Below, one piece after another: positions 1 to 64,000 of a DNA stretch of 64,000 bases. The position numbers and the translations under genes were made by a program. The stretch's first letter is position 1, and the number at the start of each line of letters is the position of its first letter. Source of the stretch: a virus; IMG/VR virus record IMGVR_UViG_3300002038_000006, positions 87,480 through 151,479 of that record; one strand, 5' to 3'. The notes beneath the pieces are model-generated. The model was not told where the DNA came from. It saw nothing but the letters and a program-made list of their open reading frames with translations, and searched no databases.

Positions 1-128
1 AACGTGTAAACGTGTATCTGATTGTGAACCATTGCTACGATTGCCTGTGCAGTCATTTCTGCCATGTCAGTGATTGGTGTACCATCTTCTTTTTGTAAGC
101 GCGGTACTACCGTGTAATATATGTTCAT
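1..128 (-). CDS. hypothetical protein, partial (runs off window start)
   Basis: ATG at 128 behind an AAUAAAAGGAAAG leader; open frame MNIYYTVVPRLQKEDG... to position 1. Confidence 0.6.
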   Translation of the reverse strand, partial: MNIYYTVVPRLQKEDGTPITDMAEMTAQAIVAMVHNQIHVYT

Positions 129-131
129 CTG

Positions 132-144
132 CTTTCCTTTTATT
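132..144 (-). repeat. conserved leader/RBS AAUAAAAGGA(A/G)A, representative copy
   Basis: Further copies at 2231, 10703, 15245, 24661, 26907, 30161, 43718, 46423 and 55932, each a few nt before a start codon. Confidence 0.8.
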
Positions 145-155
145 TAAAGCATGGG

Positions 156-422
156 TTAGAAGAAGAAACTAAGTATTCCCAAGGAAGCCATTATTGAGAA
201 TAAAACTCTGGCGGGAAATAACTTAAAATCTACTCTGATAAATTTGTGTAATACAATTGCTAATATAATAGTAGCAGTTGCATGTGGAGCTAATTCTGGA
301 TTGTTTGTCCATGCATCGTAAAGGACGTAGAACATTCCTACCAACACGAATAATATACCCGCTGGTCCTGCTGGGACTGCTTTTCTTTTTCTAACCAAAT
401 GATTGTACTTTCTTCGCATCAC
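156..422 (-). CDS. small membrane protein
   Basis: ORF with 2-3 hydrophobic helices. Confidence 0.6.
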   Translation of the reverse strand: MMRRKYNHLVRKRKAVPAGPAGILFVLVGMFYVLYDAWTNNPELAPHATATIILAIVLHKFIRVDFKLFPARVLFSIMASLGILSFFF

Positions 423-675
423 GTCTCTCCTGTAGTAACATAGACATCCATTTTAAATATTGTGGTCTACTTAAGAAATAATTATCCATAACTTCATCGT
501 CACACACGGGACAGAAGTGTATAGTATACTCAGGCATTTCCCAGCCATCATGGGTACCCGTATCTACATCACAATCTTCGACTTTGAATTCTTGTCTACA
601 ATTGTTACACTTACACATGTCAGCTTGTAACTGAGATGAGTGGGTCGGTTCTGGTAAACCTTTAAAAACTAACAT
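391..675 (-). CDS. Zn-ribbon hypothetical protein
   Basis: CxxC...CxxC motifs; GGAG RBS. Confidence 0.6.
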   Translation of the reverse strand: MLVFKGLPEPTHSSQLQADMCKCNNCRQEFKVEDCDVDTGTHDGWEMPEYTIHFCPVCDDEVMDNYFLSRPQYLKWMSMLLQERRDAKKVQSFG

Positions 676-699
676 TTATACGTTCTCCGTTTATTGCAC

Positions 700-736
700 G
701 ACATAATGGGACGACAGCATTACGCCATCGTCCCTG
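700..736 (-). terminator. hairpin terminator with UUAUGUC tail
   Basis: gggacga/tcgtccc inverted repeat just after the RNAP stop codon. Confidence 0.65.
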
Positions 737-741
737 TTAAG

Positions 742-2226
742 TTATTGAGCCTGTTCCATTAGATTTTCGTGTTCACTAAAGTAAGCCCCAATCGTTGAAC
801 ACGTAGGGGCAGGTATATTTACAATGCTTGATACACTTCTCGGCTTATGTAAGTCTTGAATACCCAAGTGGGTAGACATATTGTAGAACTGGTCGTACAT
901 CACTTTATCAGTAATGAGCAACATGTTCAGAGCATCTCCATCAAAGTCTGCATTTGGACCTTTCAATACCAGCACCGATAAACCAATGGTGTTGTCTTCT
1001 AGGTTGTCAGACTTAAACTTGGTAACATACAATAACTGTGCTGACAATCTATCCAGCGTAGGGTTACGTTGTAAGATAATAGGAATGCCCTTCATACCGC
1101 TACGTAAAGTACCGTAAGGTGATTCTGCTATTAACTCATTTAGAATATCCGCAACTTCTTGGTCGTAATGATTAGCCGCTAATGCAAGCTTTCTAGAACG
1201 TTCGCGAGGAGTATATCCACACTTATCCAATTTGTTGTTGATATGTATTCTGAATAGACCAATTGCCATTGTCCAAGGCATGTGACATTCATCGTAGTCG
1301 TGTGTGTTAGAGATAGATGTAATTACACCACGTGCTGTGAACTCTAGACGAGAACCAAATACATGATGTCGTGACATGCCTTCTTTACGACCGATTATAT
1401 CTTTATAGTTAACCTTGTAATAGTTTGCCATCTGTTCATGGAATCTAAATACACGGTTTTCTATTACACGCTGTGACTGTGTGACATTCTCACCACTAAC
1501 ACTACACACTGCACGAATAGCATCTAAACATTCAACCTGACTAGGGTCAACAACTTTACCCGCTGTTGTAGTTTCAGTTACAAATGCAATACGGTTAGGT
1601 ATTGGTAGATACTTAGTAAAGGTTACTTTAGCATTCTGTATTAACATCTTGTACACAAAGTCTCTGCGTATCTGAGTTGCCAATTTGGAATCTGCTGTTT
1701 TACCATATCCGTTGTTGTGTAGGTAAGTAATGATTTCTTTGTAGTTAGCTACGAAAGAACTCCAGCCACGCTCGAAACCTGCATTTCTGAGATTGTCGAT
1801 TAATGGTTGATGGTCAGGGTTATACTTGTAATCTTTATTAGCGAACCAAGATACGAAACTTGTATCTGATTTACTATAGTGTTCCTGAAGTATACTCCAG
1901 ATGATTGGATTACATAAATGACTAACTGACTCAGGTGGGCGAATCCACACCAAAGCATTAATGTCACTTCCGAAGATATCTTCTACCACGGTATTACAAA
2001 CCGGACAGACCTTACCTTTGTTTGGTACACCACGAATTGGATTATCGGGACATGCACACTTTGGCACAGACTCGATTGTATCACCATCGTAAGTTGTAGT
2101 TAGGAGATGAGAAAGTTTCTCACGTCCTTCAATTGTTTCTGGTGAAAAGTCATTAACGAATACTGGCGTATGTGACAACGTATTGAAATTCTTCTCATGG
2201 TTGACTACGCTAAGGTGATACCCCAT
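742..2226 (-). CDS. non-virion RNA polymerase beta' subunit, catalytic part (phiKZ gp55-like)
   Basis: NADFDGD catalytic motif, QRNPTL, N-terminal Zn finger (CAC...CPVC); lies downstream of chimallin as in phiKZ. Confidence 0.92.
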   Translation of the reverse strand: MGYHLSVVNHEKNFNTLSHTPVFVNDFSPETIEGREKLSHLLTTTYDGDTIESVPKCACPDNPIRGVPNKGKVCPVCNTVVEDIFGSDINALVWIRPPESVSHLCNPIIWSILQEHYSKSDTSFVSWFANKDYKYNPDHQPLIDNLRNAGFERGWSSFVANYKEIITYLHNNGYGKTADSKLATQIRRDFVYKMLIQNAKVTFTKYLPIPNRIAFVTETTTAGKVVDPSQVECLDAIRAVCSVSGENVTQSQRVIENRVFRFHEQMANYYKVNYKDIIGRKEGMSRHHVFGSRLEFTARGVITSISNTHDYDECHMPWTMAIGLFRIHINNKLDKCGYTPRERSRKLALAANHYDQEVADILNELIAESPYGTLRSGMKGIPIILQRNPTLDRLSAQLLYVTKFKSDNLEDNTIGLSVLVLKGPNADFDGDALNMLLITDKVMYDQFYNMSTHLGIQDLHKPRSVSSIVNIPAPTCSTIGAYFSEHENLMEQAQ

Positions 2227-2467
2227 AATACTCTCCTTTTATTTTAAGTTTATTAAGGTACGGGACAAGTAATTCTCTGCCCTCATTATTGTGTTTTACG
2301 ATGACGAAATTATCATCTACGTATTTTGCTTTCTGTTTCAAATGACGCCCGATAGTCCTAACGTCACGCTGTAGGTTATCTCTTAGTGTAGTGAAAACCT
2401 GTCGGATATCTTTGCTCCTGTTATTATATGGTTTATGAATACACCTTGATAATATATGTTTAAAAAA
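2210..2467 (-). pseudogene. start-less remnant of an HNH endonuclease C-terminal domain
   Basis: Open frame lacking ATG; FVIVKHNNEGRELLVPY aligns with YVIVYHDTNGKEILDKY at the C-terminus of 5875..6513. Confidence 0.55.
2448..2460 (-). promoter_or_regulatory. phiKZ-type early promoter (TATATTA core)
   Basis: ACATATATTATC on the minus strand; similar cores at ~6915, ~15271, ~26946, ~30236, ~48764, ~56424, each upstream of minus-strand genes; resembles the phiKZ early consensus TATATTAC. Confidence 0.65.
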
Positions 2468-2521
2468 TTATGCAAAGGTAAAAAACTTAGGGAGTCCTGA
2501 GACTCCCGTAGTTATGTTGTC

Positions 2522-2902
2522 TTAACCCATTCGTTCAATCTTCCAGCCTTTAACAGTAAAGCCTTCAGGAGTCTTACCAAGACGTTTGGTAACGGTATTG
2601 ATAGCACAGTCACAAACCATAGCGATAGCTTCAAGTGTATGTACTGTTTCAACAACCTCACCTTTAGTTAAACGGAATGTAGCTAATTTCTTTTCTTCGC
2701 TAGCGTCACCAAGAGATACTCTCCAACCACCACAGATGTGTTCAAAATCTTCACCAGCTTCTAAGCTAGTAGTTAACTGTTCCACAGGAATGTCTAGGTA
2801 GCCATTGGTAATAATGTACATGAATCGTGCACCTTCATCAGCAGAGGTAACTGGATGTACTTTTCCATTCGGTGCCGTAATACTCACTACTTTATTTGTC
2901 AT
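2522..2902 (-). CDS. hypothetical protein with NUMOD1-like DNA-binding repeats
   Basis: Two beta-beta-helix units (ITAPNGKVHPVTSADEGARF; VETVHTLEAIAMVCDCAINTVTKRL); paralog of 3032..3436. Confidence 0.5.
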   Translation of the reverse strand: MTNKVVSITAPNGKVHPVTSADEGARFMYIITNGYLDIPVEQLTTSLEAGEDFEHICGGWRVSLGDASEEKKLATFRLTKGEVVETVHTLEAIAMVCDCAINTVTKRLGKTPEGFTVKGWKIERMG

Positions 2903-3031
2903 TTTATCAGGGCCTTATAGTTTAGTTTGTTATATAGACATAAGAAGATGAACTGGTGTATTTTTTGGACGAAAAAAAAAATAAAGGGACGCGAGGTCCC
3001 GATATTTATATCCATGTAGCAAAGGATATTA

Positions 3032-3436
3032 TTACCATATATCCTTTTTAGCAAACCGTTTATCGTCATGTACATTATTGAAAGCATTTATAAGGCTACG
3101 CACCTTCTGTTCTTTCATGTTAAAGTTAAGAGCACATTCCTTAATAGAATTAAACTCAGCCACTGCTTGTGTCTTCATGCAAGTTACTCTCACACCTACA
3201 CCCTTACGTTTACTTTTAAGGTCGGCTTTAACAATCCACCCGTTCCAGTTATAAACTTGACGAGGGTCTGTCTTGAGAGCTTTAACAATCTCATCGTAAT
3301 TGTCCTTAGTTAGAGTATCACTTAGGATTACTACGACTCTAGCAGCTTCTTCTATACTGTCCAGTTCATGTTCCTGTCCAGTGGGAGATATTACAATACC
3401 TCGTAGTTTACTTACCATCGGAATTCTCCTTACCAA
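3032..3436 (-). CDS. NUMOD1-like DNA-binding protein without nuclease domain
   Basis: VRVTCMKTQAVAEFNSIKECALNFNM is NUMOD1/IENR1-like; a similar unit at the N-terminus (HELDSIEEAARV). Confidence 0.55.
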   Translation of the reverse strand: MVRRIPMVSKLRGIVISPTGQEHELDSIEEAARVVVILSDTLTKDNYDEIVKALKTDPRQVYNWNGWIVKADLKSKRKGVGVRVTCMKTQAVAEFNSIKECALNFNMKEQKVRSLINAFNNVHDDKRFAKKDIW

Positions 3437-3653
3437 TTCTTTTACAGTTGTTCTCTACCGCACGTAATGCATCCGTACGAAACGGACGAACTTCAGCAGC
3501 GTCTAAACCTTCCTTGCCTGCTTTGGTAACTATGAAGATTTTCTTACTGTCAATTACCAACGTAAACCATAACACCGTACCTACACTTCGGTCGATTAAT
3601 ATGGACATATCTGTCTTGTCTTCAAATGCGATAACGCCTAAACTTACTGACAT
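3408..3653 (-). CDS. hypothetical protein
   Basis: ORF with AAAAGGA RBS. Confidence 0.6.
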   Translation of the reverse strand: MSVSLGVIAFEDKTDMSILIDRSVGTVLWFTLVIDSKKIFIVTKAGKEGLDAAEVRPFRTDALRAVENNCKRIGKENSDGK

Positions 3654-3709
3654 AATAGTCTTCCTTTTAATTAACTATATAAATAGTAGTGTGTGTAAAT
3701 TCATACTGA

Positions 3710-3739
3710 CAAAAAAATAAAGGGAGCCGAAGCTCCCAG
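3710..3739 (-). terminator. intrinsic terminator of chmA
   Basis: gggagc-cgaa-gctccc hairpin plus U-tract on the minus strand. Confidence 0.85.
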
Positions 3740-3764
3740 TATTTATATTACTTCAAATCAACTC

Positions 3765-5663
3765 TTACCATTTAGTACGAGCATTCTGATTTGTGTATCC
3801 GCCACGGTTTCCACCGAACTGGTTTTGTTGGTTAAACATACCAGAGTGTTGGTTACCTTGAGACGCGAAACGTTGGTAGTTAGTCGTTGGACGAGTACCG
3901 GTAGTCATGTCTTGGTAGATGCCTTCTGGACGTACATTCGCACCAGCTGCTGCACATGCTTTAGCTAGAGTAAGAATGAAGTCACTTGTGAAGTCAACGC
4001 GACGAGAGTAACCAGTTACGAATACGTTACCTTCACCTAACAAACCACGTAGGATTGTAAGACGACGCTGTAGACGCATGTCTTCAGCTATGCCAGTGTT
4101 GGTGAACGTATCTACGTAATCCATAACTACTTGCATGTCTGCATCACCTTGTAGGTTCAACATTGCTAAGTAATCAATTTCACGTAGGTCTTTCTGGTTG
4201 CCATCTTGGTCAACGTAGTAACCATTGTGGATACGAGTAACATCACCAGTGAACAACGCCTGACCTTGGAATAGGTTAGAGAAGTTACCATTAGTCATGC
4301 CATCCGCAGCATCAACGATTGCTTGAATTGCTTTGTTGTTACCAGAAGCCGCATCGATTAAGATGTGTTGTACCCAAGTCATTGGACCCGCTTCTGCGAT
4401 ATCCATTGAGTAAATTAAGTTAGGGTGTACAGCTACGCCAAGTAATTGTAGTAACATTGCTGGAGTAAAGTCAGCAGCTTTTGTATCTACTTCTACGTCA
4501 GCTAGTGCAGGACACTCATGCTTAACCGCACCGATATCATGCATGTCAGTACCTTTAACATTGTAGTTAGGTAAGAATGCACGAGCCCAGTTGTGGTCTT
4601 CGTCAAGGATTGCAGCATTTGCAAGACCTTGTAATTGTAACTCAAGAGATACAGAATCGATACCGTGAGTAACACCAGTCATTACGAAACGTGGTAAGTA
4701 ACACTGTGTAGCAGGAGCTTGTTGGTTACCCCATGCTTGTGGCGCTGCTTGTTGTAACGGCTGACCGAATGCATTTTGCTGTGCTGGTGGAGCAACGTAG
4801 ATTAAGTCCATGAAACCAGTAGTTTCAGCAATCATTAGAGATTGTTGACCCCAACCTTCATCTTGACCACCTTGGTTAGCGGTAGCTTTCATACCGATTT
4901 GAATATCTGCACGAACGATTTCGCCAGTACCTGATTCAGTGCTAGTACCCAAGAAGTCCAGACGAGCTGATACTGTTTCTTGTTGTGGGTCCCACATTGC
5001 AACAGAGTACTTCTCTTCAACGCCACCTAAGATACGGTCAAGTAGACCGATGTTAGAGTTAGACACGTCGAATACGATGTTGTGTAAACGAGGTTCATCT
5101 TCATGGCTAAGACCACGAGGAATAACTACTACGCCAGCTTCGTGTAATTGTGCGCCTTCAGGGAAGTGACCTGATAATGCTTCGCAGATGATGCCCCATA
5201 ACTTATCAGTTTGGATATCACCCGGTACACGTTCAACTTCTACATTAACACCTTGTAGGTTAGAAATGCGAGGAGCTAACGCTTCACCTGAGTCTTCTAA
5301 TACAATTGCAGATACTGCAACTACGTTTGATTCAGGAACTGTGGTACATGCAAGAACCATCGAGTACGGTAAGCCCATACCTTCGCGGTCCACTGCTACG
5401 AATTTAAGTGCGTCCGCATCTTGACCTTCTAAGATATCTTGGAAAGCTTTAACGTAAGCGGCTAAGTTCTTACCTGTGCCTTTACGAGAGATTGCACGAC
5501 GTAAACGACCAGCACCACCAATGATACCTGCGCGAGCACCAGCTTGTGCATTAGGAGCAGTTGACTGAGTAGCTTGCTCAGAACCTTCCTCACGACCAGC
5601 GTTCTTGAACGCGTCTTTCATTGAAGTGTTAGTTTCGTTTTTCTTGTTGTCTTGAATTGACAT
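3765..5663 (-). CDS. chmA: chimallin, phage nuclear shell protein (phiKZ gp54 / 201phi2-1 gp105-like)
   Basis: 632 aa with low-complexity N- and C-terminal tails ending in W; strongly biased codon usage; sits between the DNA polymerase block and the gp55-like RNAP subunit. Confidence 0.85.
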   Translation of the reverse strand: MSIQDNKKNETNTSMKDAFKNAGREEGSEQATQSTAPNAQAGARAGIIGGAGRLRRAISRKGTGKNLAAYVKAFQDILEGQDADALKFVAVDREGMGLPYSMVLACTTVPESNVVAVSAIVLEDSGEALAPRISNLQGVNVEVERVPGDIQTDKLWGIICEALSGHFPEGAQLHEAGVVVIPRGLSHEDEPRLHNIVFDVSNSNIGLLDRILGGVEEKYSVAMWDPQQETVSARLDFLGTSTESGTGEIVRADIQIGMKATANQGGQDEGWGQQSLMIAETTGFMDLIYVAPPAQQNAFGQPLQQAAPQAWGNQQAPATQCYLPRFVMTGVTHGIDSVSLELQLQGLANAAILDEDHNWARAFLPNYNVKGTDMHDIGAVKHECPALADVEVDTKAADFTPAMLLQLLGVAVHPNLIYSMDIAEAGPMTWVQHILIDAASGNNKAIQAIVDAADGMTNGNFSNLFQGQALFTGDVTRIHNGYYVDQDGNQKDLREIDYLAMLNLQGDADMQVVMDYVDTFTNTGIAEDMRLQRRLTILRGLLGEGNVFVTGYSRRVDFTSDFILTLAKACAAAGANVRPEGIYQDMTTGTRPTTNYQRFASQGNQHSGMFNQQNQFGGNRGGYTNQNARTKW

Positions 5664-5874
5664 ATCAATTTCCTTTCATTGTTAAATCGATTTAATTAAA
5701 TTTAATGTTTTCTTTGCAACGTTGCTGTTATTGCACCTGAATGATATAGATATGAAAACAGTTTAAATCGAATGATTATTGTGCTTAAACGCACAGGCTT
5801 CGGTTGTGGACAGCATACTGTCCAGTGAGACCACGACAGTCTCTCTACATAATATATAGAAAACTATGTAATTT

Positions 5875-6513
5875 TTATTTAGGGTTATCTATAACGTACT
5901 TATCAAGTATCTCTTTTCCGTTAGTATCGTGATAAACTATAACGTAACCTTTATATGGTTTATGTTTACCTTCACGTAATCTTTGATTTACATAATGGTA
6001 AGGTAACCCAATATTGGTAGTTAGAGTTTTAACTGTACTATCGAATACTAATGTTCTAGATTCAACATGGTAAGCTATCACCTCCTTACCAGTATACCCT
6101 GCTTTATTAATAGTGGTTGATAAAACTTCCTCTATAGGGAGTCCTTTACCTAAACGGTAATTGATAGTAACTCTCTTTAAATTAAGTTTCTTGCTCCACT
6201 GTTCAATATTTAAAGTAATGCCATCCAATGTTAGCAGTCTATTACTACTTCTATTATTGGCTTGTTCTTTAGGCGTAGCCCAACGGCAGTTGGTGGGCTC
6301 ATAGTTACCATCATTGTCTTTACGGTCGATGGAATGCCTATAGGGACGAGGTCCCATATCTTCAATGAACTTACGGAAGTCATTCTTCCATTCATCGCAA
6401 ATAGTTATACCCCTACCACCGTAATCTGCGTACTTTTTACTATTGGGATTATAACACCTATCTTTCATAGCTAACCAGCTGCGGTAACCTTTTATTTCAT
6501 TAATTGGTTTCAT
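5875..6513 (-). CDS. free-standing HNH homing endonuclease
   Basis: YRSWLAMKDRCYNP...YGGRGITICDEW...SIDRKDNDGNYEPTNCRWAT..Q.NN signature. Confidence 0.9.
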   Translation of the reverse strand: MKPINEIKGYRSWLAMKDRCYNPNSKKYADYGGRGITICDEWKNDFRKFIEDMGPRPYRHSIDRKDNDGNYEPTNCRWATPKEQANNRSSNRLLTLDGITLNIEQWSKKLNLKRVTINYRLGKGLPIEEVLSTTINKAGYTGKEVIAYHVESRTLVFDSTVKTLTTNIGLPYHYVNQRLREGKHKPYKGYVIVYHDTNGKEILDKYVIDNPK

Positions 6514-6649
6514 ACGTATCCATCCATATCGGTGTATTTCATATGATGGTATTACTTGTGTGCTATTTAAACCCTAATCCTATTACTATTTATGATTCCT
6601 CTTAAATTAATCTGCAAGGATACACAAATGCAAAATCTAATCTTCGCCT

Positions 6650-6881
6650 CTAGAGGTGAAAAGTGATAAGGTGCGTATCATCCTCGTAGCGTTCGTCTAT
6701 CATGATACTTTTTCGTACCGAATCAACATCAAAGACCGAACTGTTTGAAGGAATGTAGCCAGCTACCGCAGACTTTAATACCACGACCACCGTAGTTGTC
6801 GTATCTATTATGTTTCTTGTTATAGCAGCGCTTCTTCATGTTTTGCCAAGTATGGTAACCGGGCGTATTTACAACTTTCAC
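6650..6881 (-). pseudogene. truncated, frameshifted second HNH endonuclease copy
   Basis: GTG at 6881 with AAGGA RBS: VKVVNTPGYHTWQNMKKRCYNKKHNRYDNYGGRGIKVCGSWLHSFKQFGL* (TGA 6729-6731); the +1 frame continues to 6650 without an HNH motif. Confidence 0.8.
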
Positions 6882-6958
6882 AATGATTGTCCTTAGTTAA
6901 CCACATACTGCTAGGATAATATATATTTACGATTTTATAATAACCAATAGGTTATAGG

Positions 6959-8059
6959 GTGTTAACTATGAATAATATTGTCTTCGGAGACCTACCAGAC
7001 TTCAAAGTCTCTAAGGTAGAGTATCCTAAACTTGATTATGTTCTACGCGGTATGGAAGATAACTTAAATAAAGTAATCAAACACGAACGTCGTAATAGTA
7101 AGGTGGTAGAATCGGACCATCCTTTATTAGAGATGTTAACTCACGCCGGACATTCTCTTGACGCAGACTTACGCTTCCATTATCTAGCAGCGCTTGACTT
7201 AAACGACAAGTGGTGTGCAGCATCTAACATTACGACAGCTAGTAAAACAGCCAGTCCTTTGTTAGGTGAATTCCTAGGCGGTGGTGATGTTGAGTTCTTA
7301 GTAAGTTCAGTAACAAGAATACCAACCTCTAAGTTCAACAGTGGTTCATATGTCGACTGGGAAAACTTAACACCTGTAAAAGTGATTGCAAGTAATTACC
7401 ATGATAGTTATCCTTGGCTTCCGGGTGAAGCAGCAGAAGATGGTAACCAATGGTCGTTAATCACAATAGATTTACCAATGCTCTCCATAATGTATTGGGA
7501 GTGGGTAAAATTTATGAAGAAAGAGAATCGTGCAGATACTCGCTCTTCTTTCCTACGTAACTACGTTCTTGCTAATGCTATTAAATCTCATCAGAGAGCT
7601 AAGACATTAAAACGTATGGTACGCTTAACAGAAGGTTTAGATGTAGACCACGTCCGTTCAAGTTCTGAAGTTGCTACAGTTGACTACGAAGGTAGATTCA
7701 AGAAAGAGCAATACAAGATGCTTAAGGACAACTCAATGCGTGACCTTAACTGGATTGAACTATTAAAGAACACCAAGTTAGATGCAGAAGAAGATTTAAC
7801 TTACTTCCTTGATAACATTGAATCGGCAGAGACAAGCCAGAACCGTTGGGCTCTAGCTTTATCTCAAGTACATCTTTGGAAGTTCCTTTTACTTAACGAC
7901 AAGACCGATGGTGTTAACCAAGAGTTTCGTGCTAAGTTAAAACGCTTCCTGTTTGAAATGGAACGTGACCGTGGTGTTAATGGTTTACGTAACTATTCAG
8001 CAGTAAACCTAGTTAAAGACGAATTTGAAAGAATCTTAAATCTCTGTAAGGAAAGGTAA
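6959..8059 (+). CDS. conserved phiKZ-like hypothetical protein between DNA polymerase and chimallin
   Basis: 366-aa ORF, convergent with the DNA polymerase; synteny. Confidence 0.6.
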   Translation: MLTMNNIVFGDLPDFKVSKVEYPKLDYVLRGMEDNLNKVIKHERRNSKVVESDHPLLEMLTHAGHSLDADLRFHYLAALDLNDKWCAASNITTASKTASPLLGEFLGGGDVEFLVSSVTRIPTSKFNSGSYVDWENLTPVKVIASNYHDSYPWLPGEAAEDGNQWSLITIDLPMLSIMYWEWVKFMKKENRADTRSSFLRNYVLANAIKSHQRAKTLKRMVRLTEGLDVDHVRSSSEVATVDYEGRFKKEQYKMLKDNSMRDLNWIELLKNTKLDAEEDLTYFLDNIESAETSQNRWALALSQVHLWKFLLLNDKTDGVNQEFRAKLKRFLFEMERDRGVNGLRNYSAVNLVKDEFERILNLCKER

Positions 8060-10192
8060 GTCTTTCAAGAAGTCCGACGGTAGTTTAGAGTTGTATTGGT
8101 TCTTCATGAAGATACCCATTGACTCTAGTACCAGAATGAAAGGTTCTAATAACGTAGCACATACTTTACGAATGTCCTTAGCTAATAGTAACTCTTCTGG
8201 TACACCAACTTGACTAACAACTTCGATAGGGAGGACTGCAATCTTGTAGTCCTTCTTACTTTGTCCGGTTAGCCATTTTTCCATACGGAACGCAATGTCT
8301 TCATCTTCTATCTTAGATAACCAAACCTTAACTGCTGTTGGGTTAGGTAAATCAAGAGATAGCTTAACACCGATGTACGGTGGTGGTGGAGCTTTACCAT
8401 ACTTAGGAGCAAATACATAATCCCACATCTCGTAATGCATGTACGGAGAACTTTCAGGATTCTTGTACGATTCCTTAGCCTTAACAGAAGCCAATTGTAA
8501 GTACTCTGTCTTACCCGTGACTAATGAGTTGGTAATTTCTTTTTCAATGTCCACAGCGTCCTGTAGGAGCGATTTCAACGATAACTTCTTGCCGTCCATT
8601 ACGTCAGTCATGATTCCCTCAGTGAAAGCATTGAAACGCTTCATGATGTGTTTAGGAATCTTAGAGTTCTTTAATGATACACCTTTATACTCAGGTTCGA
8701 GTTCATCGTAAACGTTACCCTCACAGGCACTGATATAACTAAAGTAATGTTTCGCTTTAGTAGTCAGAGACAATACAGGGAAGAAGAACTCATTCTTCAT
8801 TTCAAGTTTACTGATGTGTTCAGGTACAACACCCATGCCAGCAGAAAGCTGTGCTAATAGATGTACGGTTGTTTGTGAAGTAAGGTAAACCATTACCGCA
8901 CCAACAGAATTAGATACTTCGTCAAAACCTAACTCACCATTGTTATACCACTTCACCCAATCTTGTACGGTAAAGATAGTCGAGTCAGTATCTGATACAA
9001 TTACCGTTTTACGAATAGACTGTAAGAAGTAAGCCATTGATGGTGGTGGGTTATCAGTACACCAGAAAGTATTAATCAATAAAGAGAACTTTTCTAGTGT
9101 TTCAAATGTTTGTTTAACCTGTGCGCCTAGTAAGGCGTACTTATGCGGGTCATCTTTTTCTAAGTCCCACCAAGTAGAACCTTTTAACTCGCCAGCATTC
9201 ACAATACCGATAAGAGCTGTGATGTCAGTATCCATCTTTTCAATCCATTCTTTAGGATTGTCGATAGGCTGTGTAGCTTTTACCGCAAGAGGAGTAATCA
9301 ATGAACGAACTACTTCAGGATTGTATTCAGTTAGATGATACAAGTCTTGACTATATAAATAAGCCGCACGTTCGATTGGGGTTAGTCCCGCAATGTAATC
9401 TGCAATACGTTGGAATCTATCGGGAGCTCTCCAGTATTGGTCAGTAGAACGTTGTACCGCTTTAGTTACTTCTTCAGCACTTGGGTAATGAAGATTGTAA
9501 GTAGTCATTGTCTTTTCTACTTTCTCGTAGTCCGTAGAACGAACCACAGCAACGATATTGTTAATAGCAATATCAGCGTTACGATAATGTCTGTTACCCA
9601 TCAGGTAGCGCTCTGTGTTAGCATTTGAATACGAGGTAGCAGAACGACAAGTAGATGTTAATGTAGGGTGAGCGGATTTCAAGTACAATGAGTTATGTGC
9701 CGATAAGTGAGCGCCTGATATTGAGTTGTTCTTGATTTTGAATGTTGATTGTAGTACGTGTTTAATACCAGCAGCTTCATGGTCACCATTAGCTTTGTCA
9801 ACTTGACCTTGCTTCTTAACTACCTTACGCTTAGCAACGTTACCATCGATGTATTCGGATAGGATAGAACGCTGTTCATGAGGACTTGTGTAGTTAGTTA
9901 ATGTAGGAGCCATTAAGTAATTGTTATCTTCTATATCGCCTAGGAATTGGCTGAATGGGATAACTGCTTTCTTACGACCAGTCTTAGCATCACGATGTAG
10001 AATCTTAGTGTTAGGGTCATTTACTTCAAACGCCCCACCTTTACCTGTTGTTTCCTGAACGAACGCAACAGCTTCTTCGTAAGGAATGTCCTCAACTGTT
10101 GAGATGTAATGTGCCGCGTCTTTAACTGCCGCGTCTAAAATATTTAAGTCTCTTCCGTACTCTGTAGCCGGATTTACAAATGGAGATGTCAT
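8036..10192 (-). CDS. family B DNA polymerase, polymerase subunit (phiKZ gp50-like)
   Basis: SDTDSTIF motif C, KIKNNSISG motif B, KHY; likely start MTSPFVNP at 10192. Confidence 0.9.
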   Translation of the reverse strand: MTSPFVNPATEYGRDLNILDAAVKDAAHYISTVEDIPYEEAVAFVQETTGKGGAFEVNDPNTKILHRDAKTGRKKAVIPFSQFLGDIEDNNYLMAPTLTNYTSPHEQRSILSEYIDGNVAKRKVVKKQGQVDKANGDHEAAGIKHVLQSTFKIKNNSISGAHLSAHNSLYLKSAHPTLTSTCRSATSYSNANTERYLMGNRHYRNADIAINNIVAVVRSTDYEKVEKTMTTYNLHYPSAEEVTKAVQRSTDQYWRAPDRFQRIADYIAGLTPIERAAYLYSQDLYHLTEYNPEVVRSLITPLAVKATQPIDNPKEWIEKMDTDITALIGIVNAGELKGSTWWDLEKDDPHKYALLGAQVKQTFETLEKFSLLINTFWCTDNPPPSMAYFLQSIRKTVIVSDTDSTIFTVQDWVKWYNNGELGFDEVSNSVGAVMVYLTSQTTVHLLAQLSAGMGVVPEHISKLEMKNEFFFPVLSLTTKAKHYFSYISACEGNVYDELEPEYKGVSLKNSKIPKHIMKRFNAFTEGIMTDVMDGKKLSLKSLLQDAVDIEKEITNSLVTGKTEYLQLASVKAKESYKNPESSPYMHYEMWDYVFAPKYGKAPPPPYIGVKLSLDLPNPTAVKVWLSKIEDEDIAFRMEKWLTGQSKKDYKIAVLPIEVVSQVGVPEELLLAKDIRKVCATLLEPFILVLESMGIFMKNQYNSKLPSDFLKDLPFLTEI

Positions 10193-10286
10193 CTCGTAAC
10201 CTTTTTGGTTGTTTACCACTATACCAAAATAGTATCCAGTATTTTTTCCACGAGGCAAAAAAATAAAGGGGCACTGGGCCCCGATA

Positions 10287-10697
10287 TTATAACTTCTTAG
10301 TCTCTTTCTGAAATGGGCCTTGATGGAATAGTTCCAAAGGTTCTTTCATTGAGAGTCCAATCCGCACGTCATCATAACGCTTACGAAGTTCTTGTTCGCT
10401 TAACTGCATAAGTTCGATTTCAGTTTCTTCGTCGTCTTCAGGTAATAGTTCCCCAAAGATAACGGCCTGCACTAAATCTTCCTTATCGTCGATACGGTAG
10501 TACTTACCAAAGTCAGGTTCACTACGAGAAATCTCCCCGTTGTTTAACCATACTCGTCCACGACATGAGCCCCAGATAATAACTAAGTTGGATGGGTACT
10601 TCTTACTCAACCCGATAGCTTTCTCTAAGATGTTTTCATTTACGTACGCTTCTTCCCTTGGATGGGTTGTCTTACCGTACACTTCTATGTTCCACAT
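10287..10697 (-). CDS. hypothetical protein
   Basis: ORF with AAUAAAAGGAG leader and a downstream terminator. Confidence 0.65.
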   Translation of the reverse strand: MWNIEVYGKTTHPREEAYVNENILEKAIGLSKKYPSNLVIIWGSCRGRVWLNNGEISRSEPDFGKYYRIDDKEDLVQAVIFGELLPEDDEETEIELMQLSEQELRKRYDDVRIGLSMKEPLELFHQGPFQKETKKL

Positions 10698-10746
10698 AAT
10701 CGTCTCCTTTTATTTAAACGACATAAGAGAGAGCGGAATGTCCTCT

Positions 10747-10980
10747 CTAAAATATTCTTTTCGATTCTTGAACGCCTAGCTTCAGTATTCTATCTAACTC
10801 AGATATTAACGACGTCTTGTAATTACATGAAACATGCATATACGTAGGCGCAATAATATCGCGTTCGATTTTGACCATGGCATAATCGTCTAGATGGCTT
10901 AGGGTTATTGATACGTAGGGATACCTCTTTGAAATGTATCTCGTAGTTGTAATACTACGAACAACGTTAAACCCGTCCAT
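10747..10980 (-). CDS. hypothetical protein
   Basis: ORF at the end of an operon. Confidence 0.5.
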   Translation of the reverse strand: MDGFNVVRSITTTRYISKRYPYVSITLSHLDDYAMVKIERDIIAPTYMHVSCNYKTSLISELDRILKLGVQESKRIF

Positions 10981-10984
10981 GTAG

Positions 10985-11398
10985 TTACACCATCTTCGCC
11001 TCTAATACTGACCAGCCACCTGCCGCGACATGGTCTTTGAATCGTTGTAACTCTGTAGAGCTTATATTACCAATGGTAACTTGAGCAGTACTTGAATCAC
11101 GCTTTTCAATTGTTGCCTGATTAATCCAAGGATAACCTACAGCAGTAAACTGTCCATTAGACAATTTAACTTTCACGTAAGTATAACCGTTAGGGTCATC
11201 AGGACTAGTGCCGCCTTCCAATAAAGGAAAGATATTGCGATGTAGAGTATACGGGTCTATTAAAGACTTCGCTGTATCTGCATCTAATACGGCTACTAAC
11301 TGTACGTTTTCGAACTTGGTTGGTATAACAGCTTGAACTTTATCGTGCACGCTAAAGCTTACTACGTCCCCAAGTATTATTCCCGGAAATATTTCCAT
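10985..11398 (-). CDS. conserved phiKZ-like hypothetical protein
   Basis: HRNIFP...PDDP..YTYVKV...GYPWI pattern recalled from the conserved small gene near the phiKZ DNA polymerase. Confidence 0.6.
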   Translation of the reverse strand: MEIFPGIILGDVVSFSVHDKVQAVIPTKFENVQLVAVLDADTAKSLIDPYTLHRNIFPLLEGGTSPDDPNGYTYVKVKLSNGQFTAVGYPWINQATIEKRDSSTAQVTIGNISSTELQRFKDHVAAGGWSVLEAKMV

Positions 11399-11400
11399 CG

Positions 11401-11691
11401 CTATAAAACCTTTATCAGTAATGATTCACATTCGTCAGCTGGCTCAATGTCGGTAGAGTCGGCTAAGGTAAAGAAATCTAGTTGAACACCATACGATGAA
11501 AGAGTTTCTACGAGCAATTCTAGTAAATCAATGAATACTGGATTCATCTCTTCAACAGGCTTACTCAATTCTTTCTTAAATACCGCAGTTAAAACATCCT
11601 TCATATCAGGCATGTCTTCCAATTGGTACTCGTAACGTATACGGGTTATATGGCGGGGTAGCCTTAGAGGCTGTACAAGAACAAGTTTCAC
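11401..11691 (-). CDS. hypothetical protein (acidic paralog array)
   Basis: GGAGG RBS, tightly packed operon. Confidence 0.6.
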   Translation of the reverse strand: MKLVLVQPLRLPRHITRIRYEYQLEDMPDMKDVLTAVFKKELSKPVEEMNPVFIDLLELLVETLSSYGVQLDFFTLADSTDIEPADECESLLIKVL

Positions 11692-11700
11692 GCAACCTCC

Positions 11701-12108
11701 TTAGTTGTTTACTTCCACAATGATATCTCCACCAGTCGTGATATCTACTACGTATAAGATAGGTAGTATTCTATCGGGTGAAGTGTTTAATTGACCTAAC
11801 CCTACACGTATCATTACATTATGTAATTTTTGTGCCAATGCATTAAGTTTGGGGGCTAGACCTTCTACTTCAGATAACGCACAGTTCTTCATAGTAACGC
11901 TATTGAATTCTCTATCCATTCCCATCAGATGACTGTCAGTCGTGCTATATGGTTCATAGAAGTTACTCGGTTCCATATCAGCTGCACCATCAACGACAAT
12001 AGAACATAAGTCGTGATAGTTTACCTCAGGAATATCACACTCAACGATAAGTTCTGCTATAGCGCGAGTGATTTCCACCGATGGTAATATTGCTCGTTTA
12101 CCCTTCAT
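11701..12108 (-). CDS. hypothetical protein, paralog of 12105..12527
   Basis: Shared IPEV, L.QKL, NT.PD..LP and DI...GD..VE motifs. Confidence 0.7.
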   Translation of the reverse strand: MKGKRAILPSVEITRAIAELIVECDIPEVNYHDLCSIVVDGAADMEPSNFYEPYSTTDSHLMGMDREFNSVTMKNCALSEVEGLAPKLNALAQKLHNVMIRVGLGQLNTSPDRILPILYVVDITTGGDIIVEVNN

Positions 12109-12527
12109 GCTTCATCTCCTCGTTGGTAGATTTCAACAACCATGTCTCCGTGTTTCGATATGTCCATTAATGTCATGTATGGTAAATCGTTATCGGGGTC
12201 TGTGTTGTATCTGTCTACTTCGAGATTAATAAGTATTCTATAAAGCTTCTGGGATAAAGAGATAATGCCTGTATGTAATTCGGGAATCTCACAAAGACTA
12301 TTTCCGCTAACCGACATATATTCAGTTTCTTTACCCAACACTTTAAGAGCACCGTAAGTAACCTCACTTAACTTACTCCAGTTAGTATCATTAAAAGATA
12401 GAGACCCAACTAATATAACTTTAGCTAGTTGAGTCAGGTCTACCTCAGGTATGTTTGAGTCACCAATAATTTCGGTTATCTTACATACCAACTCACTGGT
12501 AGGTATAATCGCTATTATTTTATCCAT
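12105..12527 (-). CDS. hypothetical protein, paralog of 11701..12108
   Basis: Same shared motifs; ATGA stop/start overlap. Confidence 0.7.
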   Translation of the reverse strand: MDKIIAIIPTSELVCKITEIIGDSNIPEVDLTQLAKVILVGSLSFNDTNWSKLSEVTYGALKVLGKETEYMSVSGNSLCEIPELHTGIISLSQKLYRILINLEVDRYNTDPDNDLPYMTLMDISKHGDMVVEIYQRGDEA

Positions 12528-12532
12528 AACAA

Positions 12533-12901
12533 CTACTCCAACAAGAAGTGTGCACTATCGCCAATGAGTTCACTGAAGTATGCTTCTCTTCCGGGGTACA
12601 GTTGAATAGCTCTACTTAAATCATTGATGAGGAATCTAGCAGAATCATTTATTAATCCTACTAGGGCTTGGTAATCATTCCCGTCATTTATTTCTAACGA
12701 GTCGGCTATATCATAGGACATCTCAGCTACCATGTCTTTGTCATCCGCATAGGGAGCAATGGCACCTAGTATCTGTAGTACGTCTCTAAATGATAAACCG
12801 AAGTTGGTATCGGCACTGAACATGGGACTATGATGATGTCTCATTTCAATGCGTAACCTGTGGATATTGATAATAGCCACGGCTGGTTTATTAGTTTCCA
12901 T
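12533..12901 (-). CDS. hypothetical protein (acidic paralog array)
   Basis: GGAG RBS, operon packing. Confidence 0.65.
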   Translation of the reverse strand: METNKPAVAIINIHRLRIEMRHHHSPMFSADTNFGLSFRDVLQILGAIAPYADDKDMVAEMSYDIADSLEINDGNDYQALVGLINDSARFLINDLSRAIQLYPGREAYFSELIGDSAHFLLE

Positions 12902-13248
12902 AAATAAAGATATCTCCGTTTATTAAATCTATACTTACTTCACGTCCGCACATTTGTGTATCTAATTGATAGTTCTTTAATAGGTAACGAGCATAGGTAA
13001 ATGAAACGTAGGCAATGAGTTCGTCTTCTTCCGAACTACTGCCCACATCCCAATAATTATACCGCTCCATGAAACGATACCACCACTCTTTAGCTATTGA
13101 CTCTTCAACCAATCTCACGTAACATGAATATAGTTCCGTGTATAAAGTCTTGCCTTGTTAATTCCTCAAAGTCTTCTATTAAAATGTTAGTACCACGCAA
13201 TGCAAACTCGACACTATCCCCTGGGACAATACAAGCTGTTGCTTTCAT
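12891..13248 (-). pseudogene. frameshifted member of the paralog array
   Basis: ATG at 13248 with GAGGT RBS gives 47 aa ending GGT TGA at 13105; the +1 frame (12891..13118) completes a ~119-aa protein like its neighbours. Confidence 0.6.
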
Positions 13249-13257
13249 TACTTACCT

Positions 13258-13740
13258 CTAATAGTAACATGCAGTTCTCATTCGCTCAGGAACAAAGCCA
13301 CCAGATTCTTCAAAGAGTTCATCTTCTTTCTGTTGTCTTTCTAATTCCCTTGCCCGACGGTCACCCATATCTAGAATCTTTAAGTTGTAAACTAGACCTT
13401 GCCAGTCTTGTTCTAAAAACTCTACATCGTAATCATGGGTATCACGTACAGGACCTAATCCCATACGTATCATTTCAGTTAGTTCAGTTCGCATTACTGC
13501 CCGTGCTTTCTCAAGCGTTTCGGTAGGTAATCCAATATCACCAAACTGAGTACTCCGTTCCTCTTCTTCATCCACAAGTCCCCGAAGACTGAATGGGTTG
13601 AGCAAATGTCTAAGCTCCAACTCTATCCATGGTCTCCAATTCATCATGCCTAATAAAAGGTTGTGTTGAGAACCGATTGTTTTCTTGGCCTTATTAATAG
13701 CAGGGGCTACATCAAATATTGCACCAATAGGTCTTGTCAT
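13258..13740 (-). CDS. hypothetical protein
   Basis: ORF in operon. Confidence 0.65.
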   Translation of the reverse strand: MTRPIGAIFDVAPAINKAKKTIGSQHNLLLGMMNWRPWIELELRHLLNPFSLRGLVDEEEERSTQFGDIGLPTETLEKARAVMRTELTEMIRMGLGPVRDTHDYDVEFLEQDWQGLVYNLKILDMGDRRARELERQQKEDELFEESGGFVPERMRTACYY

Positions 13741-13750
13741 TTATCCGTTC

Positions 13751-14278
13751 CTATCTAAAATCAGAAATACCGTCTTCCGCTATCGAACCTGTTATGTGGT
13801 AATTAACCAACTCTTCGATTGCAGGAATAGAGTTGCTGTTAGTATCCATCATGTAGCGATATAGTGCTTCAGCATAGTTTCCTTTATAGATAATGAATAG
13901 GGCGTTGTTTCTAAAGAAGATATCCCACATTCCGAACTTATGACGTTTCAACATATTACAAAGTAACATCTCAGCGTAATCCATGACGTAGGTTGATTCA
14001 CCTGCCCACTTCTTACCGTGATGTTTTTCCAACAGACCAATTGATGTAAACTTAGGACCTGCGTCGTATTCCACTTCGCGAGATATAACATCGTAGAACG
14101 AATCAACTATAAACCGCTCAAGTGCCTCATTGCTTTCAGGTAAATCGAAGCCTTCATCTTTAAACACTTCTACAGTGAAACGCTTCAAAGCTTCTCCATT
14201 AATAATAACACTACCATTGGTGGTTACTTCTTTGGAATCCCTGATGAGTTTGTACTCTGGGTATCTTATAGTTAACAT
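13751..14278 (-). CDS. hypothetical protein
   Basis: ORF in operon, GGAG RBS. Confidence 0.65.
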   Translation of the reverse strand: MLTIRYPEYKLIRDSKEVTTNGSVIINGEALKRFTVEVFKDEGFDLPESNEALERFIVDSFYDVISREVEYDAGPKFTSIGLLEKHHGKKWAGESTYVMDYAEMLLCNMLKRHKFGMWDIFFRNNALFIIYKGNYAEALYRYMMDTNSNSIPAIEELVNYHITGSIAEDGISDFR

Positions 14279-14640
14279 TCTATCTCCATTAAAGACTCTC
14301 GGACTTTTATTCTAATTGTGTTCACGTTGCACTCTCCCAGTGTGTCCCGCATATGACGTTCCCGCCGATACAGTGCCTTATCAATACTTGCGGTTAGTTC
14401 TGTGGGTACAGAGTACAAGTAACGATACAAGGCGTAAGGGATTCGAGATGAAGTGTCGATATTTCTAGATGCGAACATCAGGGAAAATTCATCTAGTCTC
14501 GATAGGATAATAGTTTCAATAAACTGATTACGTAGGTTTTGGTATTCTCGATATTCAGAGAGTACTTCATCAACGTATTTGCCTACCTCTCTAATTTCCC
14601 ACAAGGCATCTAGAAGAATTAGTCTTCGACGATTATTCAT
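14272..14640 (-). CDS. hypothetical protein
   Basis: First ORF of operon, GAGG RBS. Confidence 0.65.
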   Translation of the reverse strand: MNNRRRLILLDALWEIREVGKYVDEVLSEYREYQNLRNQFIETIILSRLDEFSLMFASRNIDTSSRIPYALYRYLYSVPTELTASIDKALYRRERHMRDTLGECNVNTIRIKVRESLMEIEC

Positions 14641-14682
14641 TTTGCCTCTCTCGGTTTATTCAGAGGATATATACTCCTCCCC

Positions 14683-14710
14683 CTATACTAAAAGGGTTTG
14701 GTGTAAAAAA
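14683..14710 (-). promoter_or_regulatory. putative middle promoter (A/T-tract-TAC...~17 nt...TATAG)
   Basis: Minus strand TTTTACACCAAACCCTTTTAGTATAG; related elements at ~3675-3700, ~5848-5876, ~17545-17572, ~36315-36345, ~36443-36470, ~43742-43770, ~52072-52101; resembles the phiKZ middle motif AAanntTAC. Confidence 0.55.
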
Positions 14711-15043
14711 AAACCCGGGTTATTCGCGGTAGCAAAATCCGGTAGGTTTCCCATTATTCAATTACCTGTATATGGACATAATAGGAATGGAGTTCAAAGT
14801 ACTGGCGGACTTAACATCGGCATATATTTCAACTACATCTCCTTACTTGAACTATTAAACACGCTAGAGCGGTCATATAGTTCTGGATTCATTACATCTT
14901 CTTTACTTATTAATTCACCCATAACAATTACCTCTTAATGTATTTTTTTACCGCCTGTAAGCTTCCGTATTGGACTTAAAGATATCTGGGCATATATTTA
15001 CTACTCTAGATATTAAAATCCTTCACATCGCTTCTCAGGGGCT

Positions 15044-15238
15044 CTAAGCATCTGGGACGTCTATCTGAAGTCCAACTTCACTACAGTTACTCAAAGCAAT
15101 CATAATACACTGTTTAATACGAGGGTCGAGTATGGGGTCTTCCACACAGTTCTGTAACCAGTGATGGTGTTTATGTACACTCATCAAGGCTCTGAACTTT
15201 GCAGCTTCCATTTTTTCTTTTACGTTAGGGTCGAGCAT
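15044..15238 (-). CDS. small early protein
   Basis: Early promoter at ~15271 plus AAUAAAAGGAAA leader. Confidence 0.65.
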   Translation of the reverse strand: MLDPNVKEKMEAAKFRALMSVHKHHHWLQNCVEDPILDPRIKQCIMIALSNCSEVGLQIDVPDA

Positions 15239-15304
15239 AACTAGTTTCCTTTTATTTAATTAGTTCACCAGTATAATATAGTTTTGTAATAAAATAGCAT
15301 AGAC

Positions 15305-15778
15305 GGCATAAGTGACGGCACGAGCCGTCGTACACGCTAAGGTGCAGCTCCGCCAAGGTTCTTATGTATCATGGGGTCAGGGAGATTCGTCACTATGCTT
15401 TTTCTTTTTGCTGTACTAATACATGTCCACACCTAAATGCTTAATCATATACGTTCGGAGCAGTTAGTCCTTATGGACCACTTATTTGCCCATTTAAGGG
15501 TTCGTCTTTTAACCAGATTGTATTTGAGTTGGAACTGGCTGGTTCAGAAGTAGGTGCCCCGATAAGCGTTCCTACCTCATCCCCAGCTTGGTCCAGCCCT
15601 GACGGGGAATCGCAACTTACTGTTAGCACCTTATACGTTGGATAAATGTGCTGGTCGTTTGTACGACTCAAAAAAGGGGTTAGCGAAATTGAAAAAACTC
15701 TAACCCATACTTCGGCTGCTTGCCCCGTCAGAGCAACCACAGCAACGCGAACGTAACCTCAGAAAGGTACACGTCTAC
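15305..15778 (-). ncRNA. large structured non-coding RNA of unknown family (~470 nt)
   Basis: At least 10 nested helices; the wobble pairs read as G-U only on the minus strand; TATG at 15778-15781; terminal hairpin 15314-15329 plus UUAUGCCG. Confidence 0.7.
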
Positions 15779-15807
15779 ATACTATAGTAGTATAACCTAA
15801 TAAACCT

Positions 15808-16797
15808 TTACAGGACTAGGTTGGTAGCACTATCGACTTTATCTGTAGCACTCAATACTTTCTTAGTATTGTTGTTACGAGATTCAGTACTGCGATTGTA
15901 ATCGTCAACTTCTTCTTGGCGATACTTAATCAGTTCAGCAATGCCATCAATAGAGATAACGTAGTGAACTTCAGTAAGGTCATCTTCAAGACCTTCTAAA
16001 CGATAACCGATACAAGAGTACTCAGGCATTAGCTCTGGAGCAACTGCATCTTTATCAGTTAATAGAGAGGCAACTGAAATTGGAGATTCAATTTGTTTAG
16101 CAACTTCTACAGAGTCACATACTTCAAGAAGAGACAGTTGTGCTTCAACTGAAGTAGAGTGGTTGTAGAATGCCCAGTTTTGTACATCACGTTGGTCAAG
16201 CTCGTCGTTCTGTTGTGAACAAAGTGCAGACAACGCATGGATAGTAGCTTTACAGATAGCATCAACTTGACTACGTTTAGTATTAACGCTGTTATGTTGG
16301 TAACTAATAATAGTAGGCTTATCCAAAGAACCACCGATAGCCGCTAACGACTTCAATGTGTTCAACGAGTTCAATGCAGTGATTGATGATTCAGAAGAAC
16401 CAACGACAATTGCTACAGCCGGTACACCACGTGACAATAACTCACGCATTAGTAGTGGACCGATTACTGAACCAGAACCACCAGATGCAGAGAATACAAC
16501 AATGTTGAATCCAGCAGGTGGAAGTTTTTGTAAAGCTTGACGAACATTGTCATTAATAACTTCAGCGTTATCACGACGAACCTTACCAGAACCTTCACCT
16601 TCATCAGTAGCAAGGAAGAACGGTACGTTGTTCTCTTTATGCTTGTCAGTGTAGTTAGAAGTAGAAGTGTCAATAAGACCTACTTCAGTAGTTGAGAAAC
16701 CACGACCTGCTTCGCCATTGGCAAAAGGAGATACTAAGTTAATACCACAGCCACCACAGCCGTACAAGCGAATTGAATTGTTACCATCGGATTGCAT
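15808..16797 (-). CDS. phuZ: phage tubulin PhuZ
   Basis: GCGGCGIN, GSGK and SASGGSGS tubulin/FtsZ signatures; 329 aa. Confidence 0.95.
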   Translation of the reverse strand: MQSDGNNSIRLYGCGGCGINLVSPFANGEAGRGFSTTEVGLIDTSTSNYTDKHKENNVPFFLATDEGEGSGKVRRDNAEVINDNVRQALQKLPPAGFNIVVFSASGGSGSVIGPLLMRELLSRGVPAVAIVVGSSESSITALNSLNTLKSLAAIGGSLDKPTIISYQHNSVNTKRSQVDAICKATIHALSALCSQQNDELDQRDVQNWAFYNHSTSVEAQLSLLEVCDSVEVAKQIESPISVASLLTDKDAVAPELMPEYSCIGYRLEGLEDDLTEVHYVISIDGIAELIKYRQEEVDDYNRSTESRNNNTKKVLSATDKVDSATNLVL

Positions 16798-16812
16798 TTT
16801 TTCTTCCTCTAG

Positions 16813-17511
16813 TTATTTGTAATCATCATAGTTAATATCAGTATACACACCCGGAGCACTGATAGGGTAACGGAATACCACACTGGTACGAACATGGTGT
16901 TGAGCACGAGCTTCTGCGTTAGCAATCTCTTGTCTCCACCAATCGCGAGGTCTAACACACACATGCGCGTTTCGACCATCAGGTAGTATTGTAACTGCTG
17001 GACCTAAATGAATAGATACATGCAGAACCTTAGTTGAGAGTTTAATCAACTCATCTAAGAACCACGGTATATCTTGAGCTGGGATATGTTCCAATACATC
17101 AGTACACACAACCATCTCAGCAGGGAAGTCAGGATAAACCGACAACTCTTCAATACCCGGGTCATACATCTTCACATAAGGTCTACCAAGGAAGTCAAAT
17201 ACTGAATTGTATTGTGGACTAACTGAGCCACCGCCTTCAATTGGTTTAGTAACGCTTTTATCAACGTACTTATGTTTGTAGAATGCATCTGGGTTACCAC
17301 AACCGAAGTTTATTAGAGAACGACATTGGTGTTCTCCCATTAACTTCTTAATGGCTGGGGCTTCTTTTGCGTATTCGCCGTTAGCGAACATTTTTTCAGG
17401 AGCTATTTTTTTATCGTTGGTTAAGGTAGCGCCCTTTTCAGAATAGAGCAACCTGTACTGCTCACCAAGGGATAAGTAATCTTCACTTGGATTTTTACGA
17501 CTGTACTTCAT
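16813..17511 (-). CDS. class I SAM-dependent methyltransferase-like protein
   Basis: INFGCG, YDPG, VCTDVLEHIP and NAH motifs. Confidence 0.75.
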   Translation of the reverse strand: MKYSRKNPSEDYLSLGEQYRLLYSEKGATLTNDKKIAPEKMFANGEYAKEAPAIKKLMGEHQCRSLINFGCGNPDAFYKHKYVDKSVTKPIEGGGSVSPQYNSVFDFLGRPYVKMYDPGIEELSVYPDFPAEMVVCTDVLEHIPAQDIPWFLDELIKLSTKVLHVSIHLGPAVTILPDGRNAHVCVRPRDWWRQEIANAEARAQHHVRTSVVFRYPISAPGVYTDINYDDYK

Positions 17512-17613
17512 TATGGAGTCTTTCCTCTTGTGTGCAGTAGTTATACATAAATACTAACAAAGGTGTAAAATTTTTTATATCGTCAAAAGAAAGGGGAACA
17601 TGTCCCCAAACTT

Positions 17614-18321
17614 TTATAACTTACTATAACTCTTGTACTTGAGTTTAGGAAAGCTTTTATCTTCGCTGCTATCTGCCAAGAATGTATTTAGAGCACGACG
17701 GTCATGCATTAGTTTTGCAATAGTCGCATCAGTAGTCTTCTTAGGTAATAGACGGTCATCGTCGTTCTTAAGGAAACGTTCTTCTAGCATTATGTCGATA
17801 AGATACTCTTGCACTGCATTTAAGTAGCGTCTAGCTTTCTTATCATCATCTGCCATCAGAGGTTCTACTGTAAACTCCATCCAAGCAACTTTAGAAGATG
17901 GTGGTGGGTTCACTAACATGAAACAACGAGTACGGTCACGATAGAAAGCAAAGTCACCAATCTCAGCGTCTTCCAAATACTGTAAGTCATCAATGCTGTC
18001 AATAGGCCATTGCGATACAGATACAGGAATACCACCGGGTGTAACACCATCACCTACCCAGAAGCGTCTATCGTCTGTAGTAAATAAAGGTTCACCTAAC
18101 TGTGGAGTAAAAGAAGGTCTAGCTTCGTTTAACCCTACTCGGATACGGATAGGTATGTTAACATTCTTACCCTTTCCTTTCTCATTCAGTTTAATTGGTG
18201 CAGGTAAGCTCTTCTTCTGAGATACATCACCTTTTTTGTCGCCCTGTCTGATAGCAGCCCTTGGACTTACATTACGGCGCGACCTCTTAACTTTGGAGTT
18301 CTTAGAAACTTCATCAGTCAT
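17614..18321 (-). CDS. protein with Mtd N-terminal-like (fibre-associated) domain
   Basis: GEPLFTTDDRRFWVGDGVTPGG motif, also present in 38311 and 38932. Confidence 0.55.
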   Translation of the reverse strand: MTDEVSKNSKVKRSRRNVSPRAAIRQGDKKGDVSQKKSLPAPIKLNEKGKGKNVNIPIRIRVGLNEARPSFTPQLGEPLFTTDDRRFWVGDGVTPGGIPVSVSQWPIDSIDDLQYLEDAEIGDFAFYRDRTRCFMLVNPPPSSKVAWMEFTVEPLMADDDKKARRYLNAVQEYLIDIMLEERFLKNDDDRLLPKKTTDATIAKLMHDRRALNTFLADSSEDKSFPKLKYKSYSKL

Positions 18322-18351
18322 TTTTCAACTTCCTTTATTTTTGGAGTTAAC

Positions 18352-19167
18352 ATGAGTGCTATTAATAAAGCAATCGATGAGGTCCGTTTCGCAATCCCTT
18401 TTGAGATTCTTAACGAGACCTTCAAAATTGAAACCAGTTACAGCTCAGGTCGTATATCTGGCGTTAAGACTTCACTTGAATCAAGGATTCGGGATGAAGT
18501 CATCGAGGAGAAAGTCCTCGTAGATTGTAACCTTATGGGTGGACATGAAGTTGTCGTTCCATTAGCAGGATTACAGGTACGTTACAATACCGATAGAACT
18601 TTCGTTGTTACGATACCAAAACGTTTGACCGAGGGACAAAGTATCACTTCTGTTCTCAGTGTAGCCCAAGCTCCTGATGGATGGATGGGTTCTATCTACT
18701 CTGGTCCACATAGTGGTACTTCTTACGATAACCGGATGGATGCATTATTTAGCTCTGTGTCACCGGGTAGACACCAATCGTTAATAGATGGCAGAGTTCG
18801 TCTCATAGGGGATAACATTATATTTGTTAAACTCGTAGATGAAACTACTAGCGATTTATTCATTAGATGTCGTGTGGGTTCAGATAGCAACATGTCAATG
18901 CTCCCAGCGAATGCTTGGTTGGATTTCTCCGAGTTAGTTATTCTTGCTACAAAAGCACATATCTACAGAGAATTATCAATACGTATGGACGCAGGACAAT
19001 TGTCTGGTGGTCTGAACTTAGGTAGATTCAAAGAGATAGTAGACGAGTATTCGGATGCCCGTACTCTATACAATGAATTCATACAAGAAAAATGGGGCCG
19101 CATTGCAGCCATTAATGATGAGGAACGACACAGCAGAGTAATCCAAAGTCAATTTGGAAGATTCTAA
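18352..19167 (+). CDS. conserved phiKZ-like hypothetical protein near phuZ
   Basis: 271-aa ORF with GGAG RBS; IPxEIL, DCNL.GG and LA.KA.IY pattern; synteny. Confidence 0.65.
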   Translation: MSAINKAIDEVRFAIPFEILNETFKIETSYSSGRISGVKTSLESRIRDEVIEEKVLVDCNLMGGHEVVVPLAGLQVRYNTDRTFVVTIPKRLTEGQSITSVLSVAQAPDGWMGSIYSGPHSGTSYDNRMDALFSSVSPGRHQSLIDGRVRLIGDNIIFVKLVDETTSDLFIRCRVGSDSNMSMLPANAWLDFSELVILATKAHIYRELSIRMDAGQLSGGLNLGRFKEIVDEYSDARTLYNEFIQEKWGRIAAINDEERHSRVIQSQFGRF

Positions 19168-19360
19168 ATATGCCGTATCAATTGGGGAGTTCCTAGTGGA
19201 CCCCCTGATTTATGAAGCTTATACTAATTAAGCGAACATAAAGCCCTCTCCTCCTAGCGTCGTTTCGGCTAGGTTACTCGCATTAAGCTCGTAGACAATT
19301 CAACTCTCGTAAACAAGTTACTCGACTTTTTATTCAAATATTAAGATACTTGAGTAAAAT

Positions 19361-19648
19361 TTATTTATTGAATTGATGCCAGAAAATGCGAAGCTTCCCA
19401 ATGAAGCACGTGTTGCGATAACGCCTAAGGATATATTCATAACGCTTACCCAACTTACTCATCACATGACCTAGTTCCTCTTGCGAGAGTTCAGTCATTT
19501 GAGGGTCTCTGAATTTGGATGCACATCTAAGCTTATACTCTAGCAGTAGTATTTGCTCACCTAGCTTCCCATCAGTTTGTCGGTTAAACCTTTTGAATAA
19601 ACTTCCCAGTGCAGAGGAGAGTTCTCTGTCGGATATTGTGTACGACAT
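19361..19648 (-). CDS. hypothetical protein
   Basis: ORF with GAGG RBS. Confidence 0.6.
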   Translation of the reverse strand: MSYTISDRELSSALGSLFKRFNRQTDGKLGEQILLLEYKLRCASKFRDPQMTELSQEELGHVMSKLGKRYEYILRRYRNTCFIGKLRIFWHQFNK

Positions 19649-19764
19649 TACGGAACCCTCGACTTGTTATTCATAACAAAAGTTTAAAATTACATATACT
19701 GGTTATCCTAAGATAGCGAGTGTACCTTACACACACCACTTGAATATAGAAATTGGAGATTAGA

Positions 19765-20115
19765 ATGAGCAATCAAACGCTTGAAGACCAAGTAAAACAA
19801 TTACAAAAAACGGTCAAACAGCAAGGTGAACAAATCAACACCTTAGTTACATCTAACCGTAACCTAGGCGGTAACCTGCGCTTCTTACGCGACCTTGTAG
19901 AAGAAAGTGTACACTTGACAGAGCAAACATCTGGTATCGTCGTAGAACACGTTACAACGCTTGATAGCCGTATGAATTCAGTTGGTAGTATCTTCACTGA
20001 TAAAATCAAACGCACATTGAAAGAGATGGGCGAAACCAACTTAATGGAAAACGTAGTAGGTCAAGTTGAGATGGATAGTAACGAACCTGACTTAGACATC
20101 AAAGCACCGGAGTAA
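19765..20115 (+). CDS. coiled-coil protein, first gene of the glycosyltransferase operon
   Basis: Heptad pattern; GGAG RBS before ATG 19765. Confidence 0.65.
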   Translation: MSNQTLEDQVKQLQKTVKQQGEQINTLVTSNRNLGGNLRFLRDLVEESVHLTEQTSGIVVEHVTTLDSRMNSVGSIFTDKIKRTLKEMGETNLMENVVGQVEMDSNEPDLDIKAPE

Positions 20116-20121
20116 CACGCC

Positions 20122-20970
20122 ATGGGATTACTATACGAGAAAACTGTAAAGTTCGATAGTAAGGCCGGTAAGTTAGCACACTCAGGTTTCCTATCACGTT
20201 CAGACGCTATTGCAGAGTCTAACAAGATGTACAAGTATCTTGAGCAACGTTGTAAAGAACTTAAGCGTAAGCTGTCTTACGATTTGTCTTACGATGGATT
20301 CCCTCAGGACTTGATTGTTACTGAAGCATTTGGTGGTCATGGTTGTTTAATCATTCACCCTGCTGACGATGGCTTTACTAACAAGTTATTAACTAACACT
20401 GGTAAAGGTGAACGTGACTTAGACTTCTTGCAAACCAAGAAAGATAAGTATTCTTTATTCGATGCTGAACATCCTGCTACTAAAGTAGTTATCCTACCGG
20501 GTACTAACTTACTTTGCCGTATGTCAATGAACGTCATTAAAGGCATGAATAAGCCTGATGTCTATTTCAAGCCTCATCCAATCACTACTGAGTTTTACAT
20601 TCGTGAAGTTGAAGTAGCTGTTGGTAGAGATAAAGTAATTAACAAACTTGCCTCTGGTGCAAACATTGTTGATAACGCAACTGAACTGTGGGTATCACGT
20701 TCTACTGAACTTGGCTTATACGCTAAGCTTGCTGGTAAGACTGTACACACGTACCGAATCGAATACAAGAACAAAGGTAGTTACTACGGACTATACGACC
20801 AAATACATCGTATTGAAGACGTCCTATCTACTGCACGTTCTGGTGTTATCTTTCCTACTGATGATTACGAAGCTCAGATTGATGAGTTCCTTGCTTACTA
20901 CGAGGATGAAGTTATTAACTACAAGCCGAAAGCTAAGAAGCGTAACAACAAGAAGAAAGGACGTAGATAA
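20122..20970 (+). CDS. KpsS/KpsC-like (capsule synthesis-like) CMP-sugar glycosyltransferase
   Basis: DKY, YFKPHP (HP motif) and RSTELGLYAKLAGKTV, which resembles NSTVGLEALL.GKPV. Confidence 0.6.
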   Translation: MGLLYEKTVKFDSKAGKLAHSGFLSRSDAIAESNKMYKYLEQRCKELKRKLSYDLSYDGFPQDLIVTEAFGGHGCLIIHPADDGFTNKLLTNTGKGERDLDFLQTKKDKYSLFDAEHPATKVVILPGTNLLCRMSMNVIKGMNKPDVYFKPHPITTEFYIREVEVAVGRDKVINKLASGANIVDNATELWVSRSTELGLYAKLAGKTVHTYRIEYKNKGSYYGLYDQIHRIEDVLSTARSGVIFPTDDYEAQIDEFLAYYEDEVINYKPKAKKRNNKKKGRR

Positions 20971-20973
20971 CCA

Positions 20974-21951
20974 ATGATTGTTTTTACTTGTGTAAATAAA
21001 GAAAGTGAAGATGCAGCGGTTATTTGGGCTGCCTCTTTAAAGCGCGCACTTGGAAAGGGTAAAGGTGGGATTAAAACCTACATGTTCCATACTCCAGATG
21101 TGGACACCAGTCGATTCTTAGACTTCAATGTATTCAGTGTTGCTATCGGTGACATGCCTAACCTAACTCGTAAAGAGATTCTGGTTAAAGTATTAGACAT
21201 GATGGTAGAGCGTAACTTTGCTGACCGTGTACTATATACGGATACTGATGTATTGTTCCAAGGTGCTTTGGATGAATTACATAAAGCACCACTGAACGAT
21301 AGAGTTTGGTTAGCTGCCCGTAATGATAATGTGGGATACGACAATAAACGTAACCGTAAGTTCTATCCGCATTACGATACTGAGTTCAACCGTAAACTAT
21401 CTATCAAACCAGATGGTTACTTGAACAGTGACGTGTTGTACTTGAAGTTAGATGGTTTCAATAAAGCTGTTAGACGTAAAGGCGTATCTAAGTTAGAAGA
21501 CTTCTATCTAGCTCAGAAAGCTAAGAACGAATACAGTGTAGAAGATTGTTTCAATCTAATCTGTGGCGAGTATGTTAACTTACCTGACCAGTTCAATACG
21601 TTTGCTGAAGACGTGTTAGATTTGGACTTTGGTGAGATGCTAGGTCGTAGGAGCGATTTACGTAGGTCTTGTATTGTTAACTTCCGTGGGGTGCATAAAC
21701 CTTGGCGTGAAACTAGCGAATTCGATTTACCTGAAATAGCTGGTGCACAGTATCCACATGATACATACCTGTCTCGTGTAGAAGCTCACATCACTTACGT
21801 TTCAAAACCTTTCCTAGAAGCTGTTAGAGCTAACGCTAAACGTTACTCACTAATCAACGACTGGGATAAGAACGTATTGGCTAAGGCTGGTCCTCTTAAA
21901 CAAAAGCTTGCTGAGTTTAAAGAGAAGTTAAAGAAAGAACCTTTCGTGTAG
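20974..21951 (+). CDS. glycosyltransferase family 8-like
   Basis: RVLYTDTDVL (DxD), YLNSDV, IVNFRGVHKPW. Confidence 0.8.
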   Translation: MIVFTCVNKESEDAAVIWAASLKRALGKGKGGIKTYMFHTPDVDTSRFLDFNVFSVAIGDMPNLTRKEILVKVLDMMVERNFADRVLYTDTDVLFQGALDELHKAPLNDRVWLAARNDNVGYDNKRNRKFYPHYDTEFNRKLSIKPDGYLNSDVLYLKLDGFNKAVRRKGVSKLEDFYLAQKAKNEYSVEDCFNLICGEYVNLPDQFNTFAEDVLDLDFGEMLGRRSDLRRSCIVNFRGVHKPWRETSEFDLPEIAGAQYPHDTYLSRVEAHITYVSKPFLEAVRANAKRYSLINDWDKNVLAKAGPLKQKLAEFKEKLKKEPFV

Positions 21952-21960
21952 GTGTACCGT

Positions 21961-22089
21961 ATGAGATATTTTTTATTCGCATGGTGGCTCCTAATAGGCT
22001 CGGGTATGATATGGCTAAATGATTTTGAGGTAGATACCTTGGGATGGTTATTCGTATTGGTATCGCCCCTATGGCTAAAAAAGAAATAA
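21961..22089 (+). CDS. 42-aa membrane peptide (absent from ORF track)
   Basis: MRYFLFAWWLLIGSGMIWLNDFEVDTLGWLFVLVSPLWLKKK; AGGT RBS; last gene of the GT operon. Confidence 0.55.
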   Translation: MRYFLFAWWLLIGSGMIWLNDFEVDTLGWLFVLVSPLWLKKK

Positions 22090-22144
22090 GTTAGTTCTAA
22101 CGGCATAAACAGGGGAACCGCGAGGAACCCCTACTTATGACCGA

Positions 22145-22711
22145 TTAACGATTTATAGCTTCCACCTCGTAGGCTACTGCATTACGTAATACCTCTAGTA
22201 TTTTGATGTCCGGAGCACCCTTCTTTATTTCCTTGGCTGTAACAAACCATTCAAGGGACCCTTTTAAATTTCCAGACGTCGCAATCTTAGATAGAACCGC
22301 ACCCTTAAGTATTTTATCTTTCATTAAAGTAACTGCCATTCTTACATGTAGTACGCTGTGTCTATAACCACCTAATCCCATTACGGATATAATTTGGTAG
22401 TCTTGTGACGTAAGCTTATCAAACCAAGGGACAATAGATAGAGCTGGGGCAGTGTCATGACACAAGTATCGTTCACACTCCTGCTCTAGCTCAGCTTGCC
22501 AAGATACACAATCCAGTTCCGTGGGGTCTTCTATCTTATTCAATTTCGAGTATAGGTCTTCCGCTACGACATCAAGTATCTCAGCGTTGAAATTCTCTAA
22601 TTGCATATTCCAGACGAGTGTAGCTATCGTACCTTTGACTTTTGCCAATGTAACCGCTTTTAAGATTTCTTCAGAATCGAGAATCATTTCTTTTCCTTTT
22701 ATACATTTCAT
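22145..22711 (-). CDS. hypothetical protein
   Basis: 188-aa ORF. Confidence 0.55.
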   Translation of the reverse strand: MKCIKGKEMILDSEEILKAVTLAKVKGTIATLVWNMQLENFNAEILDVVAEDLYSKLNKIEDPTELDCVSWQAELEQECERYLCHDTAPALSIVPWFDKLTSQDYQIISVMGLGGYRHSVLHVRMAVTLMKDKILKGAVLSKIATSGNLKGSLEWFVTAKEIKKGAPDIKILEVLRNAVAYEVEAINR

Positions 22712-22755
22712 TGTGGGGGTTAACTTACATACAGCACAGCTGTAAGCTAACGTCC

Positions 22756-23229
22756 CTAGTCGAGATAAGATGCATAGCTAAGAACTTCCGCATACCCTTT
22801 AACAAATCCGCCGGCACTAATTGCATTTGGTCCAATATGAACAACACGCTTAGTTAGGAATTCGTCAATGACATACTTTGTTTCATTCTTAAACTTAGGC
22901 CAAAGCCTTACAACCTTATCATCACATTCCGCTTCGTAGGTAATGACACGACCGTTGATGTCCCAGATATTCGGGAGATTTGGGACATCTAATATCGCGC
23001 ATATGCTTTCACTACTAGCTATCGAATTGGAGACAACCAACTCAATACGCATTTCTTTATCGTAGTAAAGACGCATCTTAATCGCATAACCAGATTGACT
23101 AATCTTGGCTGGTGATTCAAATACTATATCTTTAACTCTCTCCCAAGCTGTGGAATCTTTAGTAGGTCCTGAAGAACCTGCGGTGAAAGAGAACAATAAA
23201 GCTATTATTGCTAGTTGTAGTTTATACAT
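22756..23229 (-). CDS. putative secreted protein
   Basis: N-terminal signal-peptide pattern. Confidence 0.55.
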   Translation of the reverse strand: MYKLQLAIIALLFSFTAGSSGPTKDSTAWERVKDIVFESPAKISQSGYAIKMRLYYDKEMRIELVVSNSIASSESICAILDVPNLPNIWDINGRVITYEAECDDKVVRLWPKFKNETKYVIDEFLTKRVVHIGPNAISAGGFVKGYAEVLSYASYLD

Positions 23230-23238
23230 ACGTACGCC

Positions 23239-23688
23239 CTAGTTTGGTTGATAAAAGTTAATGGTGACGTTTTCATGGCACAGATACTTCTCGACCATAG
23301 GCCTAACGATATCTATATCCAATCCACCAGCACCACACCCAATTGGAGGAACATGGAAAGTATCCAGAGGAGAACGGGACATACAGCCACCTAACTTCTC
23401 TAAGACTCTCTCCACCCATTCTAACTTACTTGCATTACGCCACTTATACTTGGTTGGGATAAGTAGTATAGCGTAGTCGTCCCTGATTAAGTAAAGCTTC
23501 ATGGTTCCCAATATAAACTTACCGCTCTTACACAAAGCACGATAATCTTTATAAACGTCAGGATGTCTCTCTTTGCAATCCTTAGCAAGTCCAAGACCCA
23601 TGACTCCCTCGCAATTCACAGGAATAAGGACAATACCCTTATCATTATCCCAGATGTCTTCTCCCGACCTTAAAACTAGTCCTGACAT
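23239..23688 (-). CDS. macrodomain protein (DarG/Poa1-like ADP-ribose hydrolase)
   Basis: PVNCEGVMGLGLA and PPIGCGAGGL motifs. Confidence 0.85.
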   Translation of the reverse strand: MSGLVLRSGEDIWDNDKGIVLIPVNCEGVMGLGLAKDCKERHPDVYKDYRALCKSGKFILGTMKLYLIRDDYAILLIPTKYKWRNASKLEWVERVLEKLGGCMSRSPLDTFHVPPIGCGAGGLDIDIVRPMVEKYLCHENVTINFYQPN

Positions 23689-23822
23689 TTAACATCACCT
23701 ACTTTATCATCGTTATCGAAATCTATTAAGCCCACAAGGTTTTCTTCCTTAGGTATTGGTGCATTCTTAATTTCATTGATGATTTGTTCTTCGGTGAATG
23801 GAACTCTTTCTACGCTACTCAT
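23676..23822 (-). CDS. 48-aa acidic peptide (absent from ORF track)
   Basis: AGGAG RBS, MSSVERVPFTEEQII... Confidence 0.5.
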   Translation of the reverse strand: MSSVERVPFTEEQIINEIKNAPIPKEENLVGLIDFDNDDKVGDVKCQD

Positions 23823-23830
23823 TGTTTCTC

Positions 23831-24652
23831 CTAAGCCACGTCCTCAGTTATAGTTACTTTAAGAGCACGTACTTTAGAGTTACGTAAGTTCTTAGTAGTA
23901 GTTATACCTTCATGGCAAATGATTGCATTGCTATTTAAGTAACCCTCAGGGTCTGAATACATATCTCGTTTATCTATAGTAGTCAGTCCGCGTTTAACGG
24001 CTACAGGTTTAGTAAGTCCCGGTACTTCAACTAAGATACCAGCAACCTCATTCCATCGTTCGGATTCAACAAAGCCTACTATCTTTAAGTAGTCCTCTTC
24101 AATCTTACAGACACGATAAACTTTTCTACCGACTCGAACAACAGCTGAAATATATCCACGACCATAGATATTTTTCAATTGTCTCTTGAAGTCTTTAGTA
24201 CCAGAGACTTTGTTCCACTTAAGCAACTTCATCTTCTTGGTTTCACCAGAATCCCATTCGATTTTACCGATGTCTTCTAGTGTTTGATAAACTTCCCCAT
24301 TCTTTTTAAGGGGACTTAGGACGAAGCCTGCTTGGGACTGCTTACCTAATAAAGCTTGTTTTGCACAAACTGTAGATTGTTCTGCACCGTCACGTGCTTG
24401 ACTATGTCAAAGGAATAGATGTCTACCTGTGGATAGTTGAGGTTCCAAATCTTTCATCAGTTCAAGGACGGAAGGGAAACAGCTGACATACTCTTCACCA
24501 TCTATAGTTGCCTCGATATCTGCAAAAGATTTTTCGACATGAATTAGGACACCGTTAGTATATGGCCTAATAGTTACACCCTGAGATAATGCACGGTCAC
24601 TAATGTTTCCGAGCACCATATGGTCTACCTTAAATGAATTATCCTTACGCAT
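23831..24652 (-). pseudogene. 273-codon gene interrupted by one in-frame TGA (pseudogene or readthrough)
   Basis: ORFs 24407..24652 and 23831..24232 share a frame and the intervening 58 codons are open. Confidence 0.65.
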
Positions 24653-24771
24653 TATTATTGTCTCCTTTTATTGCGTGGACACCTAACCTTTATATATGAT
24701 AAATTCGTAAATATAAATACTCAACGTCTATCAAAGATTAGGTAGTACGAGTAAAAAATGTAGGGTTTAAA

Positions 24772-25995
24772 ATGAAAACGTCAATTCTAAGAATTTTTGA
24801 AGAAGAAGCCCGTCACCTAAAGATAGACAGTAGATTGATTAAGGACTTAACACGTTACGTTGCTCGTTTCGTAAACAAGAACGATGACACGTTACAGTTC
24901 CTTGGCTCACCACTTATTGGGGTCTACCCTTTCCGATATGCTAAGACAGATGAGAACGAATGGTTCGACGATGTCCTAGAGATGGATGACCTAACTCTTC
25001 AAAGCAATATTAAAGAACACTTCGGCGCTGGCGACAATAATCTTGATGCCAGTTGGAAGATTTCCTCTAACGTTACTAACCTTTCATTTGTATGGTTAAC
25101 TCACAAGATACTAAACTCTAAGCTAAAGGATAAAGAAAAAGAAGCTGGTACAATGGCATGTATTAAGATGTTACAGTACAAGTTAATCTCTTCTTTAGAC
25201 TCTCACTTCTTTAAGTATCCTGCTAATTCTGAAGTTGCTGCTGCTGTATACGCAAGCCTAACTAAGAAGTACCTACTGAAGAAACATGGTAGCTGGGCAA
25301 AGGTAATCGAAGCCCGTTCAGAAGACTTACTTGGAAAAGATTCAATCCATAAAGATGCTCTGAACAAAATGAACGATGACCATGATATTGTCTATCTAAT
25401 AAACGATACACAGGGTCGACACAAAGATATCTACAAACGTGTTACTACGTTGTTCTATGAATTCCGTGAACAAGACTCTCGTATTCAATCTATCTCTGCC
25501 ACCATTGAACTATCTGGCGAAATGGGTGTACGTGATAAACAGAATAACTATGGTAAGTATCGTACAGCAGCACATGACCTAGCCTCTACACCGTCTTCTC
25601 TTATTAGAGAGAAAGCATTGGTTGCTATATCGTCTATTGTACATACAGCCCCGCCACAAGCTGTTAAGGAGTCTCTCGAATGGATGGCTTCTAACTATGG
25701 TGCGCCACGTACAGGTTACATTAAGGAATTCGTTGAGAAGAATATCACACATGCTTGTGAGTTCATCCGTAAGAATGAATTACCTTTAAGTGACTTAGCA
25801 AATATCCTCGTTAAACTCCGCGGTATCCACCTAGCCTCTAGACAATCCGATGAAATAGTTCTAGATATCCGTGAATTGGGTTCTAAGATTACCGACCAGA
25901 GTGTTAAGAGTAAGAACGATGCCGTACATGCGTCTGTAAGAGCCGCTATTACGTTATATCTAATATTACGAGTATTGGCTAAAGATAATCTTTAA
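24772..25995 (+). CDS. conserved phiKZ-like hypothetical protein
   Basis: 407-aa ORF; LIGVY, FFKYPA and LKKHGSW pattern recalled from phiKZ-like phages. Confidence 0.6.
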   Translation: MKTSILRIFEEEARHLKIDSRLIKDLTRYVARFVNKNDDTLQFLGSPLIGVYPFRYAKTDENEWFDDVLEMDDLTLQSNIKEHFGAGDNNLDASWKISSNVTNLSFVWLTHKILNSKLKDKEKEAGTMACIKMLQYKLISSLDSHFFKYPANSEVAAAVYASLTKKYLLKKHGSWAKVIEARSEDLLGKDSIHKDALNKMNDDHDIVYLINDTQGRHKDIYKRVTTLFYEFREQDSRIQSISATIELSGEMGVRDKQNNYGKYRTAAHDLASTPSSLIREKALVAISSIVHTAPPQAVKESLEWMASNYGAPRTGYIKEFVEKNITHACEFIRKNELPLSDLANILVKLRGIHLASRQSDEIVLDIRELGSKITDQSVKSKNDAVHASVRAAITLYLILRVLAKDNL

Positions 25996-26000
25996 GAGTC

Positions 26001-26037
26001 AAAAAAAAAATGGGGAGCACAGGCTCCCCATTTTTTG
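26001..26037. terminator. bidirectional intrinsic terminator
   Basis: A-tract-tggggagc-acag-gctcccca-T-tract between convergent genes. Confidence 0.9.
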
Positions 26038-26041
26038 ACGA

Positions 26042-26902
26042 CTATAGTCTTTTATTGACACCTCTTCGATACTTGGTATACTGGGGATTGTTTCTTAAGA
26101 ATGTCTTGCGTTCAGCCAAACATTTCTCAATGGCCTCCTCCCTAGTTATTTTTCTACCGTACGCAAAAGATTTATTATGTACTACCCTCCCCTCCCAAAT
26201 TACAATACTTCTCATGATGTTACTAATTGTAGTGCCGCTTTTAGTCTTACGTTCAGTAGTGAATTCGGACAATCCAACCGGTAAATCCTGAGATAGTTTG
26301 GATGTACGTATGTTAGAAGTGCTTACACCGCCTATAGATTCTCCATTCAACTTAGCTAACCTAGCTTTCAGGGCTACCATAGCAGCTTCAAGCGTTTTAT
26401 ATCTCCCACTGCCATATTCAAAAATTCTATAATGACCAGGTATATAGTAGACATTGCCACAGTTATCACGGGCCGAACTTAACTGTTCATCTAAGTCTAT
26501 TGAGTTCTTCAGAGCATAGACAATCCTTCTTAGTTCTAGGTTGATGACAATATGGGGTAGGTCACTAACATCCGTAAAATTCTTAGAGAAAGATTTCCGT
26601 CTTCCATCGGTCTTTATAATCCAAATACATATAGTACCTCTAGAGGCATTGAGAGTACATTGTTTGGGCATTCCCCCCATGGCATAGTATGCATTATACC
26701 TACTAGTGCTCCATATGCGTCTATGTAATCTACTAGCCTCCATCCTAGCTAGGTCTTCGTTAAGGTAGTATTTATAACTACTACCTTCCCTAGTTTTACT
26801 TCTTACTTCCCACGTAGGTAGTACATAAACCAAGCCTCGCGGTAATTCAGTACCGTCGGGAGAGGTATGTTTTATCCTATCTCCCTGTAACTCTATTGAC
26901 AT
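26042..26902 (-). CDS. AP2-like DNA-binding protein (early)
   Basis: KSFAYGRKITREEAIEKCLAER is an AP2-like C-terminus, with a second RKSFS unit; early promoter and leader. Confidence 0.5.
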   Translation of the reverse strand: MSIELQGDRIKHTSPDGTELPRGLVYVLPTWEVRSKTREGSSYKYYLNEDLARMEASRLHRRIWSTSRYNAYYAMGGMPKQCTLNASRGTICIWIIKTDGRRKSFSKNFTDVSDLPHIVINLELRRIVYALKNSIDLDEQLSSARDNCGNVYYIPGHYRIFEYGSGRYKTLEAAMVALKARLAKLNGESIGGVSTSNIRTSKLSQDLPVGLSEFTTERKTKSGTTISNIMRSIVIWEGRVVHNKSFAYGRKITREEAIEKCLAERKTFLRNNPQYTKYRRGVNKRL

Positions 26903-26998
26903 TATCTTTTCCTTTTATTTAAGATTAAATGTTTAATTCACTATAGTAATATATGTTTATCTTTCTTTAGTTATGACGATAACCAGAGAGGAGATAAT

Positions 26999-27256
26999 AT
27001 GGAAGATGTACAAATGGAAACCATTGGTTTCTGGATGAATTACGGCGGTCTGTTCATAGACCTATTAATAAAGGTGGTGTTAGCCACACTTGGATTAACT
27101 GCTTCATACTTCGCGGTAAACTTTATACAAGCCCGTGATAAGAAGCTATCTGAAATTAGGGAGAATTGGGGTGACGTTGCACAAAGTATATATCGCGGTC
27201 TTACTCTTGTTGGTATCTGCATACTCATGGGGCTCATCCTTTCCTCGCCAGTATGA
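26999..27256 (+). CDS. holin-like two-TM membrane protein
   Basis: Two hydrophobic helices; GAGGAG RBS; overlaps the lysin gene. Confidence 0.55.
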   Translation: MEDVQMETIGFWMNYGGLFIDLLIKVVLATLGLTASYFAVNFIQARDKKLSEIRENWGDVAQSIYRGLTLVGICILMGLILSSPV

Positions 27257-36898: not shown

Positions 36899-37252
36899 TT
36901 ACATTTTACCGAAAGCTTTAATGAACTTGGAGTTACTATCCACCATGTCCTCTTCTATCTCGATGCCTAGCTCTTCAGCCATGATACGTATACTATCCAT
37001 ATAGCGATAGATGTTACAAGTACGCTTCATGGTTGTTAGTTTAGAGTTTAACGTTTTAGACTTCTTTAAAGCTTCGTTTATCTCTGCGTGCATCGCTAGA
37101 TACTTTCTATCTAGAATTTCAATTAGGGTAGTTGTATCACAACGTATTATTCTACCCTTAGTAAATGCTTTGGCTTCATTGCGCTTCAGGTAGAGGAACG
37201 ACAAGGCTCCCATTGTTACTAAAGCATCATCTGCTACTTTTACACTACTCAT
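36899..37252 (-). CDS. hypothetical protein, paralog of 36473..36898
   Basis: Same shared motifs. Confidence 0.7.
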   Translation of the reverse strand: MSSVKVADDALVTMGALSFLYLKRNEAKAFTKGRIIRCDTTTLIEILDRKYLAMHAEINEALKKSKTLNSKLTTMKRTCNIYRYMDSIRIMAEELGIEIEEDMVDSNSKFIKAFGKM

Positions 37253-37321
37253 TGTTATTCTTCCTTACTTTTAAATACATTTCTATATAATCACTGAGTT
37301 GCGTAATAATTTACTTTTTCT

Positions 37322-37750
37322 ATGATTACAACCAACAGGAGACACAAGGTGAAAGAAGTCACTATTGGCAATATCAAACTCGTCGACCTAGAGCGGATGA
37401 TTGACGGGCTTAAACTATTTAAGTTAGCCGAAGAGCACAGAGATGATGATTTTCCGGAACATCCAGTTCCAAATGGATTCATCGTTAATGGTGCGTCGGT
37501 GCCTAAGTTCTTAAGAGATATTATCTCACCTACGGGTGAACTATTCCGTGCGTCTGTGCCACATGATTATTTCTACGCTACCAAGGTAGTTAGTCGTGCC
37601 ACAGCAGATAGAATTTTCAGAAAGATTGTTTTAGACGATACAGGGAATGCGTTCCTTGCATGGGGAGCTTGGTTAGTCCTACGTTTATTCGGTCGCTCGT
37701 TCTGGAAGAAAGCAGGCACTGTTATCGAACAGGTATACCTAGAAGCATAA
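37322..37750 (+). CDS. DUF1353-like protein (tail-associated)
   Basis: VPNGFIVNGASVP...ASVPHDYFY...R..AD.IF...LRLFG. Confidence 0.8.
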   Translation: MITTNRRHKVKEVTIGNIKLVDLERMIDGLKLFKLAEEHRDDDFPEHPVPNGFIVNGASVPKFLRDIISPTGELFRASVPHDYFYATKVVSRATADRIFRKIVLDDTGNAFLAWGAWLVLRLFGRSFWKKAGTVIEQVYLEA

Positions 37751-37760
37751 GGAGTAGACC

Positions 37761-38306
37761 ATGTCAATAACTACGGCGATTTGTTATTTAGATACTGACG
37801 GAAAGGTCGTCGGGTTAAATTACGAATCTACTCAGTTCAATGTTAAAGAAGGGACGGTTACCGAAATAACTAAACCATACCCTTTTACCAGAGTCTTCCC
37901 TATCGAGTTCTTATTGGTAGATGCAGAGACTGGTGACATTCGTGTATACACTCATGAAGAAGTTGTCTTTATGGCATCTGTCGAAGAGGGTGAGATTGCA
38001 CGTGACGCATACATCGAAGCGGAAATTATCGTTCACGATGGTGTGTGGAAGATGTTGGATAAAGATAGAGCTAATATTCAAGATGGTATAGATGAAGCTG
38101 CTATGGCTAATCTACCTGACGATTTCAAGCAGAACTGGATTATGGCTAACGGAAGTATTTTCGAAGCTACTCCATTAAAGCTTGCTCAGGTACTATCTGC
38201 ATACCGTGCTCGTAAACAAGCAATCTACAACGAATATATTGGATGGTTGCAGTCAGGTGCTAGTGGTGAGTTTACAAGCTCAGTAACTAACACGTATACG
38301 TTCTAA
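37761..38306 (+). CDS. DUF4376-like tail fibre assembly protein
   Basis: DRANI...WIMANGS...L..VL.A..R C-terminal pattern; context. Confidence 0.55.
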   Translation: MSITTAICYLDTDGKVVGLNYESTQFNVKEGTVTEITKPYPFTRVFPIEFLLVDAETGDIRVYTHEEVVFMASVEEGEIARDAYIEAEIIVHDGVWKMLDKDRANIQDGIDEAAMANLPDDFKQNWIMANGSIFEATPLKLAQVLSAYRARKQAIYNEYIGWLQSGASGEFTSSVTNTYTF

Positions 38307-38310
38307 GGGG

Positions 38311-38928
38311 ATGAATTTTATGGGCACTAATGTCGTAAAAGTTCGTAATGGCCTTGAACAAGACAGACCGAATATAACTCCCGGTGTTGGCGAGTGGATT
38401 TATGCTACGGACTCTAAACGTACCTACATGGGTGACGGTGCCACTGTAGGTGGTGTTAGTCTTAGTAAGAAACACTTTGAAGTCGACACTGCGGCAGATA
38501 TAGCTTCCTTACAATTTGTTAGAGATGGAGATACTTGTGATACCACAGATACTAGTGATGTGTTTATGCGCGTCAATGGTACTTGGATAAATATCTATAG
38601 TCCTACTGTACCACCTCTCGTGTGGGCAAATGCTACTCTAAGCAGTGGTTGGGATAACTACGATAATGGGATGTCTAAGGTACGTTACGCTAAGCAAGGT
38701 AATGTAGTACTACTTGAAGGTGGTAGTAAGCGAGATGATAAACGGAGTACTGATACGGTACTTACTTTACCTGTAGGGTTTAGACCACAGTATGCTATTA
38801 CCATTCCAGTATGGGGTGAGAAAGGCGTAATGCGTTTAGACATACAACCCAATGGTGAAGTCATCTTGCAAAAGAACGGCACTATCAAGTGGGTATCTTT
38901 CAACATTCAATTTCCAATAGGGGGCTAG
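38311..38928 (+). CDS. short tail-fibre / receptor-binding protein (Mtd_N-like + fibre-tip domain)
   Basis: GEWIYATD....MGDG.T.GG; W...TL..GW...RY.KQGNVV.LEG...TLP.GFRP. Confidence 0.65.
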   Translation: MNFMGTNVVKVRNGLEQDRPNITPGVGEWIYATDSKRTYMGDGATVGGVSLSKKHFEVDTAADIASLQFVRDGDTCDTTDTSDVFMRVNGTWINIYSPTVPPLVWANATLSSGWDNYDNGMSKVRYAKQGNVVLLEGGSKRDDKRSTDTVLTLPVGFRPQYAITIPVWGEKGVMRLDIQPNGEVILQKNGTIKWVSFNIQFPIGG

Positions 38929-38931
38929 GAC

Positions 38932-39588
38932 ATGACTGTAACAAATAGAACCATGCGTTTCGGTAGAGCCATGTCTTTGAATATTGGTACTGAACCTACA
39001 GTAGTTGTTCCTGAAGGGGTAATAGCTATCGATTCAACTGAGAAGATTATTGTTCTTGGTGATGGTAAGACTGTAGGTGGTATTGATATACCCGGTAAGG
39101 TTTGGGAATTCGGAACGATAGAAGAAGCCAACACTGCTCGCTTAACTGTTGGAGACTACGTGTTAGTTGACAACGATAAATTCTGGGCAGTTGGTGATAT
39201 CGAAATAGTTGAAGTAGAACTTATCACCGAAGTTGAATATGAGGAAGAGGCATCTGCTTCACTACCAGCGAAAGACTGGGAAAACCTCTCTCTGTTTAAC
39301 GGATGGGATATGAGTGACGATTCTGTCGGTAATGCTAAGGTACGTAAAGATGGTAACTTTGTAACCATTGATGCGGTTATGGAAAAGAAGAACTGGGCTG
39401 ACTGGTCTCCTTTCCGTTTACCTGAGTGGGCAAGGCCTTCAAAAGTCGTTTACACTACAGTAGAACTAAATCAAGGTAGGGGCACAGACCCTCTGGTAAT
39501 TTATCCAGATGGTTATCTCTATCCTCGTAAGTCTTACAGTAGAACGCTAAGTCGTTTCTCAATACAGATTACTTTCTATCTTTATTAG
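38932..39588 (+). CDS. short tail-fibre / receptor-binding protein, paralog of 38311
   Basis: Same two domains (LGDGKTVGG; WENLSLFNGW...RKDGNFV...LPEWARP). Confidence 0.65.
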   Translation: MTVTNRTMRFGRAMSLNIGTEPTVVVPEGVIAIDSTEKIIVLGDGKTVGGIDIPGKVWEFGTIEEANTARLTVGDYVLVDNDKFWAVGDIEIVEVELITEVEYEEEASASLPAKDWENLSLFNGWDMSDDSVGNAKVRKDGNFVTIDAVMEKKNWADWSPFRLPEWARPSKVVYTTVELNQGRGTDPLVIYPDGYLYPRKSYSRTLSRFSIQITFYLY

Positions 39589-39594
39589 AAGGCA

Positions 39595-39631
39595 ACATAA
39601 CGAGGAGAGCGTAATGCTCTCCTCTATGCCG
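39595..39631. terminator. bidirectional hairpin terminator with TATG tails
   Basis: gaggagagc-gtaat-gctctcctc, flanked by cataa and tatgccg. Confidence 0.75.
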
Positions 39632-39640
39632 TATAGGCTT

Positions 39641-40522
39641 TTATGCATCAATGATGTCAGATACTTTAAAGTTCCAACGTTCACGAATGATGTGCTCTTC
39701 CAAGCTACCCTGTGCTCTATCCGATAACCAGATATTAAATACTACAGGTTTACCAGTGCCATCGCAGTCGTCAACTTTGTGACTGTCTAAGCTAGTGAAC
39801 TTACTCGCATTTAACATTGGAGCATGTGTATCAGAAGGATAGTTACCGTAGATGATTGTTTCGTAAATAACATCAGCCATTGGGAACCATTGTTGATAAG
39901 CATAGCCACCACCTACTACAATCAAGTCCGTGTCCGCTTGGTCAGCAAGTAGAGTAGGAATATCAGGATAGTAGAAATCACCATTACGACTACACGCAGT
40001 CTTCTCACTAACAGTAGTGGTAAGGACAGCGAAGTTACGGTCTGGTAAATCTGGTAGATGTTCGTAGGTGTTACGTCCAACTACTAACAACGCATCTGGG
40101 TTGTGTTTAGTTACACCTTTAAACCATTTAAGGTCTGTAGGGTAATCACGTCCCCAAGGTAAGTCGTCTTTATGACCAATGCCATGGTTGTAGGTACGGG
40201 CCCAGATTAAAGCTATTACACCACTGTGTCCGAAGTGGTCACGTAAAGCAGAACGGTCTACATCAAGGTTCGCATTTTCGTAAGCTATGCCACCCATGGT
40301 AGCAGGTAAGTACGCTTCATGTTCGCAATGAGTACACTTATAAGGAAAGTGTGATTCGTTAACAGACTCACCCATAAGTATCTTTGCTTTATCATTACGA
40401 CGATAGCTACCGTCTTCACAGTTATTACATTTAATAACTTGCATATACGAATTCATTGGAACGCGAATCGTATCTAGTTGGTCTTCTTTAAGAATGACCG
40501 GTTCTTGTTGTTCTTCAGTCAC
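39641..40522 (-). CDS. folA: dihydrofolate reductase with N-terminal Zn-ribbon extension
   Basis: GIG...LPW...DLKWFK, VGRNTYE.LP.LPDR, VVGGG; N-terminal CNNC...CTHC. Confidence 0.88.
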   Translation of the reverse strand: MTEEQQEPVILKEDQLDTIRVPMNSYMQVIKCNNCEDGSYRRNDKAKILMGESVNESHFPYKCTHCEHEAYLPATMGGIAYENANLDVDRSALRDHFGHSGVIALIWARTYNHGIGHKDDLPWGRDYPTDLKWFKGVTKHNPDALLVVGRNTYEHLPDLPDRNFAVLTTTVSEKTACSRNGDFYYPDIPTLLADQADTDLIVVGGGYAYQQWFPMADVIYETIIYGNYPSDTHAPMLNASKFTSLDSHKVDDCDGTGKPVVFNIWLSDRAQGSLEEHIIRERWNFKVSDIIDA

Positions 40523-40523
40523 T

Positions 40524-40730
40524 TTAGCGACTCCTGATTGTTTTGTTTAGAATTGACCATCCCACATACAGTGAAAAGCCATACCCGAGCATTGAAGTTA
40601 TACCGCCCATGGTAGCTAACATGTCACCTAATGTACTCAACTTGGTTAGTATCTCCACGAACACTAGAGATATTAAAGAGAAGTAGGTAAAGGTGACAAC
40701 AGAAACTATGAAATATTTCTTAGAGTCCAT
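40524..40730 (-). CDS. small membrane protein
   Basis: Two TM helices. Confidence 0.55.
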   Translation of the reverse strand: MDSKKYFIVSVVTFTYFSLISLVFVEILTKLSTLGDMLATMGGITSMLGYGFSLYVGWSILNKTIRSR

Positions 40731-40739
40731 GTAGTAGCC

Positions 40740-41663
40740 TTATACGCTAAATGCGTACTTAATTGCTTCTTGTGGGCTATAGTTCTCTACCTTAAAGTCT
40801 TTAGGAGTTAACCACGTCTCAACATCTTTCAATGTCTTAAGGTTATCTGGCAAAATCAAGGTAGGTGTTTCGTCACCCGGCGTACGCTCCATGTGTTCTT
40901 TGAAGTTATCCAATTGGTCTTCATAAACATGGGCGTTAACAATCTTGTGGAAAACCTTACCCGGCTTGTTACCCGTTATACGAGCCATTACAGCAAGCAA
41001 TGCGTAACATTGAACCATGTTATAATTTAGTCCCAAAGGAACGTCACAAGAGCGCTGTGTTGCGTTTAGATGTAATGTACCATTCAATAAAGAGAACTGA
41101 TAGCCGTATAGGCATGGTTTCAAACAACCAAGGTGATTCTCACCCGGATTCCACATCATTAATATTTCAGCACGGTCATCTTTACCAGCTCTAAGGTTAT
41201 CGTACACCTTACGCAGTTGGTCAATCGTACGTACAGGATTAAATTCGTCTTTAGGAATGAACCTATCAGGGACAATCCAATTACGTAACTGTTGTCCATA
41301 AGGACGACCCATAAACGTTGGTGGTGGAAGACTATGTTCGTTGCCCGGAATTAAATTCCATACCAAGTTACGGAATTTACTGTGTAACCACGTAACGGAT
41401 TTGGCATTAGCTATCCAAGTACCAGTACCAAGTAGTTTAAACTTACCAGCATCATCGTACCCGCGTAGGTAACCAAGAACTTCCGCAATAGCTCCTTCCC
41501 AGTTACTCTCACGAGTATCGTCGATTGCCAACTCACCTTTACCAACATCATATTCCATGTCGTGGTTGATTAACACTAGACAATCTTTGCCAGTACGTTC
41601 ATTAAAAGATAATTCCCCTTCGTCTAGGATTCTACGTCCTAGTTCAATATACTGTTTACTCAT
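40740..41663 (-). CDS. thyA: thymidylate synthase
   Basis: RTG, YGQQ.R, WNPG...L.PC, QRSCDVPLGL.YN, NAHVY. Confidence 0.96.
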   Translation of the reverse strand: MSKQYIELGRRILDEGELSFNERTGKDCLVLINHDMEYDVGKGELAIDDTRESNWEGAIAEVLGYLRGYDDAGKFKLLGTGTWIANAKSVTWLHSKFRNLVWNLIPGNEHSLPPPTFMGRPYGQQLRNWIVPDRFIPKDEFNPVRTIDQLRKVYDNLRAGKDDRAEILMMWNPGENHLGCLKPCLYGYQFSLLNGTLHLNATQRSCDVPLGLNYNMVQCYALLAVMARITGNKPGKVFHKIVNAHVYEDQLDNFKEHMERTPGDETPTLILPDNLKTLKDVETWLTPKDFKVENYSPQEAIKYAFSV

Positions 41664-41979
41664 CGTACTTTTCGTGTTCCTCTGCTAAATTGCTAAGTAG
41701 TTTTAAAAGCATCCACGGCACTATACCAGTAACCACTACTAAAGCAGCTACTCCAAGTCCCATTAACATAGAGGCATCATAACCTAGGTTGGCTATGTTT
41801 TCCATGTAGAATGTAATTGTTTGAAAATTGACGTACCCGAATATTAGGACTGCTACCAATAATAGAAAAAAGGTTTTACCCGCTTTAATCTTTATGGTCA
41901 AAGCACGCTCTGCCTTTTCTTCTTTACTGAATGATGACCATGCGGTCATCATTGTGGTTATCGGAGATGTACTCTTCAT
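41656..41979 (-). CDS. membrane protein
   Basis: Two TM helices. Confidence 0.55.
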   Translation of the reverse strand: MKSTSPITTMMTAWSSFSKEEKAERALTIKIKAGKTFFLLLVAVLIFGYVNFQTITFYMENIANLGYDASMLMGLGVAALVVVTGIVPWMLLKLLSNLAEEHEKYDE

Positions 41980-42230
41980 ACCTTACTATCCCTAATAATT
42001 TTAAATATTACCACTGTGAAGTATATGGCTGCGCCGTATAACGCTATGCACAGTAGTGTGATGAACCAAGCGATGGGGTCCAATCCTAATACAAACAGGT
42101 CTTTAGTTATTTGGATAGTCTCTGGGGCAATGTTCCCTAGTAGTATCCAATAACCTGCGAGTAATAAAGATATCACAAATGTTTTAAGTTGTGCCTTAAT
42201 CGCTTCTAGAACAACAGACTGTTCCAACAT
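41976..42230 (-). CDS. membrane protein
   Basis: Two TM helices. Confidence 0.55.
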   Translation of the reverse strand: MLEQSVVLEAIKAQLKTFVISLLLAGYWILLGNIAPETIQITKDLFVLGLDPIAWFITLLCIALYGAAIYFTVVIFKIIRDSKV

Positions 42231-42744
42231 AATGCACCTACTGCTATTAAACCTAATGCCAATATAGCACGAACACGCAAGTTGCCTACACCAACAGTTA
42301 GGTGGTCGTTGTGTCTGCGGTTAGTATCGAGCACATCACTTGGGTGAGTTTCACCATTTCTATCTTCAGAACTGTGTCCACAAGTAGGCCAGTGTAGTTT
42401 AGGTAGATTCTTTGCAGTGGCTATGTTAACGCAAGTGTTACGTTCCATGTCCATACAAGTTACTGGAGTTGACCCAGCACTAGCTGATATCTCTATATCA
42501 TCACGATGCCATAATTCTTCGGCTGTGTTATCTTCACACATCTTTATCCCCATGTAGGTCATCTAGATACTTACTGAAATCTGCCCCCGTATATCCCTTG
42601 GCTGATAAGTAGTCTAGAATACGTACTTTATGTTCGACTTCATTAACAACGATATAGTCAGTTGGTAATTCGTCTCTATCTTCGTAATCCAACCCAGCAT
42701 GAATTTTACTGGTGTTTGTACCTAGGTAAATTACACAAGTCACA

Positions 42745-42918
42745 TCACGGTCTATGTTTAGGGTTGGGCATGTTCTCAGCCACTATCGTTACGGCAGTTA
42801 CTTCTGCACCTGCATTCGCCATAGCTATTAACATACAGGTTGAGTCAAGACCTCCTGACCAAGGTACTGCTACTTTCTTACCTTTGTACTTACCGAATAA
42901 CTTATTCAACTTAAGCAT
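42745..42918 (-). pseudogene. truncated QueC-like PP-loop ATP pyrophosphatase (57 aa, absent from ORF track)
   Basis: MLKLNKLFGKYKGKKVAVPWSGGLDSTCMLIAMANAGAEVTAVTI...*; SGGLDS motif. Confidence 0.7.
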
Positions 42919-42919
42919 A

Positions 42920-43231
42920 CTACATTCTCTTATCTAGTTCACTGGCCAATTCAAGTAACTTAGGCATGTCGGTTTTAGCAAATAACAATCTATCTTTGCG
43001 ATACTCAAGAATTTCTTCAAAGGCCTTAAGCATTATCTCACGGTCTCTATCTTCAGTAACCGCATTGGTAGATGGAACAATCAAATGTTCAGAGGTATTT
43101 GAAAAACCCGTAAATATTGGATGGTCTGGATTATCTTCTTTAAGGACTGCTACCAACTCTTCGGTATGTTTAACGTCAGCTTCTAATTGTTCTATACGTT
43201 GTTGTACTGCTTTCACTGCTAAATTACTCAT
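42920..43231 (-). CDS. hypothetical coiled-coil protein
   Basis: ORF in operon. Confidence 0.55.
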   Translation of the reverse strand: MSNLAVKAVQQRIEQLEADVKHTEELVAVLKEDNPDHPIFTGFSNTSEHLIVPSTNAVTEDRDREIMLKAFEEILEYRKDRLLFAKTDMPKLLELASELDKRM

Positions 43232-43233
43232 GG

Positions 43234-43716
43234 TTATCCCCTAAATTGTTTACACGGTGTTCCTTTATCATTTAAGAACTTCTTACCGTCATGTTTGGTA
43301 TAGTCATTGTTATCGGGTAGACTATCGTGATTACACATAAACTCTTCTAAGTACCATACTTCACTAATACCTAAAAGATACAAACTCTTAGCACATTCAA
43401 TACAAGGTGAGTGTGTTAAGAAAACTATGCCGCCTGTAGCAACAATACCTGTACGAGATAACTTATCCAGAGAATTACGTTCTGCATGAACTACTTCTGG
43501 TCTGGTTTTTCCTGCTAGAGTAGGATGGTCATCATCATATTCGCACTTGTTAGGTGAACCGGGAGGCATACCATTCCAACCTACAGATATTAACCCGTTA
43601 GTCGTTACCAGTACACTACCCACAGTTCTTTTCTTAGCTACAGATTCTTGTCTACACCTTACAGCCATATCCATATACAGTTTAAAGTACTTGGGCTTTA
43701 GTGGGTCAATCATCAT
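43234..43716 (-). CDS. dCMP deaminase
   Basis: GWNG.P, HAE.N, THSPC.EC.K; start at ATG 43716 behind AAUAAAAGGA. Confidence 0.92.
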   Translation of the reverse strand: MMIDPLKPKYFKLYMDMAVRCRQESVAKKRTVGSVLVTTNGLISVGWNGMPPGSPNKCEYDDDHPTLAGKTRPEVVHAERNSLDKLSRTGIVATGGIVFLTHSPCIECAKSLYLLGISEVWYLEEFMCNHDSLPDNNDYTKHDGKKFLNDKGTPCKQFRG

Positions 43717-43799
43717 AATCCTTTTATTAATATCGATGGTTCTATAATAATACATGCTGATGTATTTTTTTAACCAAAAAAAAAATAGACGGCATAAGT

Positions 43800-43913
43800 A
43801 AAAAAAGGGGGACCAGAGGCGGTCCCCCAAAGGGTGAGAGTCGCGAACTCTCCTGTGGACGCTAGTTTGACCGGTTGAATAAAAGAAAAGAGGTACGAAC
43901 AACGTCCTCTCTA
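43800..43913 (-). ncRNA. candidate sRNA B (~115 nt) with anti-leader tract
   Basis: 5' AGAGG/CCUCU hairpin, then UUUUCUUUUAUUCA, a GAGAG/CUCUC hairpin, and a GGGGAC/GUCCCC terminator with U-tract. Confidence 0.55.
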
Positions 43914-43956
43914 AAAGGGAGTATACTAGGGGGAAACCTATTACTCCGCAAGTGTG

Positions 43957-44688
43957 TTAGGTATCGAAACCCATTTCTTTAAACAATGACGCACATTCGA
44001 AATAGTAACTATCGCTGGTAGAGTAAACAATTAACTCACCATATTTAGATTCTTCGAAGTTGATAGCTGTCGATATACCGAAGTATTGTGAACAACCACG
44101 ATTTCTAAATTCATGATTCTCCAATACGCCGTAGGTATGTTCAGCCATCAGTGCTCTATCTTTACGGTCTAGTGGAAACTCAGGAGCAACACCATGTGTA
44201 AGGATAAAGCTAATGTCATTATCTAACAGGACTTCAGTTAGTTCTTTCCATAGTACGCTTTCGGTAATGTTATCTTTACCAAATAAACGTTCTATACCCG
44301 GTAAGTCGATGAGTACTAAACTAACATCGTAGTTGGATACATTGAGATTATGTTTCAATAGGTCAATGAAGCAATCTACTGAACCAAATGAATTCATAGT
44401 AGCGCTAACTAATTCGAACCCAACTGGACATAACTCTGGAGACAGTTTCTCCATCAATGCAGTGAACGGTGATTCGGAATCGAATACCATTACTGACTTA
44501 CCTTGTTTTAATTCTTTGTTCTGCTTACCCATGTTAACAGCAAGTTCTCTAACTATCTTTGCTGAGAATAATGAACGTCCACCTTGGATAGGCGAGTACA
44601 CTACAATGCCTGTTGCTTTATCTTCTTCGTTAATAGTAGAAAATATTGGAGCTAACGGCATGTCTTTAATTAAACCTTTCAACATCAA
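43957..44688 (-). CDS. degenerate RecA/DnaB-like P-loop protein
   Basis: IVVYSPIQGGRSL (Walker A lacking Lys), VMVFDSE, VLID. Confidence 0.4.
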   Translation of the reverse strand: MMLKGLIKDMPLAPIFSTINEEDKATGIVVYSPIQGGRSLFSAKIVRELAVNMGKQNKELKQGKSVMVFDSESPFTALMEKLSPELCPVGFELVSATMNSFGSVDCFIDLLKHNLNVSNYDVSLVLIDLPGIERLFGKDNITESVLWKELTEVLLDNDISFILTHGVAPEFPLDRKDRALMAEHTYGVLENHEFRNRGCSQYFGISTAINFEESKYGELIVYSTSDSYYFECASLFKEMGFDT

Positions 44689-44810
44689 GTGATTCCTTAT
44701 ATATCATTTTTAGTTGTTGACTACACTCACTCAAAAGATTACCTGAGGGTGTAATTTTGCGCCCAAACGACATAGGGGGAGGACGAACCTCCCCTTATAT
44801 TTTAGGCTAG

Positions 44811-46418
44811 TTAGATTTGTTCTACGAACAATTGGTAACGAGTTCTAGTATCGCCATTGTCCACAATCAAGATTGGGAAAGCATCTACATTTTCAGCCAT
44901 GCCAGTATAGAACATGTTCTGTTCTGTAACTTCAATCATGGTTTCACGGTTAACCGCTTCGATTACTTTACGATGAGGGAATAGAACACCTTTAGCTATT
45001 TCAGGGAACATACAGTTATTAATTGTCTTTTCACCGTATTGCTCAAGGCGCTTAGAGAACTCATCAGAGTGGAACGTTAAACCAGACATACCTTTCCAAG
45101 ATGACCCATACCATTCACATGGTAGTTTGTGTAAAGAGTTTATCTCTAGTTCAGTCTGTCCCGACATTAACTGCGTAGCTGGAGTTAGTTTAGGATTCAT
45201 TCCCCAAGAATACTGGTTAGGTGTTTCTGGAGTATCCCACTTAAGTGGTGATGGTGCATCCTGATTAGCAGAGCCAAATACGCAACCTATATTAACGCCA
45301 CGGCTAGGTGTGTTAAGTGCCATGAACAAACGCTTGGCTTGAGGTAGTACTTTATTCATGAACGTATCAACAGTAACCTGCTTAATGTCCGTGAGTTCAG
45401 TAATAGATGGTTCTTTATCCGTACCACGTGCCTTGGAGAAGATATCACCTTCATCTTTCTCTTCAGTAGGAGTCGTAGTCCAGATTGCTAAGTCTGCAAC
45501 TTCTTCCAACTTAACTACGCGACGAGCAATAGAATCTTTATAGCCCAGCTTTTCGATTTCAGCAACAGATTTATTGAATTCCAATTCAGAGATGTCAGCC
45601 ATGGAAGTGGTAGGTCTCTGGTAGGTAGTAGCACCTGCATACGTTTCAATAATCTTGAATGCTTTCTCGATATCACCAGTTTCCACGAACTTGTCAAGTG
45701 TCTCACCAACCACAGTACCCTTAACGCCAGCACGACCATCTAAACCAAATTCAGAAGCACACTGATAGATTAAAGTATTACGCTCATTACCTTTGGCTGC
45801 TGTTATTGCTTTTAGATTGTCAATATGTCCCATGAGAGACTTAGCAAAGTTTACCTTACGGTTACTATTTGCATTAGCTAGATGTTTTTGTAACTCTTCC
45901 ATAACTGGAATACGGTTACCCCAATCGCGAATCATTGTGCCAATACGTGCCACGTTAACATCGACAGCTTTCTTCATCTGGATTGTGTTACGTAATGAAC
46001 CTTCTGAATTGTTAACATGTAGATGGTTAAAACCACCTTTAGTTGCAAACCCTAGTGTTGCAGGATTTGATTCAGGAGATACGTAAGACGACACTACCTT
46101 ACCTGTAGCGATTAGGTCATTCATCTTTCTAATGATAGTTTCAACATGCTCGGGTAGGTCAGTTGATACTATGTTCCAAAGCACTGGAATTATCTTACCA
46201 GTATCTTGGTCAATGATTGCTATACGACCATAACGGTTAAGGAACGTGTCACAACATGAACAGTTCCAAGGTTTTAGCCCTGCTTCCACCATTAACTTAG
46301 CGAAGAATACTGAAGGCTTGTACTTACCAACCACATTAAACAATGGTGTAGAACCACATGCAGCTAGTGAGTTTTTAATGTTTGCTTGTAGAAATTCTAC
46401 TAATTTACCGTCTTCCAT
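44811..46418 (-). CDS. phage protein of unknown function (CxxC...H.H)
   Basis: WNCSCCDTFLNRYG, GGFNHLH, YQRPT; strong leader. Confidence 0.7.
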   Translation of the reverse strand: MEDGKLVEFLQANIKNSLAACGSTPLFNVVGKYKPSVFFAKLMVEAGLKPWNCSCCDTFLNRYGRIAIIDQDTGKIIPVLWNIVSTDLPEHVETIIRKMNDLIATGKVVSSYVSPESNPATLGFATKGGFNHLHVNNSEGSLRNTIQMKKAVDVNVARIGTMIRDWGNRIPVMEELQKHLANANSNRKVNFAKSLMGHIDNLKAITAAKGNERNTLIYQCASEFGLDGRAGVKGTVVGETLDKFVETGDIEKAFKIIETYAGATTYQRPTTSMADISELEFNKSVAEIEKLGYKDSIARRVVKLEEVADLAIWTTTPTEEKDEGDIFSKARGTDKEPSITELTDIKQVTVDTFMNKVLPQAKRLFMALNTPSRGVNIGCVFGSANQDAPSPLKWDTPETPNQYSWGMNPKLTPATQLMSGQTELEINSLHKLPCEWYGSSWKGMSGLTFHSDEFSKRLEQYGEKTINNCMFPEIAKGVLFPHRKVIEAVNRETMIEVTEQNMFYTGMAENVDAFPILIVDNGDTRTRYQLFVEQI

Positions 46419-46488
46419 CGTACTTTCCTTTTATTTAAAGATTTATGTTTTAGGTTACTACTATATTAAAAATGAAGCGGGTAAAAAA

Positions 46489-48334
46489 TCACCCGCGGTT
46501 ACGTTCCATTGAGTTTTCTGCCATCTCAACTGGTCTACAGGTCTCGTACATGACATGACTATCCTGTTGTTCTTTAAGCACTTCAAGAATATCATCATAT
46601 TCACAATCCCAGTATTCCATTTCGATAAGAACCTCACCAAGTCTCAAGTCGGGCTGAAACTTAGTTAGGCGGTGACACAGACCTTTCTTTACTAAAGTGT
46701 GGGAGAATTCAAATACATCACCCTGACACTCTGCACGATAAGACATAACGTCTAACACCAATTACTATTCTAGGACCGCTTCCGAAAGCTCCAGTATGTC
46801 TTTGCTTTCTACGTTCAGCCTGACGTTCTTCCTCTTCACGTTTGTACTGTGCATGAGCTTCTTCATCAGCCTTGGGGGGTATAGCAACTAAACGATGAGC
46901 AACCATATTCTTCATTAACATACGCATTTTATCAGCTTTCATTTTAGTGCTCCCAGAAAGATAACCAGCCTTCACGAATAATCGTAGCAATCCCATGTAT
47001 ACACATTGCTAAGATAGTCCATATTGTTAATATCGATACAGTGACAAACATAGAGCCATCTTTTTGTATCAATTCCCACTGATTTACTATATCCAACATT
47101 GTAGGTGCATATAGAAAACTAACTTTAACTACCATTACGTAGGCAAGGGCGATTTGGCATAAAAGCCCGATTGGGCCGAGTGTGGTTATTATAGTTTTAA
47201 ACATTTCTCTTTTCCTGTTATTAATGAGTTTTATTTCAGGCGGTACTAGACCGCCATCATTTAAGTAATACTACAGTAGATGAATAGTAGGGCCGTTAAG
47301 CCTATAACCATATTCGCTAACCATATTACTTTCTTACGGATTGCTTGCCAGATATCTAACCAGTGTTGTTCCTCCAACAAGATTACCATCATCGTTATAT
47401 AATAGATAGATATACCCAATGGCCATAAGAACCAGAGGATATGGAATATCACAGCAGCTGGGTATTCACCCACAGCGTATTGCAACTGCTTATATATAAA
47501 CAAGCTATCTTTACCGAACAGTAGGTTTAGAGCTATTACGCATGAAAGTATCCAGAGAGTTAATCCTACTCCAAATAATCCCCATGCTGGTAACAAGTCC
47601 ATGAACCACTTTAACGTTTCCATGTTTCCCCCTATGCCGCCTTACGTTTAGGCTGCTCTTTTAGAGCAGCCTTATGTCGTCTTTCAACTAGACGTGCTCT
47701 TTGCTTCTTAGTTGTACCAGACACTTGGTCTAGGTAGTCTTTACGGTTGCCCACATACGCCATAAAGGCTAATGAGTCAGCGTAATCTTCAACTGCTTTT
47801 AACGGCTCAGGATATTCTAAAACATCCTTTGTGATTTCACCGTTCTTGTAGACACGACGAGTGTGTCCATTATACGTCACAACAATGTGAGCGTTTGAGT
47901 CTTTGAAGCGGAAGCGATTAACTTCACTATCTGGGTTAGTACATTCTACTACTTCAGGATTTTCCTGACCATTAACTTCACAAGCTACATTCCACATAAC
48001 TTTGTTCCTTTCATTTACAAAATCAGATTCTTTTGAATCGTTGGTTTAATTGAGGTTAGAATACTACGACCTTTTGACCTTTAGGAGTTTCGATAACTCC
48101 ACTAAGCCAACCAAAGCGGTCTTTCTCACCAGCGTATACTTTAATACCAGCAGGTTCCATTACGTGCACTATTGCTCCGTAGTTAGGATTACCTTTAGGT
48201 GTTATTAGAATATCATCCGCAGCGGCTACAATTTCCGCAGGGACTTTACTTTCTTGGATAAAGCCATGTTCATCACACGGTAGGTTTGTTTTATCCAGTT
48301 CGAGTATCTTAGATACAAATACTTGTGCGTCCAT
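46489..48334 (-). other. early operon of small hypothetical genes (46489, 46718, 46944, 47261, 47632, 48056)
   Basis: Tightly packed minus-strand ORFs, two of them hydrophobic, downstream of the early promoter at ~48764. Confidence 0.6.
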
Positions 48335-48719
48335 TTATTCACCTTATTAGCGGTGTTCAATTTATACTGAGTTAGTATTCTATCTACAATGAATCCTGAG
48401 GTACATTCTGGATATTCTTTAACTAACTCTATAGCTCTTAACATTAAACCCTTGGGTAACGCATAGCCACCCTCAATAATAATATTGGAGTATGTATTTT
48501 TCCACCCGTCCTTAGTTAGTTCAATGACTGGTAGGCGTTTACCTAGGTACGATACGTGAGAGGCACAATCTTCATGTACTTCCTCGTAATGCCGTCTTAA
48601 TCTTTTATTGACCCCTTCTGTTGTTACAGTTGTATGTTCCAATAATTGTAACGGTTAGATTCTAGATGCAGATATAGAACACGCCTCATTATTTTCAGCT
48701 CGTTTACTCTGGTATACAT
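48226..48719 (-). pseudogene. possibly frameshifted early gene
   Basis: ATG at 48719 with GGGAG RBS stops after 31 aa; the -1 frame continues as ORF 48226..48642. Confidence 0.4.
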
Positions 48720-48852
48720 CAGCAACTCCCTTTCATTAGTTACATTAATACTGATACCACTAAGATAATATGTCTTTGAAATTATTTAACATAGATGGCA
48801 AAAGAAAGTAGAAGGCCGTCATTGAGACAGCCCTCTATTACTCGACTACCTG

Positions 48853-49056
48853 TTAGTGAAGCAATGAATCGTCGTTATACTTACCACACCCGCAGGAGTT
48901 CTGATTCCCTGAAATTAAATCCGACTCCGGAACCATTACACTACTGCCACATGTACACTCACACTTCCAATGCCCTACTTGGGCTACGTGTTTCATTGGT
49001 AACATCACCATCCCATAAAAGTAGAATGGGGTGTATTTTTTATTAACCGCAAACAA
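48853..49056 (-). CDS. isolated N-terminal Cys-rich domain of HNH-type endonucleases
   Basis: WKCECTCGSSVMV...DL.SG..NSCGC. Confidence 0.65.
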   Translation of the reverse strand: MFAVNKKYTPFYFYGMVMLPMKHVAQVGHWKCECTCGSSVMVPESDLISGNQNSCGCGKYNDDSLLH

Positions 49057-49074
49057 ATCTCTCCATATACTAAG

Positions 49075-51246
49075 TTAACAGTAAACCACTTCTGCGTCAG
49101 GATGAGCAGCTAGGAATCTATCCGTAGCAGTCTTCTTAACGTAACTAGGTTTAACATTAGCCTTAGCTTCCTCAGCATCCTTAACCAACTCATCGTAGGT
49201 TAATGGGACACCACCGTCGTCCTGACTGATTGCAACAAGGTACTTCAGACTCTGCTCCAGACGCACTCTAGAGAACGCATCAGTAATAGTAGACAATTGG
49301 TCCTTAAGTCGGTCAATCTCGTCTCTGAGTTCTTTCTGTTCTTCCTGAGCCATGATTTGCTGCTCAGTAAGTTTGTGTCCATCCTTACCAGCAAGACGCA
49401 TACAATCACGAGGGTCGATACCGTAATATTGTAAGTTCTTAGCTTTCATGATAAACCATCCAGCAAGTAACCAAGAGATAACCATATCATCGTGTCCAGA
49501 TGAAGTGTGGTCAATGCGACCATTCTTAACAACTAGAGACCTGATTTGGTCAGACAGTACTTTACAACAAACAGAACCACCAGCTCTCTTAGCGAGTTCA
49601 GGTAGAATGTTGACGTATAGTTCCTTACGAGACTCAGCAGTTGTAACGAAACCAAACTTAGTTTTGATTGATTCGTAGAAGAAACTAGAACGACTAGCTA
49701 GAGGCGTATTTAACATAGCCTGTAACTTAGTGTTACCCTTCGCTTCATTAACCACTGTGTTGTATATACGAGTGAACGGGTCAATACCGTATTTAGGCAA
49801 TTCGATGAGGAGGGTCTCAAGGAATGTAATACCGGATGACTTACGTTCGATGTTGATAGTGATGTTTCTGTACTTAACCATCAACTCAACAACATACAAG
49901 GCAAGGGATAGAATATAGGATTCATTAACAGCAGCTGTAGCAACAACAGACATATCAGTAATGTCCATCAATACTAAACCAGTGTCATCTCGTCCAACCA
50001 ATTCTGACGTATCCATTCCGAGTACGAAATTACCATTCGCCATACGTTCTTCAATTTCATCTTCGTCAATGAGCCAGTTGAACAAGTATCCATCTTTAGA
50101 AAGCGACATGTGGTCGTATTCTCTTTCAGATTCTTTAATCAGGTCATTTAACTTAGGTGATAGAGGTGAACGCAATGTACCAGATGTCCATACGTTGAAG
50201 AAGTCACGGTCGGCTTCATCCCCCACAGCATTGGTGTTAGCAAGTACTTCTCTTAACCATTTATCATCCTTACCAACCTGACGGTGAGAGAATGTTCCAT
50301 TGATTAGAGGTTTCTTACCCTTAGAGTTCTTCAGTACGACTTTGGCGAGTTCTTTCTTGTTCTCTAGGTCAAAGTACTTCTCAGACCAGATAGCTCCACC
50401 ATGAATGATGTCGTACATGTATTTACCATCACGGTCATCTTTCTTACCAGCAGTTGTGGTGAAAATGTTTCCGTAAGGCATCCCATTTATTTCAGCTTCT
50501 TCACGTGCCGCAGTACCTGATGCAAGTAGGGCAGGAATGATTGTACCAATGAACTTAATGAATGGACCCTCATCGATGTGGATTATTGGAGAAGTCAATC
50601 CACGACCAACGTTAAGTGCAGCTGCTTCTGAAGACTGGGCAACTGAAGTTAAGTATTTGTTACCACGTTCATTATAAGTAACTTGCTGTTGGTTATCGGC
50701 ATCGTTACGGTTAATAGAAAGATAAGGTGGTAAAAGGTTGATGATGTTCTTGATACGTTCAACGTTGGCAACACGTAGACCATTATCTTTAGTCAACATG
50801 TTAATCTTAGAGTTCCATAGAACGAATAGCTCTAGGTACACAATCAAGAAATCTGTTCCGAGAGACTTACCTAACTGACGAGGCATGATTAACGCAAAGT
50901 CAATGTTATTAAAGAAAGACCAATACAAAGCAATGTTCGCACGGTTCAATCTATATTGGTTAGGTTTCAAACCAGCCTGTGCAGGTACTCTGGCAATCTC
51001 TCTAAAGAAATACCAAGGGTTGTACTGACACTCTTGAGCAATCATTACCTGTTGTCTTTCAGTTAATGTTTTAGAGTAAGGGTCAACACCTTGTAATTCA
51101 GGTTGTAGTAGTAACAATGGGAAGTAACAATTGTCCACTCCCATTGAGCGATACAGACCTACTAAATTCAGGGCTGACTGATTACTTGTCTTAGTATCAA
51201 TCATTGCCCCGGGATATCGCTGATAATCCTCTTTAAATAGAATCAT
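49075..51246 (-). CDS. terL: terminase large subunit (phiKZ gp25-like)
   Basis: PRQLGKS Walker A, IHIDEG Walker B, TTTAG, LGMDTSE and GHDDMV nuclease motifs. Confidence 0.95.
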   Translation of the reverse strand: MILFKEDYQRYPGAMIDTKTSNQSALNLVGLYRSMGVDNCYFPLLLLQPELQGVDPYSKTLTERQQVMIAQECQYNPWYFFREIARVPAQAGLKPNQYRLNRANIALYWSFFNNIDFALIMPRQLGKSLGTDFLIVYLELFVLWNSKINMLTKDNGLRVANVERIKNIINLLPPYLSINRNDADNQQQVTYNERGNKYLTSVAQSSEAAALNVGRGLTSPIIHIDEGPFIKFIGTIIPALLASGTAAREEAEINGMPYGNIFTTTAGKKDDRDGKYMYDIIHGGAIWSEKYFDLENKKELAKVVLKNSKGKKPLINGTFSHRQVGKDDKWLREVLANTNAVGDEADRDFFNVWTSGTLRSPLSPKLNDLIKESEREYDHMSLSKDGYLFNWLIDEDEIEERMANGNFVLGMDTSELVGRDDTGLVLMDITDMSVVATAAVNESYILSLALYVVELMVKYRNITINIERKSSGITFLETLLIELPKYGIDPFTRIYNTVVNEAKGNTKLQAMLNTPLASRSSFFYESIKTKFGFVTTAESRKELYVNILPELAKRAGGSVCCKVLSDQIRSLVVKNGRIDHTSSGHDDMVISWLLAGWFIMKAKNLQYYGIDPRDCMRLAGKDGHKLTEQQIMAQEEQKELRDEIDRLKDQLSTITDAFSRVRLEQSLKYLVAISQDDGGVPLTYDELVKDAEEAKANVKPSYVKKTATDRFLAAHPDAEVVYC

Positions 51247-51255
51247 GGTGAATCC

Positions 51256-51945
51256 TTAGCTGGTGACTAGTTCGTCTTCCAGTATCTTAACTTCAAATGG
51301 CAACTGTCGTCCGTAAGGAATAATTATCATTCGATAAAACATTCTCATTAAGGCAACTTGTTCAGGTTCAACATCCCTCTCGATTAAATCAAGAATTCTA
51401 TCGTGTTCACGCTTAAGGTCTTCGTCGGTGTACATAGTAGCATAAGCTTCTAGCTCCCAAGGAAGCTTGTACTGCGATTCTAAGTCACGACCATAAGTTA
51501 GGTAGTCTGGTTTAGGTTCACCCATCCAGTGACGTTTAAGACCGATACGAGTATCCAATCCCTCACGTACTTGTTTAACGTGCACCATCTCATGTCTAAA
51601 TACTGACAGACTAAATGTTTCTTTCTGTAAGAACATGATAGGTCTACCATCAAGTAGAATATGTACTGACCCACCAATTACATCTAACTCTTCGTCATCT
51701 ATAAGAACCCCACCTTTTAAGATAACTCTTTTTATTTCACTGAAAGGTACGAGGCAGAATACAATACCTTCTACAGCGTCCCACAGATTATACATATCGA
51801 AGAACTTAGTAAGTCCTGCAATAGTTTCTGGGTCATGCGGGAGATTAACTAACTCCTCAACATTCTCTTCGGATAAGCCAAAGAAATCAAATGTTCCCTG
51901 TTCCTTACGGAGTAGGTCTGGAGTAGCTAGGTTAAGTCGGGTCAT
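51256..51945 (-). CDS. putative zinc metallopeptidase
   Basis: HEMVHVKQ...LPWELEAY. Confidence 0.7.
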   Translation of the reverse strand: MTRLNLATPDLLRKEQGTFDFFGLSEENVEELVNLPHDPETIAGLTKFFDMYNLWDAVEGIVFCLVPFSEIKRVILKGGVLIDDEELDVIGGSVHILLDGRPIMFLQKETFSLSVFRHEMVHVKQVREGLDTRIGLKRHWMGEPKPDYLTYGRDLESQYKLPWELEAYATMYTDEDLKREHDRILDLIERDVEPEQVALMRMFYRMIIIPYGRQLPFEVKILEDELVTS

Positions 51946-51994
51946 AGGGTTCTCTTATTATTATTTAAAAAATGGCACTAATTCATATAAAGAC

Positions 51995-52074
51995 AAAAAA
52001 AGAAAGGGCTTGCGCCCCGTCTTTCTTTTGTTTCCCGTCGGAAACTGTTTCATGCAAACTGAAGGATGTTTACA
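51995..52074 (-). ncRNA. candidate sRNA D (~78 nt)
   Basis: Promoter 52072-52101, hairpin 52030-52045, U-tract terminator 51995-52029, no credible ORF. Confidence 0.5.
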
Positions 52075-52099
52075 TATATATTAAGGTGCGTGTTATTTT

Positions 52100-52609
52100 T
52101 TATCCAGCCGCAGAAAGTACACCAGCTACGAAAGTATTGGTTTCCTTATCCCCAATGTTAACATAACCTGTAGCCAACCTGTCCTTGTAACCAGACGGTT
52201 CGTTTATTTCGTTATGTCGCATTTGGTCGACTATAAACGCTAGTGCGAATATATCTACTCTAAAGTCAAGTCGTCTAGCTTCTGAAATCAGCAAATCTTC
52301 AAACTCAGCTATAGTCCAGTTCTGGGTTAACTCTACGGCAGATAGATGATGTAACTTAGACAAGTCATCTACATCTTCAATTGGTTTGTTAGTACCATCT
52401 TCCATAACCAAGTGTAGACTTTGCCAATTAACATGTTGCTCAATTGTTAACACCGGACTTTTCAAAGGAGCTGTTCTATACATCAAAGCCACACCAGCTT
52501 TGCTTTCGTAGAAGAACCCCTGACCATGCATCTTAGTCATGTCCGTAATGATAACACCATCTGCATGTGGCTTACCGCCTTTTAGACCATTGTCGTTATT
52601 GTCCGACAT
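52100..52609 (-). CDS. hypothetical protein
   Basis: ORF in operon. Confidence 0.6.
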   Translation of the reverse strand: MSDNNDNGLKGGKPHADGVIITDMTKMHGQGFFYESKAGVALMYRTAPLKSPVLTIEQHVNWQSLHLVMEDGTNKPIEDVDDLSKLHHLSAVELTQNWTIAEFEDLLISEARRLDFRVDIFALAFIVDQMRHNEINEPSGYKDRLATGYVNIGDKETNTFVAGVLSAAG

Positions 52610-53216
52610 GTTTATCCCCTAAGTAGTCGAATGAAGTAATGCTTGTAAATGTACGATGCGGATATGATTCTTTAGAAGTTATTCTACAAGCACCACGAAC
52701 ACCGAACGATGGTTTCTCTGCACCTATTAACACATCATGATATTTACCATCCACCATGCGGATATAGATGTAGACCATATCGTCAATCACTTCGATATCC
52801 ATTACTTCGTGAGATACCTTATCTAAATCGACAGTGTTACTACGCTCAAGTTTTTGGTCTTGAGGAAGTTCTTCAATTTCCATCTGGGGAGAACCATACT
52901 CTCCAAATAGATTGCTTCTTCTAATACGTTCTTTGACTGCGTCCACCATAGTCATGTCGTATAGGTAACCGCTGTGGTTGGGTTCGGTAGTGCTACCCAT
53001 ACAAACCTTTAACACTGGTTCAATGGCGGCCTTAGAATTGTTTACAGCAGGAACACGTGGTATCTCTACCAACTTGTCCTCTTGCTCAATAGTCATAGAC
53101 TGTATACGTAGACCAGACAGTGTAGGAAATAATCTCCCAACTATCTCTTTTCTCTCTTCTACCGAAAGTCCCCAAAATGAAACTGTTGTTTTATTTGTAT
53201 TGTTCATTGTTGCCAA
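52596..53216 (-). CDS. prohead-protease-like paralog, probably inactive
   Basis: GYLY...LFGEYGSP...R...VD..KVSH...FGVRG resembles T4 gp21 / phiKZ gp175 motifs but lacks the catalytic Ser. Confidence 0.55.
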   Translation of the reverse strand: MATMNNTNKTTVSFWGLSVEERKEIVGRLFPTLSGLRIQSMTIEQEDKLVEIPRVPAVNNSKAAIEPVLKVCMGSTTEPNHSGYLYDMTMVDAVKERIRRSNLFGEYGSPQMEIEELPQDQKLERSNTVDLDKVSHEVMDIEVIDDMVYIYIRMVDGKYHDVLIGAEKPSFGVRGACRITSKESYPHRTFTSITSFDYLGDKHVGQ

Positions 53217-56200
53217 CCTATAAGTTGTATGTATAAAGTAGAAAGGTCTATCGCTAGATAGTCCCAGATTTTATCAGTGTATGCTTTCAGGTCTTCTTTT
53301 ATTAACTGTCCCGCATAACTAACGTCGAACTCGTGGGGTAAGTCATTAACTAACTCTTCCCCTAAAATGATAAGATATACCCTGTCGTCTAAACTAGCCA
53401 TGAATGGTAGTCTTCCAGCAGAGATGTTCTCCTTAAAGAAATATCCATCTACCTTGTAGCCCGGAGGACTCAGAGGGTAGACTTCAATTAAATTACCTAA
53501 CCCCTCCGGATGTTTCTCCAGTAGATTAGGTATACCGTACCTAGACATATTACGCCCCTATGAAGTAGGACTTTACCTGATACCCTATAAACCCTACAAG
53601 GATACCAAAGATAAAGATAGCTCTAATCCAATCGGTAATTGTCATTTTAGTACTTGGTACGTGATGATTTTGACCATTACAGAAAGGTTCCATAATAGAA
53701 GTACATCCGTTATTTTTATTCCAGTCTTCACAGCTATTACAAGACATCACGTATTACCTGCTCTGAATTGTAGGTAGTCGCCTTCTGGAACTTCGTTAAG
53801 GTTAGTAATGACCAATGAGTCACCTAACGGTTTAAACGAATTAGTAGCGTCGGACCTATTCACTTCTTGAGGCATCCATTTGTCAAGTCCGCCTTCTTCA
53901 AGTGCGAAGTTTAACGTCTCAAGTGCATGTAGGTTATTCACATAACCCCTAGATTTATACGGTACTGTAAAACATACTGGGATAGGGATTCCACCTAGTC
54001 CATGTATAAACAATACCTGTACGGTTAAAATGAAATATCTTTCTTCCATTACTCACTCTCCTCTTCAGGATGGTCTCTATAATAGGTCACATCATCAAAT
54101 TGTTTATGGTACTCAACAGCCCAACGACCTGCGGCTACTTCCATCGCTACGTCATGTATGTACCAATCATTAGCATTGGCAAGTCTACGAAATAGTTCAG
54201 GATGATAGTTATGGTCAATACGTGGACAGTCCACCTTTAACTTAGGTACATCGTACATGTCAACACCCAAATCATGTAAACCTTGAACAGTACCGTCTGG
54301 AAACAGTACGTACAAATCATACCACTTGCCATAGTTCTCAGCAGTCAGTATTGGTTTATCCGATGGAGTCTGACACAGTAACATCATACCACGTTTAGAT
54401 TCGTACGGACCTGCCTTAGTTAGAACCACTTCTTCACCATTAGGTAATTCAGTAGATACCGTACCAAGTTCATGATTGACCTTAAGTGGTATAGTACCAT
54501 TGTCAGCCAAGCGTCGTTTCGGTACGGTGAGATTGAGTATACCTTCCCCATCAGCCACTCGGTCACCTGTTAGAATAACTTCACTTTCCATTCGGTTAAG
54601 TAAATGTTGGGTAGCTTTCATACCAGCACCGGCGTCTCCAATAATTACAGTATTAGGATGTTTGATTTCTCTAGCCGTAATTACATCTATTGGGTTATCC
54701 CTAGCAATCTGTCTAGCGCGTTCAATCATACTGGTTTCGATAGGACATTTATAGTCACCGTCTCGAAGTACTATAGAATCATCGCCCGCTAAGAAAGCTA
54801 AGTGTTTGGTAACAAAGCTTGCCAGTTCACACACAGGTTTAATCTCTCTCATTATAGTATCGTAACTAAACTCATAGCCGTTACGTACAACGCACAGAGA
54901 CACTATCTTTACATTGTTACGTTCACATTCAGTAACCAATGCTTTAACTACCTGACTCTTATATAGCGGGTGTGCTCCAGTACAGTCAATTATACCGGGA
55001 ACTTTCTGTAAGAACCTAGTAACTAAAATGGTACGGTCTTTAGATTCTTGCACCAACATCATTAGTCTACTATAGTCGTTATCGTTGGCCACTTCAGTAA
55101 TAGTCTCTGCTGGACATATACTAGCCAGATTACTAAGGTGACTAGCATATTGTGCTTCATGACATACTACTTGAACTATGCCCTTTTCAACGCGGTCTAT
55201 CTTCTTTAGATAATTTAACATTTACTTATCCTTTTAATTTAAGTATACGAATATCTTCTTCTTCCAAGAATGTTTCTGCTATTTCAATAGTATCCACTCT
55301 CCATTCTTCCGGACAGTATAGTGTACCTTGAGAAACGAAACATCCACCACGGTCACTATCCTTTTCAATTGGCACATAAGCCCAAGGATTGTTACGTACT
55401 AAGCCATCGTACTTGGTCATGGTTTCTCTATCCATCTCCAACTTAATCAATGACTTCTTTTCTTTACCTTGACACCAAGGATAACGAATACAGATTATGT
55501 TCCAGTTATATCCTGAAACTAAAGCTTCATAACCGTCTTCTTGTATAACCCAAGTGTTCTTAACCTTAGCAGTACGTTCACGTATATGTTCATCCCATAC
55601 TTGCTGTACTTTCATTGCAGTATAGACGATTTCCTTTACACGCCAGTGGGATATCTCTTTAGGTGCGGCCTCTATACGCATACCCAACGCTTGATTGATT
55701 AAGTTAACCATTTCCATTAGGTAGGACTCTACCTGCTTAGGAGCTTCTTTAAGCCATACTTCCAAGCCATGTTCTTTGGCGTTCTTTAACTCTGTACTGA
55801 AATAGTTATCAACGAAAGAGATTAGTCCCTCTTTCTTTAATCCTAAATCAATAGCCATTTGACCAATCAATACTTTACGAGTGAATGGGTCTATTACAAT
55901 TTTGTGTTCTGGTGTAAATGGGAACATTATCTTTTCCTTTTATTCTTTAAAGATTTGTTAGTGACCGTAATTAAAACCAATCCAAAAACTATTGCCAGTC
56001 TTCTCATTGGTTATCATTTTATCTATCGTACCACAACAACCACCTTTCATGGCTTTGATGTAGTCTTTAGTTTTACCACCGCCCTCTAAGGTAATGTCTA
56101 CTCTACAGTTGTCAATACAACCGTCGTTAATCTTACCGTACAACTTACTTAACTTATTACAAAGCCAAGCGAAGTCTTGTTTGTTATCCACAACAGGTTT

Positions 56201-56394
56201 AACTAAGTGCCCGTATAATCTGGAATTGTAAGTACCTCTACCCATAGTCACCCCCCTAGTTGAAAGGCCTTAACTACCAGCCATAAAAAAATCCATACTA
56301 AAGCTACCGTCTCCAATAACCCATAGATGTGTTTACCAATAGGGTCATCTAAGAAACCCTGACGCATGTCTTTTAACCAACCAAATACATTCAT
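53204..56394 (-). other. early operon of hypothetical genes (53204, 53550, 53747, 54049, 55226, 55958 and a 48-aa TM peptide at 56248..56394)
   Basis: Coupled minus-strand ORFs behind the promoter at ~56424. Confidence 0.6.
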
Positions 56395-56495
56395 GTTGTT
56401 TTCCTATTGTGGAACTACAATAAGATTATATATGTCTGTAAAAATCTGACTTGCGACATAAGCGAGCGGTTGCCCGCCCACCTATTATTTTCAGT

Positions 56496-58130
56496 CTATA
56501 CTGACTTAACCATCAGACCAGAGACACCTAGATATAAATCTTCATGTTCTGTTTCAATAATCCAAATAACTTGGACTAATGCACCTGTGTGTAAGTTGAC
56601 ACCGAAGTTCAATGTATCCGACCAACTATTGATTGGATAACGCTTACGCTCTGTACCTACTACCACATCGAAGTGTGTAGGGTTAGGAGTAGCAGATTCT
56701 ACTTCTTTGTCGTACAGTGGAACGATTGGTCTAAATACTTTAGCCAACCAGTCATCAACTGATGTACTGTCAGACGCTAATGTAAACGCGTAATCACTAA
56801 CAGTTACCAAACGTTGCTCGGCGTAGATATCTTCACCGTAAGCTTGTTCACCTGCGTCGTCGTAATGAACTAACCATGATGCACTATTAGAAATGCGTGG
56901 TTGTCCAAACAATACCAACTTGATACTTTGTACATGACGATATGGCGCGTAAGAACCATCTACTTCATCTAAACGGATTGATACTGTAAACGTTTGCTCA
57001 ACACCCCAGAGGGTAGGATTAAACGATGCAACAGCTCCATCGCCGTAAGTGACAAGATTAGTTACTTCAACTATTTCATCACGTGACAAGTTAGCCAAGT
57101 AGTAACGAGGTATCCACATGTTACCATCCCAATCAGGATATACGAATAACTTGAGGTTGTACTCATGTTTCGCTGGCAATGTGTGGATGGTATACTTCTC
57201 AGTAATGTGATTACTACCGGTTGAAGACTGTGACGTTGAAACTTCATTATCGCTAAGAAGATAACTCAACACTAAAGGATGGTTATAATCAGGAACAGAA
57301 GCAACGTAGTTGTCTAAACCGTAAACGCTGAAACGAGTGCCGTCAACTGGATAAGGTATACGCTGACCGTTGTTGTAAGATACTTCAGCCATTAGACCTA
57401 GTGAGCTTACAGGTAGGTTGACAGGAACATCTAGGACGTTACCATCGGAACGCATCCAAGGAGACTTAAGTTCGATACCCGTAACGTATCGTGCACTGTT
57501 AAGACCTTTGTTCGAAAGAGAACTATCAACAGCAACCAACTTAGTAGTAGATATCTGACCGCCTTGTTCATTATAAACAACAGCTGTAACGATAGCACCA
57601 GCAGCGATAGTATGGGTAGTGTGTGACTGTACCGGAACAAACGCAGTATCAACATTTGGCTCACCTACCTGAATTGCTTCAAGTAAGACTCGGTCGTTAA
57701 CGTACTGTCCAGCACCATCGTACTGTTTAGATATTATTACATCAACTTCTTCGTCGTGGTAACCAAGGTAGTATTTAACATGGTCTGCATCTTTACGATA
57801 CATACGTAACTTAGCGTCTGGTACAAGAGTAGCAGGAGTAACTGAGTTATCAACGTGTAATACATAGAACTCTTCAGGAGAGTGTCCACCATTACCAATC
57901 AACATGTCTAAACCACTTGCGTCGGCATTCTGGTTAGGTGAAGACCATGGGTCAAGCACTGATTCACCAGTATCGACATTGAGGCTGATACAACGCATCG
58001 GGCCATGAACCCAACTCCATATCAAGTCATCAACGTTAGGACAAATCTGACCCGTAGGATAGATGTCCTTTTCAGCCCAAACAGTGAAACCTCTGTTCAG
58101 GTCAATTATAGGTCGTGTAGCTAAGGTCAT
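56496..58130 (-). CDS. virion structural protein (phiKZ gp26-like)
   Basis: Beta-rich 544 aa; synteny in the terminase-gp26-27-28-sheath block. Confidence 0.7.
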   Translation of the reverse strand: MTLATRPIIDLNRGFTVWAEKDIYPTGQICPNVDDLIWSWVHGPMRCISLNVDTGESVLDPWSSPNQNADASGLDMLIGNGGHSPEEFYVLHVDNSVTPATLVPDAKLRMYRKDADHVKYYLGYHDEEVDVIISKQYDGAGQYVNDRVLLEAIQVGEPNVDTAFVPVQSHTTHTIAAGAIVTAVVYNEQGGQISTTKLVAVDSSLSNKGLNSARYVTGIELKSPWMRSDGNVLDVPVNLPVSSLGLMAEVSYNNGQRIPYPVDGTRFSVYGLDNYVASVPDYNHPLVLSYLLSDNEVSTSQSSTGSNHITEKYTIHTLPAKHEYNLKLFVYPDWDGNMWIPRYYLANLSRDEIVEVTNLVTYGDGAVASFNPTLWGVEQTFTVSIRLDEVDGSYAPYRHVQSIKLVLFGQPRISNSASWLVHYDDAGEQAYGEDIYAEQRLVTVSDYAFTLASDSTSVDDWLAKVFRPIVPLYDKEVESATPNPTHFDVVVGTERKRYPINSWSDTLNFGVNLHTGALVQVIWIIETEHEDLYLGVSGLMVKSV

Positions 58131-58135
58131 TAGTA

Positions 58136-60661
58136 CTATTCCCCACCTGTGTTAATTATTAAATGTCCAGTCATGTCGACTCGACTATTAAGATACAGTA
58201 TCGAGATTCTATCCATGAATGAATAAATCTTTTGTGATACTTCAATTACATTACTTTCCGCATGTGGTCTAACAGAAGCTAGTCCGGCGTCAACTGCACC
58301 GTTCACACCAGTATATGCTGGGTCACTAGGTAAAAGCTCTTCATGGTGTTTAACCATAGCTTTAATAGTAGCATCAACTATTCTGGTTTCAGGTATCACT
58401 ATTAACCCATTGATAAGGTCGTCTAGGATACGTGCTGCAAAGATACTATACAGTTGGTGTCTGTGTGTAATTGGAGATACGTTAGGAAACGGTGGTATTA
58501 CAGCATGTAGCGACATGTAGTCACTTACTATCTGGTCTTTCTGCATCGCATCTGAGCGAAGAGATTTTTCAATACTAGCAGAGATACCAATAGCTTTAAG
58601 ACTAGGTCTCACTATGGTAACCGAGTAAGGAGCACCATTTCTCAACCCGCCATCTACGGCTCTTGAGTCTTCATGATGTTCTACCTCAGAACGCTGTATG
58701 TACATACCATCCACAACTGGACGATATAGAATACCACTGTGTAAGTTGTAAGTATCATCCACAGAAATCATTCCATGGTCAATCCAACCTACATAGTCGG
58801 GTTTACCCCAACCAACAGAACCTGTCTCATCATCTTCAGGGAAACCATATGCAATCACTTGCACTTTGTTGTTACCTTCAAGATTCAAGTAGGCTTTCCC
58901 ACAAATCCAAACACTTTGACGGCGTACAACATAGTCGATGTCTTGAGTAAGCTCTTTGCCATTCAATCTAACGATAATGTGTCTGAACGGTAATTCAACC
59001 GTACCAGTGTCATCCAACAAACTAATCTCTGCCACACCTTGACGTAAAGGTACATCGAAATCACGACACCATGCCCAATCAGAGTAACGGACTACCCATT
59101 CATGGTTAGGGCTAGTATAGTTATGTTTTAAATAACCATCGCCTTGGTCTGTGAACGTAATACTGTTAGTAATGTCATGCCAGTCCTGAGCACCTTTCAG
59201 GCGGTGATACAATCTATATTCTCGATGTCCACTTGGTACAACTTCAGTATTATAATAGTCAGGACAATTCTTTAAGAACTCTTCTTCGAAGAATTCAACT
59301 AACTCAGTCCCAGTATCGGTATAACTAAGACCATCTTCACGACCCTCCTTGATAGACTGCATGTAACCATCTGCATCGTACTCAATCATCGTTCCACTAC
59401 GATACGCATCAGGAATACCAACACGACGAATACCACTAGAATCATCTGGTAGTATTTGGTTGTCTGCTGAATAGTAGGCTGCTGCATTATAACCGTAGCA
59501 ACGATAAAGGTCGATGGTAGTACTAGCATCAATCTTAGGTAAACGCATCACTGTAGGGTAACCAGCTCGTTCTAGAGCATCTAACGTCCACAGGTCACAT
59601 GTGTTCGAACGTCCAGTAATGACTAATCGTCTTTGTTCTTCAGGAAGCTTGTTAAGTTCATGTAAACGAGAACTCTCGAATACTAAACCACGCTGCCATC
59701 CAGACTTTCTAACAATCAATCGAATGTATGCTGTACCCGCCATCAATTCCTGTCTCAAGTATTCAACTTGGTCAACATTAACTGAATATGTAGCAGAGGC
59801 TAACATTCTTACATTACTTGGCTGGTTACGGTGAAGTAAAGAACCTTGAAGAACTTTACCATCGTCATCCTTAATACAGATACGGATTTCAATGTCGTCG
59901 TGGTACTTAATAGTACTACCTACACCTAAGTCAACTATATACTTACGGGCTTCGTCTAGAGAAGAATAGTTGTAATGTAAATCATCTAAAGCGATGTCCA
60001 CTACTTCGTCCATAGACTCATCTACACGTACTTCAATTGAATCACCGACTAAGATGTCAGCTGGCGGTAAATCTTCCACTAGAAGTCCATTGTGGAACAT
60101 CTGTGGGTTCTTGCCCAGTATGTTGGCTGTGTACCATTTATTATACAATACCAAAACTTCAGGTTCATTGGTGTTAGTACGTCTAATACTCTCAATCCAA
60201 TAATCCATTTCAACACTAGAGCGACTAGAGCCCCAGAATGCATTAGTATAATGATGGAACCAGATATCTTCCGATAACATATCGATGGTTGTATTTTCAC
60301 GGATAGCTAGAACAATCATCTTGTTCGGTAACTGTCTAATGAAACACTCAACCAACGGTAACATTATACCTTTGCCGTTGTAGATATTAATAGTACATTT
60401 ACTTGCGGTACACAAACCGTCTAGCGGTATCCATTCATCCTGTACGCCGTTAAGCCCGAAGATGGTTGGAGGATAGTGCCCGATTTGGTAAACGATGTAG
60501 TTCTCACGTGTTGGAGTTTCTAATTCGTCCCACCCAAGTTTGATACGTTCATATACCCCACGAACCTTACCGTATCTGACAGGCTTAATAATAGCCTGCC
60601 TATCCTGTTCGGGAGTACACCATATATTAGCTATGGCGTGCTGTTGTAAAAAGTCGGACAC
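58136..60661 (-). CDS. virion structural protein (phiKZ gp27-like)
   Basis: 841 aa; NIWC.P.QD and YGYNA motifs; synteny. Confidence 0.7.
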   Translation of the reverse strand: MSDFLQQHAIANIWCTPEQDRQAIIKPVRYGKVRGVYERIKLGWDELETPTRENYIVYQIGHYPPTIFGLNGVQDEWIPLDGLCTASKCTINIYNGKGIMLPLVECFIRQLPNKMIVLAIRENTTIDMLSEDIWFHHYTNAFWGSSRSSVEMDYWIESIRRTNTNEPEVLVLYNKWYTANILGKNPQMFHNGLLVEDLPPADILVGDSIEVRVDESMDEVVDIALDDLHYNYSSLDEARKYIVDLGVGSTIKYHDDIEIRICIKDDDGKVLQGSLLHRNQPSNVRMLASATYSVNVDQVEYLRQELMAGTAYIRLIVRKSGWQRGLVFESSRLHELNKLPEEQRRLVITGRSNTCDLWTLDALERAGYPTVMRLPKIDASTTIDLYRCYGYNAAAYYSADNQILPDDSSGIRRVGIPDAYRSGTMIEYDADGYMQSIKEGREDGLSYTDTGTELVEFFEEEFLKNCPDYYNTEVVPSGHREYRLYHRLKGAQDWHDITNSITFTDQGDGYLKHNYTSPNHEWVVRYSDWAWCRDFDVPLRQGVAEISLLDDTGTVELPFRHIIVRLNGKELTQDIDYVVRRQSVWICGKAYLNLEGNNKVQVIAYGFPEDDETGSVGWGKPDYVGWIDHGMISVDDTYNLHSGILYRPVVDGMYIQRSEVEHHEDSRAVDGGLRNGAPYSVTIVRPSLKAIGISASIEKSLRSDAMQKDQIVSDYMSLHAVIPPFPNVSPITHRHQLYSIFAARILDDLINGLIVIPETRIVDATIKAMVKHHEELLPSDPAYTGVNGAVDAGLASVRPHAESNVIEVSQKIYSFMDRISILYLNSRVDMTGHLIINTGGE

Positions 60662-60676
60662 GACCTTCCTCCTTTA

Positions 60677-61564
60677 TTATCGGAAAAGACTGAGGATAGC
60701 GCGTTGGAAATCTGAAGCACTGTCACCTTTAGAGACACGCTGTAATAACTTACCAACACGAGAGTTGCGTAACATACGGTCACCAACTGCATGGTAAACA
60801 CATGCTATCCAAGTCACAGGCATTTCAATTGCCGTACCCATTACTTCGTTACCGTGATGAGTAAACCAACCGTTAGCAAGGATGTTGAATAATAGTCCCG
60901 GTTCCATTTTACCTAAACGAGGATTGTCAAGCCCACTACGCATGAACATAGTTAACTCTTCCACGCTATGGAAAGATAGAGGTTCAGGGAACCATTCAAT
61001 AACACGTTGAGCAGGTACACGAGTTACACGTGAAACCATTGCAACACTTCTTTGCCAAGCTCTGTCATTCATTTCAGGTTCAGCACAACCAAGGTAGAAG
61101 ATACCAGCAAGCACAGCTAACTTAGCCTGAGTCTCTGGGTCTAAACCTAAACGTTGAGTGATGCCTTCAGAGAACCACTTAGTGTAAAGTTCTAACGGTA
61201 AGTCAGAAATACTAATAAGGTTATCACGGAAGTCCGCGTCTCTGTTCCAATGTAATTCAAGACCAGCACGAAGAACTCGGAAGTTGTATTCCCCTTTGTC
61301 CTTTATACGGTATTCGCCACCAGCACTAACTGTTCCGATTAGAGAACGTGCATCAATATAAACTTCATCTTCTGAAATGATAGAGTGAGCGAATACTGGT
61401 ACGTCGCTCTTCTTATCAATGAGGGTTCTAACAAAATTAAAACCTTTGTAATCTGCATTGTGTACTTGTCCGTTGACTTTCGCAATGCGTAATTCCTTGA
61501 CTATTTTGTCGATGGAATATGAACGAAGCGCCAGTGCTTCGTAAGGGTTACTATAGGGATACAT
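60677..61564 (-). CDS. virion structural protein (phiKZ gp28-like)
   Basis: 295 aa, divergent from the sheath; synteny. Confidence 0.65.
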   Translation of the reverse strand: MYPYSNPYEALALRSYSIDKIVKELRIAKVNGQVHNADYKGFNFVRTLIDKKSDVPVFAHSIISEDEVYIDARSLIGTVSAGGEYRIKDKGEYNFRVLRAGLELHWNRDADFRDNLISISDLPLELYTKWFSEGITQRLGLDPETQAKLAVLAGIFYLGCAEPEMNDRAWQRSVAMVSRVTRVPAQRVIEWFPEPLSFHSVEELTMFMRSGLDNPRLGKMEPGLLFNILANGWFTHHGNEVMGTAIEMPVTWIACVYHAVGDRMLRNSRVGKLLQRVSKGDSASDFQRAILSLFR

Positions 61565-61727
61565 ATCTCTCTTCGCTCCTATTTAATATAGTAGAGTCAT
61601 AAGAATGTTACCAATTTATTTTTTAACTCTAATAAAAGGTACTATACTTATGACGGTCTATGGCAGCTAGCGGCGATAGGTCAGATTTACATTTCTAATT
61701 TTTTTGCAAAAAAATGGAGTTCCAATA

Positions 61728-63797
61728 ATGAATGTATTAAGTGGCGCGCCCACCGTACAGTTAGCAGGTATTCAAGACCTGTCTATCCGTATACCTTTAC
61801 CTGAGGGTGAAGCTTTACCAATGCATTTGCCGTTCTGTGTCCTGAACACGCAACGTGGTCCTGTGACTACGCAGCTTGTGGCTGGCTCAGATGCAACGCG
61901 CATGTATGGTGCAAATTCGTTTGACGAAACCAAAGAATATACTAACCACGCTACAATGATGTTTAATACCATCAACGCTCGTGGTAATGTTCAAATGGTT
62001 CGTCGTTTTATTTCAGACAGTCATGAGAAAGCGCGTGTTCGTTTATCTCTTGAAATCAGTGAAGGTGATGTTCCAGTTTGGGAACGTGACGCTACTGGTG
62101 CTTTACTATTTGGTGCCGATGGTCAACCTATCCAAGTCGATGGCGAAGTTGGTCCTGAAACAACAAATGGTTACAATGCCCGTTGGGTAGTTACCTCTAT
62201 CGACGATGTTCCTGAAGTTGGCCACAACTTTGGTTCTGCCCCGAAGACAGTTGGTTCATTTGGTGGTACTTCAACAATCTATCCTTGGATGGACTTCGAA
62301 GTTTCTGGCCATGGTGCCTACGGTAACAATGTTGCATTCGCTCTTAGTTGTCCTACAACTGAATCGTCTGCTCCTGTAAAAGAAGACGTTGTCGATGAAA
62401 ACATGGCAATGATGTATCGTTTACAGTTCGTTGAGCGTCCAGACGTACAATCTAGCCCTAACATCACTCAAACGTTGTCAGGTGGTCAGTACACTGAGTT
62501 CTCATTTAAGAAAGGTGCTGTTGATAAGTCAACTGACCGTAACCTACACATCGATAAAGTATTGCCTAAAGCATACCGCGATGTTGATAGTAAAGGTTTC
62601 GCTCCTATCTTTGGTCCAATGGATAACTACCACGTCTATGAAGCTTTCATGACTGAAGCGTTAGGTCTATTGGCTGCTAAAGAAAACGGTAACCCAGAGT
62701 TCTTAGGTACACCTATTGAACCTCACATGTTCAACCCTGTTGGCGGTGAAGACGTTACTGGTATTCGTTACCACACGTTCAACCTACAAGGACCAGAAGC
62801 TGGCGGTTCTTTACTAGGTGAAGGTATTTACCACTACGCCCAAGGCGGTAGTGATGGTGACCAATCTCCTGAAGCTTTCGATGCGTTCGTTAAGAACCTA
62901 TTCGATACTTTCGAGTTTAACGATGTTGATGAGTTCATGGACTCTGCCGAATTCCCATTCAGTGTGTTCTACGATTCTGGTTTCTCTATCGAAACTAAGA
63001 AATCAATGTTGGCACCAATTGGTCTTCGTAAAGATGTGTACACTGTACTATCTACACAAGACGCAAACCAACCACAAAACACTGCGGACGAAGAGCTTTC
63101 AATAGCTATCTCTTTACGTGCTCGTGCTCGTCTATATCCTGAATCAACTCACTACGGTACTTCTACATGTCGTGCTATCATCGTGGGTCACTCAGGTAAG
63201 TTGCTTAATAGTAACTACGATGGTTTATTACCATTAACTATTGACTTCGCAAACAAGTGTGCTGGTTACATGGGTGCATCTCATGGTTCAATGAAAGAAG
63301 CTGAGTCTATTGACACTTCTCCGTTGAACAACGTGACAATGTTCCGTGATATCAACTGTGTTTACAAGAACCCTCGTGTTCGCCAAAAAGACTGGGCTGC
63401 TGGCTTAGTTTGGGTACAACGTAAAGACAGACACGACTTCTTCTACCCTGCTTATCAAACTGTGTACGATAACGATACTTCTGTATTGAACTCTGCGGTT
63501 AACATGATGATTGCAGTGGAACTTGAAAAGGTTTGTGAACGTACTTGGCGTAACCTTACTGGTGATGCTAAGTTATCGGATGCTCAGTTCTTTGAAAAGT
63601 CTAACAAGATGATTGAAGATTACACAGCAGGTCGTTTCGACGGTCGTGTAACAATCATTGCTGAGACCTACAAAACTGAAGCGGACGCTTTACGCGGCTA
63701 TAGCTGGTCTTGTAAGTTACACATGTATGCTAACAACATGCGTACTGTTGGTACTTACACTGTTACCGCTAACCGTGCATCAGACTTAAACGCTTAA
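61728..63797 (+). CDS. tail sheath protein (phiKZ gp29-like)
   Basis: ~690 aa; GIQDLS, YDSGF, YPES..YGT and FFYPA.QTVY..DTSVLNS motifs; GGAG RBS before ATG 61728. Confidence 0.9.
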   Translation: MNVLSGAPTVQLAGIQDLSIRIPLPEGEALPMHLPFCVLNTQRGPVTTQLVAGSDATRMYGANSFDETKEYTNHATMMFNTINARGNVQMVRRFISDSHEKARVRLSLEISEGDVPVWERDATGALLFGADGQPIQVDGEVGPETTNGYNARWVVTSIDDVPEVGHNFGSAPKTVGSFGGTSTIYPWMDFEVSGHGAYGNNVAFALSCPTTESSAPVKEDVVDENMAMMYRLQFVERPDVQSSPNITQTLSGGQYTEFSFKKGAVDKSTDRNLHIDKVLPKAYRDVDSKGFAPIFGPMDNYHVYEAFMTEALGLLAAKENGNPEFLGTPIEPHMFNPVGGEDVTGIRYHTFNLQGPEAGGSLLGEGIYHYAQGGSDGDQSPEAFDAFVKNLFDTFEFNDVDEFMDSAEFPFSVFYDSGFSIETKKSMLAPIGLRKDVYTVLSTQDANQPQNTADEELSIAISLRARARLYPESTHYGTSTCRAIIVGHSGKLLNSNYDGLLPLTIDFANKCAGYMGASHGSMKEAESIDTSPLNNVTMFRDINCVYKNPRVRQKDWAAGLVWVQRKDRHDFFYPAYQTVYDNDTSVLNSAVNMMIAVELEKVCERTWRNLTGDAKLSDAQFFEKSNKMIEDYTAGRFDGRVTIIAETYKTEADALRGYSWSCKLHMYANNMRTVGTYTVTANRASDLNA

Positions 63798-63812
63798 GGG
63801 GAGTAAAACTAG

Positions 63813-64000
63813 ATGGCTCGTTTATCTAATAAAACGTTAGTGCAAAAGCCTAACGATAAAAATGCTCTCTTCGGTGAGCAAAGTGGTGCGACTACTGATT
63901 TACGTTACAGTGGTCAAAATGGTTTCGACACCAACCCTAAGTCTTTGGTTAGTAATGCTAACTACGTTAAGCGTAATGTTATTGCAGTTCTATTGGAATC
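63813..64000 (+). CDS. tail tube protein (phiKZ gp30-like), partial
   Basis: GGAG RBS; MARLSNKTLV...DLRYSGQNGF...NANYVKRNVIAVLLE directly after the sheath. Confidence 0.8.
   Translation, partial: MARLSNKTLVQKPNDKNALFGEQSGATTDLRYSGQNGFDTNPKSLVSNANYVKRNVIAVLLE

What the first reader, a model, noticed from the sequence alone, without database searches (positions are those of the whole stretch)
15305..15778. Unassigned ~470-nt multi-domain structured RNA immediately downstream of phuZ
Seen: a visibly GC-richer intergenic block with fully nested helices (forward coordinates). 15450-57/15748-55 closes a large domain. Inside it are 15597-607/15723-33 (11 bp; enclosing 15625-29/15648-52, 15654-67 and 15677-83/15700-06) and 15474-80/15589-95 (enclosing 15538-42/15583-87 and 15547-54/15571-78). 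A second domain, 15340-47/15427-34, encloses 15364-69/15419-24, and a terminal hairpin sits at 15314-29. The wobble positions are G-U only on the minus strand, which fixes the orientation. It begins at a TATG late-type start. I could not match it to tRNA, tmRNA, RNase P or group I/II intron cores. Inference: a large phage ncRNA that could act as a scaffold, decoy, ribozyme, or spindle/nucleus-associated RNA.
Basis: partly seen in the sequence, partly recalled or inferred. Interest (0 to 1): 0.88.

Follow-up and report, generated by a model that had tools for sequence, protein, structure and literature searches.

The report
Phage RNA matching nuclear-shell mRNA leader
Right after its tubulin gene, this marine nucleus-forming jumbo phage encodes a real, conserved, roughly 480-base folded RNA of no catalogued family, whose two most conserved exposed segments are exact complements of two conserved sites in the messenger leader of the phage's nuclear-shell gene, so it may control how much shell protein is made late in infection.

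Summary
The RNA is real (window 15778 to about 15301, minus strand).

Folding: z = -4.0 on minus, -0.9 on plus. Nine homologs (62% mean column identity) keep the fold: 50 of 71 pairs change on both sides.

Boundaries: it starts at a 9-nt promoter found exactly twice per genome in four phages, here and before the major capsid gene. It ends at the phage's genome-wide terminator.

Identity: no Rfam, tRNA or tmRNA match and no conserved ORF.

Target lead: two invariant segments (M1, M2) are complementary to the two longest invariant blocks of the chimallin (chmA) 5' leader, one of them at the ribosome-binding site. That is the only such place in the genome (shuffle p about 0.005). Seven outgroup chmA leaders lack both sites, and a divergent phage matches 11/11 with changed letters.

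Best reading (0.4): a late, two-site antisense repressor of chmA, working like RNAIII.

Against: one prediction failed, M2 also fits host rRNA, and I have no expression data.

The scan found this RNA before on other DNA; the excerpts shown named no target.

The parts
15778..15786 (-). Late-type promoter word TATAGTATG; last G (15778) is the inferred +1
   Evidence: Occurs exactly twice in each of four genomes, before this RNA and before the major capsid gene. +1 is inferred from the phiKZ late TATG motif (own knowledge).
15301..15778 (-). Structured non-coding RNA, about 478 nt (homologs 397-510 nt)
   Evidence: z -4.03; nine homologs found by two covariance models; covariation
15750..15775 (-). 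P1, 5' hairpin
   Evidence: 98% of cells paired, 3 of 6 pairs change on both sides
15739..15747 (-). M1, invariant 9-nt segment with no conserved partner inside the RNA; complement of the chmA leader loop
   Evidence: Invariant 9/9; no conserved internal partner; match
15596..15734 (-). Domain I: 12-bp helix P3, helix P4 and a junction carrying P5, P6, P7
   Evidence: P3 has two-sided changes at 12 of 12 pairs
15684..15693 (-). M2, invariant 10-nt part of the pyrimidine-rich apical loop of P5; complement of the chmA ribosome-binding region (also of host rRNA segments)
   Evidence: Invariant 9/9; predicted unpaired 0.86-0.93 in 8 of 9; matches
15531..15595 (-). P8, variable long arm (nearly absent in homolog L014)
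15514..15521 (-). M3, near-invariant single strand; no conserved phage target; complementary to E. coli 16S nt 25-31
15465..15500 (-). P9 (hexaloop hairpin) and P10 hairpin
   Evidence: 100% and 96% paired, two-sided changes
15409..15462 (-). P12 helix with invariant GAA (15456-15454) opposite AGUA (15417-15414), the consensus of a bulged-G / loop E motif
   Evidence: Invariant columns; P12 97.7% paired; motif named from own knowledge, not tested structurally
15304..15398 (-). 3' domain: helix P14, inner hairpins and the terminator word TATGCCG (15310-15304); an elaborated form of the phage's general terminator
   Evidence: 8 of 11 P14 pairs with two-sided change; hairpin + the same word at about 20 sites genome-wide; phiKZ terminators have a like motif (PMC10914365)
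15808..16797 (-). phuZ (phage tubulin), 29 nt upstream of the RNA, no terminator word between them
5664..5848 (-). 185-nt structured 5' leader of chmA, the candidate target
5720..5728 (-). Site complementary to M1, in the loop of a hairpin (5735-5715) invariant in four phages
5665..5672 (-). Site complementary to M2, between Shine-Dalgarno and start codon of chmA
3765..5663 (-). chmA, chimallin nuclear shell protein, 632 aa
   Evidence: Pfam PF25677 E 3e-52, phrog_4795

Best explanation
A stand-alone, late-transcribed phage non-coding RNA that acts by base-pairing in trans with the mRNA of the nuclear-shell protein chimallin. Shown: conserved fold, capsid-type promoter, terminator, no ORF, and two invariant segments complementary to two invariant leader sites. 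Inferred: the phage RNA polymerase makes it in quantity when capsid genes switch on; M1 pairs (9-10 bp, about -16 kcal/mol) with the exposed loop of a leader hairpin at -65; the rigid P3-P4-P5 arm presents the M2 loop to the -9 to -2 region (8 bp); this blocks ribosome loading and turns shell synthesis down as virion assembly begins. The 3' half probably gives stability, termination and protein contacts.
For: The chmA leader is the only place in the 218-kb genome, apart from the RNA's own antisense strand, holding both complements. It ranks first by contiguous pairing in all four genomes tested. It is the only one of 179 three-way orthologs with a conserved 8-nt or longer M1 complement, and one of two for M2. 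Shuffled motif pairs reach this match in any leader in 7-15 of 2000 trials. The two sites lie in the two longest invariant blocks (21 and 13 nt) of four leaders that are 52% invariant overall. Both sites were present in a fifth leader fetched after the prediction was noted. The base before M1 is G or A in all nine RNAs, either of which pairs with the facing U. In divergent phage G003 (ChmA 44-45% identical) the RNA at the same place lacks M1, the leader loop has changed, and the RNA loop matches that phage's differently arranged chmA site 11/11 (126 of 3000 shuffles match any of 136 genes so well). The L014/L016 loops match that G003 site 15/15 (0 of 3000). Seven outgroup chmA leaders have at most 6 nt of either site. 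In phiKZ, short oligomers at the SD/AUG of chmA block ChmA synthesis (PMC12571901).
Against: Within the main clade both sides are invariant, so there is no true two-sided covariation. My advance prediction that the L016 leader would extend the pairing to its CC-containing loop failed. The G003 RNA is not detected by the family model, so its homology rests on position and one loop. M2 fits host rRNA as well or better: E. coli 23S about nt 2010-2020 (10-11 bp in all ten RNAs) and 16S nt 1-8, with M3 matching 16S nt 25-31 (15 of 5000 shuffles). By duplex energy alone chmA ranks only 5th, 1st and 4th in the three main-clade genomes. M1 is predicted mostly paired inside the RNA (0.02-0.41 unpaired) and the RBS site partly paired. 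The match was found after the fact among about five motifs. The model leaves M3, P9 and the bulged-G motif, and the need for 480 nt, unexplained. The direction of the effect is inferred.
Confidence: 0.4

Rival explanations
1. An ornate scaffold or decoy RNA (GOLLD/ROOL-like way of working) whose invariant segments are tertiary or protein contacts; the chmA complementarity is chance.
For: Size, many helices, a bulged-G-type motif, and invariant M3 and P9 loop without a phage target. Unrelated folded units of 240-410 nt sit at the same place in more distant phages. ChmC binds small phage RNAs (10.1101/2023.09.22.559000).
Against: Does not explain why both complements sit in the longest invariant blocks of one leader, are absent in outgroups, and shift in G003.
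Confidence: 0.24
2. The RNA pairs with host ribosomal RNA (5' end of 16S through M2 and M3, or 23S near nt 2010-2020 through M2) and disturbs ribosome assembly or captures ribosomes.
For: M2 and M3 match E. coli 16S nt 1-8 and 25-31 in all nine RNAs, and the one M3 variant keeps a G-U pair. All ten M2 loops keep 10-11 bp with 23S, including two compatible changes in L019.
Against: The host is unknown and E. coli was only a stand-in. These rRNA stretches are paired or buried in mature ribosomes (own knowledge). A 9-nt match somewhere in rRNA arises in 3% of shuffles. M1 has no good rRNA match.
Confidence: 0.12
3. It does pair with the chmA mRNA, but to help it: as an export or localisation adaptor, or by bridging the leader (M1) to ribosomes (M2/M3), raising or placing shell synthesis.
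For: Same pairing evidence. The chmA start codon is predicted to sit in a small hairpin whose 5' strand is the M2 site. The rRNA matches could supply the second partner.
Against: Pairing at -9 to -2 lies in the ribosome footprint, and oligomers there repress chmA in phiKZ (PMC12571901). A capsid-type late promoter fits shut-off better.
Confidence: 0.12
4. A structured 3' UTR and terminator of the phuZ operon that stabilises or localises that mRNA in cis.
For: No terminator word lies between phuZ and the RNA in 12 of 13 related loci or in the window. The 3' domain is the operon's terminator.
Against: It has its own conserved capsid-type promoter. In L021 phuZ keeps its own terminator and the folded unit still follows. 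phiKZ, RTH11 and Eowyn have no such element.
Confidence: 0.08
5. A ribozyme, intron remnant or DNA-level element (origin, centromere for PhuZ).
For: Next to phuZ; multi-junction fold.
Against: No Rfam hit in the window or 13 loci. No group I, group II or RNase P core words seen in the alignment (by inspection). Single copy per genome. G-U strand bias and promoter-terminator framing point to RNA.
Confidence: 0.04

Closest known systems
Staphylococcus aureus RNAIII (two-site pairing with coa mRNA; PMC2837412)
   Same: Large multi-domain RNA using two distant regions, one masking the ribosome-binding site and one contacting a loop, under temporal control.
   Different: No sequence or Rfam relation; phage-encoded; no conserved peptide ORF; pairing here is predicted, shorter (8 + 9 bp), and both sites lie in the 5' leader.
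c4 antisense RNA of phages P1/P7 (own knowledge)
   Same: Phage trans-acting RNA with two short segments complementary to a phage ribosome-binding region.
   Different: c4 is under 100 nt and controls an antirepressor in temperate phages; no Rfam C4 hit here; this RNA is about 480 nt in a lytic nucleus-forming phage.
GOLLD, ROOL, OLE large ornate RNAs (own knowledge; Rfam families)
   Same: Several hundred nt, many helices, phage occurrence (GOLLD, ROOL), loop E-type motif.
   Different: No hit to their models; narrow range (one marine chimallivirus clade); not next to tRNA genes (none in this genome); a specific predicted mRNA target.
phiKZ ncRNA candidates 3'UTR_PHIKZ298 and 5'UTR_p40 (PMC8545117, PMC10914365)
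   Same: Non-coding RNAs of a chimallivirus with hairpin + TTAT-type terminator ends.
   Different: Those are 100-200 nt, two-hairpin, UTR-derived and without known targets; phiKZ has no such element after phuZ and no cultured phage matches.

Membership tests
Any Rfam 15 family (GOLLD, ROOL, OLE, RNase P, SRP, 6S, group I/II introns, C4) | Covariance-model score at or above the gathering threshold | tested here: not met
   0 hits in the window and 13 related loci; best E 1.5 in permissive mode
tRNA / tmRNA | tRNA-like domain or tag ORF recognised by ARAGORN | tested here: not met
RNase P / SRP-like closed RNAs | Conserved helix joining the 5' and 3' ends | tested here: not met
   5'/3' complementarity in the window is lost in L013, L016 and L023 and comes from the generic terminator word
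Trans-acting antisense regulator (RNAIII-like, c4-like) | Conserved segments complementary to a conserved target covering its ribosome-binding site | tested here: met
Trans-acting antisense regulator (RNAIII-like, c4-like) | Compensatory change between RNA and target across species | tested here: inconclusive
   Seen for the divergent G003 pair (11/11); not seen for L016, where the prediction failed
Trans-acting antisense regulator (RNAIII-like, c4-like) | Seed segments single-stranded | tested here: inconclusive
   M2 predicted open in 8 of 9; M1 predicted mostly paired but with no conserved partner
Trans-acting antisense regulator (RNAIII-like, c4-like) | Physical duplex and changed target translation | not testable with these tools
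   needs experiment
Dual-function RNA (RNAIII/hld type) | Conserved small ORF inside the RNA | tested here: not met
   ATG ORFs differ in place and length among homologs, none in L013 or L016
Large ornate RNAs (GOLLD/ROOL way of working) | Self-assembly into RNA-only multimers or defined RNP | not testable with these tools
   needs cryo-EM or gradient data
Independent ncRNA gene | Own promoter and terminator, conserved | tested here: met
Independent ncRNA gene | Discrete transcript observed | tested here: inconclusive
   No RNA holder listed for this sequence; this says nothing either way

The most novel reading that the evidence does not exclude
A phage long non-coding RNA that links the chimallin mRNA leader (through M1) with either its ribosome-binding site or host rRNA (through M2/M3), acting as an RNA switch or adaptor that sets the size or timing of the phage nucleus: RNA-level control of a viral organelle.
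Probability: 0.3. Interest if true: 0.92.

Novelty: new variant of a known kind. Interest (0 to 1): 0.78.

Why it matters
I found no report of how nucleus-forming phages limit or stop synthesis of their shell protein, or of a chimallivirus non-coding RNA with an assigned target (literature searches). This gives an uncatalogued RNA family with strong covariation and a precise, cheaply testable hypothesis: two seeds, two sites, one essential gene. If true it would be a large phage-encoded riboregulator of the phage nucleus. If the pairing is false, it is still a new ornate RNA family with a capsid-type promoter, worth a structure.

Tried and rejected
Rfam (window, permissive local scan, 13 loci) and ARAGORN: nothing. 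blastn against 50,697 phage records: only chance 28-nt hits.

A 5'-3' closing helix: rejected, not conserved, and the 3' strand is the generic terminator word. An M1 helix with the 5' strand of P14 (10 bp in the window): possible alternative fold, broken in L014, so not universal. A U-rich loop / A-rich tract pseudoknot: low-complexity pairing, not consistent across homologs.

The RBS of the 235-aa gene at 17614-18321 as M2 target (12 bp in the window): lost in L001, L013 and L014. My prediction of an extended L016 duplex: failed.

L026 as an inverted copy (it carries the complement of M1): no model hit on either strand. L017, L025, L021, L026 and L019 are positional analogues only, not shown homologous. 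Pattern hits L008 and L011 are unrelated. Resemblances to group II domain 5, group I P7, RNase P and T-loops seen by eye were not conserved in the alignment.

Sequencing runs: no RNA holder listed; laid contigs are DNA or of unknown kind, and X1 may be the source sample.

Full report
Setting. The window lies in a 218-kb virus record with direct terminal repeats that encodes PhuZ, chimallin, a phiKZ-type DNA polymerase and a phiKZ-type major capsid protein. It is therefore a nucleus-forming jumbo phage; the best-matching sequencing run is an algal metagenome, which may be its source. The element fills the gap between the phuZ stop (15808) and a 64-aa ORF that has its own upstream motif.

Observation. 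The minus strand folds at z -4.03 and the plus strand at -0.87. Rfam and ARAGORN give nothing.

Homologs. Using PhuZ as anchor I recovered eight further distinct copies, 397-510 nt, from phages with PhuZ 72-92% identical; mean column identity is 62%. A covariance model built from three close copies finds all nine 5' halves (E 1e-68 to 9e-9) and nothing else in 26 sources. On that alignment 93.6% of cells pair, 32 of 43 pairs change on both sides, and slid controls give 33-43%. For the 3' half: 91.5%, 18 of 28 pairs, slid controls 33-43%. These alignments are fitted to the structure and lean towards it, but an independent anchor-based helix search found the same helices with different letters. 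The element is single-copy. More distant phages (PhuZ 59-70%) have folded units of 240-410 nt at the same place with like promoter and terminator words, not recognised by the models. Phages at 47% or less mostly have a plain terminator or a gene there.

Boundaries. The 9-nt word ending at 15778 occurs exactly twice in each of four genomes, before this RNA and before the major capsid gene. That it is a late promoter rests on the phiKZ TATG motif (own knowledge). The 3' end is a hairpin followed by a 7-nt word seen after about 20 hairpins genome-wide, resembling the phiKZ terminator motif (PMC10914365). No ORF is conserved inside.

Anatomy. From the 5' end: hairpin P1; invariant segment M1; domain I (P3, P4, junction with P5-P7), with invariant M2 in the P5 loop; variable arm P8; near-invariant M3; hairpins P9 and P10; helix P12 with an invariant GAA/AGUA pair of strands typical of a bulged-G motif; and a 3' domain that is an elaborated terminator.

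Target. While checking promoters I saw that the 185-nt chmA leader carries the complement of M1 in a hairpin loop at -65 and the complement of eight M2 bases at -9 to -2. This is the only co-occurrence in the genome outside the RNA's own locus. chmA ranks first by contiguous pairing in four genomes, though only 1st to 5th by summed duplex energy in the three main-clade genomes. Shuffled motifs do as well in 0.35-0.75% of trials per genome, which after allowing for about five motifs is only suggestive alone.

Further support for the target. The sites are conserved in orthologs where no other gene keeps an M1 site. They fall in the two longest invariant blocks of four leaders. They were present in a leader fetched after the prediction was written down, though the predicted extension was not. 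Seven outgroup leaders lack them. In divergent phage G003 the RNA lacks M1, the leader loop differs, and the RNA loop matches the rearranged chmA site 11/11, while two main-clade loops match that same site 15/15. Oligomers at the chmA SD/AUG block ChmA synthesis in phiKZ (PMC12571901), so pairing there would be expected to repress.

Caveats. There is no two-sided covariation within the main clade. M2 also complements E. coli 23S near nt 2010-2020 and the 16S 5' end, and M3 complements 16S nt 25-31, at a similar chance level; the real host is unknown. M1 is predicted to be largely paired in alternative folds. I have no expression data. Earlier notes of this scan on other genomes report like RNAs after phuZ and say they are present in ocean RNA libraries; I did not check that and do not count it as support.

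Verdict. A real, uncatalogued phage RNA family (confidence about 0.93 that it functions as structured RNA). Pairing with the chmA leader in some role: about 0.5; as a late repressor: 0.4. It may work like RNAIII or c4 but is not a member of either family. Interest 0.78.

Noticed in passing
window 5664-5848 (-): The chmA 5' leader is itself a conserved structured RNA: three 5' hairpins with apparently compensatory changes, an invariant 21-nt hairpin, and a small hairpin predicted over the start codon.
   Followed up: partly
window 13105 (ORF about 12891-13265, -): The likely source run's contig has 17 extra bases here; without them a 125-aa ORF that is intact in G001 is frameshifted, so the window probably has an assembly error.
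   Followed up: yes
genome-wide, e.g. window 22107, 30283, 39625, 43796: Terminators are a hairpin followed by TATGCCG instead of a U-tract, often with a complementary CATA upstream; one site is bidirectional. Also seen after phuZ in Eowyn and several marine relatives.
   Followed up: partly
L017:3994-4233, L025:2994-3231, L021:2602-2874: Shorter (238-273 nt) GC-rich folded units after phuZ with promoter and terminator words; L017 and L025 are 79% alike over 157 nt; no Rfam hit; possibly a second RNA family.
   Followed up: partly
L026:3013-3418: A 406-nt folded unit after phuZ that carries the complement of M1, i.e. the same word as the chmA leader loop, near its 3' end; unexplained.
   Followed up: partly
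L019:4026-4395 (G003): 370-nt folded unit sharing only the promoter, the M2-like loop and the terminator with the family; its loop matches its own chmA ribosome-binding site 11/11.
   Followed up: yes
window 15044-15238 (-): The small ORF after the RNA has no Pfam or PHROG match and is replaced by different ORFs of 64-159 aa in relatives, behind a conserved TATATTAT motif: a variable cargo slot.
   Followed up: no
window 16813-17511 (-): A methyltransferase-like gene (phrog_24759, E 2e-13) sits directly upstream of phuZ; a gene of similar size lies at that place in most relatives, whose identity I did not test.
   Followed up: no
G000 whole genome: ARAGORN finds no tRNA or tmRNA gene in the 218-kb genome.
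   Followed up: no
L106 (PBYL01000118.1): A chmA-bearing contig of this phage clade is binned in a Thalassovita MAG; probably a binning artefact, not a host assignment.
   Followed up: no
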